Assembly: GCA_028687975.1 (NCBI GenBank)
Contig: JAQTZD010000005.1
Coordinates: forward strand, 2,905-66,904
Direction: 5' to 3'
Origin: Sediminibacterium sp.
Lineage (GTDB): Bacteria; Bacteroidota; Bacteroidia; Chitinophagales; Chitinophagaceae
DNA: 64,000 nucleotides
Shown here: one piece after another, positions 1-64,000 of the stretch
Numbering within the stretch: the first letter of the stretch is position 1
Layout: each line of letters opens with the position of its first letter
The notes under the pieces: model-generated
The model's database searches: none
What the model saw: only the letters and a program-made list of their open reading frames with translations
What the model was told of the DNA's origin: nothing
Translations under genes and position numbers: made by a program

Positions 1-494
1 AAATCCAATTTGGCTGCATCCAGACTGATGTTCGTAAATCCGGCAGAAATCCCTGCCGACAAATTGGTTCTTGGAGAAAGCCCGATATGATAAGCGTAGG
101 TACCATAGGCTGCGAAGCGATTCAATGGTCCGGTTTTATCGTTGATCACCGTAAAGCCAACTCCATGATGCGGCTCCGCTGCCTGATAATCCCGCCAGTA
201 AGCCGTACCCCTCGGATTTTCACCTCTGGCCCTGAAGCTGGTGGCAGATGATCGCTCATAATCACTTTTTTTTAAAGGACCGTGAATGGTGAGATAGGTG
301 GTTACAGGTGCATCCTGTAACCCCACCCATTGCATGCGGTGGCTGGCTTTTACATCCCAGTAGTTCTCTATACCGGCAACCGCGGGGTTGATGATATAGC
401 TGTTCATGATGTATTGCGTATAATAAGGTCGCTGCTGTGCAGCAACTCCGGTAAACATCCAGCAAAATATCAACAATATCCTTCCTTTCATCAT
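1..494 (-). CDS. PorP/SprF family type IX secretion system membrane protein (N-terminal part; runs off left edge)
   Basis: Not in the ORF track because it is truncated. Manual translation of the minus strand from 494/491 gives (M)MKGRILLIFCWMFTGVAAQQRPYYTQYIMNSYIINPAVAGIENYWDVKASHRMQWVGLQDAPVT..., the QQ-P-YTQY-N---NPA-AG / R-QW-G---AP-T PorP signature. The start overlaps the upstream stop (TAATG). Confidence 0.9.
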   Translation of the reverse strand, partial: MMKGRILLIFCWMFTGVAAQQRPYYTQYIMNSYIINPAVAGIENYWDVKASHRMQWVGLQDAPVTTYLTIHGPLKKSDYERSSATSFRARGENPRGTAYWRDYQAAEPHHGVGFTVINDKTGPLNRFAAYGTYAYHIGLSPRTNLSAGISAGFTNISLDAAKLD

Positions 495-3400
495 TACTTG
501 ATTATGGTAACCGATCCGCTGATGGTACTACGTCCATTTTTGGGGTTAATAATATAATAGTATGTTCCTATCGGAAGGGGCTTACCCTTATAGGTTCCAT
601 CCCATGGAACCGGATAGTTGACCGATTGAAACAACAATTGTCCATACCTGTCGAATACATCTACGGTTGCATCCGGATACCGGTCGAGGTAGCGAATCTG
701 CCAGGTATCGTTCACCCCGTCTCCATTGGGAGAAAATGCATTGGGCGGCATGGGGGGCCTCAATACTAAAATACTGATATTATCCGAAGCAACACATCCG
801 CCAATGCCGGTTACCTCCAAAGTATAGGTAATGTCGTCTGTAGCTGAGGTTACCGGAGACAATACATTATTGGCATCGAGATAGGTATCCGGCGTCCAGA
901 GATAACTTACAGGGCTGTTGGCAAACATCGAATCGGGCACTAATGCAAGAGAAGCGCCAAAGAACAGGGTTTGCCGGTCTTTCAGGAATACCTTGGGGTT
1001 GGGGTGTACTGTAACGGGTGAAGTAGCAGTATCGCTGGTACAACCATTTGCATTCACAAAGAACAAACTGATATTGTATATACCCGAGTCGGGGAATTGC
1101 TTCACGGGATTCATGAGTGCGGAAGTTCCGGCAGTTCCGAAATTCCAGTTCCAGGTTAAAGGAGCGCTTGAAATACCGTTGCTCTTATTCTGTAACTGAA
1201 TGGACTCCCCTGCACAAATCTGTGCCAATGAAGTGGTAAAACTGGCTTTGGGCTGCGGATATACGCTCACCGTTTTCTCCATTGAACTCACACAGGTTCC
1301 TCCGGAATATGCCTGCACCCTTATGGTATATTGCTGAGCGGAAGGCAACTGAAGATCCGGATAGGTATGTTTATATAATTTATCGGGTAGCGGATCTTCA
1401 TCCACCTCCATGGCATTTTGCTGATTGGCGTAGTCCCAGAATATTTCCAGTCGGGTTATATTTCCGAAGTTGACGGAAGATTTGTTTTTTATCACCACTT
1501 CTACCGGCTGGCAAACAGGTAAGGGATTGGTAATTTCAAAATCGGCATTGGGAATAGATCCATTTACATAAAATGGTTGCTCCAAGGTGTCTGCACATCC
1601 GGAAGCTGCCGTTACTTCCAGTTTGGCATTATATTGCCCGGCCGCAGCATATACAATACTCGGATGCCTATCTGCGGTTGTTGATGGTACACCGGAAGCA
1701 AAAGTCCATTTATAGGTTAATACAGTAGCATCCGAAATTTTGCTCTCATTGGTAAATACAGCAGCAGCATCTGCCAGACATACTTCAGGTGTTTTAAACG
1801 CAGCAACCGGTGTAGGCCTGATGGTTAAAGGTGTAGGCGATTGGTATACATCACTGGTACAACCCGTATTGGTTTTAACCAACAGGCTTACATTTTTTAC
1901 TCCTTCAGAGGTATACTGCCTGGTTTGCGTCACATTTGTTGCAATGGTGTCGGAACCTGCGCCATTATCGAAGTTCCAGATCCAGGAAACAAGCTGGTTG
2001 TTGTTGGGACTGGCTGCGAGCGTAGACTGGTTGGTAAAAAGGATATCTGTATTGAGGCAATTGGGACTGCTGTAAGCAAAACCGGCCACCGGTTTATTAG
2101 ACAGTTCCAGCGATTTAGTGGTAGTGGCCACACAGCCGTAATCGGTAATCGAAGTCAGTTTCACCGAAGTGGTGTAATTGCTGATGAGCAGATCCGGATT
2201 TTCCAATGTAGATGTAGTTCCATTCCCAAACTCCCAAAACCACTTGTAAACGGGCCTGCCAAAACCATTGGTTTCGTCTTTGAAGCGTACATTGGTATTA
2301 ATGCAACCCGAAGAAACCACGGAAAAATCTGCTACAGGCGGATCATTTACAACGATGTTGTCGATGATTTCCTGGTCGTTGTTATTGCTGCAACCATCCG
2401 ACTGCGGCACGGTGGTCGTAGCGGTAATAGTAACCGGGAAAGTGCCGGTTTTGGTAAATTTATAAGAGTTGGGTATAAAGTATACATGGTAGGTTCTTCC
2501 ATTCGAAGTATACGTGGAATCTGCCTGACCATTGGTTGGTACATAGGTATAGGGTGAGGTTCCCACCACATCGGGATTATTGCCAAAATCCAGCACCAGT
2601 TTGGTAGCCTCGTAAGGAATGGCTACAAATACTTTAAAAGGGGTATTGGTACAGGTGGCGGAATAGGTAATACCACTGCCTGCATAATCGTTGCGGATAC
2701 TGATGGGCGGGTTCAGGTCCACAATATTGGTACCTGCATTGTAACCGTAACTCTCGGCCATGCCAAAACCATAGGCAATGGCATTGAACCCGCTATCGGA
2801 ATAAAGCGAATGAGACATTCCCGAGCCAACAGGCAATATGGCATAGGAATAATCCGGATCCGATGGATGCGGTTTGAAGCTGCTGGCAGCAGGAGCTGCA
2901 CCATCCAGTTTGAAACTGGCCGCCCCTTCCTTCTTTATAACAATATTGATATAGCTCTGCTGGATTCCAAATTGATTGGCGGAGTACAATGTGATTTTAT
3001 TGATCGTTTGTTCCACCGGGCTCAGGTAAATCATTTCGGGATCCCCATTTCCGGAATTACCCTCTTGTCCCTGTGTGGTACAGTATTGTGCTACCAGGAT
3101 CGGTTGATCGGCTTCAATCAGGTTGGGTCTGGGCGAACTGATTCCGGTAAAATCCCCGTTCTTGAACTGGTAATAAAACCCATTGATGAGAGATGTTTTC
3201 GGAATCTCGTTTCCATTGAGTTTTACCACGGTTGCAGGATCTTTAACACAAATCCGGTAATAGTTGTTGGGCTGGGAACCGGTGGGAACCGTGAGGTACC
3301 GCAGGCCCCAGGCATTGGAAGGAAAAGCCTGGGCAAAAAGATTGTCTGAACTGCCATTGAGGGATGGCCCAAGGTTGATTTTACCGCTTCCCGAAAAAAC

Positions 3401-4117
3401 CGCAATGGGTTTACACCCCCCAGTTCCCCCTGTACTGATGGACCGGATTCTGGACCCGGTAAGATCGGCTCCTGAACCACCCTGTGTAGACCCCATCACA
3501 TTGTATATCTGCCCTTTGTTCAGTTTTATATTGGTAGGCTGGTTTACAGTCAATCCGTTCAGGTTGTTGTTGCTGGGCGTAATTTCTACCGTGGTATTGT
3601 CTTCTGTTGCTACCACAAAGAAAAAAGAATTGGATGACGGTTCATTAGAACGCTGTGTATAATTCACGGAGTAATAATCCCGCCCCAGGGTATTGGTAGG
3701 AAAAAGCACAGAGGCACCAGAAACACTTTGGTTATAAATATGAGCGTATGCAACAATTGCACGATCGCTGGTAACATGAATTCCTGTGTTGAATGTACCC
3801 GGGTCCATGATCCTGGCATCCTGTGACCCGGTTTTTGGAATGGGATCGGAAATCGCTACCTGGTTGGCCAAAACGGAATAGGTTCTGGAATAACCCACAC
3901 CCGGGATTTCCACCGTTACATTAGCATCCTGATCGGAAGTAAAATACAGGATCATCTCCTGCTGATTGATGATATTGGAAGATTGTGTGGGAGACATCCG
4001 GATATGATAACCATACCCCAACCAGAAATCTCTTCCCTTATTGGAAAACTCCTGCGCACTGATTTCCTTCGTAATAATCATCGCAAATACACACAGGATC
4101 AGATATTGGATTTTCAT
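494..4117 (-). CDS. T9SS type-B cargo: IgGFc-binding N-terminal domain, several PKD domains and a gliding motility-associated (CHU_C) C-terminal domain
   Basis: Signal peptide from MKIQYLIL (start moved from 4189 to 4117). SNKGRDFWLGY/YAHIY N-domain, repeated 'P-A-F...F-N-S...W-W-FG-G' PKD units, C-terminal PNAFSPNGDGVND...WDGTYKGKPLPIGTYYYII. Confidence 0.9.
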   Translation of the reverse strand: MKIQYLILCVFAMIITKEISAQEFSNKGRDFWLGYGYHIRMSPTQSSNIINQQEMILYFTSDQDANVTVEIPGVGYSRTYSVLANQVAISDPIPKTGSQDARIMDPGTFNTGIHVTSDRAIVAYAHIYNQSVSGASVLFPTNTLGRDYYSVNYTQRSNEPSSNSFFFVVATEDNTTVEITPSNNNLNGLTVNQPTNIKLNKGQIYNVMGSTQGGSGADLTGSRIRSISTGGTGGCKPIAVFSGSGKINLGPSLNGSSDNLFAQAFPSNAWGLRYLTVPTGSQPNNYYRICVKDPATVVKLNGNEIPKTSLINGFYYQFKNGDFTGISSPRPNLIEADQPILVAQYCTTQGQEGNSGNGDPEMIYLSPVEQTINKITLYSANQFGIQQSYINIVIKKEGAASFKLDGAAPAASSFKPHPSDPDYSYAILPVGSGMSHSLYSDSGFNAIAYGFGMAESYGYNAGTNIVDLNPPISIRNDYAGSGITYSATCTNTPFKVFVAIPYEATKLVLDFGNNPDVVGTSPYTYVPTNGQADSTYTSNGRTYHVYFIPNSYKFTKTGTFPVTITATTTVPQSDGCSNNNDQEIIDNIVVNDPPVADFSVVSSGCINTNVRFKDETNGFGRPVYKWFWEFGNGTTSTLENPDLLISNYTTSVKLTSITDYGCVATTTKSLELSNKPVAGFAYSSPNCLNTDILFTNQSTLAASPNNNQLVSWIWNFDNGAGSDTIATNVTQTRQYTSEGVKNVSLLVKTNTGCTSDVYQSPTPLTIRPTPVAAFKTPEVCLADAAAVFTNESKISDATVLTYKWTFASGVPSTTADRHPSIVYAAAGQYNAKLEVTAASGCADTLEQPFYVNGSIPNADFEITNPLPVCQPVEVVIKNKSSVNFGNITRLEIFWDYANQQNAMEVDEDPLPDKLYKHTYPDLQLPSAQQYTIRVQAYSGGTCVSSMEKTVSVYPQPKASFTTSLAQICAGESIQLQNKSNGISSAPLTWNWNFGTAGTSALMNPVKQFPDSGIYNISLFFVNANGCTSDTATSPVTVHPNPKVFLKDRQTLFFGASLALVPDSMFANSPVSYLWTPDTYLDANNVLSPVTSATDDITYTLEVTGIGGCVASDNISILVLRPPMPPNAFSPNGDGVNDTWQIRYLDRYPDATVDVFDRYGQLLFQSVNYPVPWDGTYKGKPLPIGTYYYIINPKNGRSTISGSVTIIK

Positions 4118-4197
4118 CAATAAGGGGGGTCTTATGGAAAGAGTCAAATTACAGTTTGAAATTAGCACAACTAGTTGAATTACCTTCAAAAGATGCG

Positions 4198-4827
4198 TTA
4201 AATTCCATGAGTGTTGCTTTTGAGTAAATTAATTCCACCAGGTCCGGCACAGAACAACAAATCGAGGATACTCATGTTGGGCATAAAACCAATCCGGTCT
4301 TCAAAAACCTGAGTGTACCGGACCGGATCTACCCCATCCGTATAATTTTTGGGCAAAACCCGGTTCCGGGCATCTGTTGTACCTGCTTCCGGAACATCCC
4401 GGTATTTTTCCGAGCATTCAATCCGGAGATCGGCTTTGATTTTTTGGAGTACCCAATGCAGCAGCAGCATATCCAGATCCATCAAGAATGCCGGTCTTTT
4501 TTCGAGCAGGCTAAAAAGCTCCTCCCGGTAATATTCAAAAAAAGGAGCTCGGTTGTAACAGGCTTCCAGGGTCCGGCAATGCTGCAGTACCCAATTGTCC
4601 CGATAGGCCACCCGAACATCCTTCATGACCTGTCGCTGGTTCCTTCCGTCCTGGAGCGGAACCGACAAATGAATGAGCCCATTGGCTCCCGGAACAATGC
4701 ACCGGTTGCGAAAACTCATTTTTTGGTAGTATTCATATTGTTCAATTTCAACATGTGTAAAATTAAACAAAATTTTATAGTAATTAACACTTCCAAAATA
4801 TTGATTTTCAATTAATAATAACGACAT
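4198..4827 (-). CDS. WbqC family protein
   Basis: QYFGSVNYY, SFRNRC-V, LSVP, Y--APFFEYY, Y-QVF---GF-PN-SILDLLF motifs. Confidence 0.85.
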   Translation of the reverse strand: MSLLLIENQYFGSVNYYKILFNFTHVEIEQYEYYQKMSFRNRCIVPGANGLIHLSVPLQDGRNQRQVMKDVRVAYRDNWVLQHCRTLEACYNRAPFFEYYREELFSLLEKRPAFLMDLDMLLLHWVLQKIKADLRIECSEKYRDVPEAGTTDARNRVLPKNYTDGVDPVRYTQVFEDRIGFMPNMSILDLLFCAGPGGINLLKSNTHGI

Positions 4828-5065
4828 AAAATATTTTGTTTAACCAGACCTGTTTTACCAGCTTACAACCGTTTTTTTCCTCAATTATACCTTTATTTAT
4901 TATTCAAATAAACACACTAATTAAATAATAATCAATAATTTAATACAATATTTTTATACTAAATTTATGAGTATCATTTTTGTTTCAAAAAAATACACAA
5001 ATCGCTAACAATTTTAGCATACAAGTTACGCATTTTTCAGCTTATTTTGCAGAAAATAAACTCCT

Positions 5066-5515
5066 TTGCGTACCACCCTACTCTCCCTGACTCTTTTATG
5101 TTTACTGGCTTCCTCCTGCACCAAACCCAAAGATTTTGAGTACCGGGACGTGCGCGGTTTTAAAGTAAACTCCCTTGGGTTTAAACAAAGCTCAGTGAGC
5201 TTTGAACTGGTTTACTACAACCCGAATAATTTTGGGGTAGACCTGAAAAAAATTGAAAGCGATGTGTACATAGACAGTTTATACCTGGGTAAATTCCAGC
5301 TGGATACCCTGATGCACATCAACCGGATGAGTGAGTTTGTACTGCCGGCTACCATACAGGTAGATATGGCCAATATGCTGAAAAATTCAGCCCGGATGCT
5401 GTTGAAAAAAGAAGTGCTGATTCAGGCAAAAGGGACTGTCAGAGCCGGAAAGTCCGGCGTATTCAAATCCTTCCCCTTTCAATACGAAGGCAGGAAGAAC
5501 CTGGGGATGTTCTAG
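5066..5515 (+). CDS. LEA type 2 (LEA_2/WHy) lipoprotein
   Basis: Lipobox LASSC; YNPNNFGVDL...DVYIDSLYLG pattern of LEA_2; TTG start. Confidence 0.75.
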   Translation: MRTTLLSLTLLCLLASSCTKPKDFEYRDVRGFKVNSLGFKQSSVSFELVYYNPNNFGVDLKKIESDVYIDSLYLGKFQLDTLMHINRMSEFVLPATIQVDMANMLKNSARMLLKKEVLIQAKGTVRAGKSGVFKSFPFQYEGRKNLGMF

Positions 5516-5571
5516 CAGGAATTGCACCGGGCAGGAACTACTACGGGCCAACATGTGACCAGCAGTATGCC

Positions 5572-5973
5572 CTATTGAATGGGAGGTATATGGCAGGGCT
5601 GTTTGGGCTTTGGACCACCCCCGTCTTCTGCCCGTTTACATACTGGAGGCAGTTTCGCATAGGATTCCGGGTTGGCTTTTTCCGTTTCTGTATCAAAACC
5701 TGCATTGTTGATGGCTGCCCGAATAGTGGATTCGTCGGTTCTGTCTGGCCAGAACTGAACTTTAATTTCCCCTTGTAACAGATTGATTTTCCATTGAATC
5801 ATACCAGATTCCATGTTGGCTTTGTTCTCTACCACCAGGTATTTCTCCAGCCTTTCCTTGCATTCCCAGCATTTCAGATTGGCCGATTTTATGGTAACCC
5901 ATTGTTGTTTGGGCATTTGTGCAGACAAACTGAGGCTGCAGCAACAAAGTGCAGCAATGATCAGGTATTTCAT
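5572..5973 (-). CDS. Exported heavy-metal-associated (HMA) domain protein
   Basis: Signal peptide MKYLIIAALCCCSLSLSAQ (start moved from 6033). CWEC (CxxC) motif, then IRAAINNAGF and Y-KLP-VC tail. Confidence 0.75.
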   Translation of the reverse strand: MKYLIIAALCCCSLSLSAQMPKQQWVTIKSANLKCWECKERLEKYLVVENKANMESGMIQWKINLLQGEIKVQFWPDRTDESTIRAAINNAGFDTETEKANPESYAKLPPVCKRAEDGGGPKPKQPCHIPPIQ

Positions 5974-5993
5974 ACGAATAATTATGATATCGA

Positions 5994-6629
5994 TTAACGG
6001 CTTCCGGTCCAGACAGCCGGGTCCTTGCTCCATTCCATCAGCAGGGCTTTTTCAGACGCTCCTACCAGTCCTTTTTCAATAGCCAGCTCAATCATGGTTG
6101 GGTAATTGGTCAGCGACTTCGTTACCACTCCTGCAGCTTCAAATGCCTTTACTGCCTGATCAAACCCATAATTGAAAATAGACACCATACCCACTATCTC
6201 TACTCCGGCAACTTTCAGTACGTCCACTACCTGTAAACTGCTTTTACCGGTCGAAATAAGATCCTCAATCACCAATACGCGCTGCCCTTTTGTAAAGGAA
6301 CCTTCAATCTGGTTGCCCAGTCCGTGCTCCTTTGGTTTGGGCCGCACATACATCAGCGGAAGTTTTAACTGATCGGCTGCCATGGCACTCCAGGGAATAC
6401 CGGCCGTTGCAACACCTGCCAGGGCTTCGGCTTGTGGAAACTGTTCAAAAATTACATTGCAGAGTTCACTCTTGATGAAATCGCGTACATACGGAAAAGA
6501 CAATACTTTTCTGTTATCACAATAGATCGGGCTTTTCCAGCCACTCGCCCAGGTAAAGGGATTGGAAGGACTCAGCTTCACAGCTTCTACCTGCAATAGT
6601 TTCTCTGCAACTGCTTTTTCGTTTGTCAT
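5994..6629 (-). CDS. pyrE: Orotate phosphoribosyltransferase
   Basis: FTWASGWKSPIYCDNR, YVRPKPKEHG, PRPP loop VIEDLISTGKS. Confidence 0.97.
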   Translation of the reverse strand: MTNEKAVAEKLLQVEAVKLSPSNPFTWASGWKSPIYCDNRKVLSFPYVRDFIKSELCNVIFEQFPQAEALAGVATAGIPWSAMAADQLKLPLMYVRPKPKEHGLGNQIEGSFTKGQRVLVIEDLISTGKSSLQVVDVLKVAGVEIVGMVSIFNYGFDQAVKAFEAAGVVTKSLTNYPTMIELAIEKGLVGASEKALLMEWSKDPAVWTGSR

Positions 6630-6691
6630 GATGCGAAAGTAACTCCAATTTTGAATTGGAAAATGAGAAAATTAGTATAACTTTTGTTGTT

Positions 6692-7117
6692 ATGAACAAA
6701 AAACGAATTGTTGCTGCAGGCGGGCTTGTTTTCAATGAAAACAAGGAATTGCTCATGATCCTGCGAAGGGGTTACTGGGATTTACCCAAGGGAAAGCTGG
6801 ACAAAGGGGAAAGCGTGGAAGCCTGTGCCATCCGTGAAGTGGAGGAAGAAACCGGTTTACGTAATATTATACTCGGTAAGTTTATTACCATTACCCTGCA
6901 CGAATACTTCGACACGTACCTGGATGAGGATGTAGTGAAGGAAAGTCACTGGTATCATATGCGTGTGGAAGGGCCTCAGGAACTGGTTCCGCAAACAGAA
7001 GAAGACATTATGATGATTAAATGGGTAAAGCGGGAAGCACTGCCCGAGTACCTGAACAATACCTATCCCAATATCATTGAAGTGATCCGGATTTTCTATT
7101 CAACACAGCAACCGTAA
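6692..7117 (+). CDS. NUDIX hydrolase
   Basis: Nudix box WDLPKGKLDKGESVEACAIREVEEETG; ATG 6692 preferred over TTG 6656. Confidence 0.9.
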   Translation: MNKKRIVAAGGLVFNENKELLMILRRGYWDLPKGKLDKGESVEACAIREVEEETGLRNIILGKFITITLHEYFDTYLDEDVVKESHWYHMRVEGPQELVPQTEEDIMMIKWVKREALPEYLNNTYPNIIEVIRIFYSTQQP

Positions 7118-7517
7118 TCCTGCTGATACAGACCAGTTTTTCCTGCTCATCGAATATCTTGATTTCCCAGACCTGTGAACTGGCTCCCCGGTGTATAGGA
7201 CGGGTAATACCGGTTACATAACCGGAGCGGGCGCTTCTTACATGATTGGCATTGATCTCCTGCCCCACACAAATAAATTGTTCGGGATTAACCGTTAATA
7301 CGGCAGCCACACTGCCCAAAGTTTCGGCCAGAGCCACGGAAGCTCCCCCGTGCAATAAACCATAGGGTTGTTTGGTGCGGTGATCCACCGGCATCGTGGC
7401 TTTCAGGTAGTCCGGCCCTACTTCTGTAAAACAAATACTCAGGTGTTCTCCCATGGTATTTTTTCCCAGACCTTCAAAGTCCTTCAGCGAAAGGTCTTGC
7501 TTAAACCAGATTGGCAT
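7074..7517 (-). CDS. Hotdog-fold thioesterase (PaaI/MenI-like)
   Basis: QPYGLLHGGASVALAET, INANHVR motifs. Confidence 0.9.
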   Translation of the reverse strand: MPIWFKQDLSLKDFEGLGKNTMGEHLSICFTEVGPDYLKATMPVDHRTKQPYGLLHGGASVALAETLGSVAAVLTVNPEQFICVGQEINANHVRSARSGYVTGITRPIHRGASSQVWEIKIFDEQEKLVCISRITVAVLNRKSGSLQ

Positions 7518-7535
7518 AGCTGTATGTTAAAGCGT

Positions 7536-8000
7536 TTAAAGAGAGTTGATGACAGCCTGCGGCAGGAACGGAGAAGCATCGCCACCGTTCAGCAGAATAT
7601 CCCTTACAATGGTGGAAGCCACCGAAGTATATTTGGGCTCTCCCGTAAGGAAGATGGTTTCAATTTTATTATCCAGCGTACGGTTGGCATCCGCAATGGT
7701 TTTTTCATATTCAAAATCGCTCACATACCGGATACCCCTTAATATAAAACGGGCGCCAATTTTTTCGCAATAATGAATGGTAAGCCCCTCGTACACCACG
7801 CTCTCCACTTTGGGCTCATGCTTGTAAATTTCCCGAAACCATTCCATTCGCTGTTCGGAACTGAACATGGGATTCTTGGAGGAATTGATACCGATGCCTA
7901 CCACGATTTTATCGAACAAAGGCAATGCCCTGTTGATGATGTCGGTATGCCCGAGCGTAACAGGATCAAATGTTCCGGGAAATAAACAAATGCGTTGCAT
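7536..8000 (-). CDS. coaD: Pantetheine-phosphate adenylyltransferase
   Basis: FPGTFDPVTLGH (HxGH), ILRGIRYVSDFEYE, SVASTIVR. Confidence 0.97.
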   Translation of the reverse strand: MQRICLFPGTFDPVTLGHTDIINRALPLFDKIVVGIGINSSKNPMFSSEQRMEWFREIYKHEPKVESVVYEGLTIHYCEKIGARFILRGIRYVSDFEYEKTIADANRTLDNKIETIFLTGEPKYTSVASTIVRDILLNGGDASPFLPQAVINSL

Positions 8001-8037
8001 AAATAGGATGGCTTTAATCGTTCGTTGTTGGTGAAGG

Positions 8038-8964
8038 TTAGCTTTCTCTTCCTGCCAGCAGATACAATGCTGCCATCCTTACGGCAACACCATTTTCTAC
8101 CTGGTTCAATATGATGGAATAAGGTCCGTCTGCTACGTCACTGTCCAGCTCCACGCCTCTGTTGATGGGGCCGGGGTGCATAATTACAATGTCCTTTCCG
8201 AGGTTCTCCAGCATTTTTCTTTTGATTCCGTAAGCCAGGTTGTACTCTCTCAGCGATGAGAAGAGCGGCTGGTTCTGGCGTTCCAGCTGAATCCGCAGCA
8301 CATTGGCCACATCGCACCATTTCAGCGCTTCCTGCAGGTTATAGGTTACCCTTACACCCAATGCCTCTGATATATATTTGGGAATCAGGGTTGGCGGACC
8401 CACCACCAGAATCTCTGCTCCCATTTTGCGGAGCAGGTACATATTGCTCAAAGCTACCCGGCTGTGCATGATGTCTCCGATGATGGCAACTTTTAATCCT
8501 TCCAGCTTTCCCAATTTCTCGCGCATCGAAAATGCATCCAGCAGGGCCTGTGTGGGATGTTCATTGATTCCGTCTCCGGCATTCACAATAGCAGCAGGAA
8601 TATGTTTGGCCAGAAAATGCGGTGCTCCGGAGGCACTGTGCCGCATCACCACCATATCTACCTTCATGCTCAGGATATTGTTCACAGTATCCAGCAGGGT
8701 TTCCCCTTTGGCAGCAGAAGAACTGCTGGCAGTAAAATTGAGTACATCTGCGGAAAGCCTTCTTTCGGCCAGTTCAAAAGACATTCTTGTTCTGGTGGAA
8801 TTCTCATAAAACAGGTTCACGATCGTAATGTCTCGCAGTGAGGGTACTTTCTTAACCGGCCTTTGTAATACTTCCTTGAATTGTTCTGCAGTAGAGAGAA
8901 TAAGCTGAATATCCTCTTTAGTGAGGTCTTTGATACCAAGTAGGTGTTTGGTAGATAGTTTCAT
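8038..8964 (-). CDS. pyrB: Aspartate carbamoyltransferase catalytic subunit
   Basis: FYENSTRTRMSF, NAGDGINEHPTQALLD, MHPGP. Confidence 0.98.
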   Translation of the reverse strand: MKLSTKHLLGIKDLTKEDIQLILSTAEQFKEVLQRPVKKVPSLRDITIVNLFYENSTRTRMSFELAERRLSADVLNFTASSSSAAKGETLLDTVNNILSMKVDMVVMRHSASGAPHFLAKHIPAAIVNAGDGINEHPTQALLDAFSMREKLGKLEGLKVAIIGDIMHSRVALSNMYLLRKMGAEILVVGPPTLIPKYISEALGVRVTYNLQEALKWCDVANVLRIQLERQNQPLFSSLREYNLAYGIKRKMLENLGKDIVIMHPGPINRGVELDSDVADGPYSIILNQVENGVAVRMAALYLLAGRES

Positions 8965-8984
8965 TAAAAATCAAAGATAATATA

Positions 8985-9506
8985 TTACACTAAAACCACT
9001 TCGTCTTTTTCATCATTTTCACGCCAGTTCACTTTTACCTTATCCGAAAGAATGGTATCAATGGCCTTACCGGAGAAATCCGGCTGAATGGGAAGTTCCC
9101 TGCTGAACCGCCGGTCGATCAGTACGCACAGCGATACTTTGGAGGGTCTGCCAAAAGCGAGCAACGCATCCAATGCAGCCCGGATGGTTCTTCCCGTGTA
9201 CAGCACATCATCTACCAGAATAACGGTTTTGCCCTCTATACTGAAATTGATATCGGTCTGATTGGCGATATGTAAAGTTTTTCTAACATCATCGCGGTAG
9301 AAAGTAATATCGAGCTTCCCATAATGGATGGGGGTTGTGCCCACCAAAGCTTTCAGTTCTGCTACTATCCTATCGCTCAGGAAAATCCCTCTTGGCTGTA
9401 ACCCGATCACAACGGTATTCGCAAGCCCCTGGTTGTTTTCCAGAATCTGATGAGCCAGGCGCTTCACGGTCAGCGCAATTTGCTGTTCAGATAATATTGT
9501 CTTCAA
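8985..9506 (-). CDS. pyrR: Bifunctional pyrimidine regulator/uracil phosphoribosyltransferase
   Basis: LDITFYRDD, LVDDVLYTGRTIRAALDAL, RELPIQPDF-GK; directly upstream of pyrB. Confidence 0.95.
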   Translation of the reverse strand: MKTILSEQQIALTVKRLAHQILENNQGLANTVVIGLQPRGIFLSDRIVAELKALVGTTPIHYGKLDITFYRDDVRKTLHIANQTDINFSIEGKTVILVDDVLYTGRTIRAALDALLAFGRPSKVSLCVLIDRRFSRELPIQPDFSGKAIDTILSDKVKVNWRENDEKDEVVLV

Positions 9507-9588
9507 TGCGGAAAATTTTATTAAAAATAAATGCTTTATTCCATACCAAAGCAGAATAATTAAAGGGGTTCTGCTTTACTTTGCCGGT

Positions 9589-10674
9589 ATGTTACTGCTA
9601 AAGGATCTTGAACTGGTGCAATTCAGGAACTACCTGTTCACAAAATGGGAGTTCAGCGAAAGAATTGTCGGGATCTGCGGATTAAACGGCACAGGCAAAA
9701 CCAATCTGCTCGACGCCATTTACTATCTGGGATTTTCGAGAAGTTATTTCTCCAGAACAGATGCCCAGAATGTACGCCACGGAGAATCGGGCATGCGCAT
9801 TTCCGGTAATTACCTGCTGAACGGCGATGCTGCCGTAATCACCTGTATCCTCCGGGAGAACAACAAAAAGGAATTGTCGGTAAATGATGTACTGTACAAA
9901 AAGATGAGCGAGCACGTAGGCAAATTTCCCTGCGTGATGATTGCGCCGGATGATGTGGAACTGGTTACCGGAAGCGGTGAAGCCCGGCGTAAAATGATTG
10001 ACACCATTTTATCGCAGACCGATCGCGATTACCTCCACCAGCTGATGGCTTATACCAGGCTGATACAGCAACGAAACAGCTTACTCCGGCAGGCAGAGAA
10101 CGGGACTATTCCGGATCATACCCTCTTGCAGATTTTGAACGAACAGCTGGTACAATCCGGCGAATGGATTCACCACTGCAGAAGGGCGTTTTTGGAACAG
10201 TTCATACCGCTTGTAAGCAAATTATACACGTTGATCGCCGGCAAATCGGATGGACTCGCCATGTATTACGACAGTCAGCTGAACAATAATGCTTCATTTG
10301 CAGAACTGCTGGCAGGCAGTTTGCAAAAAGACCTGGTATTACAACGTACCACCAGGGGAATTCACCGCGATGATCTCCGTGTTGAACTTGAAACACATCC
10401 CTTTAAATCGGAGGCTTCACAGGGGCAGCGCAAGAGCCTCCTGTTTGCAATGAAACTGGCAGAATGGGAATACCTGCGGGAAAAAATCGGAGTTCCGCCC
10501 ATCCTCCTGCTCGACGATGTATTTGAAAAACTGGATGAAAAAAGGATGTTCCAGTTGTTGTTCAGGGTTTGCAGTGAGGCCTACGGACAGGTATTTATCA
10601 CGGATACACATGCAGAGCGGCTGAAGCTGCAGCTGGAGCAAACCGGCGCAGCCTTTCAACTGATTGAGTTATAA
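9589..10674 (+). CDS. recF: DNA replication/repair protein RecF
   Basis: QFRNY, Walker A GLNGTGKTNLLDAIY, SQGQRKS signature, LLLDDVF. Confidence 0.96.
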   Translation: MLLLKDLELVQFRNYLFTKWEFSERIVGICGLNGTGKTNLLDAIYYLGFSRSYFSRTDAQNVRHGESGMRISGNYLLNGDAAVITCILRENNKKELSVNDVLYKKMSEHVGKFPCVMIAPDDVELVTGSGEARRKMIDTILSQTDRDYLHQLMAYTRLIQQRNSLLRQAENGTIPDHTLLQILNEQLVQSGEWIHHCRRAFLEQFIPLVSKLYTLIAGKSDGLAMYYDSQLNNNASFAELLAGSLQKDLVLQRTTRGIHRDDLRVELETHPFKSEASQGQRKSLLFAMKLAEWEYLREKIGVPPILLLDDVFEKLDEKRMFQLLFRVCSEAYGQVFITDTHAERLKLQLEQTGAAFQLIEL

Positions 10675-10694
10675 AATAGCACTAACTTTACCAC

Positions 10695-10976
10695 ATGGCT
10701 GAGATGCATATTGGCGACGCACTAAAAGGGTTTATCCGTAAAAGCAATTTAAAGAACGGCATTCGTGCTGTTCAGATTGAAGAGGTATGGGAATCCCTGA
10801 TGGGCAAAACCATTGCTAAATACACCGACAAGATTCAGATCATTCAAAAGAAACTGTTCATCCATACCAATGTAGGGCCACTTAAAAATGAATTGCAATA
10901 CCAGAAACCGCAAATCATTGCGCGGGTGAACGAAGCTTTCGGGGAAGAGATCATTAACGAAGTAATCATTCAGTAA
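10695..10976 (+). CDS. DUF721 (DciA-like) protein
   Basis: W--LMG-TIA-YT...L-I....LKNEL; conserved position downstream of recF. Confidence 0.85.
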   Translation: MAEMHIGDALKGFIRKSNLKNGIRAVQIEEVWESLMGKTIAKYTDKIQIIQKKLFIHTNVGPLKNELQYQKPQIIARVNEAFGEEIINEVIIQ

Positions 10977-10988
10977 TGGCCTGCTGAA

Positions 10989-12038
10989 TTATCCGTTCAT
11001 CCGAACCCTCGGATCAATCCAGCCATAGAGCAAATCTGCCAGGAGATTCACCAGTACAAAAAAACTGGCGGTAAGCAATACACTCCCCATCACTACCGGA
11101 AAGTCCAGTTTCTCCAGGGCGTCTACCGTTACTTTTCCAATTCCTTTCCAGCCAAAAATATATTCCACAAAAAAAGCGCCGGCCAGCAGTTCGGCAAACC
11201 AGCCGGTGATGGCGGTTATCACCGGGTTAAGCGCATTGCGCAATGCATGCCGGAACAGCACCACCCTTTTGCTCAGTCCTTTGGCATATGCAGTGCGGAT
11301 ATAATCCTGATCGAGCACATCGAGCATGGCACTCCGGGTAAGCTGCGTAATAATGGCCAGGGGCCGGATACCCAACGTGAGTGCCGGAAGCACCAGGCTT
11401 TTCAAAGAGAGCTGCTTTCCCAAAAAAGGATCCGTATAAAAAAGGCTGCCGGTCATTTGCAGCCCGGTGAAATCGCTCCATACAAACCCAAAGAAATAGG
11501 CCAGCAGGATTCCCATGAAAAACGAAGGGGCCGATATACCCAATACACTGGCAAAAACGGCGCTGGTATCCATCCAGGTATTTTGTTTAACCGCCGCCAG
11601 TACACCCAGTGCAATGCCAACTACCGTAGCAAACAACATGGCTGCCAGTGCCAGTACCAATGTGCCGGGCAGGGCTTCGTACAACACGGTACCTACCTCC
11701 TTCTTGGTTTGATAAGACCTGCGCAGATAAGGTACTTTGATGGCCAGTTTTTTTTCTCCTCCAATAAACAGTCCCTTGAGTCTTTTCGATGTTATTTCTT
11801 CCTGCGTATGAACTGCAATGGGCGATACGTCGTTCACATAGTGAATCAACTGCTTCCAGACAGGCTGATCTAAGGCAAGCTCTTTTCGGATATTCTGTAT
11901 CGTGGCACTGTCGCCGGTCTGGCCCAATACCAGTCTCGCAGGATCACCGAATCCCTGAAACAAAAAGAATACCACCACCACTACCCCTGCCAGTACCAGT
12001 ATGCCATAACCTATTTTTTTGGAGAGATATTGTATCAA
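10989..12038 (-). CDS. ABC transporter permease, oligopeptide/dipeptide (OppB/DppB-like) type
   Basis: GDPARLVLG, EAA-loop region DYIRTAYAKGL, FVEYIFGWKGIG. Confidence 0.9.
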   Translation of the reverse strand: MIQYLSKKIGYGILVLAGVVVVVFFLFQGFGDPARLVLGQTGDSATIQNIRKELALDQPVWKQLIHYVNDVSPIAVHTQEEITSKRLKGLFIGGEKKLAIKVPYLRRSYQTKKEVGTVLYEALPGTLVLALAAMLFATVVGIALGVLAAVKQNTWMDTSAVFASVLGISAPSFFMGILLAYFFGFVWSDFTGLQMTGSLFYTDPFLGKQLSLKSLVLPALTLGIRPLAIITQLTRSAMLDVLDQDYIRTAYAKGLSKRVVLFRHALRNALNPVITAITGWFAELLAGAFFVEYIFGWKGIGKVTVDALEKLDFPVVMGSVLLTASFFVLVNLLADLLYGWIDPRVRMNG

Positions 12039-12045
12039 GGGGTTT

Positions 12046-13134
12046 CTATTTAATCAGGATGGCTGCATCAGAATAACTGCGTTTGTCTACAATGGTGGCA
12101 CCCTGCATCAGGAAAAAAGTTGGTTTTACCCGTGCAGCTGTTTTAAGAACTGTGGCATCACAACTGAACACCTGCAACTGAGGAAAATACTGCTGCAGTT
12201 TTGTTGCTTCAGGAGTTACCAGATAAACAGGCCAGTTTTTTGCACTGAACTCAGGCAGCAAACGGTCCAACTCCGGTTTCCACTCCTCTACTTCCTTTCC
12301 GTCCTGGATCAATACCAGGATGTAGTTGCCGGTTTGCTCCAATATGGCTGCGGTGGAATCTGTCCGATCCAAAGTTTGCAGGGAGAAATCGGTGATAGCA
12401 GGTTTTAAGCCATTCCCGGGTTTTACCAGCCGGTCTATGCGGTTAACATATTCGTAGGTTGAATCAAAATCTTCGGGAAAGCTGGCCTGATCAAAGCGCA
12501 GTTCCCTGCCATTTTTTTGGTACACAAATTCAATCGAAAAACTGTCTGTTGTGGCACCCGGAGGCATTTGCATCTGCTGCAGAATATTGTTGCCCTTCTT
12601 ATAAGGGAGGCAGTCTACAATCGGGAGATGTTGCAACACATACCACTGCAAAAAGAAGCCAAAAAACACGGTCAGTCCCAGCAACAAAGATGCTAGTCTG
12701 CTTCCGGTTAATGGTTGAATCTTTGATTGATAAAAAAGGAGTATCAGAATCAGCACCAGCAATACCAGGTCTTTTCCAAAAGACTGTGCCGGTGTGATGG
12801 GTAAGCAATCTCCGAAACATCCGCAGGCTTTGATTTTACCCGAAAACAACGCATACCCGGTAAGGAAGGTAAAGAAGATAATCAGCAGGAGCAATAACCA
12901 GCTGAAAATTTTTACCTGCCATCCGATGATAATAGACATGCCTGCCAGTACTTCAAATACGTTCATCAGTATGGCAAACAGCAATGCATAATCATTCATT
13001 CCCTGAAGATGACCTGCCTCAAAGAATTCCTGCATTTTATAGCTGAGTCCTGCAGGGTCATTGATCTTGATCAGTCCGGAAAAAATAAAGAGCAATCCAA
13101 CCACCCATCTTACAACAAGGAGGAGATTCTTCAT
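12046..13134 (-). CDS. DoxX/BT_3928 family membrane protein
   Basis: GLLFIFSGLIKINDP-G---K--EFF, CGCFGD, followed by a periplasmic thioredoxin-like C-terminal region. Confidence 0.8.
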   Translation of the reverse strand: MKNLLLVVRWVVGLLFIFSGLIKINDPAGLSYKMQEFFEAGHLQGMNDYALLFAILMNVFEVLAGMSIIIGWQVKIFSWLLLLLIIFFTFLTGYALFSGKIKACGCFGDCLPITPAQSFGKDLVLLVLILILLFYQSKIQPLTGSRLASLLLGLTVFFGFFLQWYVLQHLPIVDCLPYKKGNNILQQMQMPPGATTDSFSIEFVYQKNGRELRFDQASFPEDFDSTYEYVNRIDRLVKPGNGLKPAITDFSLQTLDRTDSTAAILEQTGNYILVLIQDGKEVEEWKPELDRLLPEFSAKNWPVYLVTPEATKLQQYFPQLQVFSCDATVLKTAARVKPTFFLMQGATIVDKRSYSDAAILIK

Positions 13135-13144
13135 GGTGAACAGT

Positions 13145-13690
13145 TTAGTGTTTTCCCTCTTCTATTAAAATCAGTGCAAATGCTGCATAATTGATGATAT
13201 CAATATAGTTGGCATCAATTCCTTCACTGATCAGCGTTTTACCGTCGTTTTGCAATATCTGGCGAATCCTCAACAGCTTCACCAATATCAGGTCTGCAAA
13301 GCTTTCCTGGCTCATTTCTCTCCAGGCTTCGCCGTAGTCGTGGTTTTTAGACAACATGGTTTCCCTGGCAACCTGTACATACTTTTGATACAGTGCTGCC
13401 GTTTGTTCCACCTCCAGTTCTTCCACGGTTGAATGTCCGATACTGAGTTGAATCAGTCCAATGACTGCGTAATTCAGAATACCCTTGAACTCGGATGGAA
13501 TATCGTCTCCCACTTTCTGGGTTTTCAGATCCTGAATGGTTCTGATGCGCAGCGCCTTGATAAAAATCTGGTCTACCACAGAAATGGTTCTGAGTACACG
13601 CCAGGCGGTGCCATAGTCTTTGGTTTTCTTGATAAAAATATCAAAACAGGATGCTATGGCCCGATCGTATTGCTCGTTCGTATTCAACAT
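13145..13690 (-). CDS. DUF1599 domain protein (two repeats)
   Basis: KTKDYGTAWR and KNHDYGEAWR repeats; start moved to MLNTNEQY at 13690 so it does not overlap divergent folP. Confidence 0.85.
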   Translation of the reverse strand: MLNTNEQYDRAIASCFDIFIKKTKDYGTAWRVLRTISVVDQIFIKALRIRTIQDLKTQKVGDDIPSEFKGILNYAVIGLIQLSIGHSTVEELEVEQTAALYQKYVQVARETMLSKNHDYGEAWREMSQESFADLILVKLLRIRQILQNDGKTLISEGIDANYIDIINYAAFALILIEEGKH

Positions 13691-13757
13691 TATTCTTCCT
13701 TCGTTTACTTCTTTGATAATATCTTTGAATCCGGTGCAATTTAACTGAATCAGCAGA

Positions 13758-14585
13758 ATGTTTACACTTAACTGTAAAGGAAGTTTATGGACCATCCGGC
13801 AACCGGTGGTCATGGGTATCATTAATGCCACGCCCGACTCATTTTTTGGCCAGAGCAGGGCTACCGGACTGGATGCTGCTGTAACAACTGCTGCACGCAT
13901 GATTCATGATGGCGCTGCCATATTGGATATCGGCGGACAGAGTACCCGTCCGGATGCTGAACTGGTAGGAGAAACAGAAGAAACCAACCGTGTGATTCCT
14001 GCTATCAGCGCCATTCACCGCACTTTTCCGGAAATGATCCTATCGGTGGATACCTATTATCCGTCTGTGGCCAAAGCGGCTGTTGCCGCCGGCGCTTCCA
14101 TCGTGAACGATATCAGCGGAGGAAGATATGATGCAGCCATGCTTCCGGTTGTAGCAGCGCTCCGGGTACCCTATGTACTCATGCACAGCACCGGTACGGC
14201 ATCCACTATGCACCAACAATCCATTCAGGGAAATATCACCCTGGAACTGTTGCAGTATTTTAAAGAAAGATTGGCCGCCTGTACCGACGCAGGTATTCAG
14301 GATGTGATACTGGATCCGGGGCTTGGTTTTGGTAAAACCATGGACCAGAATTTTCAGTTACTAAAAGAACTCAACAGCCTGCAATTGTTCCAAAAACCAG
14401 TTTTACTGGGCGTTTCCCGGAAAACCATGATTCACAAAACCCTGCAGATCACTCCGGAGGAATCCCTGAACGGAACCACGGTACTCCATACCATTGGCTT
14501 ACTGAACAATGCAACGATTCTGCGGGTGCACGATGTAAAGGAAGCCGTGCAAGCCATCCGGCTGGTAGCCGCATTACCCTCCTAA
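13758..14585 (+). CDS. folP: Dihydropteroate synthase
   Basis: MGIINATPDSF, DIGGQSTRP, SVDT, DPGLGFGK, GVSRK, LRVHDV. Confidence 0.97.
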   Translation: MFTLNCKGSLWTIRQPVVMGIINATPDSFFGQSRATGLDAAVTTAARMIHDGAAILDIGGQSTRPDAELVGETEETNRVIPAISAIHRTFPEMILSVDTYYPSVAKAAVAAGASIVNDISGGRYDAAMLPVVAALRVPYVLMHSTGTASTMHQQSIQGNITLELLQYFKERLAACTDAGIQDVILDPGLGFGKTMDQNFQLLKELNSLQLFQKPVLLGVSRKTMIHKTLQITPEESLNGTTVLHTIGLLNNATILRVHDVKEAVQAIRLVAALPS

Positions 14586-14619
14586 AAAAATGCCGGACTG
14601 ATCAGCTATCAATCCGGCA
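14584..14619 (-). terminator. Rho-independent terminator (FKBP gene; between convergent folP and FKBP)
   Basis: TGCCGGA...TCCGGCA stem with an A7 run on the + strand (U-tract on the minus strand). Confidence 0.7.
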
Positions 14620-14647
14620 GGATATCCATGAATGCTATTGAACTCTA

Positions 14648-15574
14648 TTAATGCCGGGGATATCCCTGCGGGCCCTGTGGCATCATTGGTAAAGTAGTAC
14701 CCGGAGCCGCATTGGTTACATCCAGGATCTCAATATCAAATACCAATGCTGCATAAGGAGGAATAACCGGAGCGCTTCCATTGGGTCCGTAACCCAGCAA
14801 TGCAGGAATGTATACACGTCCTCTTCCACCTTTTCCAAAGAAACGAAGTGCTTCATCCAGTCCGCGGATTACACCACCGCTTCCTACCACAACGCTCAGT
14901 GGCTCTTTGTTGGGTGAATCCTTGTCCATATTGCCATCAAATTTCTTTCCATTCAGGAAGGTACCTCTGTACAATACAGATGCCTGTTTACCGGAATCTG
15001 CTCTCAGGGTTGCATCCCCGGCTTCAGTTACTTCCACAAACAATCCGGAAGGTGTTTCCTGAACCTTGGCTCCTTTTTTAGCAGTAAAGTCTTTCAGTTC
15101 TTTTGTTTCCCTTACTTTTTCATTGTCCAGTTCTTTCTGGTAGTCGGCCATCATCTGTTCTTCGTTGGCGAAAGTTTTAATCACTTCCACTTTACCGTTG
15201 ATCAGGTCTTTTTGCTTGAAAATTTCATTGTACTCGAGCATACCCAGTTTTTTCAGGGAATCCACATTCATCACAAAATCGATTTTATCGCCGGGAGCAC
15301 ATTTATTGATCAGCTCAATAAAGCTGTGCTTTGAGATGCGGCTGGTATCTACCCGAAAATATACAGGCACTCTGCCGAATGTACTGCTCAGCACAGAATC
15401 CTTTGCAGGAAGCTTGTACTCTACATTCATTTTAACAAACTGTCCCTGTTTCAACAGGTCCTTACTTCCGCCTTTCTCAATTTTATAAGCAAGACCCGAA
15501 GGTGTTTTTTCATATTGATTACAACTTGCAAGCAATACAACCGCTGATAACAGCGGGATGGTAATTCTCCTCAT
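14648..15574 (-). CDS. FKBP-type peptidyl-prolyl isomerase lipoprotein
   Basis: Lipobox LLASC; YRG-FL-G--FD, VIRGLDE, YIPALLGYG, IPPYAALVFDIE. Confidence 0.92.
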   Translation of the reverse strand: MRRITIPLLSAVVLLASCNQYEKTPSGLAYKIEKGGSKDLLKQGQFVKMNVEYKLPAKDSVLSSTFGRVPVYFRVDTSRISKHSFIELINKCAPGDKIDFVMNVDSLKKLGMLEYNEIFKQKDLINGKVEVIKTFANEEQMMADYQKELDNEKVRETKELKDFTAKKGAKVQETPSGLFVEVTEAGDATLRADSGKQASVLYRGTFLNGKKFDGNMDKDSPNKEPLSVVVGSGGVIRGLDEALRFFGKGGRGRVYIPALLGYGPNGSAPVIPPYAALVFDIEILDVTNAAPGTTLPMMPQGPQGYPRH

Positions 15575-15581
15575 TTTAGAT

Positions 15582-16589
15582 TTATTGTAGTTGATTTTTA
15601 TACTGTTTTAATACTTCTTTAAAATCCCTGACAGTCTGATCAATGGAATGACTGCTTCTTCCACCGGAGGCATTGGCATGTCCGCCCCCTTCAAAATGCA
15701 TGCGGGCAAACTGGTTCACATCAAAGCTCCCCTTGCTCCTGAAACTCCATTTTCGTTCCTCATCCCGATCGATCACAATGGCACCGAATTTAATTCCCTG
15801 AATGGTCAGCAGGTAATTCACCAGACCTTCTGTATCTCCGGTTTTAATTTCATACTTCTGTAAATCCTGCTTTGTAATATACATGAAAGCAGTATTATAC
15901 TCATATAAAACTTCCATTCTGCTGGTAAGCGCAAAGCCAATGAACCGAAGCCTGTTCTCCAGGAAGTTGTCGTAAATATGGTTGTGTACCTGGTCGTGCT
16001 CAAAACCGGTTTCTTTCAACCGGGCTATCATGCGGTGAACAGATGCGGTGGTGGATGGAAACCGGAAAGAACCTGTATCGGTCATAACGCCTGTATACAA
16101 ACAGGTTGCGATGTCTGTATTAATGCTGTTATCATGACCCGAAGCAACTATAAAATCGTAGATCATTTCGCAGGTAGAACTCTTTCCTGTATCACTGATG
16201 CCATACGTAAAAGAATCTGCATCGGGTTGCTGGTGATGATCAATCAGTATTTTCACCGCATCTGCGTTGGCCAGGTGAATGGCCAGGTGCTTGGTTCGGT
16301 GAAAAATATTGAAATCGAGACAAAAAATTACCTGAGCCGCTTCCAGTATTTTCAGCGACTTTTCCTTGTTCATTTCAAAGTTGATCACCTGTTTGGTACC
16401 TGGCATCCAATGCAGAAAATCTGCCCAGTTCGTAGGCGAAATAACAGTAACATCGTGGTTCAGTCCTTTCAGAAAATGATACAGGCCCAGTGCAGACCCC
16501 ATGGCATCGCCATCGGGTTTCTGGTGCATGGTGATCACCACTTTTTGTGGTGTAGACAAACTTGGGTAAAATAGAGCAATATCCTGCAT
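15582..16589 (-). CDS. nrnA: DHH/DHHA1 family phosphoesterase (NrnA-like)
   Basis: HQKPDGDAMGS, CLD, IDHH, TDTGSF, GGGHANASG. Confidence 0.88.
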   Translation of the reverse strand: MQDIALFYPSLSTPQKVVITMHQKPDGDAMGSALGLYHFLKGLNHDVTVISPTNWADFLHWMPGTKQVINFEMNKEKSLKILEAAQVIFCLDFNIFHRTKHLAIHLANADAVKILIDHHQQPDADSFTYGISDTGKSSTCEMIYDFIVASGHDNSINTDIATCLYTGVMTDTGSFRFPSTTASVHRMIARLKETGFEHDQVHNHIYDNFLENRLRFIGFALTSRMEVLYEYNTAFMYITKQDLQKYEIKTGDTEGLVNYLLTIQGIKFGAIVIDRDEERKWSFRSKGSFDVNQFARMHFEGGGHANASGGRSSHSIDQTVRDFKEVLKQYKNQLQ

Positions 16590-16718
16590 ATGATGGCGGC
16601 AAAATTGGGGTATCTGTGTTAGTTAATCAAATCATTTTAACAGTAAATGTTAAAAATACACTATTTGACTTGTTCCAAACCCCTGCTATGCCTTACTTTT
16701 GCCGCGAAATATACATAT

Positions 16719-17135
16719 ATGAGCAACAGAACATTTACCATGATTAAGCCCGATGCTACTTCCAAAGGGCATACAGGAGCTATTTTGGATCAGATTTTGA
16801 AAGCAGGCTTCTCCATAAAAGCCATGAAATGGATTCAACTGACCGAAAAACAGGCTGGCCTGTTTTATGATATTCACAGAGAAAGACCTTTCTTCCAGGA
16901 ACTCGTAGATTTCATGAGCAGTGGTCCTATTGTGGCTGCAGTTCTTGAAAAAGAGAATGCAGTAGCCGATTTCAGAACCTTAATTGGTGCTACCAACCCT
17001 GCACAGGCTGAAGAAGGTACGATTCGCAAGCGTTTTGCCGCATCTATTGGCGAAAATGCTGTACACGGAAGCGACAGCGATGAAAACGCTTTGATCGAAG
17101 CCGATTTCTTCTTCTCCAAACTGGAAAGATATTAA
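16719..17135 (+). CDS. ndk: Nucleoside diphosphate kinase
   Basis: [25 protein letters not shown]; start moved to MSNRT, downstream of a TACTTTTG -7 element. Confidence 0.97.
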
Positions 17136-17172
17136 TGGCTGAATCTGCTGTAACAAGCGCAATAAAATTAGT

Positions 17173-17205
17173 TCCCGGTTCTTCTTCGAAGACCGGGATT
17201 TTTTT
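17173..17205 (+). terminator. Rho-independent terminator after ndk
   Basis: TCCCGGTTCTTC...GAAGACCGGGA stem followed by T7. Confidence 0.75.
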
Positions 17206-17257
17206 GTCGGTTCCTTCCGCATCAGCCAACAGCATTGGAATCAGGGGAATGCCTGTA

Positions 17258-18169
17258 TCAATAAACATTGCGTGGGCTCCGTAAACGCGAGCGGTTAAAA
17301 CTGTTGGTGCCCCAGTTCCGGGTAGACCGCCCGGAACCACTGCCTAGTGTAAGACTGTTCAGTCTGAAAGAAAGACCCAGCCCAATCGTGTAATACATGT
17401 CTTTTGCATACCCACCCCGCTTTATATTCACTCCGGGATAGGGTGAAGAAGAAATTTCATCACCCCGGTAAGTTAAACCAATGGTGGTATTAGCGGTTGA
17501 TGATTCGGTCAATACAATTGCTTTGTCCGGATAGGTATTGCCTACATCATCGAGGTAATCGGTAAATAATTTCCGAAGGGTAATATCAAAAAACAGGTTA
17601 ATGTCCTCGGTAACTGCCACCTTAACACCTGCACCAATCGGAATCTGTACATGAAGCAGCCCATATTTTTTCCTTTCCGGATAGGAAGGTAGCCCCTGTC
17701 CTTCCGTACCGTAATTCCGCAGGTATACTTTTTCTCCCGTACGGGAATAGGTCCAGGGGTTGCTGTGGAAAATACCCAACCCCAAATGCATATAAGGTGT
17801 AAGAAAATATTCTCCGCTGTTGATATTCATGAAATCGTACTCAATTCCCAGGTTGAATTCCCAGAGATTGGTTCTAAAATTCAGGTTTCTGTTGATAAAA
17901 TCTTGCCGGGTATTGAAGCGGTCGTCGGCCTTCAGTTTCATAATGGAAATGTCTGCACGTCCCATCAATTGGTCGGTAAAATCATAGGTCATTCCCAGAT
18001 TCAGCGCAATCGAAGACTGGTCGATCAGTTTGGCCTTTTCTTTTAAATCTCCATAATAGGTAGCCAATCCCAGGCCCATTTTAAAGCGAAAAGGCGCATC
18101 CTGCGCAATAACTACACCTGAAAACGACAAAAAGTATAATAAAATAAGAATTCGCTTAAAAACTGACAT
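17258..18169 (-). CDS. DUF6089/PorT-like outer-membrane beta-barrel protein
   Basis: Signal peptide, YYGDL, RNLNFRT, GTEGQG, FTDYLDDV motifs. Confidence 0.75.
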   Translation of the reverse strand: MSVFKRILILLYFLSFSGVVIAQDAPFRFKMGLGLATYYGDLKEKAKLIDQSSIALNLGMTYDFTDQLMGRADISIMKLKADDRFNTRQDFINRNLNFRTNLWEFNLGIEYDFMNINSGEYFLTPYMHLGLGIFHSNPWTYSRTGEKVYLRNYGTEGQGLPSYPERKKYGLLHVQIPIGAGVKVAVTEDINLFFDITLRKLFTDYLDDVGNTYPDKAIVLTESSTANTTIGLTYRGDEISSSPYPGVNIKRGGYAKDMYYTIGLGLSFRLNSLTLGSGSGRSTRNWGTNSFNRSRLRSPRNVY

Positions 18170-18205
18170 ATCTGAATATATGGCAAATATAGAATATTTA
18201 CTTAC

Positions 18206-21200
18206 CTAATCCAGTATCGTCTTATGGGTTATTTCTTTGATGATTTGGTCCAGTTCGTCGGCGGAATGTTCCAGGTAATCGAGGAAGGTATGCTCCTCCT
18301 CTTTTTCAACCAGGCCGTTTTTAAACATATTGACCAGTCCCATTAAGCGGGCCAGCGGCGCCCTTACCAGGTGAGATTGGGCCCAGGCAATGTCTTTTAA
18401 CTGCTTGTTCTGCCTTTCCAGGTTCAGGTGGATCTGCTTTTGCATAGTGATGTCTTCGAGATAACCATACCATACCACATTGCCGGTCTCATTTACTTCA
18501 GGGTGATAAAACAGTTTTACCCATACCGTTCCACCTTTTGGCAGGTTTACCCTGTATTCAATAGTCAGATCTGTAAGCTCACTCAGGCACTTTTTATACA
18601 TGTTTTGCACCAGCAGCCGGTCTTCTTCCACCACCCAATCCGTAATCAGGTGGGGATTCTTCATCACATCCATTGTACTGATTCCTTTATAAATATTCCG
18701 GATTCCCCTGCTGATGAAAGGGATTTCCACACTACCGGAAGGCTCCGATTCCATCTGCAGAATCGCAATCGGGATCATTTCGGTCAGTTTTTTCAACTGA
18801 TCATGGCTCTGAATCAGGTCTGCCTCCAGTATCCTGCGTACGGTAATATCCATCACAACCCCGATATGTTTTGTTAGTACCCCCTGATCATCCGCATAGG
18901 TCATACCTGAAATAATCAGGTTCCTGACAGCGCCGTCTTTGCGATTCAACCGCACTTCAAAGGATTCTGTTATTCCGGGACTGGCTACGGTTTTTTCATA
19001 CCACTTGCGGTAAGCCTCCCGATCGTCGGCATGGATCCGTTCCAGAAAACGTTCTTTTTCGGGTTTAAATTCTCCCGGCTTGTATCCCAGGATCCGGTAA
19101 AACTCATCGCTCCAAATCCTTTCCTGGGTCTGCAGATCAATTTCAATACTGCCAATATGTGCAATTCCTTCGGCCCTGTTCAACAAGTCGCCGATGCGCT
19201 GCACCCTTATTTCAGAAGCTCTTACATGGGTAAGGTCCTTAAAATAGGCCGCAGAATACATTTTTTTATCGATGGTGAACGTACTGCCTGCTGAAATGCT
19301 GATGGGAATATGCTTACCAGACTTATGCAGTGCATGGCATTCAGCGGTATTGGTATTGGCACCATCCTGATCAGGTCTGGCAAATTGTTCAAAAATATGT
19401 TGTATCTGCTCCTTCTCTTCGGGAGGATGCAATAAACGAATATCCATTCCGATCAATTCTGCTCTGGTGTATCCCAATAAATCCAGCGCCCTGCTGTTCA
19501 CATCCACCAGGCAATGTGTTGTTACATCGGCAATAAAAATGGGGTCACTCGCGCCGGAAAACAGTGCGCTGTAACGTTGTTCATTCAGCCGGTTGTTTTG
19601 TTCAATCAGCTTTACTTCGGTTACGTCATGAACAAATACCGTTAGCCCGTATACCTGGCCTTTTTGATCAACAATTGGCCCATACCGGTTTTCGTAAATC
19701 CGCGTTTTGCCTAACGTAAGTTCCAGGTGCTGAGACAACACAAAATGTTCTCCGTTCAATGCCCTGTTAAAAATTTGTTTAGACATTTCTTGCAGGTGCC
19801 CGGGTATCAGTTCAAAAACATCCTGACCTACCTGAATGTCTTTACCCAGTAAACGCCGGATATGCTCATTGTATCCGTCTGTGTAAGTACTTAACCTGAG
19901 CTGCTTATCCAGGGCAACAATGTACACATCCTTGGGGCTGTTGATGATGGATTTCAACAAAGCACTGTCTTTTAGTGCTGTTTGCCGGCTATGCTCCAGT
20001 TGAAGTTCATACTGCTTTCTCTCGGTAATATCCTGGATTACTCCAATCAGTTTTTCAACCGCACCGGTTTCATCAAAATAAGCCAGGCCCAGTGCTACAA
20101 ATGTTCTTTGCTCGCCATCTTTCCGCATCAGATTAATCTCTATAGAACTTCTTTTTACCCGGTCTTTGATCATGCCTTGATACCACTGGATGTACCGGTC
20201 GCGATCTTCGGGAACTAATTGGCCCAGAAAAACATTCATATCCGGCCGTATGCTATCGGGTTCGTATCCCAGTAACTTATAAAATCCCCAGCTCCAAACC
20301 CGTTCCCCGGTTTTGGCATCAATTTCCACACTACCCGTTTGGGCAATCCTTTCTGCTTCTATCAACAATGCATTGTTCCGCTCCTCTTTTCGTTTGGCTG
20401 CAACACGCTCAGAAATATCCGAGATTATATTGGAAGTATACAATCCACCATGTGTATCTGTAAAAATGACGGAAGCAATTTCACAGGCAAACCGCTCCCC
20501 GTTCTTTTTAATACCGGTAATTTCTCCTTTTATTCTTCCATACTGAATCCGATCCTTCAGCTTTTGCTGCATCTCAGGACTGGATAAATCAAACAGCTGA
20601 TCACGGTGCATCTGCCTGAATTCGGATTCGGTATAACCAAAAAGATCCGAAGCCGCTTTATTCGACTCCAGTATGGTCCCATCCGGTTTTGCAAGTAAAA
20701 TGCCAAAAAAGGAATTTTCAATAACGGCTCTGTACATTTTTTCCCTGTCTGCAATTTTTTCATTTAACGACTGTATCCGAGCTTCGGATTCCCTTCTTTG
20801 CGTTACATCCAGACTCATGATCAGTCTGGCCTGGTGTCCTTCGTATATAAAATTGTGTGCACTGATTTCCACGTCAATTTTTGTACCGTCCTTTTTTAGG
20901 TGCGACCAGATTTCCTTGCTCATGTAATAGCCCGGTGTGTTTCTGTCTACCAGATTCAGCCGTTCCCGGTCCTGTTCTTCCCGGATTTCATATGCCGTCA
21001 TAGACAGGAATTCCTCCCGGCTATAACCATAATGATCTATTGCCGTCTGATTAACTGCCAGAAATCGGAAACTGGGCAATTCCAATACCCACATCGGCAG
21101 CGGACTATTCTCGAAAATGCTCTTGTATTTAGCTTCTGATTCTTCCAGTTTTTTTGCGGCCAGTTTTTTTTCGCTGATGTCCTGTACAATTTTAGATATC

Positions 21201-21742
21201 CCCACAATATTTCCCGCTCCGTCTTTGATCGGGGAAATCAAAATAGATACGTTTACCGGAGTTCCGTCTTTCCTGAGCCGGATGGTTTCGTAACGATCCG
21301 ACGTCTGGCCTTTTTTGATCCGTTCAACCTGGGCCCTTTCTTGTTCAATCAGGTGTTCAGGAATAACAATGGCATTATTTTTTGAAATGATTTCATCGGA
21401 AGTAAATTCAAACATACGCTGAGCGGCATTATTCCAGCTCATGATGTTTCCGGACATATCCAGGCTAACAATGGCATCGTCTGTTGAGTTGATGAGCCAT
21501 TCAAAAAGTGCGTTGGGGGGTGTACTATCTTTAATAAGTTCTTTCTTCCCCGAAAAAAGCCCGGGGCGTAACCGACGAAGCGCCCAAACCAAAAAAAAGG
21601 CCAACGCAACAAACAATGCAATTCCCGTAATCGTATACAGTGTAGCCGTGTTTACCCCTGCCTGCCCCGGCCAGAAAGGATGAAGTAAAACTACATCCGC
21701 ATTGATGATCAACCAGAATGTATGAAAAAAAATCATGGGCAC
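18206..21742 (-). CDS. Membrane-anchored multi-PAS sensor with C-terminal HisKA/DHp and no HATPase domain
   Basis: One N-terminal TM segment and eight PAS/PAC units (ending DISEKK, DVTQRR, DISERV, DITERK, DVTEVK, DLTHVR, DITVRR, DITMQK). H-box SHLVRAPL about 55 aa before the stop. Start GTG 21742 or ATG 21736. Confidence 0.88.
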   Translation of the reverse strand: MPMIFFHTFWLIINADVVLLHPFWPGQAGVNTATLYTITGIALFVALAFFLVWALRRLRPGLFSGKKELIKDSTPPNALFEWLINSTDDAIVSLDMSGNIMSWNNAAQRMFEFTSDEIISKNNAIVIPEHLIEQERAQVERIKKGQTSDRYETIRLRKDGTPVNVSILISPIKDGAGNIVGISKIVQDISEKKLAAKKLEESEAKYKSIFENSPLPMWVLELPSFRFLAVNQTAIDHYGYSREEFLSMTAYEIREEQDRERLNLVDRNTPGYYMSKEIWSHLKKDGTKIDVEISAHNFIYEGHQARLIMSLDVTQRRESEARIQSLNEKIADREKMYRAVIENSFFGILLAKPDGTILESNKAASDLFGYTESEFRQMHRDQLFDLSSPEMQQKLKDRIQYGRIKGEITGIKKNGERFACEIASVIFTDTHGGLYTSNIISDISERVAAKRKEERNNALLIEAERIAQTGSVEIDAKTGERVWSWGFYKLLGYEPDSIRPDMNVFLGQLVPEDRDRYIQWYQGMIKDRVKRSSIEINLMRKDGEQRTFVALGLAYFDETGAVEKLIGVIQDITERKQYELQLEHSRQTALKDSALLKSIINSPKDVYIVALDKQLRLSTYTDGYNEHIRRLLGKDIQVGQDVFELIPGHLQEMSKQIFNRALNGEHFVLSQHLELTLGKTRIYENRYGPIVDQKGQVYGLTVFVHDVTEVKLIEQNNRLNEQRYSALFSGASDPIFIADVTTHCLVDVNSRALDLLGYTRAELIGMDIRLLHPPEEKEQIQHIFEQFARPDQDGANTNTAECHALHKSGKHIPISISAGSTFTIDKKMYSAAYFKDLTHVRASEIRVQRIGDLLNRAEGIAHIGSIEIDLQTQERIWSDEFYRILGYKPGEFKPEKERFLERIHADDREAYRKWYEKTVASPGITESFEVRLNRKDGAVRNLIISGMTYADDQGVLTKHIGVVMDITVRRILEADLIQSHDQLKKLTEMIPIAILQMESEPSGSVEIPFISRGIRNIYKGISTMDVMKNPHLITDWVVEEDRLLVQNMYKKCLSELTDLTIEYRVNLPKGGTVWVKLFYHPEVNETGNVVWYGYLEDITMQKQIHLNLERQNKQLKDIAWAQSHLVRAPLARLMGLVNMFKNGLVEKEEEHTFLDYLEHSADELDQIIKEITHKTILD

Positions 21743-22090
21743 TGATTAAAGTTCAACTGGGTATACACAATTTACTAAAAGAAAATTGTTCCCGGAAGTA
21801 CCGCCCGTCAATTTTTTACCAGTGTATGATTAATGCAGTTCATTTTGTACCGGCACTACACTTAATACAACTCGTTTACTCATGTATCTGCTACTTTTTA
21901 ATTGCATGGATAATAAAACTCGCGGCTGCTCTGGCATACCCTTCCATTAATTCGGCGTATTGCCTGTCGGATAAACGGAGTACTTTTTTGAACATCTGGC
22001 TGTTGATGATCGGAAAACAACAGATCGACTGAAGAAAAATGTACAAGAGCCCGGGATCTGTTTGCCTGAATAGAGAACCCATATAAAGCC

Positions 22091-22123
22091 AAAAAAGCCC
22101 CGAGGATTACTCCTCAGGGCTTT
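22091..22123 (-). terminator. Terminator of tRNA-Pro
   Basis: AAAGCCC-CGAGGA ttac TCCTC-A-GGGCTTT with an A6 run (U-tract on the minus strand). Confidence 0.75.
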
Positions 22124-22129
22124 CGCTTG

Positions 22130-22203
22130 TCGGGACGACAAGATTTGAACTTGCGACCCCACGCCCCCCAGACGTGTGCGCTACCGGGCTGCGCTACGTC
22201 CCG
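22130..22203 (-). tRNA. tRNA-Pro (GGG)
   Basis: Reverse complement CGGGACGTAGCGCAGCCCGGTAGCGCACACGTCTGGGGGGCGTGGGGTCGCAAGTTCAAATCTTGTCGTCCCGA; anticodon loop CT-GGG-GG, TTCAAAT T-loop; upstream TATATTTG promoter element; CCA not encoded. Confidence 0.97.
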
Positions 22204-22314
22204 AATTGATCCGGAATTTTACTATTCCGTGGTCACTCCCGTGTCATTACGGGGTGCAAATATAGGGCTAAAAGAAATTTTCAGGTTATATTGCAGGAAA
22301 TTTTCAAATTCTGC

Positions 22315-23577
22315 ATGAATATTCTTTTGAAGCAGGTACAGATTACCGATCCGAATTCTCCATTCAACGGTAAACCTTTCGACATACTTATTGAAGATAA
22401 CAAGATCAGTAAAATTGCCGCAGAACTCAACGACAAAGCCACGACAATCATCAACGAACCCGGTCTTTCCGTTTCTCCGGGATGGGTGGATATTTTTGCT
22501 GATTTCTGTGATCCGGGCTACGAATACAAAGAAACACTGGAATCCGGTGCAGCCGCCGCAGCAGCAGGTGGTTATACCAGGGTATTTACCCTACCCAATA
22601 CACAGCCGGTAACCGACCATAAATCGCTGGTGGAATATGCTGCCAGACAATCTGCCGGATTACCCGTACACATTCATCCCATCGGAACCATTACCCGCAA
22701 GGCAGAGGGCAAGGACCTGGCAGAAATGTATGATATGCTGCACAGTGGTGCAGTCGCATTCTCCGATGGCCTTCACCCCGTTCAGTCTCCGGGACTTTTC
22801 CTGAAAGCATTGCAATATGTAAAAGCCTTTAATGGCGTATTGATTCAGGTACCCATCGATAAGAGCATCGGCGCATCCGGTTTAATCAACGAGGGTATTG
22901 TATCTACCCGGCTGGGCTTACCCGGTATGCCTGCCATTGCCGAAGAGAGCATCCTGAAAAGAGATATAGACCTGGCCCGTTACGCCGGTTCCGGCATTCA
23001 TTTTACCGGTGTATCCACTGCAACCTCTTTGCAACTCATCCGCGATGCCAAAAAAGAAGGTCTGGCCGTTACCTGCAGTGTTACCCCCTACCACCTGTTC
23101 TTCTGCGACGAAGACCTGCAATCTTACGATACCTATTTAAAAGTGAACCCGCCCATTCGCAGCAAAGCAGATATGCTCGCTCTGAGAGATGCCGTACTGG
23201 ATGGTACGGTAGACTGTATTGCCTCCCATCATTTGCCGCAGGACTGGGATCACAAAATATGCGAATTTGAATATGCTTCTTTTGGAATGACCGGGCTGGA
23301 AACCGCATTTGCAGTGGTAAACCATCTGCTGGAACAATTGAGCAATGACAGAATAGTGGAATTGTTTTCTCTAAATGCCCGTAATATTTTTAACCTCCCG
23401 GCTACCCATATTACAGAAGGCGCACCTGCTGAGTTAACCCTCTACAGCCGGAGCAACCCAACCGTTTTGCATAAAGCAGATTTTAAAAGTAAATCGGCCA
23501 ACAGTGCTTTTACAGACAGGGAATTAACCGGTCAGGTAAGAGGAATCATCAACAAAGGAAAAATATACACCAATTAA
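22315..23577 (+). CDS. pyrC: Dihydroorotase (amidohydrolase superfamily)
   Basis: ETLESG--AAAAGGYT-V--LPNT-PV-D, KVNPP-R, DCIASHH-P; start moved from TTG 22291 to ATG 22315. Confidence 0.85.
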   Translation: MNILLKQVQITDPNSPFNGKPFDILIEDNKISKIAAELNDKATTIINEPGLSVSPGWVDIFADFCDPGYEYKETLESGAAAAAAGGYTRVFTLPNTQPVTDHKSLVEYAARQSAGLPVHIHPIGTITRKAEGKDLAEMYDMLHSGAVAFSDGLHPVQSPGLFLKALQYVKAFNGVLIQVPIDKSIGASGLINEGIVSTRLGLPGMPAIAEESILKRDIDLARYAGSGIHFTGVSTATSLQLIRDAKKEGLAVTCSVTPYHLFFCDEDLQSYDTYLKVNPPIRSKADMLALRDAVLDGTVDCIASHHLPQDWDHKICEFEYASFGMTGLETAFAVVNHLLEQLSNDRIVELFSLNARNIFNLPATHITEGAPAELTLYSRSNPTVLHKADFKSKSANSAFTDRELTGQVRGIINKGKIYTN

Positions 23578-23587
23578 AACCATTTAT

Positions 23588-24124
23588 ATGAAAGTTAACA
23601 TCATCAACGAAGGTGCTAAATTCGGTCTTATCTGCGGGCTTACTGCCTTACTCCTCATGTTTGGAAGCTGGGCCGCGGGCATCCGTATATTTACCTCCGT
23701 TCAGTTTTACGGCACTTTCGTTCCTTATATGATCGCTATCCTGCTCATCGGCGGATTCAATCTGAGAAAACAGAACGGCGGATTCCTGTCGTTTGGAGAG
23801 GCGTTGAAATTTAACTTTCTGGCGTATGCAGTTGCTGCCGTAATCATTGCTATCGCTACCTATGTTTTATACAATATCATCGACAAAGAGCTTACCCAGA
23901 AATCTGCTCAGATTGCTTTGGAAAAAACCAGGCAGATCATGGAGAAAATGGGATCCAGCGAGGAAGACATTGAGAAGGCCCTTAAAAATTCTGCTGAAAG
24001 CATGAAAGAAACCGGTTTAGGTAAAATCTTTCTGGGAACCGGACTGGGACTGATCTGGGATTTTGTGAAAGCACTCCTGCTCTCCGTAACCATCCGCAAG
24101 GAACAAAAATTTGAAGACCAATAA
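23588..24124 (+). CDS. DUF4199 family membrane protein
   Basis: Four TM segments with R----GG--SFGEALK motif and an acidic helical loop. Confidence 0.8.
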   Translation: MKVNIINEGAKFGLICGLTALLLMFGSWAAGIRIFTSVQFYGTFVPYMIAILLIGGFNLRKQNGGFLSFGEALKFNFLAYAVAAVIIAIATYVLYNIIDKELTQKSAQIALEKTRQIMEKMGSSEEDIEKALKNSAESMKETGLGKIFLGTGLGLIWDFVKALLLSVTIRKEQKFEDQ

Positions 24125-24130
24125 TCCTGC

Positions 24131-25072
24131 ATGAACTTATCCATCGTTATACCGCTTTTGAATGAAGAAGAATCGCTTCCGGAGCTTTGTGCCTGGATTG
24201 AGCGTGTGGTAACCAATCATCACCTCAGTTATGAAGTGCTGTTGATAGACGATGGCAGCACCGACAACAGCTGGGAAGTAATCCGGAAAATTGCCTCAGA
24301 AAATACCGCTTTCAAAGGCATTAAATTCCAGCGTAATTACGGTAAGTCTGCCGCCCTGAACGAAGGATTCAAAGCAGCGCAGGGAACTGTGGTGATTACC
24401 ATGGATGCAGATATGCAGGACTCGCCGGATGAGATTCCTGCACTTTACAAAATGATTACAGAAGACGGATACGATATGGTAAGCGGCTGGAAAAAAATCC
24501 GCTACGACAATACATTTACCAAGAATATCCCTTCCAAACTCTTCAATGCTGTGGCACGCGCCAGTTCGGGCATTCAGCTGAACGATTTTAACTGCGGACT
24601 GAAAGCTTACCGCAACAAAGTGGTGAAGTGTATTGAAGTGTTTGGTGAAATGCACCGCTATATTCCTGTACTGGCCAAATGGAGCGGGTTTAGAAAAATT
24701 GGCGAAAAAGTAGTAGAACACCGCCCCAGAAAATATGGAACCACCAAGTTTGGCTGGTCCAGATTCATCAATGGTTTTCTCGACCTGGGCACCATCATGT
24801 TCCTCGGAAAATTTGGCAAAAAGCCCATGCAATTCTTTGGATTGTACGGAACCCTGTTTTTCCTGATCGGCTTGCTATCCAGCCTCTTTCTGGTCATTTC
24901 AAAAATCTTTGATCCTGAAATGGGGCTCACCAATAAACCATTTTTCTTTATTGCACTGGCAACCATGGTGATTGGCATGCAACTGTTTCTGACTGGCTTT
25001 GTAGCCGAACTGGTGGTGCGCAATGCGGCAGAAAGAAATGTTTACCTGATCGAAGAGCAACTCGGCGTTTAA
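24131..25072 (+). CDS. Glycosyltransferase family 2 (ArnC/GtrB-like polyprenol-phosphate type)
   Basis: IVIPLLNEEESL, IDDGSTD, RNYGKSAAL, MDADMQD, two C-terminal TM helices. Confidence 0.92.
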   Translation: MNLSIVIPLLNEEESLPELCAWIERVVTNHHLSYEVLLIDDGSTDNSWEVIRKIASENTAFKGIKFQRNYGKSAALNEGFKAAQGTVVITMDADMQDSPDEIPALYKMITEDGYDMVSGWKKIRYDNTFTKNIPSKLFNAVARASSGIQLNDFNCGLKAYRNKVVKCIEVFGEMHRYIPVLAKWSGFRKIGEKVVEHRPRKYGTTKFGWSRFINGFLDLGTIMFLGKFGKKPMQFFGLYGTLFFLIGLLSSLFLVISKIFDPEMGLTNKPFFFIALATMVIGMQLFLTGFVAELVVRNAAERNVYLIEEQLGV

Positions 25073-25093
25073 TTCGTTCATTCAACCACCTGC

Positions 25094-26245
25094 ATGAAGC
25101 AAGAACTGATACTTATCGGAACCACCTGGCCTTTCAGAGGGGGCGGTATTGCCTCATTCAACGAAAGGTTGGCGAGGGCTTTTCAGGAGCAGGGATTTAA
25201 AGTAACCATTTATACTTTCTCGCTCCAGTATCCTTCATTTTTGTTTCCCGGAAAATCTCAATACAGCAACACATTGCCTCCGGAAGACCTGGATATTCAT
25301 GTAACCATCAATTCGGCGAATCCGCTCAACTGGATCAGGATGGGCAGGATTATCCGCAATCAGAACGCACCCATTGTGCTGGTCCGTTACTGGCTGCCCT
25401 TTATGGGGGCCTGTTTGGGTACCATTCTCCGGATCGTTAAAAAAAATAAGGTATCCCGAATCATCTGCATTGCAGACAACATCATCCCGCACGAAAAAAG
25501 ACCCGGCGATCAGGCACTCACCAGGTACTTTGTGCAGCCCATTGACGGTTTCATTACCCTGAGCAAAAAAGTTGCCGCCGATCTGAAACAGTTTAGCAGT
25601 AAAAAAGTCCTTACGGTTCAGCATCCTTTGTACGATCATTTTGGCGAGCTGATGCGCAAAGAAGATGCCCGAAAAAAATTAAAACTCCCTGCCGAAGGAA
25701 GGTTCATCCTCTTCTTCGGATTCATCCGGAAATACAAAGGGCTGGATCTGTTACTCCAGGCTCTGGCTTTGCTGCAAAACGAACAGAAAAGCCATCCTTC
25801 CTTCGAAATACCCAGGCTGATCATTGCAGGGGAATTTTATGAGGAGGAGAAAATATATACCGACCTGATCCTCGAACTGGGCATCGGCCATTTAATTGAT
25901 TCCTTTACCCATTTTATTCCGGATGAGGAAGTAAAATATTACCTGAACGCCTGCGACTTTGTAATTCAGCCATACAGAAACGCTACCCAAAGTGGCGTTA
26001 CTCCCCTGGCCTATCATTTTGAAAAGCCGATGCTGGTAACCAATGTTGGGGCGCTGCCGGATATGGTTCTCGAAGACCAAAGCGGCATCGTGACCGAACC
26101 CACTGCAGAATCCATTGCAACAGGAATCAAAAAACTCTATGAATTAGGTGAGGAACATTTTTTGTTTCAACTTCGCAACCAGAAAAAAAAGTACAGCTGG
26201 GAACAACTGACGTCCGCCATTGTTTCCCTGGCTCAAAATACATAA
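25094..26245 (+). CDS. Glycosyltransferase family 4
   Basis: FFGFIRKYKGLD, PYRNATQSGV, TNVGAL. Confidence 0.9.
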   Translation: MKQELILIGTTWPFRGGGIASFNERLARAFQEQGFKVTIYTFSLQYPSFLFPGKSQYSNTLPPEDLDIHVTINSANPLNWIRMGRIIRNQNAPIVLVRYWLPFMGACLGTILRIVKKNKVSRIICIADNIIPHEKRPGDQALTRYFVQPIDGFITLSKKVAADLKQFSSKKVLTVQHPLYDHFGELMRKEDARKKLKLPAEGRFILFFGFIRKYKGLDLLLQALALLQNEQKSHPSFEIPRLIIAGEFYEEEKIYTDLILELGIGHLIDSFTHFIPDEEVKYYLNACDFVIQPYRNATQSGVTPLAYHFEKPMLVTNVGALPDMVLEDQSGIVTEPTAESIATGIKKLYELGEEHFLFQLRNQKKKYSWEQLTSAIVSLAQNT

Positions 26246-26247
26246 CC

Positions 26248-26823
26248 ATGCAGAATCGTATTACATCCATTATCGGAGCTTCCATAGAAGTAAAGCAGGC
26301 CATGCTGGCCGACCCCGTCATTCAGCAAACACTGGAGCAGGTCATTGAAGCAGTAACTATTTCTTTTAAGAACGGACACAAAGTAATGTTCTGTGGCAAT
26401 GGCGGAAGCGCAGCAGACGCGCAGCACCTTGCGGCAGAATTCTCCGGTCGTTTCTACAAAAACAGGCGGGCGCTTCCTTCCGATGCATTGCACTGCAACA
26501 CATCTTATTTAACTGCGGTAGCCAACGATTACAGTTACGACGATATTTATGCAAGACTGGTGGAAGGCACCATGGAAAAAGGAGATGTTTTGATTGGTTT
26601 AACCACTTCCGGCAACTCTCCCAATATTGTGAAAGCATTTGAAGCCGCCAGGGTAAAAGGCATTCAGACAGTTGGTTTCACCGGCAGTACCGGTGGCAAA
26701 CTCAAAGCTGTTTCCGATTTTTTACTGAATGTTCCTTCCAATACCACCCCGCGTATCCAGGAGAGCCATATTCTGCTCGGACATATTATTTGTGAACTGG
26801 TAGAAGACGCTTTATTTAGTTAG
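26248..26823 (+). CDS. gmhA: Phosphoheptose (sedoheptulose-7-phosphate) isomerase
   Basis: CGNGGSAADAQHLAAEF, ANDYSY, TTSGNS, RIQESH. Confidence 0.93.
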   Translation: MQNRITSIIGASIEVKQAMLADPVIQQTLEQVIEAVTISFKNGHKVMFCGNGGSAADAQHLAAEFSGRFYKNRRALPSDALHCNTSYLTAVANDYSYDDIYARLVEGTMEKGDVLIGLTTSGNSPNIVKAFEAARVKGIQTVGFTGSTGGKLKAVSDFLLNVPSNTTPRIQESHILLGHIICELVEDALFS

Positions 26824-26824
26824 T

Positions 26825-27391
26825 ATGCTGAGACTGAACCTGATGCCCCCCGACTGGACATTGTTCCTGGACAGGGATGGCGTGATCAATCACGAAAAAG
26901 AAAATGACTACGTATTGAACTGGGATGAATTTCAGTTCTACGAAGACAGCCTGACCGCCATTCCGCTGTTGAACCGATGCTTTCAACGAATTGTAATTAC
27001 GACCAACCAGAAAGGTGTGGGCAAGGGACTGATGACCCCGGAAGACCTGGAAACCATTCACAGCAATATGCTCCGTTCCATTGAGACTGCTGGCGGACAC
27101 ATTGATCGGGTATATTTCTGTACCGATCTGGACAATGATTCTCCCAACAGAAAACCACAGCCTGGCATGGCTTTTCAGGCACAGAAGGATTTCCCTGAAA
27201 TCAATTTTTCCAAAAGCATCATGGTAGGCAACCGGATGAGCGATATGCAATTTGGCCGGAATGCCGGTATGCACACGGTATACCTGGCCACTACCCACCC
27301 CGAAGCGCCCTTTCCCGATCCGCAGGTGGATCTGCGGTTTACCGACCTGCTCAGCTTTGCGGAAGCCTGTGTCAGCATGACCCGTCGCTGA
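26825..27391 (+). CDS. gmhB: D-glycero-D-manno-heptose-1,7-bisphosphate phosphatase (HAD-IIIA)
   Basis: FLDRDGVIN, TNQKG, RKPQPGM; adjacent to gmhA. Confidence 0.85.
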   Translation: MLRLNLMPPDWTLFLDRDGVINHEKENDYVLNWDEFQFYEDSLTAIPLLNRCFQRIVITTNQKGVGKGLMTPEDLETIHSNMLRSIETAGGHIDRVYFCTDLDNDSPNRKPQPGMAFQAQKDFPEINFSKSIMVGNRMSDMQFGRNAGMHTVYLATTHPEAPFPDPQVDLRFTDLLSFAEACVSMTRR

Positions 27392-27489
27392 GACCAGTGT
27401 TTAAGGAAATGATAAAGTTCCCGGCAGAGTCTTTTAAGTTGCACAGTTTGAGTGTAAATTGCTTACAGTAGTATCTGACAACTGATCAC

Positions 27490-28323
27490 ATGAAAAAACA
27501 ACTTGTTTTATCCCTTCTGCTGGTATTGGCATTGGGCAGCTTTGCACAAACTCCTCCCGACCGGACCAGGTTGCGGGAAATGGAGCAAAATCTCAGTGTA
27601 TTTGCCCACAACATCCTGAATGCAGATGATGTGGAAGACCGGCTAAGAGCAGATAGTTTTTTTACCAGGAACCTGGTGCAGGCGCTGAAAGTACCTTACT
27701 CCTTTCACCATCCTTTTGATTCATTGAAAACCATTTCCAGGATCTATGCACCCGACAGCAGTTTCAGAATAATTACCTGGCAATTGATGAAGGATTTTTC
27801 TTACTACCGCTACAAGGGAGCCATACAACTCAATACCAAAGACGGTTCGCTGAAACTGATCCCGTTGTACGACGGCACCGACTTTACCGATAACCCGACA
27901 GACTCCGTCAGAAGCAATCTGAACTGGATTGGGGCAGTGTACTACAACATCATCCTGAAGAAATACAACAACAAGAACTATTACACGCTGTTGGGCTACG
28001 ACGAAAACGATGCACGCAGCACCAAAAAATGGATTGAAGTATTGACGTTTGATCAGCAGAACCGGCCTGTATTTGGTGGTCGTTATTTCAGCTATCCCAA
28101 CGATCCCATCAAACCTGCGCAACCGGCATACCGGTTTTGCCTGGAGTTTAAAAAAGATGCTAATGCAAAACTGAACTATGATTCCGAGCTGGACCTGATC
28201 ATTTTTGCTAAACTGGTGAGTGAAACCGGTGAAGTCAGTAAAAAGCATACGCTGGTTCCCTACGGAACAATCGAGGGCTTTCAGTGGCAGTTGGGTAAAT
28301 GGGTATACATTCCTCCCAGATAA
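27490..28323 (+). CDS. Exported hypothetical protein
   Basis: Clean signal peptide and 277 aa ORF with typical codon usage; no function recognised. Confidence 0.8.
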   Translation: MKKQLVLSLLLVLALGSFAQTPPDRTRLREMEQNLSVFAHNILNADDVEDRLRADSFFTRNLVQALKVPYSFHHPFDSLKTISRIYAPDSSFRIITWQLMKDFSYYRYKGAIQLNTKDGSLKLIPLYDGTDFTDNPTDSVRSNLNWIGAVYYNIILKKYNNKNYYTLLGYDENDARSTKKWIEVLTFDQQNRPVFGGRYFSYPNDPIKPAQPAYRFCLEFKKDANAKLNYDSELDLIIFAKLVSETGEVSKKHTLVPYGTIEGFQWQLGKWVYIPPR

Positions 28324-28336
28324 TGATGCGAATGTA

Positions 28337-30121
28337 TTAATCCAGCTTCAGTACGGCAAGGAATGCTTCCTGAGGAATTTCCACATTACCGATCTGGCGC
28401 ATACGCTTCTTACCTTCTTTCTGCTTCTCCAGCAATTTCCGCTTACGGCTGATATCACCACCATAACATTTGGCAGTTACGTCTTTGCGGATAGCACTGA
28501 TGTTTTCGCGGGCAATCACTTTTGCACCAATGGCAGCCTGAATAGCAATCTGGAACTGCTGACGGGGCAGCAATTCTTTTAGTTTCTCACAAAGCTTTCT
28601 GCCGAAGTCGTTGGCTCGGCTTCTGTGAATGAGGGCACTCAGTGCATCCACTTTTTCGTTGTTCAGCAGGATGTCCATTTTCACAATATCTGCATCACGG
28701 TTATCGATGGGCGAATAATCGAAGGAAGCGTATCCGCGGGTAGAGCTTTTCAGTTTATCGTAGAAATCGAATACGATCTCGGTCAGTGGCATTTCAAAAA
28801 TGAGTTCCACCCTGGTTGGGGTAAGGTAACTCTGGTTAATCAGGATACCACGTTTGCCCAAACAAAGGGTCATAATGTTGCCGATATAATCGGGCAGAGT
28901 AATGATCTGCGCTTTAATGAACGGCTCTTCGATGCGGTCTACCTTAACCGGATCGGGCATTTCAACAGGGTTGTTCACCAGGATCTTTTCGCCCCTGGTG
29001 GTATAGGCATTGAAACTAACGTTCGGCACGGTGGTAATCACGGTCTGGTTGAATTCCCGCTCCAGCCTTTCCTGAATAATTTCCATGTGCAGGAGCCCCA
29101 GGAATCCGCAACGGAATCCAAAGCCCAGCGCCTGGGAGGTTTCCAGTTCAAAAGTGAGCGATGCGTCGTTCAGTTGCAGTTTGTCCATGCAATCGCGTAA
29201 CTCCTCAAACTCGTCGGTATTCACCGGAAAGATTCCGGCAAATACCATGGGCTTCACTTCCTCAAATCCGTGAATCATTTCACCCGGATTATTAGCCAGC
29301 GTAAGCGTATCACCTACTTTTACTTCTTTGGCATTTTTGATACCCGTAATAATGTATCCCACATCTCCCGCACTCACTTCGTCCTTCGGGGTCATATTCA
29401 GTTTTAAAACCCCCACTTCATCTGCAATATAGTCTTTGCCCGTAGCTACAAAACGGATTTTGTCTCCTTTGCGCAGCGTACCGTTCATGATCCGGTAATA
29501 AATGATGATACCCCGGAAACTATTGTACACACTGTCGAAGATCAGGGCCTGCAAAGGCGCGTCCACGCTGCCTTCCGGAGCAGGTATCCTTTCCACAATG
29601 GCCTGTAAAATTTCTTCAATACCAATACCGGATTTACCGCTGGCCAGCAAGATATCTTCCTGCTTACAGCCAATCAGGTCTATGATCTGGTCGGTTACTT
29701 CCGGAATTTTGGCTCCGTCCATATCGATCTTGTTGATCACCGGAATAATTTCCAGGTCGTTGTCGATGGCCAGGTAAAGGTTACTGATCGTTTGCGCCTG
29801 AATACCCTGAGAAGCATCCACCAGCAGCAGAGCGCCTTCGCAGGCTGCCAGTGCACGGCTCACTTCGTAACTGAAGTCTACGTGTCCGGGTGTATCTATC
29901 AGGTTCAGTACGTATTCAACCCCTTTGTGTTTATAATTGATTTGAATGGCGTGGCTCTTAATAGTAATACCTTTCTCCCGCTCCAGGTCCATATCATCCA
30001 ATACCTGGTTCATCATATCGCGCTCCCCGATGGTTTTGGTATGCTCCAGCAATCTGTCTGCCAGGGTACTTTTACCATGATCAATGTGGGCGATAATACA
30101 AAAATTCCGAATCTGCTTCAT
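28337..30121 (-). CDS. lepA: Translation elongation factor 4 (LepA)
   Basis: [61 protein letters not shown]; start moved to 30121. Confidence 0.99.
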
Positions 30122-30128
30122 AAGGCGG

Positions 30129-30165
30129 CAAAGATAGGTCGTATGGGTATATGGCGCTAAATTTG
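30129..30165. promoter_or_regulatory. Back-to-back Bacteroidota -7 promoter elements for lepA (TATCTTTG, minus strand) and sua5 (TAAATTTG, plus strand)
   Basis: Both match the TAnnTTTG consensus and lie 7 and 5 nt before the respective ATGs. Confidence 0.7.
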
Positions 30166-30170
30166 CACCC

Positions 30171-31142
30171 ATGATGTTTACCGAAACCGGAGTTGATGTA
30201 AAAAAAGCGGCTGAATTCCTTCGAAAAAACGAATTGGTGGCCATTCCCACCGAAACTGTTTACGGACTGGCGGGCAATGCACTCAGTGAAACAGCTGTGG
30301 CAAAAATCTATGCAGCCAAGAACCGGCCTGCTTTTAATCCGCTGATTTTGCATGTTTCCGGGATAGACCAGATAGATCGGTATGCCATGGCAGATCCACA
30401 CAGCAGGCAAATAGCCAGGGCGCTGATGCCGGGACCCATTACCCTGCTCCTGCCTAAAAAAACGACCGTGCCGGATATCACCACCGCCGGAAGCGGAAAG
30501 GTAGCCATCCGGGTACCGGACCACCCGCTTACCCTGGAACTGTTGAAGGAACTGGATTTTCCGCTGGCAGCACCCAGTGCGAATCCTTCAGGATACATCA
30601 GCCCCACTACAGCAGCACATGTTCAGGAAGGGCTTAACGGAAAAATTGCGTACATACTTAATGGAGGGCCGGCCCATATTGGACTGGAATCCACCATCTG
30701 CGAGGTATCGTGTAATCAAATCCTGCTTCATCGTGCCGGAGGTATTTCTGCAAAAACCTTAACAGCTATTACCGGACTGGAAGTGGTATTGCCCGAGGCA
30801 AAACACGCCCATGCGCCACATACGCCGGGGCAGATGAAAAGCCATTATGCTCCCAACACACCCTTGTTCAGGGGAAATATTGAACAGTTGATCAACAACT
30901 ATCCCGGCAAAAAAATCGGAGTCATTAGCTTCAGCAAAACTTATGCAGACCTGCCGCTGGTAAGCAGTTATGTTTTGTCTCCTTCGGGCAATCTGGCAGA
31001 GGCAGCCAACCGGCTGTTCGCCACACTCAGAGAGGTAGACGCACAGGACTTTGATGTAATTTTAACGGAAGTATTTCCGGAAGAAGGAATCGGCTCTGCC
31101 ATCAACGACCGTTTAGACAGAGCCCAATTTCTTCATAAATAA
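30171..31142 (+). CDS. sua5: L-threonylcarbamoyladenylate synthase with Sua5 C-terminal domain
   Basis: [40 protein letters not shown]. Confidence 0.93.
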
Positions 31143-31155
31143 GATCCCGATTGTT

Positions 31156-31923
31156 TTATTGCAGTGCATTGATGATGGCAACAAATTCATCCGCAACAAG
31201 TGAGGCACCGCCCACCAGTCCGCCATCCACATCGGGTTGCGAAAACAATTCCACTGCATTGGCAGCTTTTACACTACCACCATACAAAATGGAAATGGCA
31301 TTGGCTGTTTCCGCATTATAGGCTGCTGCTATATTTCCGCGGATAAACGCATGCATCTCCTGTGCCTGTGCACTGCTGGCGGTTTTACCCGTACCAATGG
31401 CCCAGATGGGTTCGTAGGCGATCACGACTTTACGCAGTTGATCGGCAGTTAAATGATACAGAGACTCCTTCAGTTGACGGGCTACATATTCATTTTGCGT
31501 ACCGGCTTCGCGAATAGCCAATGGCTCTCCGCAACAGAAGATGGGAGTAATATTGTTTTCGAGGCAGATATTGACTTTTTCGGCCAGAAATGCATTGCTT
31601 TCACTGAAATATGCCCTGCGCTCCGAATGCCCCAGTACCACATAATTTACGCCCAGTGAGCTCAGCATGTCTACGGAAATTTCTCCGGTATATGCGCCGC
31701 TTTTTTTACTGTGGCAGTTTTGTGCCGCTACAAACACCTGCTCTTTGTTCCGCAGTTTCTGCCTGGCCATGGTCAGGTAAGGCGCAGGAATGGCGAAGAT
31801 GACCTGCTGGTTTTCTTTCAGGGAATGAGGTTGACTGATGATATCGTCCAGCAGTTGTTCACCCTGCTGTAAGGTCAGGTTCATTTTCCAGTTCGCTGCT
31901 GCAATTTGCTTTCTCATACTCAT
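31156..31923 (-). CDS. tpiA: Triosephosphate isomerase
   Basis: AANWKMN, LGHSERR, AYEPIWAIGTG, LYGGSV, GGLVGGASL; start 31923 or 31917. Confidence 0.99.
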   Translation of the reverse strand: MSMRKQIAAANWKMNLTLQQGEQLLDDIISQPHSLKENQQVIFAIPAPYLTMARQKLRNKEQVFVAAQNCHSKKSGAYTGEISVDMLSSLGVNYVVLGHSERRAYFSESNAFLAEKVNICLENNITPIFCCGEPLAIREAGTQNEYVARQLKESLYHLTADQLRKVVIAYEPIWAIGTGKTASSAQAQEMHAFIRGNIAAAYNAETANAISILYGGSVKAANAVELFSQPDVDGGLVGGASLVADEFVAIINALQ

Positions 31924-31943
31924 TTGATTCTTGATTGCTTGGT

Positions 31944-33116
31944 TTATAAAGAGGAATGAAAGATATGTTTTAGTACATGAATTTCCGCATCGGATATTTT
32001 TTTACCCTTCATGTACTTCCAGTTATTGATATCGTTTATGGCTGCTTCAATATTGTATTTTTTGCCCTCGGTTCCCCAGCTGAAACTGGTGATGATCCTG
32101 GGAAGCAGGCCCGCTCCAAACACATTGCAGCAAAGGCCGATTACTGAACCAGTGTTTACGGAACTGTTGATGGCAAGCCGGGAATAATCGCCCATGATCA
32201 CGCCGCATTTCTGGCCAACCACTACCGATTCGCCCTCTCCCATGACCCATACTTTGATATCTCCCGCCGAATTTTTCAGGTTGCTGTTGGAACTGCCTGC
32301 ACCAAAATTGCACCACTCACCTACCACGGAATCGCCCAGGTAGCCATCGTGCGCTTTGTTGGAATAGCCCATCAGAATGGAGTTCTTGATTTCTCCGCCC
32401 CCCATGCAATAAGGTCCCAGCGTGGTGGCACCGTATACCCGGCTGTTCATTTTTAAAACGGAATGGTTGCCCAGTACAAAGGGTCCGCGAACCGCGGTAC
32501 CCTCCATGATCTCGGCATGTTTTCCGATATAAATAGGTCCGGTAGAAGCATTGAGGATACAGCATTCCAGCTTGGCACCTTCCTCAATAAAAATATTTTC
32601 CCGCTGCACAACCTGCACCGAAGGAGGAATTGGTTGTGAAGTACGTCCGTTGGTCACCAGCTTGAAATCTTCCCGGATCATGGATTCATTCAACTGCATC
32701 AGCTCCCAGGGATACTCGATCCTGGAACCCCCATCCGAAGAAAGGATTTCTGCAAAAAAAGACGCTGCTTCCGCAGGGTTAAAAGCAGTGAAAGCGCCTG
32801 TGGATTTACCGGCAACCAGGCCATCGCCTGCCACAAGGGCCTGCCCGGGTTTCAACTGCCGGATGGCTTCAACCAAATGAGTGGTCGGAATCACTGCGGC
32901 ATCAACCCAGGTATGCACATCGGGTTCCGGAACAGCAGGATAAAGCCCCTGGAGATAACCGGCAGTGTGCACGAATACGGTGTCCTGCAGCAGCCATTCC
33001 CAGCGCTCCCTGATGGTAAGGATACCAAACCTGAAATCGGCAATGGCTTTGTTGAGGGATAAGGGGGATAAACGGTCTCTGTGATTATTGTCGAATAAGA
33101 TGATGGCCATACACAA
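31944..33116 (-). CDS. GlmU-like putative sugar nucleotidyltransferase with hexapeptide repeats
   Basis: GILTIRERW N-domain; GPIYIG, GGEIKNS, NKAHDGYLGDSV-GEWCN-GA left-handed beta-helix region. Confidence 0.85.
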   Translation of the reverse strand: MCMAIILFDNNHRDRLSPLSLNKAIADFRFGILTIRERWEWLLQDTVFVHTAGYLQGLYPAVPEPDVHTWVDAAVIPTTHLVEAIRQLKPGQALVAGDGLVAGKSTGAFTAFNPAEAASFFAEILSSDGGSRIEYPWELMQLNESMIREDFKLVTNGRTSQPIPPSVQVVQRENIFIEEGAKLECCILNASTGPIYIGKHAEIMEGTAVRGPFVLGNHSVLKMNSRVYGATTLGPYCMGGGEIKNSILMGYSNKAHDGYLGDSVVGEWCNFGAGSSNSNLKNSAGDIKVWVMGEGESVVVGQKCGVIMGDYSRLAINSSVNTGSVIGLCCNVFGAGLLPRIITSFSWGTEGKKYNIEAAINDINNWKYMKGKKISDAEIHVLKHIFHSSL

Positions 33117-33186
33117 ATGTATTGCATATTCGTAATAATGAATTCTCCTTACCTTGCACGCTCAAACTTCCTAAACTTAAGTAACT

Positions 33187-34818
33187 ATGAGCATTGGTAC
33201 TTTCTCCTATCCGCAGCCGATTAATGAACCGGTTTTAGCTTATGCACCAGGCAGTCCGGAAAAAGCAGGACTTAAGAAGGCATTGGCCGAACTGAAGAAA
33301 AAGCAAATTGATATTCCGATGTACATTGGCGGCAAACAGGTTCGTACCGAAAAGAAAGTAGCCATTCATCCTCCGCACGAATTGAACCATGTGCTGGGAT
33401 ATTTTAATGCCGGAGAAGAGAAACATGCGGAGATGGCCGTTGCAGCAGCGTTGCAGGCCAAAGAAAAATGGGCTGCCATGAGTTGGGAAACCCGGGCGCA
33501 TATTTTTCTGAAAGCAGCCGATCTGCTGGCAACCAAATACCGGTACCAGATGGTGGCTGCCACCATGCTCGGACAAAGCAAGAACCCATTTCAATCCGAG
33601 ATCGACAGCGCCTGCGAACTGATCGATTTTCTGCGTTTCAATGTGCATTTTTTAAGTGAAATATACAAGCAGCAGCCTGTTTCCTCACCCGGGATTCATA
33701 ACCGGATGGAATGGCGCCCGCTGGAAGGTTTTGTTCTGGCGGTAACCCCTTTCAATTTTACCGCTATCGGAGGTAATCTGCCCACTTCTGCAGCCATGTG
33801 CGGCAACGTAGTGGTTTGGAAACCGGCCAATACACAGGTTTATTCTGCCCAGCTGTTTATGCGAATCCTGAAAGAAGCCGGCCTGCCGGACGGAGTCATT
33901 AACCTGGTGTATGTAGACGGTCCTACCATTGGCAAAGTATGCTTCGGACACAGCCATTTTGCAGGAGTGCATTTTACCGGTTCAACCGGCGTATTCAACA
34001 ATATGTGGAAAGTGATTGGCGAGAATATGGGACGGTACAGATCCTATCCCAGAATCGTAGGCGAAACCGGCGGCAAGGACTTTGTAATTGCGCACGCAAC
34101 TGCCGATGTGGATGCTGTGGTTACCGCACTTGCCAGAGGTGCTTTTGAATTCCAGGGACAGAAATGCTCCGCAGCTTCCAGGGCCTATATCCCCAGTAAT
34201 ATGGCGGAAGAGGTAAAACGCAAGCTGGTAGCCGCCGTTCAGTCCATGAAAATGGGTACGGTAGAGGATTTCACCAACTTCATCAATGCCGTAATAGACG
34301 AAAAAGCCTACAACAGCATTACCCGTTACATCATCAATGCCAAGAAGAACAAAAAGGTTAAAATCCTGGCAGGAGGCAATTTCAGCAAAACCAAGGGCTA
34401 TTTTATTGAGCCTACCATCATAGAAACCAGGGATCCTAAATCGGTGACCATGTGCGAGGAGATTTTTGGGCCGGTGCTCACGATTTACGTATATAAGGCC
34501 GATCAATTCGAGAAAACCCTGGATCTGTTAGACGGAACCTCCGCCTATGCCCTTACGGGAGCCGTTCTGGCCCGCGACAGGGCAGCTATTGAGCTGGCTA
34601 CCAATAAGCTCAGAAACGCCGCCGGGAACTTCTATATCAACGATAAGCCAACCGGCGCCGTGGTGGGCCAGCAGCCTTTTGGCGGAGCCAGGGCGTCCGG
34701 AACCAACGACAAGGCCGGAAGCATGCTGAACCTTTACCGGTGGCTGAGTGCAAGAACCATTAAAGAAACTTATAATCCTCCAACCCAATACGGATATCCG
34801 TTTTTACTGGAGGCCTAG
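33187..34818 (+). CDS. pruA: 1-pyrroline-5-carboxylate (L-glutamate gamma-semialdehyde) dehydrogenase
   Basis: PFNFTAIGGNL, FTGST, GETGGKDF, FQGQKCSA, EEIFGP, GQQPFGGARASGTNDK. Confidence 0.96.
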   Translation: MSIGTFSYPQPINEPVLAYAPGSPEKAGLKKALAELKKKQIDIPMYIGGKQVRTEKKVAIHPPHELNHVLGYFNAGEEKHAEMAVAAALQAKEKWAAMSWETRAHIFLKAADLLATKYRYQMVAATMLGQSKNPFQSEIDSACELIDFLRFNVHFLSEIYKQQPVSSPGIHNRMEWRPLEGFVLAVTPFNFTAIGGNLPTSAAMCGNVVVWKPANTQVYSAQLFMRILKEAGLPDGVINLVYVDGPTIGKVCFGHSHFAGVHFTGSTGVFNNMWKVIGENMGRYRSYPRIVGETGGKDFVIAHATADVDAVVTALARGAFEFQGQKCSAASRAYIPSNMAEEVKRKLVAAVQSMKMGTVEDFTNFINAVIDEKAYNSITRYIINAKKNKKVKILAGGNFSKTKGYFIEPTIIETRDPKSVTMCEEIFGPVLTIYVYKADQFEKTLDLLDGTSAYALTGAVLARDRAAIELATNKLRNAAGNFYINDKPTGAVVGQQPFGGARASGTNDKAGSMLNLYRWLSARTIKETYNPPTQYGYPFLLEA

Positions 34819-34874
34819 GAACCCTGTTTACTATCGACATTAACCCCTATATTTGCCCCTCAAATTTTTGAACA

Positions 34875-35870
34875 GTGCCGACAAAATTTTCTAAAGAAAC
34901 TTACCTCTATTGGTATGAGTTGATGCAGCTCATTCGTCAGTTCGAATTGAAGTCTGAAGAGATGTATAAAATGGCCGGAAAAATCCGTGGATTTTTCCAT
35001 GCTTATATTGGCCAGGAAGCAATTGCTGCCGGCTGTATGACTGCCACTTCTCCCGATGATCCGTTTATCACTGCCTACCGCGACCATGGTCTGGCATTGG
35101 CAAAAGGGGTATCGGCCAACTCCTGTATGGCAGAACTGTACGGTAAAGCAACCGGTTGCTCCAAAGGCAAAGGAGGCAGTATGCACTTCTTTAGCCTGGA
35201 ACACAGGTTCTTTGGCGGACACGGTATTGTAGGTGCCCAGATCGGTACCGGAGCCGGACTGGCTTTTGCCGAGAAATACAAAGGCACACAGAACGTTGTG
35301 CTTTGTTATTTCGGGGATGGCGCTGCCCGTCAGGGTATCCTCCATGAAACCTTTAACCTGGCGATGCTCTGGAAGCTGCCTGTTATCTTCATTTGCGAGA
35401 ACAACAACTACGCAATGGGTACGTCCATTTCCAGAACAAGTAATGTAATTGATATTTACAAACTGGCAGATGCCTATGATATGCCTGCAGATAAAGTGGA
35501 TGGCATGAATCCGGAGTCTGTTCACGATTCTGTGGCAAGGGCGGTTAAAAGAGCCAAAGAGGGCGATGGTCCTACCCTGCTCGAAATGAAAACCTACCGT
35601 TACAAGGGACACTCAGTTTCCGATCCGCAGAAATACCGCTCCAAGGAAGAAGTGGACGAGTACAAAGACCAGGATCCGATTGTGAAAGTAGCCAATACCA
35701 TTCTGGAGAATGCGTTTGCAACCAAAGAAGACCTTCAGGCAATTGATCAACGAATCATGGCCATTGTAGATGAATCCGTTCGGTTTGCGGAAGATAGCCC
35801 ATGGCCGGACGACGATGAAGTGCTGAAAGATGTTTATATAGACAACAACTATCCATTTATTACCGACTAA
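34875..35870 (+). CDS. pdhA: Pyruvate dehydrogenase E1 alpha subunit
   Basis: GFFHAYIGQEA, YRDHG, GSMH, TPP motif GDGAARQG...ENN, TYRYKGHSVSDP. Confidence 0.97.
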   Translation: MPTKFSKETYLYWYELMQLIRQFELKSEEMYKMAGKIRGFFHAYIGQEAIAAGCMTATSPDDPFITAYRDHGLALAKGVSANSCMAELYGKATGCSKGKGGSMHFFSLEHRFFGGHGIVGAQIGTGAGLAFAEKYKGTQNVVLCYFGDGAARQGILHETFNLAMLWKLPVIFICENNNYAMGTSISRTSNVIDIYKLADAYDMPADKVDGMNPESVHDSVARAVKRAKEGDGPTLLEMKTYRYKGHSVSDPQKYRSKEEVDEYKDQDPIVKVANTILENAFATKEDLQAIDQRIMAIVDESVRFAEDSPWPDDDEVLKDVYIDNNYPFITD

Positions 35871-35894
35871 CCAACAAAAGAATAAACAATTACA

Positions 35895-36587
35895 ATGAGC
35901 CAAAAACACGAAAGTGCAGTAGAAGCAACAGAAGTGCTGGTAAAAGCAGAATCTACCTGGAAGAAAATCCAAAAACCGGTGCTGGGCATTATTGCCGCAG
36001 TAGTATTGGTTGGCGGTGGATGGGTGGCCTACCAGGAGTATGTGATGAAGCCCAAAGAGGAAAAAGCAGCAGAAGCCATGTATAAAGCCGAACAATATTT
36101 TGCCATGGACTCTTCCAGACTGGTGCTGAACGGCGATGGCCAGTCGAAGGGCGTGCTGAATGTCATCAGCAATTTTGGCGGAACCAAAGCTGCTAATCTT
36201 GCACATTACTATGCAGGTATCAGCTACCTGAAGCTGGGCGAATACGAAAACGCGGTAAAGTACCTGAAAGATTTTTCAACAGACGCACACCAGATTCAGT
36301 TACTGGCGCTGGGTTGTCTGGGCGATGCTTATTCCGAACTGAAAAAGAACGACGAAGCGATTGCTGCTTATAAAAAAGCTGCTACAGTTTTTGAAAAAGA
36401 CGAGAACAACTCATCTGAGTACCTGTTCCGCGCTGCCCTCCTGCTGGAAGTAACTGGCAAAACCAAGGAAGCGCTGGAATTGTACAAGGAACTGAAAGCA
36501 AAATTCCCTAAAACCGATAAAGGGTTCCAGGCAGATAAATACATCTACCGGCTCAGCATCGAGAAAAACGACCTGACTGCTAAATAA
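35895..36587 (+). CDS. Membrane-anchored tetratricopeptide repeat protein (YfgM-like)
   Basis: N-terminal TM, TPR helices (AHYYAGISYLKLGEY..A); coupled to ribH. Confidence 0.85.
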   Translation: MSQKHESAVEATEVLVKAESTWKKIQKPVLGIIAAVVLVGGGWVAYQEYVMKPKEEKAAEAMYKAEQYFAMDSSRLVLNGDGQSKGVLNVISNFGGTKAANLAHYYAGISYLKLGEYENAVKYLKDFSTDAHQIQLLALGCLGDAYSELKKNDEAIAAYKKAATVFEKDENNSSEYLFRAALLLEVTGKTKEALELYKELKAKFPKTDKGFQADKYIYRLSIEKNDLTAK

Positions 36588-37066
36588 TGGCAACTAAAGG
36601 AAATATAACTTTAAACAAAGGCATCCCTGTTATTGAGGATGCCTTTGTTGTTATCGTTAAAACGGAGTGGAACAGCCATATCATCAATGCGTTGGAAAAA
36701 GGGGTCAAAAAAATCCTGAAAGCCCAGGGCGCCAGTTCCAAAACCATCACGGTTCCGGGTGCGTTCGAATTGCCCTTTGCGGTAAAGAACCACTATGCCT
36801 ATTCAAAGAAAATGCCGGATGCGTACATAACCCTGGGAACCATCATTCAGGGCGATACCCCGCATTTTGATTATGTATGCAAGGCTGTGACCGATGGTGT
36901 AGTACAACTGAACCTGAGTATAGATGTGCCGGTGATCTTTGGTGTATTAACGGTTTTAAACGAAGAACAGGCCCTGGAAAGAATTGGCGGCAAACATGGC
37001 CACAAAGGCGAAGAAGCAGCTGTTACCGCGCTTAAAATGATTGCACTGAACCGTTCCTTTAAATAA
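36587..37066 (+). CDS. ribH: 6,7-dimethyl-8-ribityllumazine synthase
   Basis: EWN, VPGAFELP, LG-II-GDTPHFDYVC, PVIFGVLT. Confidence 0.96.
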   Translation: MATKGNITLNKGIPVIEDAFVVIVKTEWNSHIINALEKGVKKILKAQGASSKTITVPGAFELPFAVKNHYAYSKKMPDAYITLGTIIQGDTPHFDYVCKAVTDGVVQLNLSIDVPVIFGVLTVLNEEQALERIGGKHGHKGEEAAVTALKMIALNRSFK

Positions 37067-37076
37067 GCTCCCGATC

Positions 37077-37796
37077 ATGATCGTACAGATTTTTGTTCCC
37101 TGCTTTATAGACCAGCTTTACCCGGATGTTGCTTTCAACATGGTGAAAGTGCTGGAGAAAGCGGGTTGCACCGTAAAGTACAACAAGAACCAGACCTGTT
37201 GCGGTCAGCCAGCTTTTAATGCCGGCTTTCATGGTGAAGCCAAAGAAGTATGTACCAAGTTTCTGAAAGACTTTGAGGGTTCAGAATACATTGTAGCCCC
37301 CAGTGCAAGTTGCGTGGGCTTTATAAAAAATTATTACCACCCGCTTTTTGAAAATTCAGCATATAAAAGCCAGGCCGAAAAAACAGCCGGGCGTATCCAC
37401 GAATTTTCCGACTTCCTGGTTAATGTGTTGAAACAGGATTCCTTCGGTGCCGTGCTGGAAGGAAAAGCAACCTACCACGACAGCTGCGCCGCTCTTCGGG
37501 AATGTAACCTGAAAACCGAACCAAGGCAATTGCTCAGTAAGGTTGCGGGCCTGGAACTGGTCGAAATGAACGACGTGGAAACATGCTGCGGATTTGGCGG
37601 CACATTTGCCGTAAAATTTGAGCCCATCAGTACTGCCATGGGCGACCAGAAAGTAACCAATGCAGCAGCCACCGGCGCTGAATACCTCATCAGTACCGAT
37701 ATGAGCTGCCTGATGCATATTGATGGCTGCGCCAGGCACAAGGAAACTAATTTGAAAGTAATGCACCTGGCAGACGTACTGGCCAGCGGCTGGTAA
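37077..37796 (+). CDS. CCG-domain Fe-S protein (LutA/YkgE family)
   Basis: TCCGQP--N-G, YHDSC, CCGFGGTFAVK, SCLMH. Confidence 0.9.
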   Translation: MIVQIFVPCFIDQLYPDVAFNMVKVLEKAGCTVKYNKNQTCCGQPAFNAGFHGEAKEVCTKFLKDFEGSEYIVAPSASCVGFIKNYYHPLFENSAYKSQAEKTAGRIHEFSDFLVNVLKQDSFGAVLEGKATYHDSCAALRECNLKTEPRQLLSKVAGLELVEMNDVETCCGFGGTFAVKFEPISTAMGDQKVTNAAATGAEYLISTDMSCLMHIDGCARHKETNLKVMHLADVLASGW

Positions 37797-37813
37797 CCCT
37801 CCTTAGAGGCCAC

Positions 37814-39778
37814 CTACTCTCCCAGCACCCATTCGTAATCCAGCTGACGCTTTTCGAGATTCGCCGCAATCACGCGGATCGATATTTTATCCCCCATTTT
37901 GAAGATTCTGCCACTCCTGCGGCCAACCAGGCTGTATTCGCTTTCTACCAGTCTGAAATCGTCGAATTCGCTGAGCCCTACAATGCTTACAAGGCCTTCA
38001 CATTTGTGGTCTACGGTTTCAACAAAGAGGCCAAAACTGGTTACACCGCTCACTATGCCTTCGAACACACTGCCCAGATGCGATTTCATGAACTCTACCT
38101 GTTTATACTTGTTCCCTGCGCGTTCACACTCCATGGCAGCTCTTTCGCGTTCACTGGTATGCCGGCATTTCTCTTCCATTTTTTTGTCGTTCATCGGTTT
38201 GCCTGCCAGCAAGGACTCCAGTACCCGGTGTGCCAGGATATCCGGATAACGGCGTATGGGCGAAGTAAAGTGGCAATAGTTTTCGAAGCCTAAACCGTAG
38301 TGGCCAATATTCTCCGTTTTGTACACCGCCTTGGCCATGGTACGGATACCCAATTGTTCCAGCACATGCTGCTCCGGCTTACCGTACGCATCTGCCAGCA
38401 TGGTATTAAAGCTTTTGGCAATGGCTTCCGGGCTCGACACATCGAACTGGTGCCCGTATTTTTTGGCGTATTGCACAAAGGGCGTTAGTTTTTCTTCGTC
38501 CGGCTCATCGTGTATCCGGTAAGGGAATGGGATGGGTTTCTTGTTGATGCTTTGTTTGGAAACATTCTCAGCCACCGTTCTGTTGGCCAGCAGCATGAAC
38601 TCTTCGATCAGCTGATGCGATTCCTTGCTTTCCTTTACTACAATCCCAACAGGTACTCCTTTCTCATCCAGTTTAAACCGAACTTCCTGAGAAGAGAAAC
38701 TGATGGCCCCATTGGCAAACCTTTTCTTGCGGAATTTCTGTGCAATGTTGTTCAGCAGCAGAATTTCTTCGTGATGCAGGCCTTTTCCGGTTTCGATGAT
38801 TTCCTGTACATCTTCGTAGGTGTACCGGTGATCGGAATGAATCAGGGTACGGCCTAACCAGTATTGCTTGATGTCTCCTTTGCCGTTCATCTGAAAAATA
38901 GCAGAGAACGTGAGCTTGTCTTCGTTTGGACGAAGCGAACAGAGTTCATTGGAAATTTTTTCGGGCAGCATGGGGTTTACCCGGTCTGGCAGGTAAACCG
39001 AAGTAGCGCGTTTATAGGCCTCCACATCCAGCTCTGTATCGGGCTGAACATAATGGCTAACATCGGCAATATGTACGCCAATTTCATATTTGTCGTTGCC
39101 CAGCTTTCTGAAAGAAATGGCATCATCAAAATCTTTTGCATCTACCGGATCAATTGTGAACGTAAGGATGTTTCTGCAATCCCTGCGCTTACTGATTTCT
39201 TCCGCATCAATGATCTCAGGAATCCGGGCAGCTTCTTCCATTACATCATCCGGAAAATGAAGCGGGAAACCGGCTTCGGCCAGAATTTCTTTCATAGCGC
39301 CGTCGTTCTCACTGTCTGCCAGCAATACACTCACAACGGCACCCACCGGCTTCTTGTCTTCTTTATCCCATTTCACCAGCCGCACAATTACCCTTTCCTT
39401 GTGTTTTGCACCATTCAGTTCATTCATCGGAATATAAAGATCCGGCATGGGCTTATCTGTATCGGGTACAAAAAAAGCATGGTGCGCAGAAAGCTGAATA
39501 TGTCCTACAAACTCTGTTTGTTTCCTGCTGACCACCTCGGTAATCTTGCCTTCTTTTTTTCCCGTACGGGCATTTTCTTTGATAATTTTGACCCTTACGG
39601 TATCCCCATGCAATGCAGTGGAAAAATCATTGGGACGAACCAGTATATCAATCGGTTCGTTTTCTGCCACCACATAACCCATTCCGGAACGGGTTACATC
39701 GAGTTTTCCTTTTATCGTTTGAACAGCGATGGATTTTGCCTTCTTTTTTTGTTTGGATTTTGTTTTCTTCTTTGTCAT
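37814..39778 (-). CDS. rnr: Ribonuclease R
   Basis: TIDPVDAKDFDDA, HIADVSHY, HFTSPIRRYPD, C-terminal S1 domain. Confidence 0.96.
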   Translation of the reverse strand: MTKKKTKSKQKKKAKSIAVQTIKGKLDVTRSGMGYVVAENEPIDILVRPNDFSTALHGDTVRVKIIKENARTGKKEGKITEVVSRKQTEFVGHIQLSAHHAFFVPDTDKPMPDLYIPMNELNGAKHKERVIVRLVKWDKEDKKPVGAVVSVLLADSENDGAMKEILAEAGFPLHFPDDVMEEAARIPEIIDAEEISKRRDCRNILTFTIDPVDAKDFDDAISFRKLGNDKYEIGVHIADVSHYVQPDTELDVEAYKRATSVYLPDRVNPMLPEKISNELCSLRPNEDKLTFSAIFQMNGKGDIKQYWLGRTLIHSDHRYTYEDVQEIIETGKGLHHEEILLLNNIAQKFRKKRFANGAISFSSQEVRFKLDEKGVPVGIVVKESKESHQLIEEFMLLANRTVAENVSKQSINKKPIPFPYRIHDEPDEEKLTPFVQYAKKYGHQFDVSSPEAIAKSFNTMLADAYGKPEQHVLEQLGIRTMAKAVYKTENIGHYGLGFENYCHFTSPIRRYPDILAHRVLESLLAGKPMNDKKMEEKCRHTSERERAAMECERAGNKYKQVEFMKSHLGSVFEGIVSGVTSFGLFVETVDHKCEGLVSIVGLSEFDDFRLVESEYSLVGRRSGRIFKMGDKISIRVIAANLEKRQLDYEWVLGE

Positions 39779-40860
39779 GATTCGGGATTAAAAGAGAAAT
39801 TACGGATAAAATTTACCAGTATCTCATCGAACTTGGGCCCCTCGTCGAAAAGAAAGCGATGACGGATAGGGATTACGTATAAAGGCACATTTATTAATTG
39901 ATCTCTGAACTTTATCAGTCTGACCGCGTCTTTCTCTGTAGTTAAAATTAATTTGTCTCTTGCGGGTATGGCATCGAATTTTTCACAGATCTCTCTGAGA
40001 TCGTCAATGGAAAAAATATGGTGATCGGAATAATCCTGCTGGTAATACGCATGTGTATGGTGCAGCAGGTAGTCTTTTAATGGTTTTGGGTTGGCAATGC
40101 CACAGACCAGCAACACTTCATCTTCCTGGGTAATAATACATTTTTCCGCCACATCACAGATATGGTAAGGAATTCCATACTGAATGGCGGTAAAGAACAC
40201 CCGTTGTGCCGGCAATGGCTTCAATTCGCGCAGAATACCAGCCTTGGCCTCTTCAGAAAGGTCGGGCGGACATTTTGTTACGACAATGATATTGGCTCTT
40301 TTGGCAGCAGCCCGTTCATCGCGGAGATCTCCTGTTGGCAGAAAAAAATCGTTGGTGTATAAGTTACTGTATTCTGTAAGCAGGATATTGAACCCGGCCC
40401 GAACAGTTCTGTGCTGAAAAGCATCGTCGAGAATGATCGCCTGTAATTCCGGATGATCCTGCAATAAATGGGGGATGGCCACAATTCTTTCCTCCCCGAC
40501 CGCAACAGCAATATTGGGATTTTTCAGGTAAAACTGCATGGGCTCATCGCCAATTTCCAATGCAGTGGTATTGGAATCTGCCAATGCATATCCCTTGGTT
40601 TTTCTTTTGTACCCTCTGCTCAATGTGGCAATGCGAAACTCCGTACTCAGCAAACCAGTCAGGTATTCTACCATGGGGGATTTACCTGTACCTCCCACGG
40701 CCAGGTTCCCCACACAAATGATGGGAAAGTTAAACGCTGCAGATGCAAGCCATTTCTTATCGTACATCCGGTTCCTGATGATTACGATGATTCCATAGAG
40801 GATTGCAATCGGCAGAAGCAATACACGAAATGATTTTAAAAAAACCGTATTAAAATTCAT
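39775..40860 (-). CDS. lpxK: Tetraacyldisaccharide 4'-kinase
   Basis: VGNLAVGGTGKSP, LSRGYKR, GDEP, LDDAFQH, LPTGDLR, TTEKDAVR. Confidence 0.96.
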   Translation of the reverse strand: MNFNTVFLKSFRVLLLPIAILYGIIVIIRNRMYDKKWLASAAFNFPIICVGNLAVGGTGKSPMVEYLTGLLSTEFRIATLSRGYKRKTKGYALADSNTTALEIGDEPMQFYLKNPNIAVAVGEERIVAIPHLLQDHPELQAIILDDAFQHRTVRAGFNILLTEYSNLYTNDFFLPTGDLRDERAAAKRANIIVVTKCPPDLSEEAKAGILRELKPLPAQRVFFTAIQYGIPYHICDVAEKCIITQEDEVLLVCGIANPKPLKDYLLHHTHAYYQQDYSDHHIFSIDDLREICEKFDAIPARDKLILTTEKDAVRLIKFRDQLINVPLYVIPIRHRFLFDEGPKFDEILVNFIRNFSFNPES

Positions 40861-41416
40861 AAATATGCTGTGGGGTAAGTCCGACGGTTAAAGGTATATC
40901 AAATTCATGGGTATCACTAATGGCTTCAACCGGCTCAAAATAAGAAAGGCCCACTATCGCGGCATCCGCTCTGCATTGTGCCAGGAAACGATCGTAATAG
41001 CCTTTCCCAAAGCCCAGCCGGTGCCCCTTGAGGTCGAACACCAGTAAGGGTACCAGGATCATATCTATGTCCTGTGGTGAAACTACCGAACCGGATCCGG
41101 GTTCCGTAATACCCCATTTGTTGGTGTCGTAAACCGTGTCTTCATTGATCAGAATGGCCTCCATGGTTTCCTTCCCGTTCACTTTCGGATACAGGATGTT
41201 TAATCCGGGAATCATGTGACGCAGGTAACCGGAAAAAAGATGTGTATTAGGCTCAGCCTGGTGTTGCATAGGCCAGTAAGTCATCAAACACTGTATTCCG
41301 GAAAAGTCGATTTGCTGAAACTGCAGCAGCAATAAATCGTTCAGCCGGAGTTGATGCCCCGGAGAAAGCGTACTGCGCTTTTTTTTGTATTCGGTTCTGA
41401 GTGCTGTTTTATTCAT
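40850..41416 (-). CDS. 5-formyltetrahydrofolate cyclo-ligase
   Basis: MNKTALR, WGITEP, VPLLVFD--GHRLGFGKGYYDRFL; start moved to 41416. Confidence 0.93.
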   Translation of the reverse strand: MNKTALRTEYKKKRSTLSPGHQLRLNDLLLLQFQQIDFSGIQCLMTYWPMQHQAEPNTHLFSGYLRHMIPGLNILYPKVNGKETMEAILINEDTVYDTNKWGITEPGSGSVVSPQDIDMILVPLLVFDLKGHRLGFGKGYYDRFLAQCRADAAIVGLSYFEPVEAISDTHEFDIPLTVGLTPQHIYEF

Positions 41417-41579
41417 ATACCTGAGCAATGATGGATTTCTGTGAAGTACTGATTTCCAATGCCTGGTAATGAAAAAATGCAGTAACATCAATCAGATGAT
41501 TCATACTGCAAAATACCGAAAGGATAAGCAAAATGATACATTTGGCAGCACAATCGGCTGAATTTCCAAAATGTATTGC

Positions 41580-41607
41580 CGGGTAAGGCCGCTACGGGCC
41601 TTACCCG
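41580..41607. terminator. Perfect 11-bp hairpin just downstream of the small minus-strand gene (probable terminator or processing site)
   Basis: CGGGTAAGGCC gctacg GGCCTTACCCG; no strong U-tract. Confidence 0.5.
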
Positions 41608-41618
41608 ATTTCACTGTA

Positions 41619-41927
41619 TTAGAAACTGGATTTAAAACGGAGATGGGCAGATTTTTTCATATTCTGAATTCTCCAGAGATCAACGGTACTAAAGGTTTTC
41701 GTGTTGCTCTGGGTATTTTCTGCAGCCAGATTGGTTGCCAGTGTTTCTTTTACTTCCTGTGTTAATTCGTTTAAATGTTGCCTGTCTATTTGTACAATAG
41801 AGGGCATAATTTCGCCTTTCATTGCTTCGCCTTTTTGATTTAAAAAATAATTCTGAGCCGGTAGTGAGTAATGATGTTCAACCGTTGGGGGTGCCTGGTG
41901 TTCCTGCCTACCGTAAGATGATATCAA
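41619..41927 (-). CDS. Small hypothetical protein (start uncertain: 41927 or ATG 41822)
   Basis: TATCTTTG -7 element at 41949-41956 upstream and hairpin downstream; C-terminus QEVKETLAT...STVDLWRIQ looks protein-like. Confidence 0.6.
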   Translation of the reverse strand: MISSYGRQEHQAPPTVEHHYSLPAQNYFLNQKGEAMKGEIMPSIVQIDRQHLNELTQEVKETLATNLAAENTQSNTKTFSTVDLWRIQNMKKSAHLRFKSSF

Positions 41928-41999
41928 CTATAATGCTCAATCGCGCCGCAAAGATACAGCCCTTATATTTCACAAAAAAATAATACTGCTAATGAATTG

Positions 42000-43061
42000 T
42001 TAATTCATAGCGCGTGCTTTCACGAAATCTGCAATGAGGTAACTGATCAGTTTTCCGGTTCCCGGATCTTTTCTTCCATCAGCTAATTGCACGGCACCTT
42101 CACAGATGTGCAGGTATGCAGCATGGGTATCTGCTGCAGCAAAATGAATGTATTGGCGGGCATGAAGTGGTGAAATTCCAACAGGGGTCTGTGCACTGCT
42201 CAACACATGGGCAATGGAATCCAGGTCCAGCTCAATACCACAGCGTGTATCATCTGTAAAAGCAGTGGCAAGGCCAACGGCCTGCAGGAAGGTCCGTTTT
42301 TCATGTACAAAAATATCTTCGAATGTAACGCAGTCTACAAAGGGGTTATTGACCATATCCATCCATACATTCTGCGGAATGTAATTTTCATGAATGCCGA
42401 TTACAAAATATTTTTCCAGATAGCCATCGGCCTCTGCGTAACTGAATCCGTTTCCGCTGTGTCTTCCTTCCATCGGACGAAAATCGGCATGTGCATCGAG
42501 ATTGATGGTATTGATCTGCGCAATCGGAATCAGGCCGGCTTTGTACAGACCTTTGGCCGCACCTTTAATGCAGGGATAGGAATTGTTGTGTCCACCGCCT
42601 ATTACCAAAGGAATTTTTCCGTTTTGTGTAATGAGATGAATCACTTGTTCAACTGCAGCATCTACTGTATTTACCGCATGCCGCAGTGCATTGATTTTTT
42701 CATCGGCATCCGGTGCATTGGACTCGATTACCTGTTCAATTTCAGAAAAATCAAAATGACCCAGCAGTAAAATATTGCTTCCTTCCAGAAAATCATTGCT
42801 CTGAATATTCAGAAACGCATACAGAAAGGAAAGCCAGGCAGAGTCCGTTCCGCCAATGCCGCCATTGGCCTTTACCCCTATGTCTTCAGGAATACCCAGG
42901 AGTACATATTCCGCAGCGGACTCCCGCAGCGAAGCCTCCAGCATGTGAGTATCTTTAATCACCTGGATGCGTTCACCCAATTTGGTTTCGAACCGGCGGA
43001 TCCTGGTCAGCCTTAATACATCTTCCTTGTTGTATACCCTTAAATAATTCATACAAAGCAT
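42000..43061 (-). CDS. hutG: Formimidoylglutamase (arginase family)
   Basis: GGGHN, DAHADFR, ELDLD metal motifs; downstream of hutI; start 43061 or 43052. Confidence 0.85.
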   Translation of the reverse strand: MLCMNYLRVYNKEDVLRLTRIRRFETKLGERIQVIKDTHMLEASLRESAAEYVLLGIPEDIGVKANGGIGGTDSAWLSFLYAFLNIQSNDFLEGSNILLLGHFDFSEIEQVIESNAPDADEKINALRHAVNTVDAAVEQVIHLITQNGKIPLVIGGGHNNSYPCIKGAAKGLYKAGLIPIAQINTINLDAHADFRPMEGRHSGNGFSYAEADGYLEKYFVIGIHENYIPQNVWMDMVNNPFVDCVTFEDIFVHEKRTFLQAVGLATAFTDDTRCGIELDLDSIAHVLSSAQTPVGISPLHARQYIHFAAADTHAAYLHICEGAVQLADGRKDPGTGKLISYLIADFVKARAMN

Positions 43062-43107
43062 TTAGTCTTGCGGAACGGATACCCGAAATAACGGATACTC
43101 AATATAA

Positions 43108-44343
43108 TTAAATAAATGCACCATTGATCATTACCCGATGAATCAGGTTGGTGCCAAATGCATAAGGCAGGTAGTTTACAGAAGGAATGGGTTGTGTAAA
43201 AATCAGGTTGGCCCGCTTCCCCACCGTGATACTACCCAGCTGCTCTCCCAGCTCCATGGCATATGCACCGTTCAGTGTAGCGGCATTGATGGCTTCGGCC
43301 GGCTGCATTTTCATTTGAATACAGCTAAGCGACACTACAAAATTCATATTACCGCTGGGGCTGGATCCCGGGTTGAAATCAGAAGCCAGCGCAATGGCAG
43401 CATTGGCCTGTATCAGTTCCCTCGCAGGCTGAAAGGGCATCCGTAAAAAAAATGCAGCTGTGGGAAGCAATGTTCCGATGGTATCCGATCCTGATAAAGC
43501 CTGTATGGCCGTTGCAGTCATCGATTCCAGGTGATCTACGGAAACCGCTCCCAGTTTCACCCCCAGCTCTACCCCTCCCGATGCATGCAACTGGTTGGCA
43601 TGTATCTTGGGTTTAAGTCCCAATTGCATGCCTGCCCTGCAGATGCGCTCTGTTTCTTCCACACCGAAAAATCCTTCCTCGCAAAACACATCAATATAAT
43701 CGGCCAATCCTTCCCTGGCAATCACAGGAAGCATTTCCTGGATGATCAGGCGGATATACCCTTCGTGATCTTCTTTATAAGCAGCCGGATAGGTGTGCGC
43801 TCCTAAAAAACTGGCTTTCACCGGAATCGGCGCCGTTGCTTTCAGGCGACGGATTACCCGCAGCATTTTCAGTTCATTTTCGGTATCAAGCCCGTAACCA
43901 CTCTTGATTTCGATGGCACCTGTTCCCAAACGCATCAGCGATTGCAGGCGTTGCCATGCCGCATTGTACAGGTCATCCTCGCTCATGGCCGCCAGCCGGC
44001 GGGCAGACTGAAGAATTCCCCCACCCTTTGCAGCAATCTCCGCATAGCTGAGTCCGTTGATTTTATCTACAAATTCATCCTCCCTGCTGGCTGCAAAAAC
44101 AAGATGGGTATGACTATCGCACCAGGCAGGCAATACGGTAGCTCCACCGGCATCTACTGTGGTCCAGTCCGCACCTTCCGGAAACGAATCTTCCATACCT
44201 CCATATCCGGTGATGATGCCGTCTTCGCTCGTAAGCCAGGCATTCCGGATCAGGGGCAGTTCTGCCAATTCCTTACCGCGAAGCAGTTTGGTCTCTTTCC
44301 TGGTATTCAACAGCTGTGCAATATGATTAACCCGTATTTTCAT
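43108..44343 (-). CDS. hutI: Imidazolonepropionase
   Basis: DSHTHLVF, GGGI, EIKSGYGL, DVFCEEGFF, DHLE, ASDFNPGS. Confidence 0.96.
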   Translation of the reverse strand: MKIRVNHIAQLLNTRKETKLLRGKELAELPLIRNAWLTSEDGIITGYGGMEDSFPEGADWTTVDAGGATVLPAWCDSHTHLVFAASREDEFVDKINGLSYAEIAAKGGGILQSARRLAAMSEDDLYNAAWQRLQSLMRLGTGAIEIKSGYGLDTENELKMLRVIRRLKATAPIPVKASFLGAHTYPAAYKEDHEGYIRLIIQEMLPVIAREGLADYIDVFCEEGFFGVEETERICRAGMQLGLKPKIHANQLHASGGVELGVKLGAVSVDHLESMTATAIQALSGSDTIGTLLPTAAFFLRMPFQPARELIQANAAIALASDFNPGSSPSGNMNFVVSLSCIQMKMQPAEAINAATLNGAYAMELGEQLGSITVGKRANLIFTQPIPSVNYLPYAFGTNLIHRVMINGAFI

Positions 44344-44391
44344 ATTGGAAAATTACTCGTTTTATGTTTGTAAACACGCTATTTTAGGGAT

Positions 44392-45087
44392 ATGTATGCA
44401 AGTCTGACCATAGTACGTTACCCCAAATGGCTGGGATGGGCCGGACTGTTCTCCATGGCCGTTTTTCGTATTCCGCTTTTGTTCAACAGCACAGTGTCCT
44501 TTTGGAAACTCATGGGATCGGGCAGGAACGGTACCTTCAGCAAGGTACCCGATTGGAGACAGTGGGCAGTTTTATTGGTACATCAAGACAGCAAAGAGCT
44601 GGAACAGGCTGTACCCGTCCTTTTTAGAAAATGGTGGTCGCTGTTTGGCTGTGAACAATGGACCCTGCATCTGGAAGCTATGGAAGGGCATGGCCTGTGG
44701 GATGGTAAGTCTGTCTTTGGCAACCTCCCAAAGCAAACCGGCTATGAGGGACCAGTAGGAATCCTTACAAGGGCTACCATCCGTATGGGAAAACTCGGTC
44801 GTTTCTGGGAACATGTGAATGGTGTTGCAGAAAGAATGGCCGGCGCTCCCGGACTGGTAACTTCTGTTGGAATCGGCGAAGTTCCCTGGATTAAACAGGC
44901 CACATTCAGTATCTGGGAGAACAGGGATTTGATGAAGGATTTTGCATACCGGATGAAGGAACATGCCGAAGTGGTCCGGAAAACAAAAGCAGAGCAATGG
45001 TACAGCGAAGAAATGTTTGTACGATTCAGAATTCTGCGTTCCGAAGGATCATTAAACGGAAAATTGCCTTTTGAAATAAAACCTTAA
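44392..45087 (+). CDS. crtA: Spheroidene monooxygenase CrtA-like carotenoid oxygenase
   Basis: FWKLMGSG--G-F---PDW, HG-WDG, LTRATIR, GIGEVP---QATFSIW, YR---H, WYSEEMF-RF. Confidence 0.8.
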   Translation: MYASLTIVRYPKWLGWAGLFSMAVFRIPLLFNSTVSFWKLMGSGRNGTFSKVPDWRQWAVLLVHQDSKELEQAVPVLFRKWWSLFGCEQWTLHLEAMEGHGLWDGKSVFGNLPKQTGYEGPVGILTRATIRMGKLGRFWEHVNGVAERMAGAPGLVTSVGIGEVPWIKQATFSIWENRDLMKDFAYRMKEHAEVVRKTKAEQWYSEEMFVRFRILRSEGSLNGKLPFEIKP

Positions 45088-45101
45088 TTTGCAGAAGGAT
45101 T

Positions 45102-45185
45102 ATGAACCATTGTTCAACCATATCATTCTTAACCGCGCACTTTGCATGGATGTACAGGGGACTGAACTCCATGCCCGACCACTGA
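45102..45185 (+). CDS. Putative 27-aa leader peptide MNHCSTISFLTAHFAWMYRGLNSMPDH
   Basis: Manual translation, below the ORF-track cutoff; preceded by TTAATTTG (45084-45091); stop codon lies inside a terminator-like hairpin. Confidence 0.4.
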   Translation: MNHCSTISFLTAHFAWMYRGLNSMPDH

Positions 45186-45204
45186 GTACCGGGTTTTCTG
45201 TTTT
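45174..45204 (+). terminator. Terminator-like hairpin overlapping the leader ORF stop
   Basis: CCCGAC cactga GT(AC)CGGG followed by TTTTCTGTTTT. Confidence 0.5.
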
Positions 45205-45355
45205 CTACATTGCATCAGGCAATCCATCACTGTATCTTTTTAACGGCATGCTCTTTGCAGCCAGCGTTTCTGTTCAGGCATTTTTGAGCTGCGGTTTGGT
45301 ACAGGTTATCCGTTGTATTGGTCTGTTTTTATTAATTAAGCAAAACGAATGATAT

Positions 45356-46795
45356 ATGACAGTTTCGGTAACGTCAGAAATTGGTACGCTCAAAAGATTA
45401 TTGGTACACAGCCCCGACAGTGGTCTGGGCAAAGTTGTTCCATCCAAAGCACAGGACTGGTTGTTCGAAGACATCGTACACCTCGATACAATCCGTAAAA
45501 ATGAATACGATTACTATACCAAAGTGCTGTTGTATTTTCTTGATCCCGAAAAAATAAGAGGACGTCTGGCGGCAATTGACCATCCGGATAGCCATCGGAA
45601 TTTTTACAAACCGGAACATCCCGACTTTTTCAAATCGGATAAAGTGGTAGAACTGCAGTGGCTGCTTGCAGAAATACTGACCGACTGCAATATCCTGCTG
45701 AAATTGGTTGCTTCTGTAAGCGCCATTGAAGGTTGTACCTATCAGTTGCAGAATGAACTGATGGACTACGAACCTTCGGAGTTGGCCAAAACCTTTATTT
45801 CTGGAACATCCAAAGACAAACAACTGATCTTTGCTCCTATCCCCAATTTCATTTTCACCAGGGATATCGGCATCACCATCAAAGACCATGTATTGCTGAA
45901 CAAACCTGCCAAAAAAGCCCGTACCAGGGAAGCATTGCTGGCAAGGTATATCTTCTTCAATCACCCTTTCTTCAGCAACTACCGGAACAATATCATAGAA
46001 CTATCCGATTCAAGTCATCATTTTCTGTTACCGAAAGAAGAGGATGACCGCAAGATTACGCTGGAGGGTGGAGACATTATGGTGGTAAGCGATAAACACC
46101 TGTTGGTGGGTGTAAGTGAAAGAACTTCGTCCGAGGCCGCTGTACGCATCACCAACACCATATTTGAAATGGGATTGATGGATAAAGTAACCATTGTTAA
46201 AATTCCCAAAAAGCGAGACTACATGCATATAGACACTGTTTTTACCCAGGTAAAAAGGGATGTATGGGTGATGCTGGGGAATTTCTCCCGCAAGGCAATC
46301 AAACACGAAGACGAGACTGCTGTAGAAAGAATACTGGAAATCAAGAAGGAAGAAAAAATAAAAATATTGCAGTTTCACCGGAGCAACCCGGAGCAACCCG
46401 TTTCTTTTGAAAGTCTGGAAGACCTGTTGATTGATATCAGCAGAAACGATCTGCATTGCCGCAACGAAGTGCAATTCATTTTTTCGGGCAACAATGAATT
46501 TCCATACAGCGCCCGTGAACAATGGACCGACTCCTGCAACCTGCTGGTTTTAAAAGAGGGTGTGGTGCTGGGTTACGACAGGAACGACAAAACAACCGAA
46601 GCCTTCCGCAATGCGGGATTCAATATTGTGGAAGTAAAAGAGCTGCTGCAGCAACTCGAAAACGGAACCACCACCACCGAATCAATTGAAAATACATTTA
46701 TCCTGATGCCATCGGCAGAATTGTCGAGGGCCAGAGGTGGCTTCCATTGCATGAGTATGCCGCTCTGGCGCGAACCTGTTGAACCCATAAACTAA
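45356..46795 (+). CDS. arcA: Arginine deiminase family protein
   Basis: VTSEIGTLK---VH-P, NFIFTRD, LEGGD, MHIDTV, REQWTDSCN, catalytic Cys in RARGGFHCMSMP. Confidence 0.85.
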   Translation: MTVSVTSEIGTLKRLLVHSPDSGLGKVVPSKAQDWLFEDIVHLDTIRKNEYDYYTKVLLYFLDPEKIRGRLAAIDHPDSHRNFYKPEHPDFFKSDKVVELQWLLAEILTDCNILLKLVASVSAIEGCTYQLQNELMDYEPSELAKTFISGTSKDKQLIFAPIPNFIFTRDIGITIKDHVLLNKPAKKARTREALLARYIFFNHPFFSNYRNNIIELSDSSHHFLLPKEEDDRKITLEGGDIMVVSDKHLLVGVSERTSSEAAVRITNTIFEMGLMDKVTIVKIPKKRDYMHIDTVFTQVKRDVWVMLGNFSRKAIKHEDETAVERILEIKKEEKIKILQFHRSNPEQPVSFESLEDLLIDISRNDLHCRNEVQFIFSGNNEFPYSAREQWTDSCNLLVLKEGVVLGYDRNDKTTEAFRNAGFNIVEVKELLQQLENGTTTTESIENTFILMPSAELSRARGGFHCMSMPLWREPVEPIN

Positions 46796-46799
46796 TTCC

Positions 46800-47717
46800 A
46801 TGCAACACAGCGCTCATTTATTAATGATACAACCGGTTCGGTTTGAATTCAATACAGAAACGGCAGTGAACAATAGTTTTCAAACGGCCTCTGCAGATGC
46901 TGGCAATATAGTGCAACAAAAAGCACAAGCGGAGTTTGATGCTTTTATTGCGCTGCTCCAATCAAACGATATAGACGTAACCGTTGTAAAAGATACGCCG
47001 GTGCCACATACACCCGATTCCGTATTTCCCAATAACTGGATCTCCTTTCATGAACCAGGATCCATTTGCCTGTACCCGATGTTTGCCCCTAACAGAAGAC
47101 TGGAACGCAAACAGCATGTACTGGATGTTCTTTCAGAAAAATTCCGGATAGAAGAGCAGATCAATTTTACGGCTCATGAAGCGGAAAATCATTTTCTGGA
47201 AGGTACCGGAAGCATGGTACTGGACCGGGAGCATCGTATTGCATATGCATGCCTCTCTCCGCGCACCAACCTGAGGGTATTGGAAGACTTTTGCAACAGA
47301 ATGGGTTATCAGGCAATCACCTTTCATTCTGTAGATGGCAACCATCAACCCATTTACCATACCAATGTAATGATGTGTGTAGCCGACAGCTATGTAGTTA
47401 TCTGCCTGGAAAGCATACCTGATCAGGCAGAACGTTCCATGGTAAAAGCATCCCTTGAAAAAACCGGCAAGACCATCATTGAAATCAGTACCAACCAGAT
47501 GAATCATTTTGCAGGAAATATGTTGCAGGTGCATAACCGGAAAGGAGAAAAGTTCCTGGTCATGTCTTCGCAGGCTTACCACTCGTTAACCCCGCAACAG
47601 ATCCTTACTATTGAACAATATAATCCGATCATTCATTCCGATATCACCACCATCGAAACCAATGGAGGGGGAAGTGCAAGATGTATGATGGCCGAAATAT
47701 TCCTTGAACTGAAATAA
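46800..47717 (+). CDS. ctlX: Citrulline utilization hydrolase CtlX (amidinotransferase superfamily)
   Basis: TPDSVFPNNW, PMFAPNRRLER, LEGTGSMVLDR, YHTNVMM, GGGSARCMMAE. Confidence 0.85.
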   Translation: MQHSAHLLMIQPVRFEFNTETAVNNSFQTASADAGNIVQQKAQAEFDAFIALLQSNDIDVTVVKDTPVPHTPDSVFPNNWISFHEPGSICLYPMFAPNRRLERKQHVLDVLSEKFRIEEQINFTAHEAENHFLEGTGSMVLDREHRIAYACLSPRTNLRVLEDFCNRMGYQAITFHSVDGNHQPIYHTNVMMCVADSYVVICLESIPDQAERSMVKASLEKTGKTIIEISTNQMNHFAGNMLQVHNRKGEKFLVMSSQAYHSLTPQQILTIEQYNPIIHSDITTIETNGGGSARCMMAEIFLELK

Positions 47718-47732
47718 CCGGAACAGCAACTG

Positions 47733-48617
47733 CTAAACTGCAAAGCTATTCCGCAGGCCTTCCTCAAAGGAAAGAGGCTGGTAATTGAGTTCACGGATGG
47801 CTTTGTTGATTTTTAATCCGGATTTACGTGAACGGCGAACCGGTTCGGGGAAACTGTTGCTGTCTACTTCTTCGATCAGCGACTCGTTCAGTCCGAGTAC
47901 ACGCGCTACCATCAGCGCCATGCCGTAGGGAGAAAGAATATCTTTTCCGGCAAGATGGTACACCCCTTCTTTTTTAGTTTCAATGATCTGTTCTATTCCT
48001 TTACAGATATCCGGTGCGTATGTGGGCGTTCTTAACTGGTCGCTCACCACCTTAATGGGTTTGCCGGCCAGCAATTGCTGCTGCACCCATTGAATAAAAG
48101 AAGGACGCAGCCCCTCCCACTGTCTTCCATAAATGAAAACCGGCCGAACAATGGTATATGGGCCTGCATAATCCTGAACCAGTTTTTCGGCCATGAGTTT
48201 GGATTCCCCGTAAAAATTGAGCGGGTCTGGCAGGTCTTCTTCAGAATGCGGACCATCCTCTCCAAAAATAAAATCGGTAGATAAATAAATAAAATGACTG
48301 GCACAGTTTTCTGCGGCCTGAAGCAGGTAACCGGTTGCGGTTACGTTCTGCAACAAACAGGCTTCCCTGTTTTGATGGCATTCGTCTGGTTTACTCATGG
48401 CTGCCACATGCACAATTACATCTGGTTGTACCGCATGGATATATGCATGCACTAAACTGCGATCCGTTAAGTCCAGACTGGCATATTCAATGTTTTCCGC
48501 AACGGGAATCCGTCTTTCTCCCCTGGAAACTGCATGGCAGTCAACTCCTTTGTTGGCCAGGTACATACAAAGATGTTGCGCTAGAAAACCATTGGCGCCG
48601 GTCACGACTATTTTCAT
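47733..48617 (-). CDS. dTDP-4-dehydrorhamnose reductase-like SDR
   Basis: TGANGFLA, STDFIFG, YGESK (YxxxK), DQLRTPTY. Confidence 0.88.
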   Translation of the reverse strand: MKIVVTGANGFLAQHLCMYLANKGVDCHAVSRGERRIPVAENIEYASLDLTDRSLVHAYIHAVQPDVIVHVAAMSKPDECHQNREACLLQNVTATGYLLQAAENCASHFIYLSTDFIFGEDGPHSEEDLPDPLNFYGESKLMAEKLVQDYAGPYTIVRPVFIYGRQWEGLRPSFIQWVQQQLLAGKPIKVVSDQLRTPTYAPDICKGIEQIIETKKEGVYHLAGKDILSPYGMALMVARVLGLNESLIEEVDSNSFPEPVRRSRKSGLKINKAIRELNYQPLSFEEGLRNSFAV

Positions 48618-48667
48618 GCAGCAATGCTACGAAAAAACTTAACGGAGGGTTACAAATGGTCATTAGT

Positions 48668-48689
48668 TTTCAAATGCTTACATTTGAAA
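48668..48689. promoter_or_regulatory. Perfect palindrome TTTCAAATG-ctta-CATTTGAAA between divergent SDR and pfkA (candidate operator)
   Basis: 9-bp inverted repeat with a 4-nt spacer, read directly. Confidence 0.4.
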
Positions 48690-48761
48690 CTCCGTGTACA
48701 CCTTACACATTCTTTTTTTGTAATATGTACACTCGTATTTAACTGAGAATCGAATTTGACA

Positions 48762-49748
48762 ATGGCAGAAAAAAAAGTTACTAAAATCGGCGTTCTTACC
48801 TCCGGAGGAGATGCTCCAGGCATGAATGCTGCGGTCAGAGCGGTGGTGAGAACCGGTCTGTATCATGGGTTGGATATGTTTGGTGTTATGCGCGGATACA
48901 GCGGAATGATCGATGACGATATTGTTCCGATGGATTCCCGTTCTGTTGCCAATATCATTCAGAGAGGGGGCACCATTTTAAAAACTGCCAGGAGCGCTGA
49001 GTTCATGGAACCGGCCGGTCGCAAAATTGCCTATGATAACCTGAAAAAAAGAGGCATCAACGGACTGGTGATCATTGGCGGCGACGGTAGTTTCAAAGGC
49101 GCACAGAAGTTCAGCAACGAATTTGATATTCCCTGTATTGGTTTACCTGGAACCATAGATAAAGACATTGCAGGAAGCGATTTCACCATTGGATTCGACA
49201 CTGCGGTGAATACTGCGGTGGAAGCCATCGATAAAATCCGGGATACTGCTGATGCGCACGACCGCTTATTTATTGTGGAGGTAATGGGAAGAGATGCCGG
49301 TTATATTGCATTGCACAGCGGTATAGCTACCGGTGCAGAAAACATCCTGATTCCCGAAACCAAAACAGATATTGAAGCCCTGATTCATTCTCTTTCTGAA
49401 AAAGAAAAAAGAAAAAAATTGGTAAACCTGGTGGTAGTGGCCGAGGGAGAAAAATTTGGCGGTGCCAATGAAATTGCCAGCATAGTAAGACAACGTTTGC
49501 CTAAAGCGGATATCCGTGTTTGTATTCTCGGACATATTCAGCGGGGAGGTTCTCCCTCCTGTTTAGACCGGCTGATCGCCAGCAGAATGGGCTATGCTGC
49601 CGTAGACTGTCTGATCAACGGCACACACAATGTGATGGTAGGTATTTTAAACAACACCCTCCATTACACCCCACTGGATCATGCAGTAAAGGCTAAAGAT
49701 AAAATTTCAGATGACTGGCTTCGAATTGTAAAAATTCTGGCCAGCTAA
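48762..49748 (+). CDS. pfkA: ATP-dependent 6-phosphofructokinase
   Basis: LTSGGDAPGMNAAVR, GGTILKTAR, GGDGS, PGTIDKD, EVMGRDAG, LGHIQRGG. Confidence 0.98.
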   Translation: MAEKKVTKIGVLTSGGDAPGMNAAVRAVVRTGLYHGLDMFGVMRGYSGMIDDDIVPMDSRSVANIIQRGGTILKTARSAEFMEPAGRKIAYDNLKKRGINGLVIIGGDGSFKGAQKFSNEFDIPCIGLPGTIDKDIAGSDFTIGFDTAVNTAVEAIDKIRDTADAHDRLFIVEVMGRDAGYIALHSGIATGAENILIPETKTDIEALIHSLSEKEKRKKLVNLVVVAEGEKFGGANEIASIVRQRLPKADIRVCILGHIQRGGSPSCLDRLIASRMGYAAVDCLINGTHNVMVGILNNTLHYTPLDHAVKAKDKISDDWLRIVKILAS

Positions 49749-49790
49749 TAACAATAATATTAACAGTAACCCCTAACACAGACTCACATC

Positions 49791-51281
49791 ATGTCAAAAA
49801 ATCTGGACAAATACCTGCACAAGCACATGGACAAGGAAGCAGGCGTACAACACGTTTCTCACAGAACTAAAATTGTTGCAACAGTAGGACCTGCATGCGA
49901 CACTTACGATAAATTGCTGGAGCTGGTTAAAGCCGGTGTGAATGTATTTCGCCTGAACTTTTCTCATGGCTCACATGAAGATAAGCTGGCTATCATTCAA
50001 CACATCAGAAATATCAACAGTACACAGCCTTATAATATTGCCATCCTGGCCGATCTGCAGGGTCCTAAACTGCGTGTTGGGGAAATAGCGAACAATGCAC
50101 TGGAAGTAAAAGCAGGAGATATTCTTACGTTTACCAATGAAAAATGCGTAGGTACCCTGGAAAAAATATATGTATCCTATCCCAACCTCGCAGGCGATGT
50201 AACCATCGGAAACATCATCCTGATAGACGATGGCAAACTGGAAGTAAAGGTTTGCGGAATTGAGAAAAACGGAGATGTAAAAGTAGAGGTAACTTTAGGC
50301 GGTATACTTTCTTCCAAAAAGGGAATCAACCTGCCCGATACGAAAATATCTCTTCCTGCACTTACGGAGAAAGACCTGGCAGACCTCGAGTTCATCATTG
50401 AGCAACAGTGCGACTGGGTGGCTTTAAGTTTTGTCAGAAGCGTGAAAGACATTGTGATCCTGAGAAGCAAGCTGGATGAGAAACACAGCAAAACCAAGAT
50501 TATTGCAAAAATTGAGAAGCCCGAAGCGCTCTTGAATATCCGTGAAATTATTCTGGAAAGCGACGGTATTATGGTAGCCCGCGGAGACCTGGGTGTTGAA
50601 CTTCCGGTTGAACAAATTCCGCTGATTCAAAAAGAATTGATCCGCAAATGCATTCACCGTGCCAAGCCTGTGATCGTTGCAACCCAGATGATGGAAAGTA
50701 TGATGGAACGGGTGAAGCCCAACAGAAGTGAAATTACCGACGTAGCCAATGCCGTACTCGAAGGCGCCGATGCAGTGATGTTGAGCGGAGAAACCGCTGC
50801 AGGAAACTATCCAACCCTGGTTGTGGAGACCATGCGGAAGATCATTGCCGAAGTGGAGAAAAAAGAATACCGCTACAACCGTTCGGAGGATCTGAAACCT
50901 CAGCCACATTCTCCGTCTTTTCACAGTGATGCCATTTGCTACAATGCCTGCAAAATGTCCGAAGATGTGGAAGCAAGTGCATTGATCGGTATGACGCAAA
51001 GTGGCTATACTGCTTTCATGCTCAGCAGTTACAGACCATCCTCCCCTTTGTATATTTTCACCAAAGAAAGATCACTGGTGAATCAGCTCAGTCTAAGCTG
51101 GGGTGTGAGGGCATTCTATTACTCAGAGGAAGAAGGCCTGGACAACATTATTTCCGATCAAATTGATATTTTGAAAGAAAGAGGATTTGTAAAACCCGGA
51201 GATGTAGTGATCAATACAGGAAGTACACCTGTTTCCCTGCACCTTCCTACCAACCTCATCAAGCTGACCAAAGTGAGCTAA
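49791..51281 (+). CDS. pyk: Pyruvate kinase
   Basis: RTKIVATVGP, RLNFSHG, DLQGPKLR, IAKIEK, MVARGDLGVE, ATQMMESM, MLSGETA. Confidence 0.98.
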   Translation: MSKNLDKYLHKHMDKEAGVQHVSHRTKIVATVGPACDTYDKLLELVKAGVNVFRLNFSHGSHEDKLAIIQHIRNINSTQPYNIAILADLQGPKLRVGEIANNALEVKAGDILTFTNEKCVGTLEKIYVSYPNLAGDVTIGNIILIDDGKLEVKVCGIEKNGDVKVEVTLGGILSSKKGINLPDTKISLPALTEKDLADLEFIIEQQCDWVALSFVRSVKDIVILRSKLDEKHSKTKIIAKIEKPEALLNIREIILESDGIMVARGDLGVELPVEQIPLIQKELIRKCIHRAKPVIVATQMMESMMERVKPNRSEITDVANAVLEGADAVMLSGETAAGNYPTLVVETMRKIIAEVEKKEYRYNRSEDLKPQPHSPSFHSDAICYNACKMSEDVEASALIGMTQSGYTAFMLSSYRPSSPLYIFTKERSLVNQLSLSWGVRAFYYSEEEGLDNIISDQIDILKERGFVKPGDVVINTGSTPVSLHLPTNLIKLTKVS

Positions 51282-51301
51282 AATTCATACAGATTAGTTA
51301 T

Positions 51302-51333
51302 AAAAAAGATTCTCCGTTCGGGGAATCTTTTTT
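51302..51333 (+). terminator. Rho-independent terminator after pyk
   Basis: AAAAAAGATTCTCC gttc GGGGAATCTTTTTT. Confidence 0.85.
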
Positions 51334-51515
51334 AATTTCAGGCATCGCCAAAAGATAGTTGGCAGGGTTTAAAAAAACGGAATCAGGATACAGGCAGTTT
51401 ACCGGCCATACGCCTGATAAAATCAGAAACCTGCAATAAATGATGCGTTTTTTTGCGGTTTTTATCCGGATTTAGATCTTTTTTTCTAAAAACAAGCTTA
51501 ATTTAGCCCAACAAA

Positions 51516-53426
51516 ATGAAAGTACAGATGGTAGATTCATTCGAAAAAATTGATGTCAGGATTTGTAAAAATGCCAAGGAAGGGGCTTTATGGGTGGCCG
51601 GCCAAATTGCCGACCTGATCAGAGAGAAACAGGCTAAAGGAGAAAAATGTGTGCTGGGTCTTGCTACCGGTTCCACTCCCATTGCCATGTATGCCGAACT
51701 GGTGAGAATGCATAAAGCCGGGAAACTCAGTTTTAAGAATGTAATCAGCTTTAACCTCGATGAATATTATCCGATAGACAAGGATGCTTATCAGAGTTAC
51801 TGGAGTTTCATGCACCGCCATCTGTTCAACCATGTAGATATTGATCCTGCCAATATTCACCTCCCTAACGGTAATGCGCCCAAAGAAGAGATGCGGAATT
51901 TTTGCACCGCATATGAACAGGCCATTACCGATGCCGGCGGGTTGGATTTACAAATCCTTGGCATCGGCCAGAACGGTCACATCGGTTTTAATGAACCCGG
52001 TTCCAGCATTCTGTCCAAAACAAGGTTGGTGAACCTCGATAACAGCACCCGGATTGCCAATTCCTATGAATTTCCAAGCATTTCCAAAGTGCCCAGACTG
52101 GCCGTAACCATGGGCATCAGCACCATCCTGCAGTCTAAGAGAATTCTGCTGATGGCCTGGGGAAACAAAGCAGGCATCGTAGCCAAATCGGTGGAAGGCA
52201 ATGTTACAGAAAGCATTCCTGCCAGCATTTTACAGCAGCACGGCAACTGCACATTTGTCATTGATGAATCAGCTTCTACAGAACTGACCCGCATCAAATC
52301 TCCCTGGTTAACCGGAGAATGTACCTGGAGCAATGCCATGGTAAAACGTGCAGTAGTTAATCTGGCCCTTAAACTGAATAAATCTGTCCTCAGCCTTACA
52401 GAACTGGACTACACCGAAAATGGATTATCCGACCTGTTGGTAGAAAAAGGGGATGCATACGAAATCAACCTGCAGGTATTCTATATGCTGCGCGACAGCA
52501 TTACCGGCTGGCCTGCGGGCAAGCCCAATGCAGTCATTCCTGCACACCCTGAACGCAGTGCCCCTTATCCTAAAAAGTGTTTGATTTTTTCTCCGCATCC
52601 GGACGACGATATCATCAGCATGGGTGGAACTTTCATGCGACTCCACGACCAGGGAAATGAAGTACATGTGGCCTATCAGACCAGCGGTAATATTGCCGTG
52701 TCTGATGAGTTTGTAACCCGTTTTATCGATTTTGCGGTAGGATTTGAAGAAATGTTTGGCATAGACAACAGCAAGAGCCGCGAACAACTGGAGTCTGCCC
52801 GCGCATTTATTGCCACCAAACAGAAAGACCAGTCCGATACAAAAGAAATACGCGCAATCAAAGGACTGATCCGAAGAGGTGAAGCAAAAGCCACCTGCAG
52901 ATATGTAGGTCTGACCGAAGACCGTTGTCATTTTATGAACCTGCCCTTCTATGAAACCGGTGCAGTAGAAAAGAAACCGCTGGGAGAAGATGATATTCAA
53001 ATCACCATGGAACTGCTTCGCAAAATTCAACCACATCAGGTGTATTGCGCAGGAGATTTGGCTGATCCGCATGGCACGCATAAAGTTTGCCTCGAAGCTG
53101 TATTTGAAGCTTTGAGAAGGCTCAAAGCAGCCGGAGATCCGTGGGTAAAAGATTGTTGGGTTTGGTTGTACAAGGGTGCATGGCAGGAATGGGATATTGC
53201 GGAAATTGAAATGGCGATCCCAATGAGCCCCGATCAGGTGAAAAAGAAACGATTCGGTATTTTCATTCACCAATCGCAGAAAGATGCTGTTCCGTTCCAG
53301 GGAGCAGACAGCCGCGAGTTCTGGCAGCGCGCAGAGGAAAGAAATGCAAACACGGCCGATCTGTATGCAGCACTTGGTTTAACCAAATATGCTGCCATGG
53401 AAGCATTTGTTCGCTGGCACTACTAA
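51516..53426 (+). CDS. nagB: Glucosamine-6-phosphate deaminase with C-terminal PIG-L/LmbE-like domain
   Basis: LGLATGSTP, FNLDEYY, GIGQNGHIGFNEP; C-domain FSPHPDDDIISMGG and DPHGTH. Confidence 0.93.
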   Translation: MKVQMVDSFEKIDVRICKNAKEGALWVAGQIADLIREKQAKGEKCVLGLATGSTPIAMYAELVRMHKAGKLSFKNVISFNLDEYYPIDKDAYQSYWSFMHRHLFNHVDIDPANIHLPNGNAPKEEMRNFCTAYEQAITDAGGLDLQILGIGQNGHIGFNEPGSSILSKTRLVNLDNSTRIANSYEFPSISKVPRLAVTMGISTILQSKRILLMAWGNKAGIVAKSVEGNVTESIPASILQQHGNCTFVIDESASTELTRIKSPWLTGECTWSNAMVKRAVVNLALKLNKSVLSLTELDYTENGLSDLLVEKGDAYEINLQVFYMLRDSITGWPAGKPNAVIPAHPERSAPYPKKCLIFSPHPDDDIISMGGTFMRLHDQGNEVHVAYQTSGNIAVSDEFVTRFIDFAVGFEEMFGIDNSKSREQLESARAFIATKQKDQSDTKEIRAIKGLIRRGEAKATCRYVGLTEDRCHFMNLPFYETGAVEKKPLGEDDIQITMELLRKIQPHQVYCAGDLADPHGTHKVCLEAVFEALRRLKAAGDPWVKDCWVWLYKGAWQEWDIAEIEMAIPMSPDQVKKKRFGIFIHQSQKDAVPFQGADSREFWQRAEERNANTADLYAALGLTKYAAMEAFVRWHY

Positions 53427-53456
53427 ATTCAGCTTGATCAAAATAAGCTAGTTTTG

Positions 53457-53489
53457 CAGCGTAGCAGTTTCAATGAAACAGCTACGCTG
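53457..53489. other. Strong hairpin downstream of nagB (terminator or 5' stem-loop)
   Basis: CAGCGTAGC-a-GTTTCA a TGAAAC-a-GCTACGCTG. Confidence 0.55.
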
Positions 53490-53494
53490 TATTC

Positions 53495-53767
53495 ATGTAT
53501 ATGTACCTTCAGCGCCTCTTCATCAGCAGATTTCTGTTGCCGGTGCTTTTAACAGGCGCCTGTAATACGGTGTTTTCTCAATCCAGCTTCGACGGACATT
53601 TGTTGATTGCAGACAGCATGCCGCACAAGACCACACCCGGGTTTAAAAAACAGGCCGGAGAAATACTGGGATTTCTGCTGAACCCGATGAACGGTACCAT
53701 AGTGCTGGCAGCTGTCAGGGAATATCCTTTTTCCAGAATTGCAACCAGATATACCATCCAGCTTTAA
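53495..53767 (+). CDS. Hypothetical protein with signal-peptide-like N-terminus (doubtful)
   Basis: Fills the nagB-lpxR gap; TAGTTTTG at 53449-53456; no family recognised. Confidence 0.3.
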   Translation: MYMYLQRLFISRFLLPVLLTGACNTVFSQSSFDGHLLIADSMPHKTTPGFKKQAGEILGFLLNPMNGTIVLAAVREYPFSRIATRYTIQL

Positions 53768-53770
53768 TGC

Positions 53771-54781
53771 CTATAACCCATAGTATAAAGTAATATTACC
53801 CACCTGTTGCGCATAAGTACCTTTGAACTCTGCCGTGCGCAATTTTTCTGAGAAACTGAATGCAAATCGTTTATGCGACACCATGAAACCATATTCGTAT
53901 TGCATCACAAATCGGCTGATACTGTCTTTGCTGATTACATAGGGTGAAGAACGGTGACTAAAGAACCCTCCCTGTAAAGTAGCATCATCCATCACAGCCG
54001 TTCCATTCAGCTTCATAAACAGATAAAACTGAAAAGGCTTTCTGTTGCCATTACCTGCCTTACGGGGATTGTAAGCAGGACGCTCATATTGACTGAAATA
54101 AGGGTTGAATATTCCGGCACGAAACTGCATACCTAATCCGATATTGTTCACCAGTGTACCGGCATTGGCGGCAATATTTCCAATCACTTCCAGATTAGGC
54201 GTAGGATTGAACAGCAGGTGCTCATACAAAATACCGTAATTGATAATGATGTCTGTTTTAATCTGGTTCTCCCAGCCCATTGGCTTCTGGTAATTGATTA
54301 ACCCGTGAATAATGCGTTGTGCATCTCCGGCAAATGAATACTTGCCAATAATACCCAGGCTGAGCCCCGTAGTCAGTTTCTGCTTTTTTTCCATGCTGGT
54401 AGAAACCTGTGTATGTGTTGCATAAGTGATGCCGCAATAAGGCCGCTCTCCATACTGAATGGTGGTTTTATCTATTTCATTGGGCGTATACATATTCTGG
54501 GAAATACCCCAGCCATAGAGATTATCTGCTGTACCGGTCACTTTCATCAACAGATTAGACGGAAAGCGGGGAGCCTTGCCTTTGGAAAAATACATTTCGA
54601 ATTTAAATCCGCTGGTATACGCCCGGTCGGTCCCTTCTCCCCTGAAGTTGAGAAAATCATCATCCTCCGAAAGTTTCATGTATTGCAGTACGTTGTTTTT
54701 CTGTGCTGAACCGGTAGTATAAAACAACAGAGAACCAATTGCTACAAGCACAAACTTCCAGGATGTCAAAAACAGTTTCAT
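53771..54781 (-). CDS. LpxR family lipid A 3'-O-deacylase-like outer-membrane beta-barrel
   Basis: Signal peptide; EDDD...DRAYTSG, Q--YTP, ERPYCG, Q---H----Y-KP-GW-NQ motifs. Confidence 0.8.
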   Translation of the reverse strand: MKLFLTSWKFVLVAIGSLLFYTTGSAQKNNVLQYMKLSEDDDFLNFRGEGTDRAYTSGFKFEMYFSKGKAPRFPSNLLMKVTGTADNLYGWGISQNMYTPNEIDKTTIQYGERPYCGITYATHTQVSTSMEKKQKLTTGLSLGIIGKYSFAGDAQRIIHGLINYQKPMGWENQIKTDIIINYGILYEHLLFNPTPNLEVIGNIAANAGTLVNNIGLGMQFRAGIFNPYFSQYERPAYNPRKAGNGNRKPFQFYLFMKLNGTAVMDDATLQGGFFSHRSSPYVISKDSISRFVMQYEYGFMVSHKRFAFSFSEKLRTAEFKGTYAQQVGNITLYYGL

Positions 54782-54853
54782 ATTATCGGATTTTTGAGTG
54801 CTTTTCCGCTCTGTTCCTACTATAAATTTACCGTTTTACTGTAACATTGCAGC

Positions 54854-55486
54854 ATGGGAATGACGATTGGAGCAACCTGGAGCGGGTATTGGAGCAACAA
54901 GTCCTTCAGGGTGAAATTTATTACAGGAATTGTACTGCTGGCAATGCTGACCCCCTTGTTTCCCGTATTCTTTGAATACATCGAAAAACGGGAAGGGTAT
55001 CAGTTAAACGACTACCTGCTGAGCAGGCTGGAGCCAATGAATGTATCTGTACTCACTTTCCTGATCATCTGGGGGATGATTGCCTTCACACTCTACCGTT
55101 GCATGAAAGATCCGGATATGTTACTCTTGCTCATCTGGTCGTATGTGTTGCTTTGTTTTGGCCGCATTCTGAGTATTTATCTGGTTCCGCTGAACCCGCC
55201 AAAAGGCCTGATTGAACTGAAAGACCCGCTCAGTGGCATCTTTTACGGCAGCCAGATGGTCACCAAAGACCTGTTTTTTTCGGGTCATACTGCTACCTTG
55301 TTCACCATGTTTCTTTGCTTAAAAAACAAAACCGACAAGATCATTTTGCTGCTGTCTTCTTTTGTAATCGGTATCCTGGTACTGGTTCAACATGTTCATT
55401 ATACCCTCGATGTAGCTGCAGCCTTTCTTTTCTCCTATCTGTTTTACAGGATGGCCAAGCGATTATTGCAGTTCGATTTTAGCTAA
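54854..55486 (+). CDS. Sphingomyelin-synthase-like PAP2 (PAP2_C) membrane phosphotransferase
   Basis: Multi-TM; KDLFFSGHT and HVHYTLDV match the SMS D3 (D--FSGHT) and D4 (HYT-DV) motifs. Confidence 0.78.
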   Translation: MGMTIGATWSGYWSNKSFRVKFITGIVLLAMLTPLFPVFFEYIEKREGYQLNDYLLSRLEPMNVSVLTFLIIWGMIAFTLYRCMKDPDMLLLLIWSYVLLCFGRILSIYLVPLNPPKGLIELKDPLSGIFYGSQMVTKDLFFSGHTATLFTMFLCLKNKTDKIILLLSSFVIGILVLVQHVHYTLDVAAAFLFSYLFYRMAKRLLQFDFS

Positions 55487-56426
55487 CGGCAGCAACAATC
55501 CGGTCCATAAAATTTTGTATGAGTCTGCTTTTGTTCAAGAGCCGGTTGAACAAAAATATACCTGTGATGGCACATACGATACCCGCAATTACATCCAGTA
55601 CATAATGGTGACTGGTATATACTGCTGCAAACCAGATACCAACCATAACGGCGGTGAAAAACAGGTTCATCCAGCCGGAGCGGCTTTTGATTCCATAGTA
55701 CAATACAATCAGCGGATAGGATGAATGGAGCGATGGCATGGCTGCAAATACATTGGAGCTTTTTTCGTACAGTCCGCGGAAAATATTTACTCCAAAAAAG
55801 GTGTCAAATCTTACCAGCCCTGCTGTATTTCCTTTTGTACCGGGGATAAAATCAAATCCATATTGTTGTATGTACCAGGGTGGCGCTGCGGGATAAATAT
55901 AGTAGAGGCAGAACCCCAGGAGGTTGACCAGCAGGAACGTAAGCGAAAAACGAAAAAACATTCTGCGGTCTTTAAAAAAAAGGAAGGCGCCAAACATCAG
56001 CGGCACAGGTATCCAGCTCAGGTAAAAAAAACCGCTGAGTACATCCAGGAATGTATTGTGGTGCCTGAGCCAGTATTCATTGGGGGTAATCAGGGTACCA
56101 TTTTCAGTGAGTCCGAAAAAGGCTTTCTCCTTGAGGTAAAGACTGCGGATGTGTACATCATTGTACAAATAGTTCGGAAAGGCCTTCATGTAATCGAAAA
56201 TGATCCAGAATACAATGAAAACAGAAAAGCCCAGGATAAACTTTCGGGTAACTGCCGACAAAAAGTAACAACCCGAAAACAAAGCCACCAGCAACAATTG
56301 TTCCTGCTTGTAACCAATCAGAAAATAAGACAATGCCAGGTAGGCGATACTGAGGAATGCCACCAGCAGAATATCTTTCCGGCTAAGGGTTTCATTTTGG
56401 TTCAACGAATCAGGCAGCATATTCAT
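55479..56426 (-). CDS. Inositol phosphorylceramide synthase-like (AUR1/PAP2_3; BT_1522-like)
   Basis: YPAAPPWY, AAMPSLHS, HHYVLDVIAG catalytic motifs; located in the MIPS operon. Confidence 0.88.
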   Translation of the reverse strand: MNMLPDSLNQNETLSRKDILLVAFLSIAYLALSYFLIGYKQEQLLLVALFSGCYFLSAVTRKFILGFSVFIVFWIIFDYMKAFPNYLYNDVHIRSLYLKEKAFFGLTENGTLITPNEYWLRHHNTFLDVLSGFFYLSWIPVPLMFGAFLFFKDRRMFFRFSLTFLLVNLLGFCLYYIYPAAPPWYIQQYGFDFIPGTKGNTAGLVRFDTFFGVNIFRGLYEKSSNVFAAMPSLHSSYPLIVLYYGIKSRSGWMNLFFTAVMVGIWFAAVYTSHHYVLDVIAGIVCAITGIFLFNRLLNKSRLIQNFMDRIVAAVS

Positions 56427-56440
56427 CTGTGATTTTCGGG

Positions 56441-57082
56441 TCAGGGCTTGAATCTTTCGATAATGGGTTTGCCGGTTGCTACATCCGTACCACGCAATTC
56501 AATGTAAACTACATTGGGTTTAAACAAGGTACCTCCCGGATCTATTCTGATGAATACTCTGTTCAACGCAGCATTCCGGCGGTTAATCAGTGTGTACATC
56601 CGATAGCTGTTATCCGTTGGTGATTTGCGTAGGTAAAGGTCTTTTTTCTTGTAGGCTACCAGGTGAATGGTGTAGCTGTTGTCCTTGTTTTTTTCCGACA
56701 TGGTTCCATAGGCAAAAGCCTTTTGAATAAAGTTCAGCTCTTTGTGCATACCACCTTCGGGATAACGAATCCAGAATACTTTTACGGGAGTAGACTCATC
56801 CAGTTTTCCCGCAGCATTTACATTCAGCGTATAAATCACTGTATTGGTATTGGTGGTACGCTGTAAATAAAATAACTGGTTTCTGATATTGGCAGGAACC
56901 GGAAAAGTATCCTGCGGCTCCAGGATTTCCTTATCAGTTGATAAGCCGGAAAACTTACCCCTTCCTGCGTAAGTTGAATTCACCAAAAGAAGGGTTGTAA
57001 CAAAGGCTGTCATGATCCTCACAATACGGGCTGTTTTACCCGCTCTGCACACAAATAATTGATTCATTTTAAATAAAAACAT
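56441..57082 (-). CDS. DUF4833 domain exported protein
   Basis: LFYLQRTTNTNTVIY, VFWIRY, ELNFIQKAFAYG, V-YIEL-G-D; alternative starts at 57067 and further downstream. Confidence 0.8.
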   Translation of the reverse strand: MFLFKMNQLFVCRAGKTARIVRIMTAFVTTLLLVNSTYAGRGKFSGLSTDKEILEPQDTFPVPANIRNQLFYLQRTTNTNTVIYTLNVNAAGKLDESTPVKVFWIRYPEGGMHKELNFIQKAFAYGTMSEKNKDNSYTIHLVAYKKKDLYLRKSPTDNSYRMYTLINRRNAALNRVFIRIDPGGTLFKPNVVYIELRGTDVATGKPIIERFKP

Positions 57083-57813
57083 TAAAGGCTTTTCTGCCGG
57101 TCTTTCAAATCCAGTGCTGCTTTGGCATCCAGTAATCTTCGGAATGCCGTATAATTGGTCAGTAAAGCAAGCAGCATGATCGGAATAGTGAATATGGATA
57201 TGGTTTCAAAAATTTGTATTTGGGTTCCGGGCAGGAATACTTTATAATCTCCGCCAATAAAGTAAGCGGCAATACCACAGGCAATGGCTGAAATACCTAT
57301 CGTGATTACCCGCTCCGGTCTTTGCATCAGTCCTTCTTTACATTCCACACCCAGGCCCTCTGCCCTTGCCCGGGTATAACTTACCATCATGGAACCAATC
57401 AGGGCAATGAAGGCAAACAGGGAGCTGTAGAAATAATGATGGGCAATCAGGTAATAGCAAATGCCCAAAAACAGGATCAGTTCACTGTAGCGATCCAGCA
57501 CGGAATCGAACAATGCCCCGAAGGAAGAACTCATTTTTCCCAACCGGGCCACCTGACCATCCAGCATATCAAAAACACCGGCAAAAAGTACCATGGCACC
57601 GGCCCATCCAATATAGCTGAGTTCTCCCCGATGCCCTTTTTCGGCCCCTTCTATGAATATAGCAGTTACTGCTATATTGAGCAGTAGCCCGATCACTGTA
57701 ACTGCATTGGGTGTTAGCCCGATCTTAATCAGGAATTTCACAGCAGGATTGATCACAGCGTAAATGGCCTGCTGCGCTCTGTCTCTGAATTTTATTTGCC
57801 TTTGCTCTGTCAT
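57082..57813 (-). CDS. CDP-alcohol phosphatidyltransferase (phosphatidylinositol-phosphate synthase, BT_1523-like)
   Basis: DMLDGQVARLGKMSSSFGALFDSVLDRYSE matches DG-x2-AR-x8-G-x3-D-x3-D; SYTRARAEGLG, RPER. Confidence 0.92.
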   Translation of the reverse strand: MTEQRQIKFRDRAQQAIYAVINPAVKFLIKIGLTPNAVTVIGLLLNIAVTAIFIEGAEKGHRGELSYIGWAGAMVLFAGVFDMLDGQVARLGKMSSSFGALFDSVLDRYSELILFLGICYYLIAHHYFYSSLFAFIALIGSMMVSYTRARAEGLGVECKEGLMQRPERVITIGISAIACGIAAYFIGGDYKVFLPGTQIQIFETISIFTIPIMLLALLTNYTAFRRLLDAKAALDLKDRQKSL

Positions 57814-57824
57814 ACATTCCTTCG

Positions 57825-60404
57825 TTAAAAATCAAACCTGAATCTTGTTCTGATACCATAAGGAGAAATTTCCGGATGATCGAGGTAACTGAATCTTTTA
57901 ACAAAATCGACCCGGATAAGTTTCAGGATATTCTCAATACCAACGCTTCCTTCCATATATGGCTTACCAGATTCCAGTGCAAAGGTAGATGTGGCGCCGT
58001 TAATTTTAGGATACTGGAACAATGAAGGGTTGTTGACCGGATTATTTTCCGGCCTTACGCCACCGTAGAGGATTTTGAAGGAAGCCACTTCACGCAGTTT
58101 CAGTTTCTTGAACAGCGGAATCCGGTTGAACCCGATTCCCATAAAGTGGTGAACCCAGGTAAATGAGGCATAGCGGTCACTGACAAATTCCAGGAAGTTC
58201 ATCAGGTTATAAGAATTCATCTGGTATGCGAAAGTCTGGTTGGCACGGTGAATGGTCATCAAAGGAAAAGGCACTTGGCCAAAGGTATAACCCGCTTCCA
58301 TGGCCGCATCTGCATAACCCAGGCGGGACAGGTAAAAGCGCTTATCCACTTTTAAATCCAATTGATGGTAATTGTACTGTCCTCCCAGCAAGCCTTTAAT
58401 CCCCGCTGAATAATTCAGGGTCATGATGGGATATTTATTGAAAATCGGTATCCGGTATACCTTTCCCTGGTAGTATTGTTCTTTAGGCGCCCACCGGATC
58501 TGTGCATTGATTTCTGTAGTGGTCAACTGAGGAACATTCTCCGGAAATCCATTATCGGTTTTGGTATACGACAAGCCCCCTGCAGGCTGCTGCCGCCAGT
58601 TCTTCAGCCCCAGTGTATAGGAAAACTTGCTCTTGAACTCCTTTACAAATTCCACTTTATAAATATCGTTGTAGAGCCAGCGATCGTTGTTTCCGCGTTT
58701 AAAAGACAAAAGGAAATTGTCTTCCTGAACAAACTCCAGGTCCTGTCCGGGAATTTTGGTGTCGGACTGAGCACTAATCCGGATAAAGTTCATCGGGAAA
58801 GTATAGATCGACTTATTGTTGAGTGAATATGTGGAACTGATAAAGTATTTCCATTTCTCGTCTTTGAATCCGTATGCGCCATAGGTTTCAAAATATAGCC
58901 GCTTACTCAGGGCCGGGGTGGTTCTTCCTCCCACACGCAAACGGAATCCTTCCACCGGGTTGAAGCTGTAAAATGTATTTACCGGTCCCACTTCAAATTT
59001 GCCCAGGTTACCATATCCGGCAAACAACAAGGTAGCTACCGCCATGGTTCTTCTGAAAGAAGGCATTTTTTCCAGGCTGTCGATATTGGTATATACTCTG
59101 GACTCTGTTAAACTCAACTGATCGTGTCGTTTTGCAGTCCAGAAAGTATCCGGCAGTTTATCAACAAAGTCTTTTCTAACAACAGGTGAGCCTGCGTATG
59201 TACTATCCGGTCTCGGACTGTTGATGGTGAAATTTTTATAGGAAACCGTTCGTTCTCCAAAAAAGCCTCCGCTGTTTTTATTCTTGCTCAATCCCATGTC
59301 GGCCATGAGTGTGCTCTTTTGCAGGTGGTAGCGCTTATCTTCTCCTCGTTCAAAATCCAGGTCTATATGCATTTCCTTCACCCAGTTGATATTGGCATTC
59401 TTACTCAGGAACATGTTGATTTTCTGTACCCCGTAATTGCCATCGAGGGTGATGTACATATTGCCCCTGAATAACAGATCATTGGTATTGCGGGGGGTAA
59501 AATACATTTTCACCAGCTTGGTGCCATATTCGTCGGTAATGGTATCTCGGATATAGAACATGTAGAAAGCAGGTGCAGAATTGGCAATCGGACTCAGGAA
59601 CTGAAAAGTGAAAACATGAATATCGTTCTGATAGATGTCGATGTTTTCGTACAACCTGTTCAAAAGGGTACTTAAACCGTCGTTGTCTACATAACTTCCG
59701 AAGTTCACTTTCTTCTCGCCAAGAATAATAGACTTGCTTGCCTCCGGCGACTTGCGCAGGAACTGCTGAGACAATCTTTCCTCGAGATATATGGGTAAAA
59801 GGCTCTTCCCTTCCATTTTGGTGGTATCCCTGTTATCGAAAATGAAACTGTACTTTTTCATCAACTTTGAATTAGCCAGTTTCTCCGTTGAATTACTCAG
59901 TGCAGCCTGAATTTTTTCATACTGCTCATATTCCACATAATCGTAACTGGTAGTCCGGTTTTCGTCCCGATGCTCAATTACTTTACGAATCAGTTCCACT
60001 GCCGGGTTATTCCGGTTGCTGTATTTTGCCCGTTTGTTGGTACTTACTGTTACATTGCTCATCAAAGCTGGATCAGGTCCCATCATGATGGTCAGGTCTT
60101 CCACACTTCCCTTCTTAATGGTAAACTGCAGCTGCCTGTATCCCACAGAAGAAACAATGAGTTTATTGCTGTTGCCGGAGTAAATAATCATAAAATTACC
60201 CAGGCTGTCGGTGGAACGTCCTCTCCCCCCTTTGAAATATACACTGGCTTGTGCAATCGGCCTGCCTGTAAGAGAGTCGATGACCCTTCCCTTCACCACC
60301 GTTCCCTGTCCAAAACTGTCTGTAACAGCTGTAAACAGCAACACCAGCCCCAGCAAGCACTGTTTCCACCCTATACTATTTATGAATTTATTTTTTAAAA
60401 ACAT
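57825..60404 (-). CDS. Outer-membrane protein: CarboxypepD_reg-like N-domain plus DUF5686 beta-barrel
   Basis: Signal peptide, VKGRVIDS-TG-PI--ASV...VSSVGY N-domain, NPAVELIRKVI, C-terminal aromatic beta-signal RFRFDF; start moved to 60404. Confidence 0.85.
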   Translation of the reverse strand: MFLKNKFINSIGWKQCLLGLVLLFTAVTDSFGQGTVVKGRVIDSLTGRPIAQASVYFKGGRGRSTDSLGNFMIIYSGNSNKLIVSSVGYRQLQFTIKKGSVEDLTIMMGPDPALMSNVTVSTNKRAKYSNRNNPAVELIRKVIEHRDENRTTSYDYVEYEQYEKIQAALSNSTEKLANSKLMKKYSFIFDNRDTTKMEGKSLLPIYLEERLSQQFLRKSPEASKSIILGEKKVNFGSYVDNDGLSTLLNRLYENIDIYQNDIHVFTFQFLSPIANSAPAFYMFYIRDTITDEYGTKLVKMYFTPRNTNDLLFRGNMYITLDGNYGVQKINMFLSKNANINWVKEMHIDLDFERGEDKRYHLQKSTLMADMGLSKNKNSGGFFGERTVSYKNFTINSPRPDSTYAGSPVVRKDFVDKLPDTFWTAKRHDQLSLTESRVYTNIDSLEKMPSFRRTMAVATLLFAGYGNLGKFEVGPVNTFYSFNPVEGFRLRVGGRTTPALSKRLYFETYGAYGFKDEKWKYFISSTYSLNNKSIYTFPMNFIRISAQSDTKIPGQDLEFVQEDNFLLSFKRGNNDRWLYNDIYKVEFVKEFKSKFSYTLGLKNWRQQPAGGLSYTKTDNGFPENVPQLTTTEINAQIRWAPKEQYYQGKVYRIPIFNKYPIMTLNYSAGIKGLLGGQYNYHQLDLKVDKRFYLSRLGYADAAMEAGYTFGQVPFPLMTIHRANQTFAYQMNSYNLMNFLEFVSDRYASFTWVHHFMGIGFNRIPLFKKLKLREVASFKILYGGVRPENNPVNNPSLFQYPKINGATSTFALESGKPYMEGSVGIENILKLIRVDFVKRFSYLDHPEISPYGIRTRFRFDF

Positions 60405-60771
60405 ACTTTCCTTGTAAAACATAATTATAAAATATACCAACCAATAAGGATACCAATATCTTGGAAAACACATAGTTCACGTTAAAAACATGCACCATCA
60501 ATGCCAGCCCGCCCACATTTAACAGCAAGTTCCCCACCCATACCAACAGGTATTTAAGTGCCTGCTGTGGTACCGGATGTTCTTTTGACTGGAACACCCA
60601 GTTTCTTCCCAGTGTAAAGTTCAGTACCCCGCCCGTGGTAGTTCCGATTGCACCGGCAATCACAGGAGGCAGGTGCACCAGTTCCACCATCAATACTGTT
60701 ACCAGAAAATCGGTAGCAGATGATATCAAAGAAGATGCCTGAGCCTTTATAAATACCCACCATTTTACCAT
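60388..60771 (-). CDS. GtrA family membrane protein (putative lipid flippase; BT_1524-like)
   Basis: 127 aa, four TM, D--V...NF-L-R-WVF...K-------YNY-LQ--YVF. Confidence 0.88.
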   Translation of the reverse strand: MVKWWVFIKAQASSLISSATDFLVTVLMVELVHLPPVIAGAIGTTTGGVLNFTLGRNWVFQSKEHPVPQQALKYLLVWVGNLLLNVGGLALMVHVFNVNYVFSKILVSLLVGIFYNYVLQGKYVFKK

Positions 60772-61220
60772 AACTGCAGATATAGCATTATTTGTAAAAC
60801 AATATTGGCATAAATACCAGCCAGTACGTCATCCCCCATCACCCCCCAGCCTTTTGGCAGTTGTTCCATTTTTCTGACCATCAGCGGCTTCGCGATGTCG
60901 AAAAAACGAAAAAGTGCCAGGGCAACCAGCAGGTTCGTCAGATTTAGCGGAACAAACAAAAGGCTGATAAACATGCCCGCCACTTCATCAATCACCACTT
61001 TACTGCTGTCTTTGCCCCACAATGGTTCCACTTCGGCTGCGCCCCAAACCCCATAGGCCGTAACCAATAAGGTTACTCCGGCAGTAACTGCCAACTGCGC
61101 CTGATCAAATGCATAATACCAAATGATACAGGCTACCGCTGCAGCAACAGTGCCACCGCCTTTGGATATATAACCTATACCCAAAAAACTGGTTAATGTC
61201 TGGTGCAGCCTGATCATCAT
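60765..61220 (-). CDS. pgpA: Phosphatidylglycerophosphatase A family (PIP phosphatase, BT_1525-like)
   Basis: GTVAA, VVIDEVAG, FRFFDIAKP, GVMGDDVLAGIYA. Confidence 0.92.
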   Translation of the reverse strand: MMIRLHQTLTSFLGIGYISKGGGTVAAAVACIIWYYAFDQAQLAVTAGVTLLVTAYGVWGAAEVEPLWGKDSSKVVIDEVAGMFISLLFVPLNLTNLLVALALFRFFDIAKPLMVRKMEQLPKGWGVMGDDVLAGIYANIVLQIMLYLQLW

Positions 61221-62542
61221 AGGGCTTCTACAAGTTCCTGATAGTAATCAAGCCCCAGATGCGTAATCAGGTCTTCTCCCATCATATGACGCAATGTGTT
61301 CTGCAGTTTAATTAACTGTTTAAAAATATCGTGTTCAGGATTCAGACCAGGAGCCGTTTGCGGCGATTTAAAATAGAACGACAACCATTCCTGAATGCCG
61401 CTCATTTCTGCACGCTTTGCCAGATCCATGAACAAAGCCAGGTCCAGTACAATCGGAGCAGCTAAAATTGAATCCCGGCAGAGAAAATTAATTTTAATCT
61501 GCATCGAATAGCCCAACCATCCAAATATGTCGATATTATCCCAACTCTCTTTATTGTCTCCATGTGGAGGATAATAGTTGATTCTTACTTTATGGTATAA
61601 GTCTCCGTAAAGGGCCGGATTTTTTTCCGGCTGAAGAATATCTTCCAGTACGCTGAGCTTGGATACTTCCTTGGTTTTAAAGTTATCCGGATCATCCAGT
61701 ACCAGACCATCGCGATTCCCAAGAATATTGGTAGAGAACCAGCCGCGGACACCCAGGGCCCTTGCTGCCAAACCCGGTGCTACAATGGTTTTCATGAGGG
61801 TCTGACCAGTTTTAAAATCCTTTCCGGCTACAGGAGTACCGGTTTCTTTTGCAAGTTCAATCAATGCCGGAATATCAACCGTAAGATTGGGGGCGCCATT
61901 GGCAAACGGAACACCCAGTTTCAATGCCGCATAAGCATAAATCATGCTAGGAGCAATGGCCGGATCGCTGTTGTGCAGTCCTGCTTCAAATGCTTCCATA
62001 CTTTGATGCACTGCAGAAGCTTCTATGTACTTTTCCGTAGATCCGCACCATACAATCACCACCCGGCTACAGCCGTTTTCTTTTTGAAAAGTTTCAATAT
62101 CGTTCATTACCTGAAGGGCAAGGTCGTATTTGGATTTACCTTCTTTAATATGGGTACCATCCAGGTTTTTAACATAGGAACGATCAAATACCGCTTTCAT
62201 AGGCTGGATGGATTCCAGTTCGGGCTTCACCGCATGCAGCAGCATTGGCTCGATCACTTTGGCTTTGGAAGCAGCTTCGAACACGTTGTCGCTGTACACA
62301 TCCCAACCACCAAAAACAATGTCTTTCAGTTCCGCCAGCGGAACAAAATCCTTGATCAGAGGATACCTGTTTTCTGTTCTTTTACCCAGGCGGATATTAC
62401 CCATTTGTGTTAATGAGCCAACGGGCTGGGACAAGCCTTTGTTCACAGCAATTACTCCTGCAATCATGGTAGTACCAACAGCTCCCAGTCCGGGTATCAG
62501 TATACCCAGTTTACCTTCTGCCGGTTGTATATAATGGTTCAT
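61217..62542 (-). CDS. ino1: myo-inositol-1-phosphate synthase (BT_1526-like)
   Basis: GLGAVGTT NAD loop, GKDFKTGQTLMK, WFSTNILGNRDG, CRDSILAAPIVLDL. Confidence 0.96.
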   Translation of the reverse strand: MNHYIQPAEGKLGILIPGLGAVGTTMIAGVIAVNKGLSQPVGSLTQMGNIRLGKRTENRYPLIKDFVPLAELKDIVFGGWDVYSDNVFEAASKAKVIEPMLLHAVKPELESIQPMKAVFDRSYVKNLDGTHIKEGKSKYDLALQVMNDIETFQKENGCSRVVIVWCGSTEKYIEASAVHQSMEAFEAGLHNSDPAIAPSMIYAYAALKLGVPFANGAPNLTVDIPALIELAKETGTPVAGKDFKTGQTLMKTIVAPGLAARALGVRGWFSTNILGNRDGLVLDDPDNFKTKEVSKLSVLEDILQPEKNPALYGDLYHKVRINYYPPHGDNKESWDNIDIFGWLGYSMQIKINFLCRDSILAAPIVLDLALFMDLAKRAEMSGIQEWLSFYFKSPQTAPGLNPEHDIFKQLIKLQNTLRHMMGEDLITHLGLDYYQELVEAL

Positions 62543-62548
62543 ACGCTT

Positions 62549-63151
62549 TTATTTAGTGGTTGTTTGATGATGATTTTTAAGCCCTTCGGTCATGATGCCG
62601 GAAATAACATTGATCCTGTTTTCCAGGCCAGATAATTTATTGCTGAAATAGTCCCGTTCAATTCCCCGGATACTGCTCACAATTAAAGAAGGTAAAATGT
62701 CCATTTCATCGGATAGTTGCGCCTTGAACTCACCGGATTGAATTCCGGATTCCAGAATAGAAGCAATCAGTTGGATATCCTGCTGTGTGTACTCAGAAAA
62801 AAGTTCTTTAGAACAGGTAGGCTGCCACATCATTTCACCGCAAACCAGCTTGTACAGGTTTATCATTTTAGTCAAGACCGTGATTTTGGTAACCGCAAAA
62901 GCCCTGAGTTTCTCCTCGGCCGTTCGGGCTTTTTCCACAGCAGACTTGGTTACATTAAATACTTCCTGCAGCTCAGATTGCAACACATCCTCAAAAATCT
63001 GTTCTTTGGACTGGTAATAATAATAAAGGGTGCTTTTGCCCTTTCCCATCGCTTTGGCGATGTCTTCCATGGTAGTTTTCTTCAGACCAAAGGTTTGAAA
63101 GAGCTTTTGTGCCGCCCGTATCACATCTTCTCTGAATATAACTTCTTTCAT
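62549..63151 (-). CDS. TetR/AcrR family transcriptional regulator
   Basis: AAQKLFQTFGLKKTTMEDIAKAMGKGKSTLYYYYQSKEQIF helix-turn-helix. Confidence 0.95.
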   Translation of the reverse strand: MKEVIFREDVIRAAQKLFQTFGLKKTTMEDIAKAMGKGKSTLYYYYQSKEQIFEDVLQSELQEVFNVTKSAVEKARTAEEKLRAFAVTKITVLTKMINLYKLVCGEMMWQPTCSKELFSEYTQQDIQLIASILESGIQSGEFKAQLSDEMDILPSLIVSSIRGIERDYFSNKLSGLENRINVISGIMTEGLKNHHQTTTK

Positions 63152-63158
63152 TTGAAAC

Positions 63159-63192
63159 TTTTAGACCAAAATCGTTTTAAAGTCCAAAACTA
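63159..63192 (-). promoter_or_regulatory. Promoter -7 element (TAGTTTTG, 63185-63192) overlapping an imperfect inverted repeat TTTTAGAC-N15-GTCCAAAA (candidate TetR operator)
   Basis: Read directly; lies 8-41 nt upstream of the TetR ATG. Confidence 0.55.
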
Positions 63193-63345
63193 GGTGATTA
63201 TGCGTTAATAAGGAATTAATTTTATATAAGTGGCTACTGAGAGGGACAAATGTTACAAAAGGGCTAATTACTGGGGTTCTACCAGTTCCGAGCTACTTTC
63301 TTCCTTCATGTAGAATACAAATTGACAGAATGCAGGTATAACAAA

Positions 63346-63385
63346 TCAAAAAAGCCTGCAAATCAATGAATTGCAGGCTTTTGAT
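63346..63385 (-). terminator. Terminator hairpin 3' of tRNA-Arg
   Basis: AAAAGCCTGCAA atcaatgaa TTGCAGGCTTTT with an A6 run (U-tract on the minus strand). Confidence 0.75.
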
Positions 63386-63405
63386 ACCATTGGAAGGTAT
63401 TGTTG

Positions 63406-63479
63406 TGACCGCGTTAGGATTCAAACCTAAAACCTTCTGATCCGTAGTCAGATGCTCTATTCAGTTGAGCTACGCAGCC
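63406..63479 (-). tRNA. tRNA-Arg (ACG)
   Basis: Reverse complement GGCTGCGTAGCTCAACTGAATAGAGCATCTGACTACGGATCAGAAGGTTTTAGGTTTGAATCCTAACGCGGTCA; anticodon arm TCTGA-CT ACG GA-TCAGA; upstream TATATTTG promoter element. Confidence 0.96.
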
Positions 63480-63677
63480 ATTTCCCCCGTAAGGGGCTGC
63501 AAATATAAAACAAACCTTTTTATCAGCAAAATATGAGCTGAACTTTGTGGCATATTTTAGACAGGCTTCTGGTTTCATTGACCCATTTGAATATTTGCAA
63601 TATTAGGTCTGAAAAGCGTTGTATGATTTCTTTACAATCGAATTTCATAGAATTATACGGTAGAGCTATTTTGATAA

Positions 63678-64000
63678 TTATAATTTTTCAATCCTACCAC
63701 CGATCCGGTCTAATATTTTTTCAAACTCCGGTTGTCCCCTATAATACAAATTTCGAGAAGACTCATAACGCTTTTGCAGCCGCTCACGCGTTGCAGAATC
63801 GGACAACAGAAATGCTTCATTTTTTGCAATTGGCAACTCAAAGTCTGCAGTTGAAAAGCGTTTCTGCTTATGAATCATATATTCTTCAGTTCCAATGAAT
63901 GTCTGTATATCCGACGAAGCGAGCAGCGAGTATACGTCATAGTACTGGCGCATATAATTGGTTGCAACCTCCCCTGTTGTCATTTCTTTCCGGAATTTTG
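63678..64000 (-). CDS. Nucleotidyltransferase AbiEii/AbiGii toxin family protein, C-terminal part (runs off right edge)
   Basis: The frame stays open to the window edge (..KFRKEMTTGEVATNYMRQYYDVYSLL...FIGTEEY--HKQKRF); R(H/Q)YYD-Y-L is the AbiEii C-terminal motif. Confidence 0.7.
   Translation of the reverse strand, partial: KFRKEMTTGEVATNYMRQYYDVYSLLASSDIQTFIGTEEYMIHKQKRFSTADFELPIAKNEAFLLSDSATRERLQKRYESSRNLYYRGQPEFEKILDRIGGRIEKL

Follow-up and report, generated by a model that had tools for sequence, protein, structure and literature searches.

Organization of the locus

The locus raises the question of what two predicted envelope proteins, of the families DUF4833 and DUF5686, do among enzymes for inositol lipid synthesis. 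We analyzed a 64-kb stretch of DNA, referred to as the window herein, from a freshwater, free-living, Sediminibacterium-like member of the Chitinophagaceae. Eight minus-strand genes occupy positions 55479-63151 in the order TetR, MIPS, PgpA, GtrA, DUF5686, PIP synthase (PIPS), DUF4833, and AUR1-like PAP2 (Table 1), and the family assignments of all eight lie above the Pfam cut-off. The spacings calculated from the ORF coordinates (+6, -4, -7, -17, +11, -1, and +14 nt, in order) match exactly those given in a preliminary description of this DNA, and the gene identities proposed there hold by Pfam and NCBIfam. The PIPS/DUF4833 junction reads cttTAATGttt, and the DUF5686 gene has its ATG at 60404 within a longer ORF that extends to 60473. 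The sole intergenic Bacteroidota-type -7 box (TAnnTTTG) on the operon strand lies directly 5′ of tetR, and terminator-like hairpins within the operon show no excess (12 found versus 9.7 expected from shuffled sequence). The identical eight-gene order was found in ∼60 related genomes, which puts the arrangement far beyond chance. Judged by its spacings, lone -7 box, and conserved order, the set is one tightly packed unit.

As read from the sequence, a tRNA-Arg gene followed by a hairpin and a T-run is the end of the unit upstream of the operon. On the other side, a convergent sphingomyelin-synthase-like gene shares 8 nt at its 3′ end with the AUR1-like gene and is syntenic in the closest relatives; it is a conserved neighbor outside the operon transcript. 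A gene for the barrel enzyme LpxR is found ∼0.7 kb past the last operon gene.

Table 1. Coordinates of the operon and its flanking features in the window
Feature	Position	Strand	Evidence
Sphingomyelin-synthase-like PAP2_C gene, convergent	54854-55486	+	PAP2_C 1.3e-09
AUR1-like PAP2_3 enzyme, BT_1522 counterpart	55479-56426	-	PAP2_3 5.9e-26
DUF4833 protein	56441-57082	-	PF16117 3.4e-47
PIPS, phosphatidylinositol-phosphate synthase (CDP-alcohol phosphatidyltransferase)	57082-57813	-	NF052561 PIPSynBT1523
DUF5686 protein, 859 aa, predicted outer-membrane	57825-60404	-	PF18939 2.2e-51; PF13715 3.8e-12
GtrA-family small membrane protein, BT_1524 counterpart	60388-60771	-	GtrA_DPMS_TM 1.5e-19
PgpA-family phosphatase, BT_1525 PIP phosphatase counterpart	60765-61220	-	PgpA 2.5e-37
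MIPS, myo-inositol-3-phosphate synthase	61217-62542	-	NAD_binding_5 2.9e-104; Inos-1-P_synth 5.5e-33
TetR-family regulator, 200 aa, first gene of unit	62549-63151	-	TetR_N 1.6e-13
Promoter -7 box TAGTTTTG (63185-63192) overlapping candidate TetR operator	63159-63192	-	Motif in sequence
tRNA-Arg(ACG) (63405-63479), then hairpin and T-run; upstream boundary	63345-63479	-	ARAGORN; sequence

The operon very likely makes inositol lipids under TetR control

The best solved relative of MIPS is an inositol-3-phosphate synthase, 7nwr (E 1.4e-164, residues 2-424), which we take to be the Bacteroides thetaiotaomicron enzyme. PIPS scores 380.7 bits on the NCBIfam equivalog NF052561 PIPSynBT1523, passing its cut-off of 350, matches mycobacterial PIPS structures at E 2e-20, and carries the motif D-x2-DG-x2-AR...G-x3-D-x3-D in its translation. 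The AUR1-like protein aligned with yeast AUR1 structures over 245 residues (E 6e-16), and its translation contains the PAP2 catalytic motifs PSLH and HHYVLD; by sequence it is a probable phosphoinositol-(dihydro)ceramide synthase. The PIP phosphatase role of the PgpA-type protein was assigned from the B. thetaiotaomicron BT_1522-BT_1526 pathway, for which both genetics and biochemistry have been published (Heaver 2022, PMC9246714). In that study, deletion of BT_1524 gave no lipid phenotype, and the flippase step earlier proposed for GtrA finds no support. With the 7nwr relative, the PIPSynBT1523 score, and the same five functions, the suggested match to the B. thetaiotaomicron pathway stands.

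In the pathway that we propose, MIPS would make inositol-3-phosphate, which PIP synthase would couple to CDP-diacylglycerol at the cytoplasmic face of the inner membrane, and the PgpA-type phosphatase would then yield phosphatidylinositol. The AUR1-like enzyme would move phosphoinositol onto another lipid, for which dihydroceramide is the most likely candidate, and would act on the periplasmic face, as PAP2 and AUR1 enzymes suggest by analogy. We regard as unlikely that this acceptor differs and that the operon yields only glycerol-based phosphatidylinositol or a non-ceramide inositol-phosphate lipid. Consistent with such an outcome, the AUR1-like protein reached 340 bits on the PI-DHC synthase equivalog NF052609 PhinosDhcerSyn, below the cut-off of 480, the window contains no serine palmitoyltransferase (SPT), bCerS-like, or clear CerR-like gene, and a literature search found no report of sphingolipids in Chitinophagaceae. 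Arguing for a ceramide acceptor, however, are the AUR1 alignment with its retained catalytic motifs, the convergence of a gene from another ceramide-using family (sphingomyelin-synthase-like) on the AUR1-like gene, and related clusters in other Bacteroidota that hold SPT, bCerS-like, and CerR-like genes in the same unit. If the ceramide acceptor is wrong, the label "inositol sphingolipid" is wrong for this host.

The TetR regulator gave weak best matches in NCBIfam, to RefZ and FadR-type regulators. Its place at the operon head, as had been described, is confirmed and recurs in clusters of the B. thetaiotaomicron type, in some of the "alternative" type discussed below, and in degenerate clusters. 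The candidate operator is an imperfect palindrome, GGAC-TTTAAAA-CGA-TTTTGGTC, that ends ∼8 nt before the tetR ATG. We found TAnTTTTGGACCgAAAAACGATTTTGGTCgAAAA conserved immediately 5′ of tetR in ∼60 loci, with no conservation of the sequence farther upstream. The palindrome is kept across loci in which DUF4833, the query used to find them, is ∼45-50% identical and TetR ∼50-58% identical. This pattern suggests that TetR binds the promoter-overlapping palindrome and probably represses the whole unit, including tetR, until it is released by a ligand, possibly a lipid. The domain matches, the solved relatives, and the published work on the B. thetaiotaomicron pathway make it very likely that this operon, with TetR as its controller, builds inositol membrane lipids by that pathway.

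DUF4833 is predicted to be periplasmic and DUF5686 to lie in the outer membrane

From its basic N-terminus, DUF4833 runs through one hydrophobic helix and a linker into a 150-residue beta-rich domain predicted to be periplasmic; its AF2 model (pLDDT 82) places the helix at residues 9-31 and the beta domain at 55-208. PIPS and DUF4833 are joined in one ORF at 43 of 69 related loci, with three isolate genomes among those carrying the fusion, and one FA_hydroxylase::DUF4833 fusion was also found. In the PIPS fusions, a basic linker and one extra helix follow the PIPS domain, placing DUF4833 outside the cytoplasm. The model and the fusion topology both favor the periplasmic location that had been suggested. 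Fusion or tethering to an enzyme of the inner membrane is the rule for this protein, which argues against a free periplasmic shuttle. No fold match was obtained to LptA/LptC, MlaC, LolA, or any other solved structure in the PDB (best E 8e-3, TM 0.25). Its invariant positions are taken by polar residues (Arg, Asn, Tyr, and Glu, including Glu104 and Glu190), which fits head-group binding or catalysis and not an acyl-chain groove. Our full-text literature search found no paper naming DUF4833.

DUF5686 begins with a signal peptide and a CarboxypepD_reg domain that matches the SusC/RagA N-terminal domain, followed by a central beta-rich region and, in the model, a C-terminal barrel. The top 50 Foldseek matches to this low-confidence model (pLDDT 61, pTM 0.41) were all 16-stranded barrels (E 2e-7 to 3e-5) of the Omp85 superfamily, which includes BamA, TamA, Sam50, and Toc75; the ∼400 C-terminal residues align with them, with a TM-score up to 0.60 against the TamA barrel. 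As in Omp85 barrels, the last residue is Phe. Unlike them, DUF5686 lacks POTRA domains, a Pfam search brought up no Omp85 family even at E 10, and the CarboxypepD_reg domain leads into a 300-residue region of unknown fold. With a relative in Tannerella forsythia listed in an outer-membrane-vesicle proteome, these features indicate that DUF5686 is probably an outer-membrane protein, as had been supposed.

DUF4833 and DUF5686 accompany lipid head-group genes

Among the 80 loci nearest by DUF4833, 75 have both a CDP-alcohol transferase and DUF5686 beside it. Three unrelated types of head-group cluster carry the pair: one resembles that of B. thetaiotaomicron, one is the "alternative" type with an NTP transferase and a HAD protein, and one, the Olivibacter type, has SPT as its first gene (732 bits on the NCBIfam equivalog, passing the cut-off of 640). 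The placement of the pair is conserved in these three designs across four orders. Two metagenome loci (L126 and L135) combine SPT, a bCerS-like GNAT, MIPS, DUF5686, PIPS, DUF4833, an FA hydroxylase, and IPCS. In one locus, a DUF4833 only ∼30% identical to that of the window still adjoins DUF5686, followed by an ABC-2 transporter. These neighborhoods and the fusions bear out the predicted co-occurrence with inositol-lipid genes and point to a strong link of the pair to lipid head-group clusters. Contrary to what had been implied, the pair extends beyond inositol pathways; its presence in clusters without MIPS and in SPT clusters suggests that the common partner is the CDP-alcohol transferase or the sphingolipid pathway. 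We are confident, though somewhat less so than of the pathway itself, in the joint claim that the two proteins are one module functionally belonging to such lipid pathways, with DUF4833 as a periplasmic domain anchored to the inner membrane (by its own helix here, by fusion to PIP synthase in most relatives) and DUF5686 as a barrel in the outer membrane whose large N-terminal part lies in the periplasm.

The pair could also be a general module for envelope biogenesis or stress that hitch-hikes in such operons with no specific lipid link. The family at large counts against the lipid link: of the 88 DUF4833 loci that are more distant, ∼58 had none of these neighbors, many distant genes are solitary among housekeeping genes, and one subfamily adjoins YceI and thioredoxin genes; in two loci (L082 and L083), TetR, DUF5686, and DUF4833 remain where the inositol genes are lost. 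The repeated independent fusions of DUF4833 to lipid enzymes and the placement kept in three designs and four orders make this reading highly improbable.

Role of the module

The pair are currently the strongest candidates for a role in handling inositol lipids once these are made. On the periplasmic side, DUF4833 would bind the head group of the completed anionic lipid, next to the synthesizing enzymes, and DUF5686 would receive the lipid and insert it into the outer membrane. The preliminary description had likewise invoked transport, which we infer only tentatively, as a possibility somewhat short of even. The DUF4833 fold matches no known lipid carrier. For the best explanation as a whole (core pathway, regulation, module, and its role), we consider the case for and against evenly balanced.

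PagP, PagL, and LpxR are barrel enzymes, and there is a modest chance that DUF4833, DUF5686, or both alter the lipid or its head group, in either the periplasm or the outer membrane, instead of moving it, for example as a transferase, hydrolase, or acyl-remodeling enzyme. DUF5686 is 50-52% identical between orders with hundreds of invariant residues, including many His, Asp, Glu, Arg, and Asn, a conservation unusually high for a passive channel that hints at an enzyme. The invariant polar residues of DUF4833 without a lipid-carrier fold, its fusion to two different membrane enzymes, and the nearby LpxR gene point the same way. However, neither protein matches any catalytic family, the known lipid products of B. 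thetaiotaomicron are accounted for by five enzymes alone, and an 850-residue barrel is far bigger than known barrel enzymes.

Import of a precursor, with DUF5686 as an entry channel in the outer membrane and DUF4833 as a periplasmic binder of inositol, inositol phosphate, or host lipid from outside the cell, is favored by three loci (L039, L046, and L052) that keep the pair without MIPS. In Dyadobacter and Runella, the clusters lack MIPS and include a PfkB sugar kinase, which would fit the use of imported inositol, and the N-terminal domain of DUF5686 is of the SusC/RagA importer type. We nevertheless find import quite improbable since the pair is also kept in clusters that make their own inositol phosphate, no inner-membrane importer is conserved beside it, DUF5686 has no plug domain or TonB box, and a binder fused to PIP synthase or a fatty-acid hydroxylase would be unexpected in an uptake system.

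Comparison with known systems

The enzyme core of the operon is already known from the BT_1522-BT_1526 cluster, described with its neighbors BT_1521 and BT_1527 (Heaver et al. 2022, PMC9246714; Sartorio et al. 2022, PMC8791184). MIPS, the PgpA-type PIP phosphatase, the GtrA protein, PIP synthase, and the AUR1-like synthase are shared in the same relative order. That cluster is from a gut Bacteroidales and not from a free-living Chitinophagaceae; the window differs in having a TetR gene with its conserved candidate operator at the head, DUF5686 within the operon between GtrA and PIPS, and DUF4833 between PIPS and the last enzyme, and in having no LPG_synthase_TM (BT_1521-like) gene. DUF4833 is unmentioned in Heaver 2022. 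DUF5686, in contrast, is probably not the addition it had been thought to be: the B. thetaiotaomicron cluster is also flanked by a carboxypeptidase-regulatory-like outer-membrane protein, and this BT_1527 homologue, which adjoins both cluster types in Heaver 2022, is probably a DUF5686 protein.

The second type, the "alternative" cluster of Bacteroides vulgatus and Prevotella, encodes an NTP transferase, a CDP-alcohol phosphatidyltransferase, and a HAD hydrolase (Heaver et al. 2022); its pathway is biochemically unproven. The window has the B. thetaiotaomicron-like enzymes and not this set. In Sediminibacterium roseum, Dyadobacter, and Runella, however, the alternative design has the DUF5686/DUF4833 pair alongside, as here.

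Sphingolipid transport to the outer membrane has been called "a mystery" in a study of Caulobacter crescentus, in which the transport genes LptF2/LptG2/LptC2 are part of the sphingolipid locus (Uchendu, Isom and Klein 2026, bioRxiv 10.64898/2026.04.12.717747). In sequence and fold, that locus and ours are unrelated: DUF4833 has no Lpt-like match, LptF/G-like genes are absent here, and the outer-membrane partner differs. Nevertheless, the Caulobacter locus includes a single-pass inner-membrane protein with a periplasmic beta domain, resembling the layout of DUF4833, and provides a precedent for lipid-transport genes within a sphingolipid biosynthetic locus.

Organization and predicted regulation of the operon

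The preliminary description had claimed eight closely packed genes on one strand, and upon analysis of the open reading frames we found all eight where they had been placed, on the minus strand, with computed spacings in operon order of +6, −4, −7, −17, +11, −1, and +14 nt. Each of the eight encoded proteins exceeded its Pfam threshold. A tRNA-Arg with a hairpin and T-run marks the upstream limit of the operon. Its downstream limit is a PAP2_C gene that converges on the last gene, with an 8-nt overlap between the two. Terminator-like hairpins within the operon were no commoner than in shuffled sequence, and a scan of the window found a single intergenic TAnnTTTG box on the operon strand.

Features of the operon and its surroundings (window positions)
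Feature	Position	Strand	Evidence
TAnnTTTG box	63185-63192	-	
Candidate TetR operator with -7 box	63159-63192	-	
TetR	62549-63151	-	PF00440 1.6e-13 (N-terminal TetR helix-turn-helix domain)
MIPS	61217-62542	-	both MIPS Pfam domains; 7nwr match
PgpA	60765-61220	-	PF04608 2.5e-37
GtrA	60388-60771	-	above Pfam threshold
DUF5686	57825-60404	-	PF18939, 175.5 bits vs gathering threshold 39.2
CDP-alcohol phosphatidyltransferase (PIPS)	57082-57813	-	NF052561
DUF4833	56441-57082	-	PF16117, 160.5 bits vs gathering threshold 23.1
PAP2_3 protein (AUR1-like)	55479-56426	-	above Pfam threshold
PAP2_C protein (sphingomyelin-synthase-like)	54854-55486	+	SGH and HYTLD motifs
LpxR-family homolog	53771-54781	-	PF09982 1.7e-60
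Isomerase/PIG-L fusion	51516-53426	+	

At ∼60 loci, conservation covers the 34 bases ahead of the start codon of tetR, while the sequence further upstream diverges. The consensus of these bases, TAnTTTTGGACCgAAAAACGATTTTGGTCgAAAA, combines a −7 box with, downstream of it, the palindrome GACCnAAAA-ACGA-TTTTGGTC, a candidate operator that in these ∼60 loci would overlap tetR's own promoter at the −7 box. This element also lies ahead of tetR in two clusters (L064 and L065) of the alternative design with an NTP transferase, a CDP-alcohol transferase, and a HAD protein, and degenerate clusters that keep just TetR, DUF5686, and DUF4833 are also headed by tetR.

The PAP2_C gene keeps its synteny in the closest relatives, and its product is a possible second ceramide head-group transferase. 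Just past the cluster lies a homolog of LpxR-family outer-membrane lipid A deacylases. A further gene encodes a 636-aa fusion of a glucosamine-6-phosphate isomerase-like domain with PIG-L (GlcNAc-PI de-N-acetylase family). About two dozen of the closest relatives share its synteny with the cluster; the fusion may serve ordinary amino-sugar catabolism, and a PIG-L domain adjoining PI synthesis merits attention. On the other side, the closest relatives carry a second, stand-alone DUF4833 paralog (∼36% identical) ∼2 kb upstream of tetR, which in one relative locus (L001, 1352-1876) is at a place that would fall, in window terms, just past base 64,000.

Enzymes of the inositol-lipid pathway

The roles of BT_1522, BT_1523, BT_1525, and BT_1526 in Bacteroides thetaiotaomicron were demonstrated by Heaver et al. 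2022 (PMC9246714), in which the GtrA protein BT_1524 was without lipid phenotype. The window PIP synthase (PIPS) scored 380.7 bits against NF052561, an NCBIfam equivalog built on BT_1523 with a cut-off of 350. Its translation carries the DX2DGX2AR...GX3DX3D motif as DMLDGQVAR...GALFDSVLD, and it matches mycobacterial PIPS structures. MIPS matched the solved enzyme 7nwr with an E value of 1.4e-164, and the PIP phosphatase function of the pathway is predicted to be present in the PgpA-family protein. The AUR1-like product of the last gene scored 340 bits against the phosphoinositol dihydroceramide synthase equivalog NF052609, under the cut-off of 480; it keeps the PAP2 motifs and aligns with yeast AUR1 structures (E 6e-16). 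No serine palmitoyltransferase (SPT), ceramide synthase, or reductase was found within the 64-kb window, and a literature search for sphingolipids in Chitinophagaceae returned no paper.

The operon and its enzymes add a new member to the already known BT-type pathway. The closest relatives of every operon protein come from Sediminibacterium and other Chitinophagaceae, and the host represents a free-living lineage of fresh water or soil, as opposed to the gut Bacteroidales. A pathway described in gut bacteria is common in free-living freshwater Chitinophagaceae, where a dedicated repressor and a clear candidate operator offer a handle on its regulation.

Gene neighborhoods of DUF4833 and DUF5686

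We searched one genome per species with the DUF4833 profile, which yielded 490 encoding stretches, and fetched the best 80 with 10-kb flanks. Co-occurrence had been proposed as a check on the preliminary description, and at the level of gene neighborhood it was borne out: a CDP-alcohol transferase and DUF5686 were both present at 75 of these best 80 of 490 loci, ∼60 of which have the exact eight-gene order of the window. DUF4833 was truly alone only in L068 and L071.

The remaining designs differ in their lipid genes. S. roseum and a pair of metagenome-assembled genomes have (TetR-)DUF5686-DUF4833 in tail-to-tail orientation to alternative-type genes (HAD, LPG_synthase_TM, a CDP-alcohol transferase, an unknown gene, and an NTP transferase). 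The Dyadobacter/Runella cluster starts with a bCerS-like GNAT (absent at some fetched loci), a CerR-like epimerase, DUF5686, an NTP transferase, and an unknown gene and continues with a CDP-alcohol transferase, LPG_synthase_TM, HAD, PfkB, DUF4833, and a fatty-acid hydroxylase, after which a methyltransferase ends the cluster in Dyadobacter. The Olivibacter cluster comprises SPT (NF047600, 732 bits vs 640), GNAT, DUF5686, a fatty-acid hydroxylase, a CDP-alcohol transferase, GtrA, and DUF4833. These three designs point to a CDP-alcohol transferase as the constant partner, frequently along with sphingolipid genes, and not to inositol synthesis itself. The proposed tie of both proteins to inositol-lipid genes is borne out but is not specific to inositol synthesis. 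The flippase-like LPG_synthase_TM is carried by clusters without GtrA and mostly missing where GtrA is present, and we infer that the two are complementary.

Some loci were variant in other ways. Three BT-like clusters (L039, L046, and L052) are complete except for MIPS and have PgpA immediately after TetR. In a degenerate cluster (L082, 5469-9843; L083, 1448-5822), TetR is followed by a 430-nt gap, DUF5686, and a C-terminal PIPS remnant fused to DUF4833, and MIPS, PgpA, GtrA, and the AUR1-like gene have been lost. Sediminibacterium-type loci also appeared under the record titles Brevundimonas vancanneytii, Chitinophaga pinensis, and Sphingobacterium thalpophilum (L044, L035, L054, and L023); the taxon labels of these metagenome-assembled bins are probably wrong.

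A full HMMER search placed the DUF4833 family at 1627 clusters at 50% identity, and we sampled distant members at 88 loci (80 metagenome loci plus a few context look-ups). The same partners were found at ∼30 of the 88. In L126 and L135 a single run holds SPT, a bCerS-like GNAT, MIPS, DUF5686, PIPS, DUF4833, a fatty-acid hydroxylase, and the AUR1-like gene, with a CerR-like epimerase after GNAT additionally in L126. None of these partners occurred at the other ∼58 loci, 22 of which form one syntenic lineage with DUF4833 between rimP-nusA-infB and a TonB-dependent receptor. In one distant subfamily, a conserved series of genes encodes a tRNA_anti-like OB-fold protein, YceI, thioredoxin, and DUF4833, and lipid head-group genes are absent (L170, 4217-6604; L171, 2455-4715). 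Hence the link between DUF4833 and lipid clusters is near-universal in the window's subfamily and partial family-wide. In a single example (L089, 88-4990), a DUF4833 ∼30% identical to that of the window is divergent beside DUF5686, followed by ABC_tran (ATPase) and ABC2_membrane (ABC-2 permease), an arrangement that may be an export system. Apparent DUF5686 neighbors in L138 and L161 proved to be a CarboxypepD_reg domain alone, in a BlaR1/TonB-like protein, after which a score threshold was applied to DUF5686 neighbors.

Fusion of DUF4833 to membrane enzymes

Within the best-80 set, PIPS and DUF4833 form one open reading frame in 43 of the 69 loci having both, including the isolates S. goheungense DSM 28323, S. 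magnilacihabitans DSM 22423, and S. ginsengisoli DSM 22335. Pfam recognized PIPS as well as DUF4833 in products of 431 and 438 residues. The two domains are joined by a basic linker and one extra hydrophobic helix ahead of DUF4833. The window carries them as two genes divided at TAATG, and its DUF4833 gene retains the basic stretch and helix. PIPS has six helices with both ends cytoplasmic, as in solved PIPS structures, so the one extra helix of the fusion would place DUF4833 in the periplasm. We accept this fusion because it occurs as single open reading frames in 43 genome loci, isolates included. Two long-protein candidates called for caution: P0070 lies on a contig with 2.5x coverage and frameshifts, and P0077 is a PIPS remnant fused to DUF4833 in a degenerate cluster.

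A fatty-acid hydroxylase is likewise joined to DUF4833 in a single 498-residue open reading frame at a metagenome locus (L086, 572-2068; protein P0295); in L138 the two are adjacent, separate genes. That DUF4833 is fused to membrane enzymes of two kinds, both from these clusters, strongly supports a shared function. It also speaks against DUF4833 being a shuttle that diffuses freely.

Predicted structures and location

The DUF4833 model (pLDDT 82) has a helix at residues 9-31, a disordered linker, and a compact beta-rich domain at 55-208. Foldseek returned no PDB match for it at E ≤ 0.001 and no likeness to LptA/LptC, MlaC, or LolA; the best PDB matches were weak beta-propeller pieces (TM 0.25), and a sequence search against the PDB was empty. 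Polar or aromatic side chains account for most of its invariant positions (Gln69, Arg70, Asn73, Asn75, Tyr79, Trp99, Arg101, Glu104, Lys141, Arg170, Glu190, and Arg205).

For DUF5686 (pLDDT 61, pTM 0.41), the C-terminal 400 residues of the model matched only Omp85 barrels among the top 50 Foldseek hits, with a TM score of up to 0.60 to TamA for this pLDDT-61 model. Pfam at E 10 gave only DUF5686 and CarboxypepD_reg, without an Omp85/POTRA signal and without a second family in the barrel and middle region. A profile search against PDB sequences found nothing beyond the SusC-type N-terminal domain, and one for distant homologs had only close relatives, and no named Bacteroides context, among the matches listed. 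The protein has a signal peptide ending ...G/Q and the C-terminus RFRFDF, and a relative is listed in the T. forsythia vesicle proteome.

Homologs of BT_1527 (carboxypeptidase-regulatory-like) and BT_1521 (an LPG-synthase-TM protein) were reported near both BT-like and 'alternative' clusters by Heaver et al. 2022 (PMC9246714). In view of this BT_1527-like neighbor, the presence of DUF5686 beside such clusters has probably been noted before. A full-text literature search found DUF4833 mentioned in no paper and DUF5686 in two, only in passing.

Discussion

TetR control with a candidate operator, together with the conserved and often fused DUF4833/DUF5686 module, is a real, essentially undescribed variant. 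The locus and its relatives single out two specific, widespread, and unstudied proteins, tied to lipid pathways by conserved gene order over four orders and by repeated gene fusions, which opens the question of how these lipids get to the outer membrane to direct tests with genetic systems already available.

In Bacteroidota, inositol lipids and sphingolipids shape vesicles of the outer membrane, antimicrobial-peptide resistance, and host signaling. The delivery of these lipids to the outer membrane has, to our knowledge, one lead so far, a 2026 preprint dealing with Lpt paralogs in Caulobacter. Movement of the lipid to the outer membrane, which we infer to be the most economical reading of the pair, would bear on this acknowledged open question (bioRxiv 10.64898/2026.04.12.717747); an enzymatic role for the pair is a serious rival. 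We tentatively propose, with low confidence, that DUF4833 and DUF5686 might be a dedicated Bacteroidota system that moves anionic phospho-head-group lipids from inner-membrane enzymes to the outer membrane. Its cargo would be inositol phospholipids and phosphosphingolipids, taken from the synthesizing enzymes at the inner membrane; DUF4833 would be the periplasmic dock there, often physically fused to the synthase, and DUF5686 an Omp85-like insertion barrel delivering the lipid into the outer membrane. If true, this would be the Bacteroidota answer to how bacterial sphingolipids get to the cell surface, by a route of lipid export that has no relation to Lpt, Mla, Lol, or AsmA-like bridges.

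Follow-up and report, generated by a model that had tools for sequence, protein, structure and literature searches.

A DUF5686 protein encoded within an inositol-lipid operon of Sediminibacterium sp. is predicted to join a LolA-like domain to an Omp85-type barrel

Why should an operon for the synthesis of inositol lipids carry a gene for a predicted outer-membrane β-barrel protein? The question is raised by a 64,000-nt stretch of Sediminibacterium sp. DNA (the window; all coordinates count from its first letter), in which a gene for a DUF5686 protein lies between gtrA and the gene for phosphatidylinositol-phosphate synthase (PIPS). The eight genes of the operon, with at most 17 nt of gap or overlap between neighbours, are the following.

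62549..63151, minus strand: TetR-family regulator (PF00440), first gene of the operon
61217..62542, minus strand: myo-inositol-1-phosphate synthase (MIPS; PF07994, E 2.9e-104; PF01658)
60765..61220, minus strand: PgpA-like phosphatase (PF04608), counterpart of the BT_1525 PIP phosphatase
60388..60771, minus strand: GtrA-family small membrane protein (PF04138), counterpart of BT_1524 (PMC9246714, PMC8791184)
57825..60404, minus strand: DUF5686 protein, 859 aa plus stop (open reading frame, translation, PF13715 and PF18939 matches, homologues of 848-852 aa)
57082..57813, minus strand: PIPS (PF01066; NCBIfam equivalog PIPSynBT1523)
56441..57082, minus strand: DUF4833 protein (PF16117) with an N-terminal hydrophobic anchor
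55479..56426, minus strand: PAP2_3 enzyme (PF14378), BT_1522-like, resembling phosphoinositol-dihydroceramide synthase

The Pfam and NCBIfam assignments upheld the earlier claim, made from the DNA sequence, that the DUF5686 gene is embedded in a lipid-biosynthesis operon: MIPS, a BT1523-type PIPS, a PgpA-like phosphatase and a PAP2 enzyme are clustered as in Bacteroides-type inositol-lipid operons. The PIPS scored 380.7 bits against PIPSynBT1523, exceeding the 350-bit cut-off, and the best NCBIfam match of the PAP2_3 enzyme was PhinosDhcerSyn, at 340 bits, which is under the 480-bit cut-off. BT_1525 functions as a PIP phosphatase (PMC9246714), and the B. thetaiotaomicron locus BT_1522-BT_1526 has the same set of MIPS, PgpA-like phosphatase, GtrA, BT1523-type PIPS and PAP2 IPC-synthase-like enzyme; in contrast, the Sediminibacterium operon has the barrel gene within it, in the interval between gtrA and PIPS, and DUF4833 in addition. 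The TetR gene lies directly upstream of MIPS in close relatives too, for example in loci L023-L043.

The longest open reading frame at the DUF5686 gene extends over 57825..60473 on the minus strand (882 aa), and the ATG at 60404 within it gives 859 aa. Because the homologues are 848-852 aa long and their alignment begins at about residue 16-25, we took this ATG as the start, in good agreement with the original prediction of about 860 aa; the gtrA stop codon, TAA at 60390-60388, falls within the opening 17 nt of the gene so chosen, which is the overlap that had been noticed at its start. As read by eye, the N-terminus, MFLKNKFINSIGWKQCLLGLVLLFTAVTDSFG followed by QG, has the basic n-region and hydrophobic core of a signal peptide with Gln at +1, and this Gln33 is kept in at least 90% of the orthologues. 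Glutamine at +1 after the signal peptide is the 'Q-rule' of Bacteroidota. The C-terminus, ...RTRFRFDF, ends in the Phe of a β-signal, and the terminal Phe is conserved in at least 90% of 132 relatives. Pfam gave a CarbopepD_reg_2 match at E 3.8e-12, in keeping with the CarboxypepD_reg-like N-domain claimed for the protein, and a DUF5686 (PF18939) match at E 2.2e-51 which covers profile positions 2-655 of 669 and, at 175.5 bits against a 39.2-bit cut-off, exceeds the gathering threshold as a divergent match; a second DUF5686 copy in the same genome scored 742-743 bits, compared with 175.5 for the operon copy.

The folds of the protein were read from AlphaFold2 models, of which the full-length model had a pLDDT of 92.4 and a pTM of 0.82 and a separate model of the LolA-like region a pLDDT of 95.2. 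[quoted passage not shown]

60309..60404, minus strand: signal peptide, residues 1-32 (predicted cleavage between SFG and Q; sequence, model helix at residues 12-30, conserved Gln33)
60066..60308, minus strand: NTE or CarboxypepD_reg Ig-like domain, residues 33-113 (PF13715, SusC/RagA profile matches)
60042..60062, minus strand: TonB-box-like motif LMSNVTV, residues 115-121 (family consensus L-x-E-V-V/T-V/I)
59172..60023, minus strand: predicted LolA/LolB-fold domain, residues 128-411, starting with the invariant motif Y-x-N-K-x-N-P-A
59019..59150, minus strand: helical hairpin, residues 419-462, joining the LolA-like domain to the barrel (DSSP, both models)
57828..59003, minus strand: predicted Omp85-type β-barrel, residues 468-859, ending in the β-signal ...RFRFDF

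A PDB sequence search found relatives for the N-terminal ~100 aa only, namely SusC/RagA NTE domains and carboxypeptidase D. The family profile matched the N-termini of SusC and RagA at E 3e-20 to 3e-13, and the modelled NTE superposed on that of 9hfj with Z 13.1, rmsd 2.0 and 32% identity. Like SusC/RagA, therefore, the DUF5686 protein has a signal peptide and an NTE (32% identity to the BT3090 NTE, Z 13.1), and it carries a motif of the D/E-V-V-V type where BT1763 has its TonB box, a VDEVVV sequence that comes right after the NTE (PMC7782687). The motif aligns with the LDEVVVV stretch of SusC. Across the DUF5686 family its L is found in 100, E in 84, V in 101 and V/I in 128 of 132 sequences; in the orthologue clade V118 is kept in 80 of 81 and V/I120 in all 81, with E in 46 and N in 22. 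In the Sediminibacterium sp. protein, LMSNVTV, the motif is degenerate, N replacing E, and the model has pLDDT below 50 at these residues. The SusC NTE and TonB box are periplasmic (PMC7782687), and by homology the NTE of the DUF5686 protein is probably periplasmic as well; moreover, since only ~7 residues separate the hairpin from the first barrel strand in the model and the C-terminal β-signal ends in the periplasm, all of the N-terminal modules should lie on that side. The protein differs from SusC/RagA in lacking the plug, the 22-strand barrel and a SusD partner: neither Plug nor TonB_dep_Rec gave a Pfam match at E≤0.01, and SusD was absent among the neighbouring genes, just as the original prediction had it, but a TonB-box-like motif does follow the N-terminal domain.

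The region between this motif and the hairpin was without a match to the LolA/LolB sequence families in Pfam; nevertheless, in structure comparisons both programs gave as its best matches only LolA, LolB and further lipid-binding relatives. With VIA these were P. gingivalis LolA3 (9tp6; Z 10.0, 189/239 residues), DUF1329 (Z 9.8), 3bk5 (Z 9.7), NE2245 (Z 8.5) and P. gingivalis LolB (9tpm; Z 8.1), followed by LolA, LolB, LprG, LppX, RseB and MucB, a Z of about 10 only moderately exceeding the aligner background of 7-8; the top Foldseek matches came from the same families, at E 1e-5 to 1e-3. The middle domain is common to the Atlas DUF5686 clusters (TM 0.88-0.94). The LolA/LolB fold is an open β-barrel with helices, used by carriers of lipoproteins and lipids to shield acyl chains. 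The modelled domain appears to share with LolA, LolB, DUF1329 and LprG/LppX the antiparallel open sheet with embedded helices (Z 8-10 over 176-189 residues); its place would be the outer membrane, as for LolB, and it has in common with LprG a link to inositol lipids. It resembles LolA2 and LolB2 of F. johnsoniae in being encoded within a lipid biosynthesis operon, which for lolA2 and lolB2 is the flexirubin operon (PMC11885536). In contrast to LolA and LolB, which are soluble or lipid-anchored, it is covalently joined to a barrel, and it is larger, at ~285 aa.

For the barrel the top Foldseek matches were Sam50, Toc75, BamA and TamA (E 5e-9 to 1e-6). VIA gave Z 19.8 for Sam50, 18.8 for TamA, 18.1 for BamA and 15.9 for FhaC, with FhaC and CdiB together at 15.5-16.2, and aligned 281-283 residues with barrel-only TamA chains of 306-314; porins reached Z 13.9 at most, and TonB-dependent transporters 10.5 at most, the best lying at 9.9-10.5. 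We concluded from the models that the barrel has the Omp85 insertase/translocase fold and not that of a TonB-dependent transporter or porin, and with the plug absent and the barrel fitting Omp85 far better, we rejected a TonB-dependent-transporter reading. BamA, TamA, Sam50 and FhaC operate via a lateral seam. The predicted likeness to Omp85 proteins (BamA, TamA, Sam50, Toc75, FhaC/CdiB) lies in a barrel that superposes at Z 15.5-19.8, in the C-terminal Phe β-signal and in the outer-membrane setting, itself predicted. The difference lies in front of the barrel, where POTRA domains were absent (Pfam, E≤0.01) and residues 33-462 are taken up instead by the NTE, the TonB-box-like motif, the LolA-like domain and the hairpin, and also in sequence: the barrel had no Pfam match to Omp85 (PF01103) at E≤0.01 and no profile-level similarity, hhalign giving 0.6% probability for a 132-sequence profile against BamA and a small Omp85 protein of the same genome, a weak test with single-sequence templates. 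The DUF5686 protein is thus predicted to be a variant within the Omp85 superfamily, POTRA-free and with a LolA-like domain. The outer-membrane LPS insertase LptD/LptE likewise has a periplasmic lipid-binding β domain and a barrel, from which an amphipathic lipid is released laterally to the outer leaflet; the LptD barrel has 26 strands, carries a β-jellyroll and is plugged by LptE. The fusion of a periplasmic lipid-binding domain to a barrel may be a concept common to both, as a functional analogy only, LptD being absent among the best structural matches listed for the DUF5686 barrel.

The gene order MIPS-PgpA-GtrA-DUF5686-PIPS-DUF4833-PAP2 recurred in Chitinophagales, Sphingobacteriales and Cytophagales. 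Among 80 named loci from these orders, with orthologues of at least 50% identity, the DUF5686 gene was adjacent to PIPS in 59, to PAP2_3 in 54, to PgpA in 53 and to MIPS in 46; DUF4833 was present in 56 of the 59 orthologous loci with PIPS, and in 29 of the 59 it was fused to the PIPS C-terminus via an extra hydrophobic segment. When 120 Chitinophagaceae genera were considered, 18 had an orthologue (at least 51% identity), lying 0.2-2.5 kb from MIPS in 16, and of the 18 genomes with MIPS 16 had an orthologue nearby; two genera had the orthologue alone and two MIPS alone. In a DUF5686 tree built with FastTree the inositol context was spread across a well-supported clade. The same clade occurs in Dyadobacter in a non-homologous 'alternative' inositol-lipid cluster (NTP-transferase, CDP-alcohol transferase, LPG_synthase_TM and HAD), where the orthologue lies beside ceramide genes, with an Spt-like and an epimerase gene as its neighbours, and its position within the cluster differs between the two pathway versions; therefore the link of DUF5686 tracks the product rather than one enzyme set. 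The linkage to inositol-lipid genes, including DUF4833, that the original prediction implied was accordingly found to be kept across three orders and two non-homologous routes. It has limits. The genome G103 has MIPS-PgpA-GtrA-PIPS-PAP2_3 with neither DUF5686 nor DUF4833 in the cluster, and the query used here recovered no relative of DUF5686 anywhere in that genome; where MIPS occurred in the other lineages of Bacteroidota that were sampled, alternative-cluster genomes included, no DUF5686 gene was found closer to it than ~10 kb. Close paralogues that form small sub-clades have unrelated neighbourhoods, most Bacteroidota genomes have housekeeping paralogues outside any inositol cluster, and the contexts of the distant representatives P0122 and P0200 were uninformative. 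Since the G103 cluster lacks DUF5686, and since BT1522-1526 alone bring back IPC synthesis in B. thetaiotaomicron (PMC8791184), the role of DUF5686 would be accessory rather than synthetic.

We propose tentatively, with somewhat less than even confidence, that the operon protein acts as an insertase that receives inositol lipids at the outer membrane. Phosphatidylinositol would be produced at the inner membrane by PIPS and the PgpA-like phosphatase, and the PAP2 enzyme would turn it into inositol phosphoceramide; the lipid would then get to the periplasmic leaflet, with GtrA as a candidate for this step. There the DUF4833 protein, which by its sequence is predicted to be a periplasmic protein with an inner-membrane tether and which is often fused to PIPS, may present or release the lipid. 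At the outer membrane the acyl chains would be accepted by the LolA-like domain of DUF5686, and the Omp85-type barrel would hand the lipid through its seam into that membrane, possibly into the outer leaflet, while the TonB-box-like motif may tie the insertion step to inner-membrane energy. The earlier suggestion of a translocon or insertase that serves inositol lipids at the outer membrane gains indirect support from the Omp85 barrel, the LolA-like domain and the linkage across three orders and two routes, from which we infer the function. An inner-membrane extractor, for example an ABC transporter, was absent from the operon, which counts against the insertase reading. A predicted complex that paired residues 33-466 of DUF5686 with residues 52-213 of DUF4833 scored 0.00 and speaks neither way on binding; a PDB sequence search with DUF4833 found no relative, and the Atlas held no model of it.

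The cargo need not be free lipid, because the LolA fold carries lipoproteins too. A LolB- or BamA-like factor for outer-membrane biogenesis that handles a lipoprotein or an inositol-lipid-anchored glycoconjugate (compare PIM/LAM and mycobacterial LprG), rather than bulk phosphatidylinositol and inositol phosphoceramide, would suit a fold best known for lipoprotein acyl chains, the presence of LprG and LppX among the structural matches, and the housekeeping paralogues outside inositol clusters; GtrA-family proteins, too, have been tied to lipid-linked glycans (PMC9246714, PMC8791184). We nonetheless regard it as unlikely: by Pfam the operon contains neither a lipoprotein gene nor a glycosyltransferase, the DUF5686 clade tracks inositol-lipid genes in two pathway versions, and DUF4833, often fused to PIPS, has no lipobox. 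The direction of transport is likewise left unfixed by the data, and the NTE and TonB-box-like module of SusC importers would fit a TonB-energised importer or retrograde transporter, in which hydrophobic or inositol-containing molecules enter via the barrel and pass to the periplasmic LolA-like domain. Such a transporter seems improbable for an operon that makes inositol de novo and whose partners are all biosynthetic, and for a protein without a plug or a 22-strand barrel; in addition, we know of no Omp85 member that acts as a nutrient importer or pore. The uptake pore for inositol-containing precursors that had been offered as an alternative to the insertase is the less likely of the two, given the de novo synthesis of inositol by MIPS and the lack of known nutrient pores among Omp85 barrels, although the TonB-box-like motif would still permit import or retrograde transport.

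The matches of FhaC and CdiB to the barrel, and the standing of DUF4833 as the most constant neighbour besides PIPS, recall two-partner (FhaC) or type Vd (PlpD) protein translocators, which would export to the surface either the protein's own N-terminal domains or DUF4833. This is very improbable in our estimation. DUF4833 cannot be a secreted passenger in the 29 of 59 loci where it is fused to PIPS, an integral inner-membrane protein, and export of the N-terminal domains is opposed both by the short hairpin-barrel linker and by the periplasmic location of the corresponding SusC modules. Finally, the protein might be a general structural or envelope-homeostasis protein of the outer membrane, placed in the operon by co-regulation or by inheritance of the gene block with no direct handling of inositol lipids. 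The absence of linkage from the other lineages sampled, close paralogues that adjoin a MacB-type ABC system or unrelated genes, and a cluster that appears in the FastTree tree to be mobile between lineages as a block are all consistent with this. We nevertheless judge it a poor prospect, as the gene is kept in two non-homologous pathway clusters while its position within them changes, MIPS and the orthologue are near-always found together in the 120 genera, and the G103 cluster misses DUF5686 and DUF4833 alike. Returning to the insertase reading, a bolder form of it is that DUF5686 proteins are a class of outer-membrane lipid translocases, Omp85-type barrels in which POTRA was swapped for a LolA-type acyl-chain carrier and a SusC-type NTE and TonB box were kept, with energy from the inner membrane driving particular lipids to insert or flip into the outer membrane, phosphatidylinositol and inositol phosphoceramide as the cargo of this clade, and DUF4833 handing them off at the inner membrane. 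We consider this generalisation rather doubtful.

Sphingolipids and inositol lipids in gut Bacteroidota influence the capsule, colonisation of the host and the make-up of vesicles (PMC9246714, PMC8791184), and a study of Caulobacter sphingolipids stated that no flippases or transporters had been identified for carrying such bacterial lipids to the outer membrane (PMC11087976). How sphingolipids and inositol lipids reach the outer membrane and vesicles is the question that DUF5686 and DUF4833 address: the former is a testable candidate for the step carrying inositol lipids to the outer membrane, and the two together are a concrete two-protein candidate for inner-to-outer-membrane lipid movement, with domain boundaries and a mutable motif. 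A predicted fold-level architecture is also now assigned to DUF5686, a domain with thousands of members in Bacteroidota. A full-text literature search for 'DUF5686' found no functional study, and in the literature searched we did not find a description of an architecture combining an Omp85 barrel, a LolA-like domain and a TonB-box-like motif; BtLolB and LptZ, recently described Bacteroides factors, are different proteins. In B. thetaiotaomicron, BT_1527, the neighbour of BT_1522-BT_1526, was neither deleted nor discussed further (PMC9246714, PMC8791184), and nothing was found in the supplements of PMC9246714 that identifies it as a DUF5686 protein; the control genome of this species does have a PF18939 match. 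In T. forsythia, the proteome of outer-membrane vesicles lists a DUF5686 protein among the outer-membrane proteins (PMC10682907).

The DUF5686 gene lies in an operon whose genes are separated by gaps, or joined by overlaps, of no more than 17 nt. The features of this region are as follows.

63151 down to 55479, minus strand: operon, in the order TetR regulator, myo-inositol-1-phosphate synthase (MIPS), PgpA-like phosphatase, GtrA, DUF5686, CDP-alcohol phosphatidyltransferase, DUF4833, PAP2_3 enzyme
57825 to 60473, minus strand: single long ORF holding the DUF5686 gene
60404, minus strand: ATG, likely start of the DUF5686 gene, giving 859 aa
60390 to 60388, minus strand: stop codon of gtrA, reaching 17 nt into the DUF5686 gene
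59997 to 60023, minus strand: Y-x-N-K-x-N-P-A motif opening the predicted LolA-like domain (residues 128-136)
56441 to 57813, minus strand: phosphatidylinositol-phosphate synthase (PIPS) and DUF4833, separate genes sharing one base, 57082

The ATG at 60404 was preferred because homologues are 848-852 aa long and their alignments begin at about residue 16-25. A Pfam search identified CarbopepD_reg_2 (E 3.8e-12) and DUF5686 (E 2.2e-51). As the latter match reached only 175 bits, against 742-743 bits for a second DUF5686 gene of the same genome (contig C116), the operon protein is by these scores a DUF5686 member of a divergent subfamily. Its N-terminus reads as a signal peptide cleaved ahead of a conserved Gln, and its C-terminus is RFRFDF, with the last Phe shared by 90% or more of the 132 relatives aligned. 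Neither a plug domain nor a SusD partner was found by Pfam search. The ORF, Pfam and sequence data thus bear out the original prediction's description of the protein, from its size, signal peptide, CarboxypepD_reg-like domain and terminal Phe to the gtrA overlap and the absence of a plug or SusD.

The operon contains the same enzyme set as B. thetaiotaomicron BT_1522-BT_1526, characterised in two papers (PMC9246714, PMC8791184). The CDP-alcohol phosphatidyltransferase cleared the NCBIfam equivalog cut-off for the BT1523 PIP synthase; for the PAP2 enzyme, the phosphoinositol-dihydroceramide synthase family was the top match, under that family's cut-off. A sphingolipid end product is plausible because the genome also has, away from the inositol operon, a 57%-identical counterpart (L108, G000:C41:20022-21188) of the Spt-like aminotransferase of the Dyadobacter cluster described below, which suggests that the organism makes sphingolipids.

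In a survey of 120 Chitinophagaceae genera, one genome each, DUF5686 orthologues (at least 51% identity) were present in 18, and in 16 of these they lay 0.2-2.5 kb from MIPS. MIPS itself was present in 18 of the 120 genomes, with a DUF5686 orthologue alongside in 16; most of the 120 also have further DUF5686 paralogues elsewhere, at about 30% and 25% identity. One Chitinophagaceae genome, G103, carries MIPS-PgpA-GtrA-PIPS-PAP2_3 with neither DUF5686 nor DUF4833. A scan of named genomes gave 80 loci whose identity was at least 50%; their sources were Sediminibacterium, Chitinophaga, Ferruginibacter, Segetibacter, Pedobacter, Mucilaginibacter, Spirosoma, Dyadobacter, Hymenobacter, Pontibacter and others. 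PIPS directly followed DUF5686 in 59 of them, and the other partners were PAP2_3 (54), PgpA (53), MIPS (46) and GtrA (46); several of the other loci were short contigs. In a FastTree phylogeny the inositol context was spread across a well-supported clade of 82 sequences, and loci lacking inositol genes formed a few small nested groups. The other Bacteroidota lineages with MIPS that were sampled, among them genomes with the alternative cluster, showed no DUF5686 gene closer than about 10 kb to MIPS. Note that two contigs with the Bacteroidota inositol operon, L028 and L048, were deposited as Caulobacter sp. and Williamsia sp., names that probably reflect faulty binning or labelling of metagenome-assembled genomes. 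Another family, in which MIPS occurs but an inositol-lipid cluster could not be recognised, encodes a conserved membrane protein (about 835 aa) at a distance of 2-4 kb from MIPS (L003:14437-16944, L004:4508-7003, L005:12756-15260).

DUF4833 was present at 56 of the 59 loci having PIPS. At 29 of the 59 it was fused to the C-terminus of PIPS with an extra hydrophobic segment between, giving a protein of about 430-460 aa (for example L027:12497-13801, L045:12503-13789 and L070:12319-13608, plus 26 loci). By the Rosetta-stone principle this fusion connects the synthase with a domain of unknown function, and because of its position after the hydrophobic segment we place DUF4833 in the periplasm, presumably tethered beside PIPS. 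In the closest relatives DUF4833 occurs a second time as a gene of its own, some 2-3 kb upstream of TetR (L024:4627-5190, L025:3674-4201, L040:4666-5193); the matching site falls past the end of the window. An ESM Atlas feature search listed one DUF4833 cluster as 50% Eukaryota, most often Oomycota.

Three Dyadobacter species have the DUF5686 orthologue in a different cluster (L083:6547-18723, Dyadobacter sp.; same layout in L092 and L098), in the order Spt-like aminotransferase, unknown 373-aa gene, epimerase, DUF5686, NTP transferase, unknown 289-aa gene, CDP-alcohol transferase, LPG_synthase_TM and HAD hydrolase, with DUF4833 about 1 kb beyond. This cluster corresponds to the "alternative" pathway that Heaver et al. 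proposed for inositol lipids; from its gene content it looks like a complete alternative route to inositol sphingolipids, with the first three genes as a ceramide-type triad. In a third arrangement (L030, L036, L051) we found DUF502, Aminotran_5, optional TetR and MIPS, DUF5686, DUF4833, DUF1015 and an AMP-binding enzyme, of which L060 retains only the DUF5686-DUF4833 pair.

Among 1.8 billion cluster representatives searched, 4,217 relatives were found; 132 of them were aligned and used for an AlphaFold2 model (pLDDT 92.4, pTM 0.82). The model predicts four modules after the signal peptide. Residues 33-113 form an Ig-like domain that matched the N-terminal domain (NTE) of the SusC protein BT3090 (Z 13.1, rmsd 2.0, 32% identity) and, by sequence profile, the SusC and RagA N-termini. 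Residues 115-121, disordered in the model, carry a motif with the family consensus L-x-E-V-V/T-V/I, which reads LMSNVTV in the window protein (among 132 relatives, L is found in 100, E in 84, V in 101 and V/I in 128; V118 in 80/81 and V/I120 in 81/81 of the orthologue clade). It lines up with the LDEVVVV stretch of SusC; in BT1763, VDEVVV right after the NTE is an experimentally validated TonB box (PMC7782687).

Residues 128-411, modelled on their own (pLDDT 95.2), gave P. gingivalis LolA3 as the top VIA-align match (Z 10.0, 189/239 residues), followed by a DUF1329 protein, a "lipoprotein-sorting" domain, a LolA-superfamily protein and P. gingivalis LolB and, lower, by lipovitellin, ApoB, more LolA and LolB proteins, LprG, LppX, RseB and MucB. 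An independent Foldseek run placed the same families on top. With moderate Z values but a uniform match list, we assign these residues a predicted LolA/LolB-type acyl-chain-carrier fold. The middle domain recurs in Atlas models for other DUF5686 clusters (TM 0.88-0.94), so the architecture belongs to the whole family. Within its opening motif, Y128, N130, N133, P134 and A135 were invariant in 81/81 orthologues, a higher degree of conservation than anywhere else in the protein.

A helical hairpin (residues 419-462) precedes a predicted barrel (residues 468-859), whose best matches were all Omp85 proteins: Sam50 (Z 19.8), TamA (Z 18.8), BamA (Z 18.1) and FhaC (Z 15.9). Barrel-only chains of TamA, 306-314 residues long, aligned with it over 281-283 residues. 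Porins gave at most Z 13.9. TonB-dependent transporters gave at most Z 10.5, against 15.9-19.8 for Omp85, and together with the missing plug this led us to reject identity as a TonB-dependent transporter. By its predicted fold the barrel belongs to the Omp85 superfamily, yet neither the models nor Pfam revealed a POTRA domain, and sequence profiles gave no link to Omp85; for these reasons the modelled protein is described as a new architectural variant rather than a BamA or TamA family member.

Three observations agree with an accessory role in transport or insertion at the outer membrane. The model joins an insertase-type barrel to a domain with an acyl-chain-carrier fold; the gene accompanies two unrelated pathways that lead to the same lipids; and synthesis genes occur without it in G103, and BT1522-1526 alone restore inositol phosphoceramide synthesis in B. 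thetaiotaomicron (PMC8791184). We argue that the carrier-like domain would be periplasmic because the linker to the first barrel strand is short and the NTE and TonB box are periplasmic in SusC; DUF4833 would be a probable partner on the inner-membrane side. Bacteroidota do put LolA-/LolB-like genes in outer-membrane-lipid operons, as the F. johnsoniae flexirubin operon contains lolA2 and lolB2 (PMC11885536). Direction, cargo and energy coupling are inferences, and we keep as rivals a lipoprotein or glycolipid cargo, a role in import, a role in protein translocation, and presence in the operon through mere co-inheritance. The original prediction of an outer-membrane translocon or insertase for inositol lipids is reasonable, as a specific candidate proposed from structure predictions and synteny. 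The Caulobacter sphingolipid work states that neither flippases nor transporters have been identified (PMC11087976), and a full-text search found no discussion of DUF5686 function; BtLolB and LptZ, Bacteroides factors described recently, are distinct from this protein. The present analysis contributes the division of the protein into domains, a TonB-box-like motif, counts of gene linkage and a second pathway context.

Other DUF5686 genes occur in other settings. A close paralogue (52-53% identity) with no inositol genes, in L096:1232-12535 (Pedobacter panaciterrae), L088 and L101, is preceded by genes for HlyD, OEP, a MacB/LolCDE-type ABC transporter (one ATPase, two FtsX/MacB_PCD permeases), a sigma-54 response regulator and a histidine kinase. 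The widespread "housekeeping" paralogue of Chitinophagaceae (about 30% identity; L128, L131-L137, L139, L140) is accompanied by a conserved divergent gene (about 220 aa, matching no Pfam family), after which CreD, a prokaryotic diacylglycerol kinase and DUF1361 are often found; this is a setting of envelope and lipid-recycling genes. In L103:1511-10535, a relative with 45% identity sits between a 2,138-aa protein immediately upstream, which matches SpvB, TcdB_toxin_midN, RHS and YD-shell, and a sigma-70/FecR/STN-type receptor set downstream.
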